Origin: a bacterium | GTDB taxonomy: Bacteria; Methylomirabilota; Methylomirabilia; CAVQYV01 | Assembly: GCA_043800755.1 (NCBI GenBank) | Contig: JAZDMQ010000004.1 | Coordinates: 1 to 15,630, forward strand | Direction of reading: 5' to 3' | Length of the DNA stretch: 15,630 nt | In this document: positions 1-15,630 of the stretch, in pieces | Numbering within the stretch: position 1 is the stretch's first letter | Layout of the letters: each line of letters begins with the position of its first letter | Notes under the pieces: model-generated | Database searches by the model: none | Told to the model about the DNA's origin: nothing | Seen by the model: only the letters and a program-made list of their open reading frames with translations | Made by a program: the position numbers and the translations under genes

Positions 1-1
1 C

Positions 2-475
2 CGGTCCCGTCTGCATCCCATCCTGGGAGGATATCGGCCGCATCTGGCCGTGGATTATTCGGCCCCTCAGGGGACCCCGGTCTGGGCAGTGGCCGATGGA
101 TCGGTCGCCTCCTGTGGATGGTCGAGAGGAAATGGCAATTGTATCATCCTGAGGCACCGGATGGGCCTTTCCACCTGCTACAATCACCTCAGTCGCTTTG
201 CCAAGGGCATCCACAAAGGGGCCAGGGTGAAGCAGAGGCAGGTGATTGCTTATGTAGGTTCCACCGGAATGAGCACCGGCCCGCACCTGGATTACCGCAT
301 CAAGAAGGATGGTCGATTCATCAATCCCCTGCAGAAGCTCACCCTGCCCGGCATCCCGGTGGCCAAGGCGGACCAGCCGCGGTTCTTGCAGGCGAGGGAG
401 GAGTTGATGGGCCTCCTCCACAAGGCCCCCTCTCCGAAGCCGGACTCCGAGATCCCCATCCCGCCCGTCCTTTAA
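2..475 (+). CDS. M23 family metallopeptidase (peptidoglycan DD-endopeptidase, MepM-like), 5'-truncated by the window edge
   Basis: The frame is open from position 2 (RSRLHPILGGYRPHLAVDYSAPQGTPVWAVADG...), so the GTG at 50 is internal. It has the M23 HxxxD motif (HLAVD), YNHLS, VKQRQVIAYVGSTGMSTGPHLDY and INP. Confidence 0.92.
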   Translation, partial: RSRLHPILGGYRPHLAVDYSAPQGTPVWAVADGSVASCGWSRGNGNCIILRHRMGLSTCYNHLSRFAKGIHKGARVKQRQVIAYVGSTGMSTGPHLDYRIKKDGRFINPLQKLTLPGIPVAKADQPRFLQAREELMGLLHKAPSPKPDSEIPIPPVL

Positions 476-502
476 GGACCCCCACCTGAATTCCAAGCAG
501 AT

Positions 503-572
503 GGGGTCAGGTCTTGATTTATCACTTTTTTTTGGTCTAAAATTGTCGAAAGATGGGCATGCCAGGAAACCT
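503..572 (+). mobile_element. Probable relic end of a RAYT/IS200-like tyrosine-transposase element
   Basis: GGGGTCAGGTCTTG at 503-516 matches, from memory, ends flanking RAYT-like transposase genes. It is followed by TTGATT-N18-TAAAAT (514-543) and ATGCCAGGAAACCT (559-572), which is one base short of encoding M-A-R-K-P. No transposase ORF follows. Confidence 0.45.
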
Positions 573-656
573 AATGCTCTGCTCCGGAGTCCTTGCCGAA
601 AAAGCCTCTCCAGCTTCACTCCAGAAGTCATCCCTCCAAGTGTCCCTAAAAAGCAG

Positions 657-685
657 TGGATATTTGATGGCGGAGTTGCTATAAT
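657..685 (+). promoter_or_regulatory. Sigma70-type promoter for the clpB cluster
   Basis: TGGATA (657-662), a 17-nt spacer, then a perfect TATAAT (680-685) with an extended -10 TG at 677-678. It ends 46 nt before the clpB ATG. Confidence 0.7.
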
Positions 686-687
686 AC

Positions 688-708
688 TTCGAGAATAAAT
701 GACTTAAG
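688..708. promoter_or_regulatory. Candidate HspR operator (HAIR-like)
   Basis: TTCGAGA-N7-ACTTAAG matches the HAIR consensus CTTGAGT-N7-ACTCAAG at 10/14 positions with exact spacing, and lies over the predicted transcription start. Confidence 0.4.
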
Positions 709-731
709 CCCGCGATTTGAGGAGTGAAACG

Positions 732-3335
<2,604 letters not shown>

Positions 3336-3345
3336 GAGGGAACGG

Positions 3346-4560
3346 ATGCGAGGTTGGTGGAAAGAAGAGACGGCCTCCACGAAGGCTATTGTAATCATCG
3401 TGCTTTTGGCCGGCATTGCGATCGGGCTCTTCCTGGCGGCCGACCTGCAGCGCTTCCCCTTCAATCCCTCCTATTCCGCGCCGAAGAGGCCTGTCTCCGC
3501 AGGAGATCTTGCGGGGGTGGGTGGGGCCTTTGTGGAGGTGACCAAGGCCACCAAGCCGGCGGTGGTCAACATCAGCACCACCAAGGTCGTCAGATTCCGG
3601 GGGGCGCCCTACTCCCCCTTCTTTAATGACCCGTTCTTCCGGCGCTTCTTCGGAGATGATTTCTTCCGGGAGTTCAGGGCCCCTCGGGAACAGCGGGAAC
3701 AGAGCCTTGGCTCCGGGGTGATCGTGAGCCAGGACGGCTACATCGTGACCAATAACCATGTGGTGGAAGGGGCGAGCGAGATTCGGGTGCTGGTGGGAGA
3801 TCAGCGGGAATTCAAGGGAAGGGTAGTGGCCACCGATCCCCGGACCGATGTGGCGGTAGTCAAGATCGCCGGACATGGCCTCCCCACCATCCCCTGGGGG
3901 GACTCGGATCGCCTCCAGGTGGGTGAGTGGGTCCTGGCGATCGGCAATCCCTTTGGCCTCAATCAGACGGTCACTGCGGGCATTATCTCGGCGACGGGCA
4001 GGGCCAATGTGGGGATTGCCGACTACGAGGATTTCATTCAGACAGATGCGGCCATCAACCCGGGTAACAGTGGAGGGGCCCTGGTCAATGTGCGGGGAGA
4101 ACTGATCGGCATCAATACCGCCATATTCTCCCGGTCCGGCGGCTATATGGGGATCGGGTTTGCGATTCCCAGCAATATGGTGCGGGAGGTGATGGAGGAC
4201 CTCATCAAGAGAGGAAAGGTGACCCGGGGATGGCTGGGGGTCCACATCCAATCCTTGACGCCGGATTTGGCCAAGAAGTTTGGCTTGAAGAAGGCCCACG
4301 GGGTTCTGGTCGGGGAGGTGAGTGGGGGCAGTCCCGCGGCCAAGGCAGGGATGAAGCGGGGAGATGTCATCCTTGAGTTAGTGGGGAAGAGGGTCGAGGA
4401 CCCGGAACATCTGCGCAACGAGGTCGCCCGCACCGAGCCCGGCAAGCGGATTCCGGTGAAGATCTGGCGAGGCGGCAAGGAGATGATCTTGCAGGTCGAG
4501 ATTGAGGAGCTGCCCAAGGAGGTTGTCATGAGGCCTGCCCCTCAGGGGTCGATCGAATAG
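3346..4560 (+). CDS. HtrA/DegP/DegQ (Do-family) serine endoprotease with an N-terminal hydrophobic anchor or signal and one PDZ domain
   Basis: Catalytic triad motifs TNNHVV, TDVAVV and IQTDAAINPGNSGG; GWLGV...GSPAAKAG.RGDVI PDZ; hydrophobic segment AIVIIVLLAGIAIGLFLAA. The SD GGAGG overlaps the clpB stop codon. Confidence 0.95.
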   Translation: MRGWWKEETASTKAIVIIVLLAGIAIGLFLAADLQRFPFNPSYSAPKRPVSAGDLAGVGGAFVEVTKATKPAVVNISTTKVVRFRGAPYSPFFNDPFFRRFFGDDFFREFRAPREQREQSLGSGVIVSQDGYIVTNNHVVEGASEIRVLVGDQREFKGRVVATDPRTDVAVVKIAGHGLPTIPWGDSDRLQVGEWVLAIGNPFGLNQTVTAGIISATGRANVGIADYEDFIQTDAAINPGNSGGALVNVRGELIGINTAIFSRSGGYMGIGFAIPSNMVREVMEDLIKRGKVTRGWLGVHIQSLTPDLAKKFGLKKAHGVLVGEVSGGSPAAKAGMKRGDVILELVGKRVEDPEHLRNEVARTEPGKRIPVKIWRGGKEMILQVEIEELPKEVVMRPAPQGSIE

Positions 4561-4664
4561 GACATCCTGTGTGATGAGGGTTATATCGGGGGTTTTGGGG
4601 ATTTCCCCTGATTCTGCGGCGGCGGGAGGCGTGGAATGCCACGGGGGAGCGAGGAAGGTCGCCC

Positions 4665-5189
4665 ATGAACGATGCCATCCATAAGCTCTATTTCGAATTG
4701 ATGAAACGCCTGGAGGGGGAGATGGAGGAGGCCTTTGGCAGGCTGTGGCGGCGCTATGTCTGCCTTCCGGTGGTGGCCAATCATGTGGAGATTCCCTCCC
4801 TCAACCTCACCGCCGCCGGTTCACCGCAATACTGGCGCCCGGCCACGGATATCTTGGAGACCGAGGAGGAGTTTATCCTTCGGCTCGAGATTGCAGGCCT
4901 CAGCCAGGATTTGCTGACTATCTCCCAATCCCTCGACGGGAAGAGACTCTGGCTCCGAGGAGAGCGGAGGGATGAGGCTCGATCCAGCCAGGCCCCCCAA
5001 TGGTATCATCAATTGGAGATCTATTTTGGCCCATTTGAACTCTCCATTCTCCTACCGCCGGGGATTGCCCTCGACCTGGATGAGGTCAAGGCCTCTTACC
5101 ACCAGGGAATCCTCTTCTTGAGGATCTCCAAGAAAAGGGGACTGGAGGAGCCAAAGGAGAAGCGGACCTTGTCCATCCCCATCGAATGA
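4665..5189 (+). CDS. Hsp20/alpha-crystallin family small heat-shock protein
   Basis: WRPATDILETEEEFILRLEIAG, LRGERR, EIYFGPFE, VKASYHQGILFLRISK and the C-terminal IXI motif (SIPIE). It lies immediately upstream of lon. Confidence 0.9.
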   Translation: MNDAIHKLYFELMKRLEGEMEEAFGRLWRRYVCLPVVANHVEIPSLNLTAAGSPQYWRPATDILETEEEFILRLEIAGLSQDLLTISQSLDGKRLWLRGERRDEARSSQAPQWYHQLEIYFGPFELSILLPPGIALDLDEVKASYHQGILFLRISKKRGLEEPKEKRTLSIPIE

Positions 5190-5231
5190 AGGAGAGGCGA
5201 GGGGAAGGAGAGGCCGGGTGAAGGGAGAGGC
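5188..5231 (+). repeat. Three purine-rich direct repeats with a 16-nt period
   Basis: GAAGGAGAGGC at 5188 and 5204, and GAAGGGAGAGGC at 5220. Confidence 0.75.
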
Positions 5232-5289
5232 ATATCGCTGGAGATTGTATTTCCAGCTTCCTACGAAACTATTTTGAGGTGATTGGAAA

Positions 5290-7731
5290 ATGAACCCTGA
5301 AGTGAGAGTGATATTGCCCGATCCTGTCGATTCCAGCAACGATAGCCTGGCCATCCCCGAGGAGCTCTCGATCTTGCCCCTGAGGGATATGATGCTCTTT
5401 CCCCATACGGTCCTCCCCCTGGCCGTGGCCAGGGAGGCCTCGGTCCGTCTGGTGGACGAGGCCTTGGGGGGAAACCGCATTATCGGCATCGTAGCCCAGA
5501 GAAATGCCAGCATCGAGGATCCCCAGCCCACCGATCTCTACCCCAATGGGACCGCCTGCATGATCCACAAGATGCTGAAATTCCCGGATGGAAGCCTGCG
5601 GCTGGTGGTGCAGGGGTTGGTGCGGATTCATGTTCGAGAATTCATCCAGCAGAAGCCCTTTTATCGAGCCAAGGTGGAGCAGATCCCGGAGCAGGAACTG
5701 AAGGAAAAACCGATTGAGATCGAGGCCCTCTCCCGCAATGCGATGACGGTCTTTCAGAGGATTGTGAGCCTCTCCCCCCTGCTCTCCGATGAGCTTCAGG
5801 CCTTGGTGATGAACATCTCCGATCCTGGCCGGCTGGCGGATTTCATCGCCTCCAGCCTCCCCTCCCTCTCCACCGAGAATAAGCAGGAGATCCTGGAGTC
5901 TCTGGACATCAAGCTTCGGCTGGAGAAGCTGAACGCGTTCCTGGCCAAGGAGATGGAGGTGCTGGAGCTCGGCTCCAAGATCCAGTCCCAGATCCAATCG
6001 GAGATGGGCAAGAATCAGAAGGAGTATTACCTCCGGGAGCAGATGAAGGCGATCCAAAAGGAATTGGGGGAGTCGGATGAGCGGACCGCCGAGATCGTCG
6101 AGCTCCGCGAGAAGATCGAGGCGGCGGGGATGTCGGAGGAGGCCAAGAAGGAGGCCCTGAGGGAGTTGGACCGGCTCTCCAAGATGCCCCCGGCCGCGGC
6201 CGAATATACCGTCTCCCGCACTTATCTGGACTGGCTTATCTCCTTGCCCTGGTCCAAAGAGGACAAGCAGGAGATCAACATCGCCAAGGCGAAGGAGGTG
6301 CTGGATGCCGACCATTACGACCTGGAGAAGGTGAAGGACCGAGTCTTGGAATACCTGGCAGTGCACAAGATCAAGCCCGATGTCAAGGGTCCGATCCTTT
6401 GCTTCCTTGGTCCTCCCGGCGTGGGCAAGACCTCCCTGGGAAAGTCCATCGCCCGCGCCCTGGGCAGGAAGTTCCTTCGCATCTCTCTGGGAGGGATGCA
6501 CGATGAGGCAGAAATCCGGGGCCATCGCCGCACTTACATCGGGGCCCTGCCGGGTCAGGTCATTCAAAGCCTGAGGAGGGGGGAGTCCAAGAATCCGGTC
6601 TTCATGCTGGATGAGGTCGATAAGTTGGGCTCCGATTTTCGGGGGGATCCGTCCTCGGCTTTGCTGGAGGTCCTGGACCCGGAGCAAAATTTCAGCTTCC
6701 GCGATCACTACCTGGATGTCCCCTTTGACCTTTCTGGAGTGCTGTTCATCGCCACCGCCAATATTGTGGATCCGATCCCGCCGGCCCTGAAGGATCGGAT
6801 GGAGATCCTGGAGCTGGGAGGTTACACGGAGGAGGAAAAGGTGGCCATTGCCGAGCGCCACCTCATCCCCAAACAGGTGCAGGGCCATGGTCTGGTCCTG
6901 GGAGAGACGATTCAGTTCCAGCCGGAGGCGGTGCAAAAGATCATCCGAGAGTATACGCGGGAGGCGGGGCTGCGAAATCTGGAGCGCGAAATTGCCTCCA
7001 TCTGCCGTAAGGTCACCCGCGGGGTCGCCGAGGGAAAGACCGGGCTGGTGACGGTGACCCCGGATGTGGTCATGGAGTTTCTGGGGGCCCCCAAGTTCCT
7101 CTCTGAGGAGATCGAAGAGAGGACCAAGACGCCAGGGGTGGCCATCGGGCTTGCCTGGACCCCGGCCGGCGGGGAGATCCTGTACGTTGAGGCCACCAAG
7201 ATGAAGGGGGAGAAGACCTTGCAACTGACCGGTCAACTGGGGGAGGTGATGAAAGAATCCGCCCAGGCCGCCCTTTCCTGGATCCGGTCCCATGCGACCC
7301 AGCTGGGCATTGATGAGAACTTCTTCCGGGAGTATGACCTTCACCTCCATGTCCCCGAGGGGGCGATCCGCAAGGACGGCCCCTCCGCCGGGGTAACCAT
7401 CGTCACCGCCCTGATCTCTCTGCTTACCGGCCGATCAGTGAAGCCGGGATTGGCCATGACCGGGGAGATTACCTTGAGCGGCCGCGTCCTTCCGGTGGGG
7501 GGGATCAAGGAAAAAGTGCTGGCGGCTCGCAGGATGGGCATCAAGGAGATCATACTTCCTCGGGCGAATAAGAGCAATCTCCTGGAGGATATCCCAGAGC
7601 CGATCAGCAAGGAACTCACCTTTCATCTGGTTTCGACGATTGAAGAGGTCTTGCAGATCTCCCTCTTCGGAGAGGGCAAACCGGAAGAGAGGGCAGACCT
7701 CGCAATGAAGGGAGCCAAGGAGGGTGATTGA
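5290..7731 (+). CDS. lon: ATP-dependent Lon protease (LonA)
   Basis: N-domain LPLRD..LFP; Walker A GPPGVGKT; EIRGHRRTYIGA; Walker B MLDEVDK; KDGPSAG with catalytic Ser699 and Lys742 (GGIKEK) 43 residues later. SD GAGGTGA at 5276-5282. Confidence 0.98.
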   Translation: MNPEVRVILPDPVDSSNDSLAIPEELSILPLRDMMLFPHTVLPLAVAREASVRLVDEALGGNRIIGIVAQRNASIEDPQPTDLYPNGTACMIHKMLKFPDGSLRLVVQGLVRIHVREFIQQKPFYRAKVEQIPEQELKEKPIEIEALSRNAMTVFQRIVSLSPLLSDELQALVMNISDPGRLADFIASSLPSLSTENKQEILESLDIKLRLEKLNAFLAKEMEVLELGSKIQSQIQSEMGKNQKEYYLREQMKAIQKELGESDERTAEIVELREKIEAAGMSEEAKKEALRELDRLSKMPPAAAEYTVSRTYLDWLISLPWSKEDKQEINIAKAKEVLDADHYDLEKVKDRVLEYLAVHKIKPDVKGPILCFLGPPGVGKTSLGKSIARALGRKFLRISLGGMHDEAEIRGHRRTYIGALPGQVIQSLRRGESKNPVFMLDEVDKLGSDFRGDPSSALLEVLDPEQNFSFRDHYLDVPFDLSGVLFIATANIVDPIPPALKDRMEILELGGYTEEEKVAIAERHLIPKQVQGHGLVLGETIQFQPEAVQKIIREYTREAGLRNLEREIASICRKVTRGVAEGKTGLVTVTPDVVMEFLGAPKFLSEEIEERTKTPGVAIGLAWTPAGGEILYVEATKMKGEKTLQLTGQLGEVMKESAQAALSWIRSHATQLGIDENFFREYDLHLHVPEGAIRKDGPSAGVTIVTALISLLTGRSVKPGLAMTGEITLSGRVLPVGGIKEKVLAARRMGIKEIILPRANKSNLLEDIPEPISKELTFHLVSTIEEVLQISLFGEGKPEERADLAMKGAKEGD

Positions 7732-7815
7732 GGCTGGCGGATTCATGGCACCGGGTCCCTATCCGCCATCTTTTTGGCGGGTGATGAATTACTCATGGAG
7801 GCGGAGAAGAGATAA

Positions 7816-9012
7816 ATGAAAAGTCAGCAAAAGCCGTTGGCGGGATTGCGGATCATCGACCTCTCTCGAGTCCTGGCAGGCCCCTTTGCGGCCATGATCC
7901 TGGCCGATCTGGGGGCCGATGTGGTCAAGATTGAGGAGCCTAACTTCGGCGATGAGTCGAGGGGGTTCCCCCCCTTCAAGGATGGATTTTCCGCATATTT
8001 CATCAGTATCAACCGCGGCAAGAGATCCGTGACCCTCAATCTGAAGGAGAAGAGAGGGAAGGAGATCCTGAAGGAGTTGGTGAAGAAGGCGGACATCCTC
8101 CTGGAGAATTACCGCCCGGGCGCCATGAAGCGGCTGGGACTGGATTACGAGGTCTTGAAGGAGGTCAACCCTCGCCTCATCTACGCCGCCTGTTCAGGCT
8201 TTGGACAGAATGGCCCTCTGTCCGGGAACGGGGCGTATGACCTGATCATTCAGGCCATGGGTGGGATGATGAGCATCACCGGGGATAAGGGAGGGACCCC
8301 GACCAAGGTGGGCGCCTCCATTGCGGACTTGACCGCCGCCCTCTACACCACCATCGGGATACTCACCGCCCTCCATGCCCGGGAGCAGACCGGACTGGGG
8401 CAGATGGTGGATGTGGCCATGCTGGATTGCCAGATCTGTATCTTAGAAAACGCCATCGCCCGCTATGTGGTCTCCAATGAGATCCCGGGCCCGGTCGGTT
8501 CCCGACATGCCTCCGTCACCCCCTTCCAGGCCTTTCCCACCAAGGATAGCTATCTGGTGATCGGCATTGGCAACGAGAAGCTCTGGGAGCGGTTTTGCAG
8601 GGGCATCAAGCGCCCCGATCTCGCTAAGGATGAGAGGTTTGCACTAAATGCCAAGCGCAATGAGAACTATGAGGTCCTCAACTCCATCCTGGAGGGGGTC
8701 TTCCGCTCCCGCACCACCGAGGATTGGATCAGGCTGATGGAGAAGGATGGGATCCCCTGTGGGCCGATTAACACCGTGGATAAGATCTTGGATCATCCCC
8801 AGATCCTGGCCCGGGAGATGATCGCCGAGATCGACCACGGCTCCATCGGAAAGCTCAAGATGGCGGGCCTCCCCATCAAGCTCTCCGCTACCCCGGGCAA
8901 GGTGGACAAGCCTGCCCCTCGACTGGGAGAGCACACTGAGGAGGTCCTGGTGGGGGTCTTGGGGATGACCCGGGAGGAGGTGGCCGCCCTCCGCATGAAA
9001 AAGGTCGTCTGA
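7816..9012 (+). CDS. Family III CoA-transferase (CaiB/BaiF, formyl-CoA transferase-like); substrate unknown
   Basis: PLAGLRIIDLSRVLAGPF..MILADLGADVVKIE, NRGKRS..LNLK, ADILLENYRPG, YDLIIQAMGG, catalytic Asp in SIADL, and APRLGEHT. Confidence 0.95.
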   Translation: MKSQQKPLAGLRIIDLSRVLAGPFAAMILADLGADVVKIEEPNFGDESRGFPPFKDGFSAYFISINRGKRSVTLNLKEKRGKEILKELVKKADILLENYRPGAMKRLGLDYEVLKEVNPRLIYAACSGFGQNGPLSGNGAYDLIIQAMGGMMSITGDKGGTPTKVGASIADLTAALYTTIGILTALHAREQTGLGQMVDVAMLDCQICILENAIARYVVSNEIPGPVGSRHASVTPFQAFPTKDSYLVIGIGNEKLWERFCRGIKRPDLAKDERFALNAKRNENYEVLNSILEGVFRSRTTEDWIRLMEKDGIPCGPINTVDKILDHPQILAREMIAEIDHGSIGKLKMAGLPIKLSATPGKVDKPAPRLGEHTEEVLVGVLGMTREEVAALRMKKVV

Positions 9013-9028
9013 GGGTGGCCTCATTTTT
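9010..9028 (+). terminator. Weak intrinsic terminator-like hairpin overlapping the CoA-transferase stop codon
   Basis: TGAGG-gtgg-CCTCA followed by TTTTT. Confidence 0.45.
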
Positions 9029-9040
9029 CATGCCTTCACA

Positions 9041-9071
9041 AAGACCCCTCCGCGAAAGGGGGGTTTTTTTT
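9041..9071 (+). terminator. Rho-independent terminator
   Basis: ACCCCTC-cgcgaaa-GGGGGGT stem (9044-9064, one G-U pair) running into a tract of 8 T (9064-9071). Confidence 0.85.
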
Positions 9072-9132
9072 ATTGGCTCTTCTGGGGAAGGCGGCCGGGC
9101 GGCAGCGCCCTGGTGTGGCCAGTCAAAACTGA

Positions 9133-9172
9133 TTGACAAAGTGGTGAGTGTGGATTAAATAGTGGTTTAATC
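9133..9172 (+). promoter_or_regulatory. Putative aroA promoter with an overlapping palindromic operator
   Basis: Perfect TTGACA at 9133-9138 and an AT-rich but imperfect -10 (TTAAATA, 9155-9161). A perfect inverted repeat GATTAAA-N6-TTTAATC (9153-9172) covers the -10 and start region. Confidence 0.55.
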
Positions 9173-9228
9173 TGCAGAGGGCCTAAAGGTAGCCTGCGCA
9201 GATTAAATCGCGGGCAGCAGGAGCCTCT

Positions 9229-10518
9229 ATGGGAGCCACATTTCGTTGCCAAAGGTCGATCCTGGAGGGGAAGGTTCAAGTTCCGGCCTCCAAGTCGCAC
9301 ACCATTCGGGCGGTGGTCATCGCTAGCTTGGCGGCCGGCGAGAGCAGGATCCTGGGCCCCCTGGACTCTCGGGACACCGGGGCAGCAGTTCGGGTCTATC
9401 GAGGGCTGGGGGCCGAGATCGAGGCCGGACCTGATTGCTGGTCGGTAAAAGGGACCGGGGGGGAGTTGAGCACCCCGGTCGATGTCCTGGATGTGGAAAA
9501 CTCCGGCACCACCTTGATGATGGCCCTGGGCTCCTGTGCCCTCCTCAGAAAGGGCTATGCAGTCCTCACCGGGGATGCCCAGACCCGCCGTCGGCCGGCC
9601 GATCCCCTGGTCTTTTCCTTGAATCACCTGGGGGCCTGGGCCTTTTCCACCCGTGAAAACGGGCGGGCCCCCTTCGTGGTGCGGGGCAGGCTGCGGGGGG
9701 GCACGACCTCCCTCGAGGCGCATTCCAGTCAGTACCTGTCCAGCCTGCTGCTCAACGCCCCCCTGGGGGAGGGAGAGGCCCACGTCCAGGTGCCCCTGCT
9801 CAACGAGCAACCCTATGTGGAGATGACCATGGATTGGATGAGGCGCCAGGGGATTTCATTCGAGCAGGAGGGACTGCGGGAGTTTCGGATCTTAGGGGGT
9901 CAGGCCTACCGGCCCTTCCAGCGGCGGATCCCGGGAGATTTCTCTTCCGCCACCTTTTTCCTGGCAGCCGGGGCCTTGGCGGAAAACGATATCACCTGCT
10001 GTGGTCTGGATATTAACGACCCTCAGGGAGATAAAGCGGTCATCGATTATTTGAGGCTTATGGGGGCCCAGGTGGAGGTCGAGGGGGAGACGGTGCGGGT
10101 TCGGGGCCGGGGCCTCTCCGGGGCAGATATCGACCTGAACCAGACCCCGGATGCCCTTCCCATGATGGCCGTCCTGGGCTGCTTCGCGAAGGGTAAGACC
10201 CGCCTTCTCCATGTCCCCCAGGCACGCATCAAGGAGACGGACCGCATTGCGGTGATGGCCCAGGAATTGAAGAAGATGCGGGCCCGGATCGAAGAGACGG
10301 CGGATGGCCTTCTCATCGAGGAGAGTGAACTAAAGGGAACGGAGGTCCACGGGCATGGAGATCATCGGGTGGTTATGGCCCTGGCCGTGGCCGGACTCAA
10401 CGCCTCCGGGGATACCAAGATCGATACGGCTGAGGCCGTGGCCGTCACCTTTCCCCAGTTTGCCGATTGTATGGTGAGATTAGGGGCGAGGATCGAGGTC
10501 GGTCAGCAGGCGGCATAG
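9229..10518 (+). CDS. aroA: 3-phosphoshikimate 1-carboxyvinyltransferase (EPSP synthase)
   Basis: PASKSHTIR, NSGTT, RRRP, SSQYLSSLL, PGDFSSA, PDALP, RIKETDR and DHRVVMA motifs; 429 aa. SD AGGAG precedes the ATG. Confidence 0.96.
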   Translation: MGATFRCQRSILEGKVQVPASKSHTIRAVVIASLAAGESRILGPLDSRDTGAAVRVYRGLGAEIEAGPDCWSVKGTGGELSTPVDVLDVENSGTTLMMALGSCALLRKGYAVLTGDAQTRRRPADPLVFSLNHLGAWAFSTRENGRAPFVVRGRLRGGTTSLEAHSSQYLSSLLLNAPLGEGEAHVQVPLLNEQPYVEMTMDWMRRQGISFEQEGLREFRILGGQAYRPFQRRIPGDFSSATFFLAAGALAENDITCCGLDINDPQGDKAVIDYLRLMGAQVEVEGETVRVRGRGLSGADIDLNQTPDALPMMAVLGCFAKGKTRLLHVPQARIKETDRIAVMAQELKKMRARIEETADGLLIEESELKGTEVHGHGDHRVVMALAVAGLNASGDTKIDTAEAVAVTFPQFADCMVRLGARIEVGQQAA

Positions 10519-10547
10519 CGCAAGAATAGGCGAAAGGGAGGCATACC

Positions 10548-11864
10548 ATGTTGGGTTGTGACATCGGGACGCTTTTCAAAGTGACGGTGGCCGGCGGGTC
10601 TTATCAGGAGGGGATGATGGTTCATCTCCAGGGCGTGCCGCCCGGGATGCGGATTACCGAGGAGGAGATCTACAGCGACCTCCTCCTGAGAAAGCCGGGC
10701 CAGGATGAGCTCACTTCCCCCCGGAAAGAGCCGGACATTCCCATCATCTATAGCGGGGTGAACGCCGCGGATACGATGGAGGGGGAGAACAACAAGGGGC
10801 TGACCAACGGGTCTCCCTTCGTCATCCTGATCCCCAATCTGGATCGCCAGGCCATCCACATCGAGCAATACCAGAGGAGCAACCGGTTTCCCCGACCGGG
10901 CCATGCCTCCTATGCCTCATTTCAGAAGTACGGCATGTGCGACGATTCCGTCGGGGCGGGCATCTTCAGTGGGCGCTACACCTGCACCATTGTGGCCGCC
11001 GGGGCCCTGGCGAAGAGGATACTGCGAGAGCATGGGATCGAGGTGACCGCGTACATCAAAGAGGCAGCGGGGATAAAGGCCCGGGAGATGCCCCTGGATG
11101 CCATCCGGGAGAAGGTAGCTGCCTTCCGCAGGGTGCGCAGGGATCATGATCCGGTCTATGCCGCGATCTACGCCAGGGAGCGGATCAGGCCCGAGATGCG
11201 CTTCTTGGAGAAAATGGCCATCCTCTCCCAATTCGAAAAGATCATGGCCGAGAATCAGGTGAAGGTCCTGGACGAGCAACGGGTGAAGGAGGAGCACCAG
11301 ATCCATCCCAAATTGAATTGCCCGGATCTGGAGGCGGCGGAGGAGATGTATCAGAGGATTATCGCCATCAAGGAGCAGGGCGACTCGTCCGGCGGGGTGA
11401 TCGAGGTGCAGGCTACCGGGCTGCCCGCCGGCATGGGGGAGCCGGTATTCCGGAAGCTGGATGGGGAATTGGGCCGGATGCTGTCTATCGCGGCGGTGAA
11501 GGCGGTGGAGATCGGGGCGGGAGTGGGGGTGAAGGATATGACCGGCTCTTTGTGCAATGACGAGATGTTCGCCCAAGGGGGCAAGGTTTCCTTCGGCTCC
11601 AATCATGCCGGAGGTCTGGCCGGCGGCTTGACCACCGGGCAGACCCTGATCGCTCGGGTGACGGTCAAGCCCACTCCCACCATCGGCAAGGATCAGCGCA
11701 CCATCGACAAGGTCAGCCTGGAGAATGTGGTATTGAAGGCAGTGACGCGCCGTGATCCTACGATCGTCCCCCGGGTGTGGCCGGTGGTGGAGGGTTTCCT
11801 GGCGATTATCCTTCTCGATCAGTACCTGCAACACCTGGCCTATCAGACTCTTTGGAGGAGCTGA
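10548..11864 (+). CDS. aroC: Chorismate synthase, divergent long variant
   Basis: PRKEPD, SGV, TNGSP, PRPGHA, VAAGALAK, CPD, GDSSGG, GMGEPVFRKLD, AVKAVEIGAG, SNHAGG..GG, KPTPTI and RDP motifs, directly after aroA. Some canonical motifs are altered (see findings). Confidence 0.88.
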   Translation: MLGCDIGTLFKVTVAGGSYQEGMMVHLQGVPPGMRITEEEIYSDLLLRKPGQDELTSPRKEPDIPIIYSGVNAADTMEGENNKGLTNGSPFVILIPNLDRQAIHIEQYQRSNRFPRPGHASYASFQKYGMCDDSVGAGIFSGRYTCTIVAAGALAKRILREHGIEVTAYIKEAAGIKAREMPLDAIREKVAAFRRVRRDHDPVYAAIYARERIRPEMRFLEKMAILSQFEKIMAENQVKVLDEQRVKEEHQIHPKLNCPDLEAAEEMYQRIIAIKEQGDSSGGVIEVQATGLPAGMGEPVFRKLDGELGRMLSIAAVKAVEIGAGVGVKDMTGSLCNDEMFAQGGKVSFGSNHAGGLAGGLTTGQTLIARVTVKPTPTIGKDQRTIDKVSLENVVLKAVTRRDPTIVPRVWPVVEGFLAIILLDQYLQHLAYQTLWRS

Positions 11865-11899
11865 GGGAATCAGGGCATATCGATTGAATGGAGGACTCG

Positions 11900-12550
11900 A
11901 TGGCAGAGCTCAAATTTAGCGACAATTATAACGACCTGTGCGTCGAATCGGGCGTGAGCGCGGGCTTTCAATTCGAGTTTTACTGCGAGCGTTGCAACGA
12001 TACCTGGCGCACGGAGTTCGTCCCCTATCGGGGCGGTCGGGCGTCGGGTTGGGTAGGAAAGGCGACCGGTTTATTTGGCGGCTTGCTGGGCCAGGCCGGA
12101 GACGCCCTGGAGGGCCTGGCAGAATCGCGCTGGGGCCAGGAGAGAGACCAGGCCTTCAAGGCCGCCGTCGACCAGGCCAAGGATCATTTCCATCGCTGCG
12201 CCCGGTGCTATCAGTATGTCTGTGATATCTGCTGGAATCGGGAGAAGGGACTGTGCCTGAACTGTGCGCCTAGCGCCGAGGTGGAGATTGAGGCGGCCCG
12301 GGCCGAAGGGGAGGTGTACGCGGTCGGTGAAAAGGCGGCCCTGGAGGGCATCCAGCGGGGCAAGAAGATGGATGTCAAGGCCAGCCGCCAGCTGGTCTGC
12401 CCGCAATGTGGTGCAGAGACCAAGGGTGCCAAGTTCTGCCCGGGATGTGGAGCCAAACTGGCGGTGAGCGCCCGCTGCCCAGCCTGTTCTGCCGAGGTCT
12501 CGCCCGGGGCCAAGTTCTGCCCGGAATGCGGGAAGAAGATGGGCCCGTGA
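11900..12550 (+). CDS. Cys-rich zinc-ribbon protein (C-terminal double zinc ribbon), function unknown
   Basis: Eight CxxC pairs: CERC, CARC, CDIC, CLNC, CPQC, CPGC, CPAC, CPEC, with AKFCPxCG repeated twice. The SD GGAGG at 11890-11894 favours ATG 11900 over 11888. Confidence 0.85.
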   Translation: MAELKFSDNYNDLCVESGVSAGFQFEFYCERCNDTWRTEFVPYRGGRASGWVGKATGLFGGLLGQAGDALEGLAESRWGQERDQAFKAAVDQAKDHFHRCARCYQYVCDICWNREKGLCLNCAPSAEVEIEAARAEGEVYAVGEKAALEGIQRGKKMDVKASRQLVCPQCGAETKGAKFCPGCGAKLAVSARCPACSAEVSPGAKFCPECGKKMGP

Positions 12551-12588
12551 TGGGCTTTCTGGTTCAGGGGAAGGGAGGGGTCTGAAGG

Positions 12589-15285
12589 ATGCCGGTAGAT
12601 CTGCAGCGGACCCCATTGAATGCCTGGCACCGTGGGCACGGCGGACAGATGGTGGAGTTTGGCGGATGGGAGATGCCCGTTGCCTATCAAAGGGGGATCG
12701 TCGAAGAGCACCTGAGCACCCGCCGATATGGTGGGCTGTTTGACATTTCCCACATGGGTCGTTTCCTGATCCGGGGAGAGCAGGCCATTCCCTTTTTGCA
12801 GGAGGTCCTGACCAACAACGTACTGGCCTTGGATCCTGGCATGGCCCAATACACCTTGATCCCCAACCAGAGGGGCGGGGCGATTGACGATGCCTATCTT
12901 TACCGCTGGGACCAAGGTGATCGGTCAGGATCGGCAGAGTACCTCCTGGTGGTCAATGCGGCGAATAAGGAGAAAGACTGGGAGTGGTTCCAGGGACATC
13001 AAAAGAGATACCCTCACCTCTCGTTCGAGGATAAGACGGAGGAGATCGCCATGATTGCGCTCCAGGGCCCTTGCAGCAAGGAGTTCCTGGAGAAGATCCT
13101 GCAGGAAAACCACTCCCGCCTTCCCGAGCCGGGGAGGAACCGCTTGAGGGCCTGCCAGGTGGAAGGGTCCTCGGTGATGATCTCGCGCACGGGTTATACT
13201 GGGGAGCCCCTCTGCTTTGAGCTCTTCCTGCCGAGGGAGAAGGTCACGGTCCTCTGGGAGAAGATCCTCTCCCTGGGGGAGGCAGAGGGGATCGTCCCGG
13301 TGGGCCTGGGGGCGCGGGATACGCTGAGGTTGGAGGCCGGCCTTCCCTTGTATGGCCATGAATTGGGATTGGATGCGGAGGGAGAGGAGATCCCCATCTA
13401 TGCCGTTCCCTCCTGCGGGTCAGCGGTGAGCTTTTCTCCGCTGAAGGGGGATTTCATCGGTAGGGAGGCCTTGAGACGCCAATTCGAGGAGGTGAAATCG
13501 AGGGTCCAGGGAGATCTCCAGCCGCCCAAGGAGGAACGGGTCATCCGCAAGAGGATGGTGCCGGTTGCCATCCTGGGCCAGGGCATTGCCAGGCAAGGGT
13601 CTGAGGTCTTCGTGAGAGAAGAAATGGTGGGGTGGGTGACGAGCGGGACCATGATCCCCTATTGGAAATTCCCGGCCCAGGGGCTCCTGTCCAGACCATC
13701 CCCGGAGAGAGGGATGAGAGCGATTGCCCTGGCCTATCTCGATGCGGATTCGAAGAAGGGGCAGAAAATAGAGGTCCGGCAGAGGGGAAGGTCTTTGAAA
13801 GGGGTTATCGTGGAGAGGCACCTCTCCCTGGAGGCCCCGCCCTATGCCCGGCCCCTCCTGGTCAATGAGACTCCTTCAAAAAGACTGGATTCAGGAGGGG
13901 GGTCTGGTTTAGAGGATTCGGCAAGGAAGTTTATGGATCGGGTGATCCAGAATACCCACTGGAGACAGAAAGAGACCATCAACCTCATCCCCTCAGAGCA
14001 GACCCCCTCCGCCCTGGTTAGATCTCTTGCCATGGCCGATCCCTCGGGCCGGTACGCCGAGCACCGCCTGCTCAAGGCCCTGGGGGAAGAGGTCTTCTAT
14101 TATCAGGGGACGAGATTGATCGCGGAGGTGGAGGCGGATCTGGCCAAGGAGCTTCGGGACTTCCTCGGGTGCTCGGAAGTAGAGATACGCCTGATCAGTG
14201 GTCAGATGGCCAACACGACAGCCTTCGGGGGATTGGTGGATTTCCTCAACCACGGAGATCGCAAGAGCGAGCCCCGCCGGATCCGAAAGGTGATGAATCA
14301 TCATCTGGGGAAGGGGGGCCACCTCAGCGCACAGTCGATGGGCGCGCTGAAGGATTTTGTGGCCATTGATCCTTGGACCGACCGGCCGGCGGTCGTCCAT
14401 TTCCCGGTGCGGGAAGAGAATCCCTACCAGATCGACCTGATAAAGGCCGGGGAGCTGATCGAGCGACACCGCCCGGAGTTGATCCTCCTGGGCAAGAGCA
14501 TGATCCTCTACCAGGAGCCGGTAAAGGAGATCGCCCAGATGATCTCCGGGATGAGGCCGAGGCCGATCCTCCTCTATGACATGGCCCATGTGTTGGGTCT
14601 CATCGGCCCCCTCTTTCAAGAGCCCTTCGCGGAAGGAGCTGACCTGGTGACCGGCTCCACCCACAAGACCTTTTTCGGCCCGCAGAGGGGGATCATCGCG
14701 AGCAATATGGGAGAGGAAACGGAATACGCCGATCTCTGGAAGGCCATTACCCGTCGGGCCTTTCCGGGGAGCGTCAGCAATCATCATTTGGGGACGCTCA
14801 TCGGCCTCCTCATGGCGGCCTACGAGATGAATACCTATAAATGGGATTATCAGCGGGCCACCCTCTCCAATGCCCGGGCCTTTGCCTTGGCCCTGAAAGA
14901 GGCGGGATTGAAGGTGGAGGGGGATCCCGGGAGGGGATACACCGAGACCCACCAGGTGATCCTGCGGGTCGGCTATGGAAAAGGGCCGGAGGTGGCGCAG
15001 CGGTTGGAGGAGAACAACATCATCGTCAACTACCAGGCATCGCCAGATGATGAAGGCTTCACTGCGGCCAGCTGCCTGCGGATGGGGGTGCAGGAGATGA
15101 CCCGCTTCGGGATGGGGAAGGAGGACTTCTGCCAATTGGCCGAACTCATGAGCGAGGTGATCCTGCGCGGGGCGAGGGTGGCGCAGGAGGTCTCTCGCTT
15201 CAGAAAGAGATTCACCGAGATGAGATATTGCCTATCTGAGGAGCAGACCGCCTCCTGGATGGCCCAGCTCATGGCAAATGCATAG
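12589..15285 (+). CDS. gcvT-glyA: Fusion protein: glycine-cleavage aminomethyltransferase (GcvT) plus serine hydroxymethyltransferase (GlyA-like)
   Basis: N-terminal ~425 aa: RTPL, MVEFGGWEMPVAY, FDISHMG, GGAIDD, SRTGYTGE, GLGARDTLRLEAGLPLYG, FIGREAL, VTSGT. C-terminal ~455 aa: INLIPSE, RYAE...YYQG, SGQMAN, GGHLS, DMAHVLGL, GSTHKTFFGPQRG (PLP Lys, codon 14665-14667), FPG, LRMG. The frame is uninterrupted. Confidence 0.95.
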   Translation: MPVDLQRTPLNAWHRGHGGQMVEFGGWEMPVAYQRGIVEEHLSTRRYGGLFDISHMGRFLIRGEQAIPFLQEVLTNNVLALDPGMAQYTLIPNQRGGAIDDAYLYRWDQGDRSGSAEYLLVVNAANKEKDWEWFQGHQKRYPHLSFEDKTEEIAMIALQGPCSKEFLEKILQENHSRLPEPGRNRLRACQVEGSSVMISRTGYTGEPLCFELFLPREKVTVLWEKILSLGEAEGIVPVGLGARDTLRLEAGLPLYGHELGLDAEGEEIPIYAVPSCGSAVSFSPLKGDFIGREALRRQFEEVKSRVQGDLQPPKEERVIRKRMVPVAILGQGIARQGSEVFVREEMVGWVTSGTMIPYWKFPAQGLLSRPSPERGMRAIALAYLDADSKKGQKIEVRQRGRSLKGVIVERHLSLEAPPYARPLLVNETPSKRLDSGGGSGLEDSARKFMDRVIQNTHWRQKETINLIPSEQTPSALVRSLAMADPSGRYAEHRLLKALGEEVFYYQGTRLIAEVEADLAKELRDFLGCSEVEIRLISGQMANTTAFGGLVDFLNHGDRKSEPRRIRKVMNHHLGKGGHLSAQSMGALKDFVAIDPWTDRPAVVHFPVREENPYQIDLIKAGELIERHRPELILLGKSMILYQEPVKEIAQMISGMRPRPILLYDMAHVLGLIGPLFQEPFAEGADLVTGSTHKTFFGPQRGIIASNMGEETEYADLWKAITRRAFPGSVSNHHLGTLIGLLMAAYEMNTYKWDYQRATLSNARAFALALKEAGLKVEGDPGRGYTETHQVILRVGYGKGPEVAQRLEENNIIVNYQASPDDEGFTAASCLRMGVQEMTRFGMGKEDFCQLAELMSEVILRGARVAQEVSRFRKRFTEMRYCLSEEQTASWMAQLMANA

Positions 15286-15431
15286 CGGGCGCAACCCCGG
15301 GAGCAAACCTCTTCTGAGGCGAGGGATTACAGAGACTCACCTATTGCGAGAAGGATAGGGGAAGGATTGAGTGGGCCTGGAGGGGGTGAGGGATCGTACC
15401 TCCCCGAAACAAGGATTCTCCAGAGTTTATT

Positions 15432-15461
15432 TTGACATCTTAAACTTGATTATAGTAATAT
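15432..15461 (+). promoter_or_regulatory. Putative sigma70 promoter for the downstream gene
   Basis: TTGACA (15432-15437), an 18-nt spacer, then TAATAT (15456-15461), in an AT-rich island within GC-rich DNA. Confidence 0.6.
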
Positions 15462-15482
15462 ACCAATAACAGGTTGATACCA

Positions 15483-15630
15483 ATGGACGCAAACCTGAGA
15501 AGACCCACGCTCCTCCTCTCCTACGCCAACCTGGCCATTGGCGCATTGCTGATCTTGGGGACCCTTTTCTTCACCCGGGACATCATGTCCCTTTTCATGG
15601 TGAAGGAGAAGAAGGCGAAGGAACCCTGGA
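15483..15630 (+). CDS. Partial CDS with an N-terminal transmembrane segment, 3'-truncated; possibly GspC-like
   Basis: Open to the window end: MDANLRRPTLLLSYANLAIGALLILGTLFFTRDIMSLFMVKEKKAKEPW. A basic N-terminus, hydrophobic helix and charged linker follow a promoter. The GspC resemblance is only an impression. Confidence 0.55.
   Translation, partial: MDANLRRPTLLLSYANLAIGALLILGTLFFTRDIMSLFMVKEKKAKEPW

What the first reader, a model, noticed from the sequence alone, without database searches (positions are those of the whole stretch)
12589..15285. Single-chain GcvT-SHMT fusion: candidate methylene-THF channelling enzyme for glycine/serine/C1 metabolism
Seen: a complete T-protein and a complete PLP-dependent SHMT-like domain in one 898-aa frame, joined by a flexible linker (ETPSKRLDSGGGSGLEDS, about 13867-13920). 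Both retain their key motifs (GGAIDD, TGYTGE; THK, YYQG, LRMG). Known: GcvT makes or uses 5,10-methylene-THF, and SHMT uses the same intermediate for glycine/serine interconversion. They are consecutive steps in glycine-to-serine conversion, and both consume methylene-THF in the reductive glycine pathway. They are normally separate genes. Inference: the fusion localises or channels the labile C1-folate and could be a useful part for synthetic formate/CO2 assimilation. I believe similar fusions exist in some anaerobe genomes, but I know of no biochemical study. gcvH, gcvP and lpd are not in the window.
Basis: partly seen in the sequence, partly recalled or inferred. Interest (0 to 1): 0.8.

Follow-up and report, generated by a model that had tools for sequence, protein, structure and literature searches.

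The report
Natural GcvT–SHMT fusion enzyme

Summary
Window 12589-15285(+) is one open 898-aa frame. It holds a full T-protein (passes the NCBIfam GcvT equivalog), a variable 18-residue linker, and a full PLP-dependent SHMT-fold module.

It is not an assembly artefact. DNA contigs from two runs and one RNA-library contig cross the linker without indels. At least 120 protein clusters, and 11 deeper representatives down to 37% identity, share the architecture, including two Woesearchaeota records.

New points:
- The SHMT half is not a copy of the host's glyA (31% identity). It belongs to a separate clade nearest to Methanococcus jannaschii SHMT.
- The fusion is the host's only T-protein.
- In the sister genus G001 it is also the only SHMT homologue.
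- In 7 of 14 annotated fused loci it lies beside gcvH, gcvPA or gcvPB.
- Catalytic residues of both halves are kept in 134-136 of 136 members.

Best reading: a bifunctional T-protein/SHMT at the glycine-serine-C1 node. Methylene-THF channelling is untested. Computed support is AF2 pTM 0.87 and a weak complex pass (0.44 against control 0.00).

Six literature searches found no study of it. I rate it a new variant of a known kind, of moderate interest.

The parts
12574..12578 (+). GGAGG, a possible Shine-Dalgarno site 10 nt before the ATG
   Evidence: Read from the sequence; not tested.
12589..15285 (+). Fusion gene, 898 codons plus stop
   Evidence: Contigs of three runs cross the junction.
12589..13866 (+). 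T-protein (aminomethyltransferase) module, residues 1-426
   Evidence: TIGR00528 267.6 against cut-off 235.85, residues 5-407. Foldseek TMt 0.87-0.90 to T-proteins 1yx2, 1woo and 1wos.
12616..13368 (+). Pfam GCV_T folate-binding domain, residues 10-260
   Evidence: E 8.9e-76. Same place found.
12886..12891 (+). Codons of D100-D101 (GGAIDD), invariant in the family
   Evidence: 136 of 136. The catalytic role of this Asp is recalled from E. coli T-protein work (compare the entry title 'ETD97N').
13717..13818 (+). Pfam GCV_T_C barrel, residues 377-410
   Evidence: 33.4 bits against cut-off 25.9.
13867..13920 (+). Inter-module linker, residues 427-444
   Evidence: pLDDT below 50 at 427-437. 22% mean identity, and the 423-454 region varies from 28 to 39 residues in length.
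13921..15282 (+). SHMT-fold PLP module of the archaeal-like clade, residues 445-898
   Evidence: Pfam SHMT 449-853. Best solved relative 4uqv/4bhd, M. jannaschii SHMT, E 1.4e-45, TMt 0.88.
14665..14667 (+). Codon of K693, the PLP Schiff-base lysine (STHK)
   Evidence: K in 134 of 136 members. Aligns with the THK of M. jannaschii SHMT and of the host's GlyA.
15034..15036 (+). Codon of Q816, a clade-specific Gln where canonical GlyA has Asn (N-x-N becomes N-Y-Q)
   Evidence: That this Asn contacts the pterin (E. coli Asn347) is recalled, not from a call.
15079..15081 (+). Codon of R831 (LRMG), the substrate-carboxylate arginine
   Evidence: 136 of 136. The role is recalled from E. coli SHMT R363.

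Best explanation
The gene encodes a bifunctional enzyme of the glycine-serine-one-carbon node.

The N-terminal 426 residues are the T-protein (aminomethyltransferase) of the glycine cleavage system. With lipoyl-H-protein it interconverts aminomethyl-H-protein plus THF with 5,10-methylene-THF plus NH3.

The C-terminal 454 residues are a PLP-dependent serine hydroxymethyltransferase of a distinct, archaeal-like clade. It interconverts serine plus THF with glycine plus methylene-THF.

The pterin is most likely THF, because the host has fhs and folD and no H4MPT marker was found. The two modules are tied by a short variable linker and are predicted to pack in a fixed arrangement, so two THF/methylene-THF sites sit on one particle. 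By analogy with all SHMTs, that particle is probably a dimer formed through the SHMT module (inferred, not tested).

Shown here: the architecture, its conservation, retention of catalytic residues, and gene-context links to gcvH and gcvP. Also shown: in a sister genome the fusion is the only T-protein and the only SHMT homologue.

Inferred: both activities, the cofactor, and the dimer.

Not shown: hand-over of methylene-THF between the two sites. That would matter only in the net conversion 2 glycine <-> serine + CO2 + NH3 + 2[H], or when serine-derived C1 is loaded onto H-protein.
For: 1. Family scores and folds of both halves.
2. Purifying selection on both halves. Mean identity to the query is 65% for T and 70% for SHMT, against 22% for the linker, over 135 relatives. 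T residues D100, D101, N123, Y203, E211 and R243 are kept in 136 of 136. SHMT residues Y489, Y505, S537, D664, H692 and R831 are kept in 136 of 136, and K693 in 134 of 136.
3. The fusion is the only GCV_T match in the host, which also has gcvH and the start of gcvPA at a contig edge.
4. In sister genus G001 (100% complete, 10 contigs) the fusion is the only GCV_T match. It is also the only SHMT match by Pfam and by the host's GlyA as query, with G109 as positive control at 65% identity. G001 has gcvPA, gcvPB and gcvH.
5. Seven of 14 fused loci with annotated flanks carry gcv genes nearby. These are G109 (gcvH directly downstream), L007 (gcvPB), L036 (gcvH), L037 (gcvH-PA), L038 (gcvH-PA-PB), L040 (divergent gcvH-PA-PB-lipoate ligase) and L041 (gcvPA). 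L037 and L038 look like copies of one locus, so this is 6 of 13 if they count once.
6. THF context in the host: fhs and folD are present. Mch was not found, while the control hit 3 archaeal genomes.
7. Fixed arrangement of the halves. The AF2 single-chain model has pLDDT 90.2 and pTM 0.87. Complex prediction on the two halves gave weak support: median ipSAE 0.44 (runs 0.44, 0.31, 0.49) against a best control of 0.00. That mark was reached by 58 of 80 solved complexes and 2 of 110 mismatched pairs. At 0.60 or under, however, it was reached by only 7 of those 80 and by both mismatches that passed. The runs agree in at least 92% of contacts and the partner's pLDDT is at least 90. My own alignment was used, so these counts hold only roughly.
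8. The junction is continuous in DNA and RNA-library contigs.
Against: - The SHMT half fails NCBIfam's SHMT cut-off (236 against 335).
- It carries Gln where canonical GlyA has the second Asn of N-x-N, and a 6-10 residue insertion in the YAE...YYQG loop. Its folate handling could therefore differ.
- The host has a canonical glyA as well, so the SHMT half is not needed there for housekeeping.
- One lineage (P0125 and P0290, one 90% cluster) has lost K693, E491, H578 and H667. The SHMT chemistry is thus dispensable at least there.
- Stand-alone members of the same SHMT clade lie in unrelated contexts.
- In the window, G001, L008, L035, L039, L043 and L044, no gcv gene lies beside the fusion.
- The complex prediction is only a weak pass, and no activity was measured.
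- In both the fully catabolic and the fully reductive direction, the two sites draw on or feed the same pool and do not pass folate to one another. Channelling is therefore not required to explain the fusion.
Confidence: 0.7

Rival explanations
1. The C-terminal module is not a folate-dependent SHMT. It is a folate-independent PLP aldolase or transaldolase, such as a threonine or beta-hydroxy-amino-acid aldolase, that releases glycine. The glycine is then fed to the cleavage system that contains the fused T-protein.
For: The second-best solved relative is L-threonine transaldolase 7k34 (E 2.7e-28), ahead of bacterial SHMTs. The module is below the NCBIfam SHMT cut-off. It has an N-to-Q change and a remodelled loop at the presumed folate site. 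The host already has a canonical glyA. Stand-alone clade members lie beside transporters or peptidases, not C1 genes.
Against: The fluorothreonine transaldolase model scores 152 bits against a 650 cut-off, lower than the SHMT model at 236 bits. The nearest solved relative by a wide margin is a true SHMT. E491 and Y505, in the YAE and YYQG motifs, are kept in 134 and 136 of 136. In G001 this module is the only SHMT homologue in a 100%-complete genome, whereas SHMT was found in 14 of 14 control genomes.
Confidence: 0.12
2. The fusion has a specialised job: it makes aminomethyl-lipoyl-H-protein from serine plus ammonium. SHMT loads methylene-THF and the T-protein, running in reverse, consumes it. 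One use would be the dithiomethylamine bridge of [FeFe]-hydrogenase. In this reaction methylene-THF does pass directly from one module to the other.
For: A defined in vitro hydrogenase maturation system needs exactly SHMT, T-protein and H-protein with serine and NH4+ (PMC11736057, passages read). The host has an [FeFe]-hydrogenase large subunit with HydG and a HydE-like radical-SAM gene beside it.
Against: Most [FeFe]-hydrogenase organisms manage with separate proteins. The fusion is not next to hyd genes in any locus examined. Where it is clustered, it sits with gcvPA and gcvPB, which this route does not need. No association test across genomes was done.
Confidence: 0.07
3. The SHMT module is mainly a structural or dimerising scaffold for the T-protein and has little or no catalytic role.
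For: One cluster (P0125, P0290) has lost the PLP lysine and three other active-site residues yet keeps the full architecture. The host has another SHMT.
Against: 134 of 136 members keep the complete active-site set, and the SHMT half is at least as conserved as the T half (70% against 65%). It is the sole SHMT homologue in G001.
Confidence: 0.05
4. The fusion is an artefact: an assembly chimera or a missed stop or frameshift between two adjacent genes.
For: Two MAG loci (L006, L007) show the frame broken, but the breaks lie inside the T half, not at the linker.
Against: Independent contigs from three runs cross the junction without indels. All 120 best clusters are about 900 aa with all three domains, from JGI, ENA, NCBI and Logan sources. 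Eleven full-length representatives reach down to 37% identity. Intact full-length frames are present in G001 and G109.
Confidence: 0.01

Closest known systems
Glycine cleavage system T-protein (aminomethyltransferase GcvT; solved as 1yx2, 1woo/1wos, 1v5v, 3a8i)
   Same: Passes the equivalog model. Same three-domain fold, TMt 0.87-0.90 at 33-34% identity. Invariant Asp-Asp and Arg positions. Occupies the gcvT position beside gcvH-gcvPA-gcvPB in several loci.
   Different: It carries a 470-residue C-terminal extension. The T module itself is about 60 residues longer than the profile (residues 4-410 align to 2-350 of 359). In the host it is not clustered with gcvH or gcvP.
Methanococcus jannaschii SHMT (4bhd, 4uqv), the archaeal-type SHMT that uses tetrahydromethanopterin
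   Same: Best solved relative of the C-terminal module: E 1.4e-45 over its whole length, TMt 0.88. Shares the FPGxxSNHHL and STHKTFFGPQ motifs.
   Different: Only 30-31% identical. M. jannaschii SHMT keeps N-K-N where the fusion clade has N-Y-Q. M. jannaschii SHMT uses H4MPT (PMC3697235, passages read), but no H4MPT marker was found in the host, while fhs and folD are present. M. jannaschii SHMT is a stand-alone protein.
Canonical bacterial GlyA, including glyA-gcvT-gcvH-gcvPA-gcvPB operons such as locus L086
   Same: Same fold and same PLP and carboxylate residues. L086 shows that SHMT and the cleavage system are also co-transcribed as separate genes.
   Different: Only 31% identical to the host's own GlyA. 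The fusion clade forms a separate clade in a quick tree. In L086 the gene order is glyA then gcvT, the reverse of the fusion, and the SHMT there is canonical (552 bits to Pfam SHMT against 110 bits for the fusion).
Other enzymes with a fused T-protein-like folate domain: dimethylglycine oxidase (1pj5), DMGDH (4pab, 5l46), sarcosine oxidase alpha (1vrq, 2gag)
   Same: A T-type THF-binding domain is fused to a catalytic module that produces a C1 unit. Their T-like domains match the model. As I recall, the C1 intermediate in dimethylglycine oxidase travels through an internal cavity to the folate site, which is a precedent for intramolecular C1 transfer.
   Different: There the partner is a flavoprotein and the T-like domain is not a glycine-cleavage T-protein. 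Here the T module passes the GcvT equivalog cut-off and the partner is a PLP enzyme with, presumably, its own folate site.

Membership tests
GcvT, glycine cleavage aminomethyltransferase (TIGR00528 / PF01571 + PF08669) | Score above the curated equivalog cut-off over the full length | tested here: met
   TIGR00528 267.6 against 235.85; NF001567 312.4 against 300; residues 4-410.
GcvT, glycine cleavage aminomethyltransferase (TIGR00528 / PF01571 + PF08669) | T-protein fold | tested here: met
   Model pLDDT 90.2. TMt 0.87-0.90 to 1yx2, 1woo and 1wos.
GcvT, glycine cleavage aminomethyltransferase (TIGR00528 / PF01571 + PF08669) | Conserved catalytic and folate-site residues (Asp of GGxxDD, Asn, Arg of GARD) | tested here: met
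   D100, D101, N123 and R243 in 136 of 136. The residue roles are recalled.
GcvT, glycine cleavage aminomethyltransferase (TIGR00528 / PF01571 + PF08669) | Genomic partnership with gcvH and gcvP | tested here: met
   7 of 14 annotated fused loci have gcv neighbours. The fusion is the sole GCV_T in G000 and G001, which both hold gcvH and gcvP.
GcvT, glycine cleavage aminomethyltransferase (TIGR00528 / PF01571 + PF08669) | Aminomethyl transfer with lipoyl-H-protein | not testable with these tools
   Needs an enzyme assay.
Serine hydroxymethyltransferase (PF00464; NCBIfam NF000586) | Family model above the curated cut-off | tested here: inconclusive
   Pfam 110.2 against 27, passes. NCBIfam NF000586 236.4 against 335, fails, although it aligns end to end.
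Serine hydroxymethyltransferase (PF00464; NCBIfam NF000586) | PLP lysine, pyridine-N Asp, stacking His, and substrate-carboxylate Arg | tested here: met
   K693 134 of 136, D664 136 of 136, H578 134 of 136, R831 136 of 136. These align with the host's GlyA.
Serine hydroxymethyltransferase (PF00464; NCBIfam NF000586) | Intact pterin-binding site | tested here: inconclusive
   E491 and Y504-Y505 are kept, but there is Asn-to-Gln at the N-x-N motif and a 6-10 residue loop insertion. The roles are recalled, and no ligand model was made.
Serine hydroxymethyltransferase (PF00464; NCBIfam NF000586) | Acts as the cell's SHMT | tested here: inconclusive
   It is the only SHMT homologue found in G001 by two queries. 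This is indirect, and no assay was done.
Serine hydroxymethyltransferase (PF00464; NCBIfam NF000586) | Obligate dimer with shared active sites | not tested
H4MPT-dependent archaeal SHMT (M. jannaschii type) | Host makes and uses tetrahydromethanopterin | tested here: not met
   Mch (PF02289) was not found in a 100%-complete genome, while the control hit 3 archaeal genomes. fhs and folD are present.
L-threonine / fluorothreonine transaldolase (TIGR04506; ObiH-like, 7k34) | Family model above cut-off | tested here: not met
   151.9 bits against a cut-off of 650.

The most novel reading that the evidence does not exclude
The fusion is a self-contained glycine-serine interconversion machine in which the folate never leaves the particle. 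The C1 unit passes directly between the T site and the SHMT site, either as methylene-THF on a swinging or retained cofactor, or as formaldehyde through an internal path as in dimethylglycine oxidase. THF then acts as a bound catalytic cofactor. Such a device would turn 2 glycine into serine, or load serine-derived C1 onto H-protein, without exposing labile methylene-THF to the bulk. It would be a natural answer to the old question of whether the glycine cleavage system and SHMT channel their shared intermediate.
Probability: 0.2. Interest if true: 0.75.

Novelty: new variant of a known kind. Interest (0 to 1): 0.55.

Why it matters
1. It gives a natural single-chain test bed for an old question: is methylene-THF handed directly between the glycine cleavage system and SHMT? 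As I recall, this has been debated for plant mitochondria without a physical complex in hand.
2. It is a ready-made part for synthetic formate and CO2 assimilation routes that need both activities.
3. It corrects annotation. Sources name these proteins only 'aminomethyltransferase' or 'GcvT', so the SHMT activity stays hidden. In G001 a metabolic reconstruction that looks for glyA would wrongly report serine-glycine interconversion as missing.
4. It exposes a little-known bacterial and DPANN clade of archaeal-like SHMTs whose pterin-site signature differs from both GlyA and M. jannaschii SHMT.

Tried and rejected
- Glycine riboswitch or any other Rfam family in the window: none at gathering score.
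- A conserved upstream partner: the zinc-ribbon gene 11888-12550 recurs only in G001. It has no similarity to the upstream ORFs of L007 and L008.
- gcvPB in the host: a search with L007's gcvPB found nothing. Because gcvPA runs off the edge of contig C64, this says nothing about absence. G001 has both subunits.
- Reductive glycine pathway as the host's carbon fixation route: not supported, since acetyl-CoA synthase is present and SDH_alpha was not found. PLP-type serine dehydratases, glycine reductase and lpd were not searched.
- Default IQ-TREE run: no answer came back. I replaced it with FastTree, so the tree is only a quick look with SH-like support, and M. jannaschii SHMT itself could not be included.
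- Expression: X12 and X18 are RNA libraries whose contigs cover parts of the gene. Contigs cannot show level or strand, and DNA carry-over is not excluded, so I claim only that the junction is continuous in an RNA-library contig.
- The paper 10.1101/2025.07.15.664484 was opened because it holds 'gcvT', 'glyA' and 'fusion'. The word refers to a mass spectrometer.
- L086 was first taken for a distant fused locus. It is a canonical unfused glyA-gcvT-gcvH-gcvPA-gcvPB operon.
Full report
**Observation**

Window 12589-15285(+) is a single open frame of 898 codons.

Pfam places GCV_T at residues 10-260 (E 8.9e-76), GCV_T_C at 377-410 and SHMT at 449-853 (E 1.2e-31). NCBIfam passes the N-terminal part as the GcvT equivalog (TIGR00528 267.6 against 235.85; PRK00389 312.4 against 300). 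The SHMT subfamily model aligns end to end but stays under its cut-off (236.4 against 335).

The linker it named is residues 427-444, which is 13867-13920. The window is a whole contig (C39) of a 2.43-Mb, 166-contig genome rated 100% complete. Its other genes are clpB, htrA/degP, hsp20, lon, a family III CoA-transferase, aroA, aroC and a zinc-ribbon protein. No Rfam family, and so no glycine riboswitch, is found in the window.

**Is the fusion real?**

Seventeen public runs hold at least half of the gene's sampled words, and the 20 rows that hold any part of it come from 19 studies. Four runs were laid on the gene:
- A 3225-nt DNA contig of X1 covers 12400-15032.
- A DNA contig of X2 covers 13771-15034.
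- A 678-nt contig from the RNA library X12 covers 13558-14212.

All three cross the linker without gaps, and no indel is listed inside the ORF. One of the DNA runs may be the source sample, and an RNA-library contig does not prove transcription.

The architecture also recurs independently. All 120 best 90%-identity clusters are about 900 aa with the same three Pfam domains, drawn from JGI, ENA, NCBI and Logan sources. A search of 1.84 billion 50%-identity representatives finds 11 full-length fused representatives of 873-961 aa at 54-37% identity.

Named members come from Thermodesulfobacteriota or 'Deltaproteobacteria', 'Pseudomonadota' and Spirochaetia MAGs, from Tara ocean samples, and from two Candidatus Woesearchaeota archaeon records. 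Sources call them only 'aminomethyltransferase', 'GcvT' or 'hypothetical protein'.

Two MAG loci (L006, L007) show the frame broken, but the breaks lie inside the T half, not at the linker. They look like assembly frameshifts.

**How common is it among relatives?**

In a sample of 201 genomes of the host's class, a full-length fused match occurs in three: the host G000, its sister genus G001 (72% identity) and G109 (57%). This tally includes the five unpublished genomes G130, G039, G030, G066 and G089, all on the side without a fused match.

G079 and G133 carry a stand-alone copy of the same SHMT type at 52% identity. G121 has one cut by a contig end, so its state is unknown. The remaining listed matches are ordinary 370-400-aa T-proteins at 38-46% identity. 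The family is therefore large in metagenomes but patchy across genomes.

**What the two halves are**

The T half folds like solved T-proteins (TMt 0.87-0.90 to 1yx2, 1woo and 1wos at 33-34% identity).

The SHMT half is nearest to Methanococcus jannaschii SHMT, 4uqv/4bhd (E 1.4e-45; TMt 0.88 at 30-31% identity). L-threonine transaldolase 7k34 follows (E 2.7e-28), and bacterial and eukaryotic SHMTs come at E 1e-22 and weaker. It is only 31% identical to the host's own canonical GlyA on contig C94. No solved chain covers both halves (best TMq 0.42).

A quick FastTree of 25 sequences gives the following picture (SH-like support only, because the default IQ-TREE run gave no answer):
- The fused SHMT halves and their stand-alone relatives form one clade with support 100.
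- The host's GlyA lies outside that clade.
- Stand-alone forms are interleaved among fused ones, for example P0396 and a Chloroflexota MAG protein P0400 at 64-65% identity.

This suggests the T module was gained or lost more than once.

**Conservation**

Over 136 full-length members (alignment A2), mean identity to the query is 65% in the T half, 70% in the SHMT half and 22% in the linker. The linker region varies from 28 to 39 residues.
- T-half residues D100, D101, N123, Y203, E211 and R243 are invariant.
- SHMT-half residues Y489, Y505, S537, D664, H692 and R831 are invariant.
- K693, E491, H578 and H667 are each kept in 134 of 136.

The two exceptions, P0125 and P0290, belong to one cluster and have lost all four of the last group together. 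That lineage probably carries a dead SHMT module. The catalytic roles of these residues are recalled from E. coli and Bacillus SHMT work and E. coli T-protein work, not from a call.

Compared with the host's GlyA, the clade has a signature of its own:
- FPGxxSNHHLGTL in place of FPRIQGGPLMHII.
- A 6-10-residue insertion between YAE and YYQG.
- N-Y-Q where GlyA reads N-R-N and M. jannaschii SHMT reads N-K-N. As I recall, the second Asn is the pterin-contacting Asn347 of E. coli SHMT.

The PLP chemistry is therefore clearly retained. The pterin site is similar but not identical.

**Genomic logic**

In the host the fusion is the only GCV_T-family gene. gcvH stands alone on C134 among unrelated genes. 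The first 80 profile positions of gcvPA sit at the edge of contig C64, so the rest of gcvP lies in an assembly gap.

The near-complete sister genome G001 (10 contigs) resolves this. It has gcvPA-gcvPB and gcvH, and the fusion is its only GCV_T match. The fusion is also its only SHMT-family match, both with the Pfam model and with the host's GlyA as query. In that second search G109 served as positive control and returned a 65%-identical GlyA. SHMT was found in 14 of 14 control genomes. This is indirect but real support that the C-terminal module does the housekeeping SHMT reaction.

G109, in contrast, has the fusion in addition to a canonical gcvT and glyA.

Of 14 fused loci whose flanks I annotated, 7 have gcv genes close by:

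| Locus | gcv neighbours |
|---|---|
| G109 (L026) | gcvH directly downstream |
| L007 | gcvPB |
| L036 | gcvH |
| L037 | gcvH-gcvPA |
| L038 | gcvH-gcvPA-gcvPB |
| L040 | divergent gcvH-gcvPA-gcvPB-lipoate ligase |
| L041 | gcvPA |

L037 and L038 are probably one locus sampled twice. The other seven have no gcv neighbour: the window, G001, L008, L035, L039, L043 and L044. Stand-alone SHMT-type genes (G133, L042, L051) have no gcv neighbours. The T module thus brings the link to the cleavage system. The SHMT-type module is an enzyme that can also work alone.

**Host C1 context**

The host has fhs, folD and acetyl-CoA synthase. No H4MPT marker Mch was found (the control hit 3 archaeal genomes), and no SDH_alpha-type serine dehydratase. 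An [FeFe]-hydrogenase lies with HydG and a HydE-like gene beside it.

The organism therefore has a THF-based Wood-Ljungdahl methyl branch. Nothing indicates that it fixes carbon by the reductive glycine pathway. M. jannaschii SHMT uses H4MPT (PMC3697235, passages read), but here THF is the likely cofactor.

**Mechanism**

The best-supported reading is a bifunctional T-protein/SHMT.

Whether the fusion channels methylene-THF depends on flux direction. In full catabolism (serine to glycine to CO2) both sites produce methylene-THF. In full reductive synthesis both consume it. Only in 2 glycine <-> serine + CO2 + NH3 + 2[H], or when serine-derived C1 is loaded onto H-protein, does one site feed the other.

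The second case is documented in vitro: a defined [FeFe]-hydrogenase maturation system needs SHMT, T-protein and H-protein with serine and NH4+ (PMC11736057, passages read).

Computed structure gives some support for a fixed arrangement rather than beads on a string. The AF2 model of the whole chain has pLDDT 90.2 and pTM 0.87, and only residues 111-113 and 427-437 fall under pLDDT 50.

Folding the two halves as separate chains gave 'weak support': median ipSAE 0.44 against a best control of 0.00. That mark was reached by 58 of 80 solved complexes and 2 of 110 mismatches. At 0.60 or under it was reached by only 7 of the 80 and by both mismatches that passed. The runs agree in at least 92% of contacts and the partner's pLDDT is at least 90. 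My own alignment was used, so these counts are rough. I could not obtain coordinates to measure the distance between the pterin pockets.

**Literature**

Six full-text searches found no report of a natural GcvT-SHMT fusion. I judged this from the search listings, and opened three papers for passages:
- PMC11736057.
- PMC3697235.
- 10.1101/2025.07.15.664484, where 'Fusion' is the name of an instrument.

Subscription journals are largely outside this library, and no supplements were read.

**Verdict**

The object is a real, ancient and widespread but unstudied fusion of two well-known enzymes. Its SHMT half comes from a poorly known archaeal-like clade. I classify it as a new variant of a known kind, with interest 0.55.

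Noticed in passing
window 717-7731: Four proteostasis genes lie in a row on the + strand: clpB (717-3335), htrA/degP (3346-4560), hsp20 (4665-5189) and lon (5290-7731). This looks like a heat-shock cluster.
   Followed up: no
window 10548-11864: Chorismate synthase is 438 aa against a profile of about 350, and it matches in two stretches (the second is 223-428 to 143-344). It seems to carry an insertion of about 80 residues.
   Followed up: no
proteins P0125 and P0290 (one 90% cluster, 889 aa): This fused lineage has lost the PLP lysine (K to H) and three other SHMT active-site residues (E491T, H578L, H667Q) but keeps the whole architecture and all T-half residues. It probably carries a pseudo-SHMT module.
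   Followed up: partly
L026 (G109:C1:1203000-1222000), 10742-15875 on the - strand: Upstream of the G109 fusion-gcvH pair, on the same strand, lie four genes: a class I/II aminotransferase, a ComB-like 2-phosphosulfolactate phosphatase, a DAO-family flavoprotein, and a Pyr_redox_2 / BFD-[2Fe-2S] / sarcosine-oxidase-A3 protein. The last two resemble an amino-acid or opine dehydrogenase pair that lacks its own T-like domain.
   Followed up: no
L008 10619-15108: Downstream of this Syntrophaceae fusion lie two RraA-like aldolase genes, an SDH_alpha-like protein (weak, 36.7 bits) and a class III aminotransferase.
   Followed up: no
L006 1169-3821; L007 6263-8942: In two MAG assemblies the fusion frame is broken by a frameshift inside the T half, near residues 281 and 315. 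These are more likely assembly errors than biology.
   Followed up: no
proteins P0146, P0296 and P0239: Candidatus Woesearchaeota (DPANN archaea) records carry both the fused form (945-961 aa) and a stand-alone SHMT-type protein (470 aa). The family therefore crosses the bacteria-archaea divide.
   Followed up: partly
L086 2660-8254: This is a canonical unfused operon, glyA-gcvT-gcvH-gcvPA-gcvPB, with the SHMT gene before gcvT, the opposite order to the fusion.
   Followed up: yes
window 14992-15099: Depth of laid contigs peaks here in all four runs (37-84 against about 13 elsewhere). Many contigs of other organisms match this most conserved stretch (NIIVNYQ...RMGVQEMTRFG), which shows how common relatives of the SHMT-type module are in sediments.
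   Followed up: no
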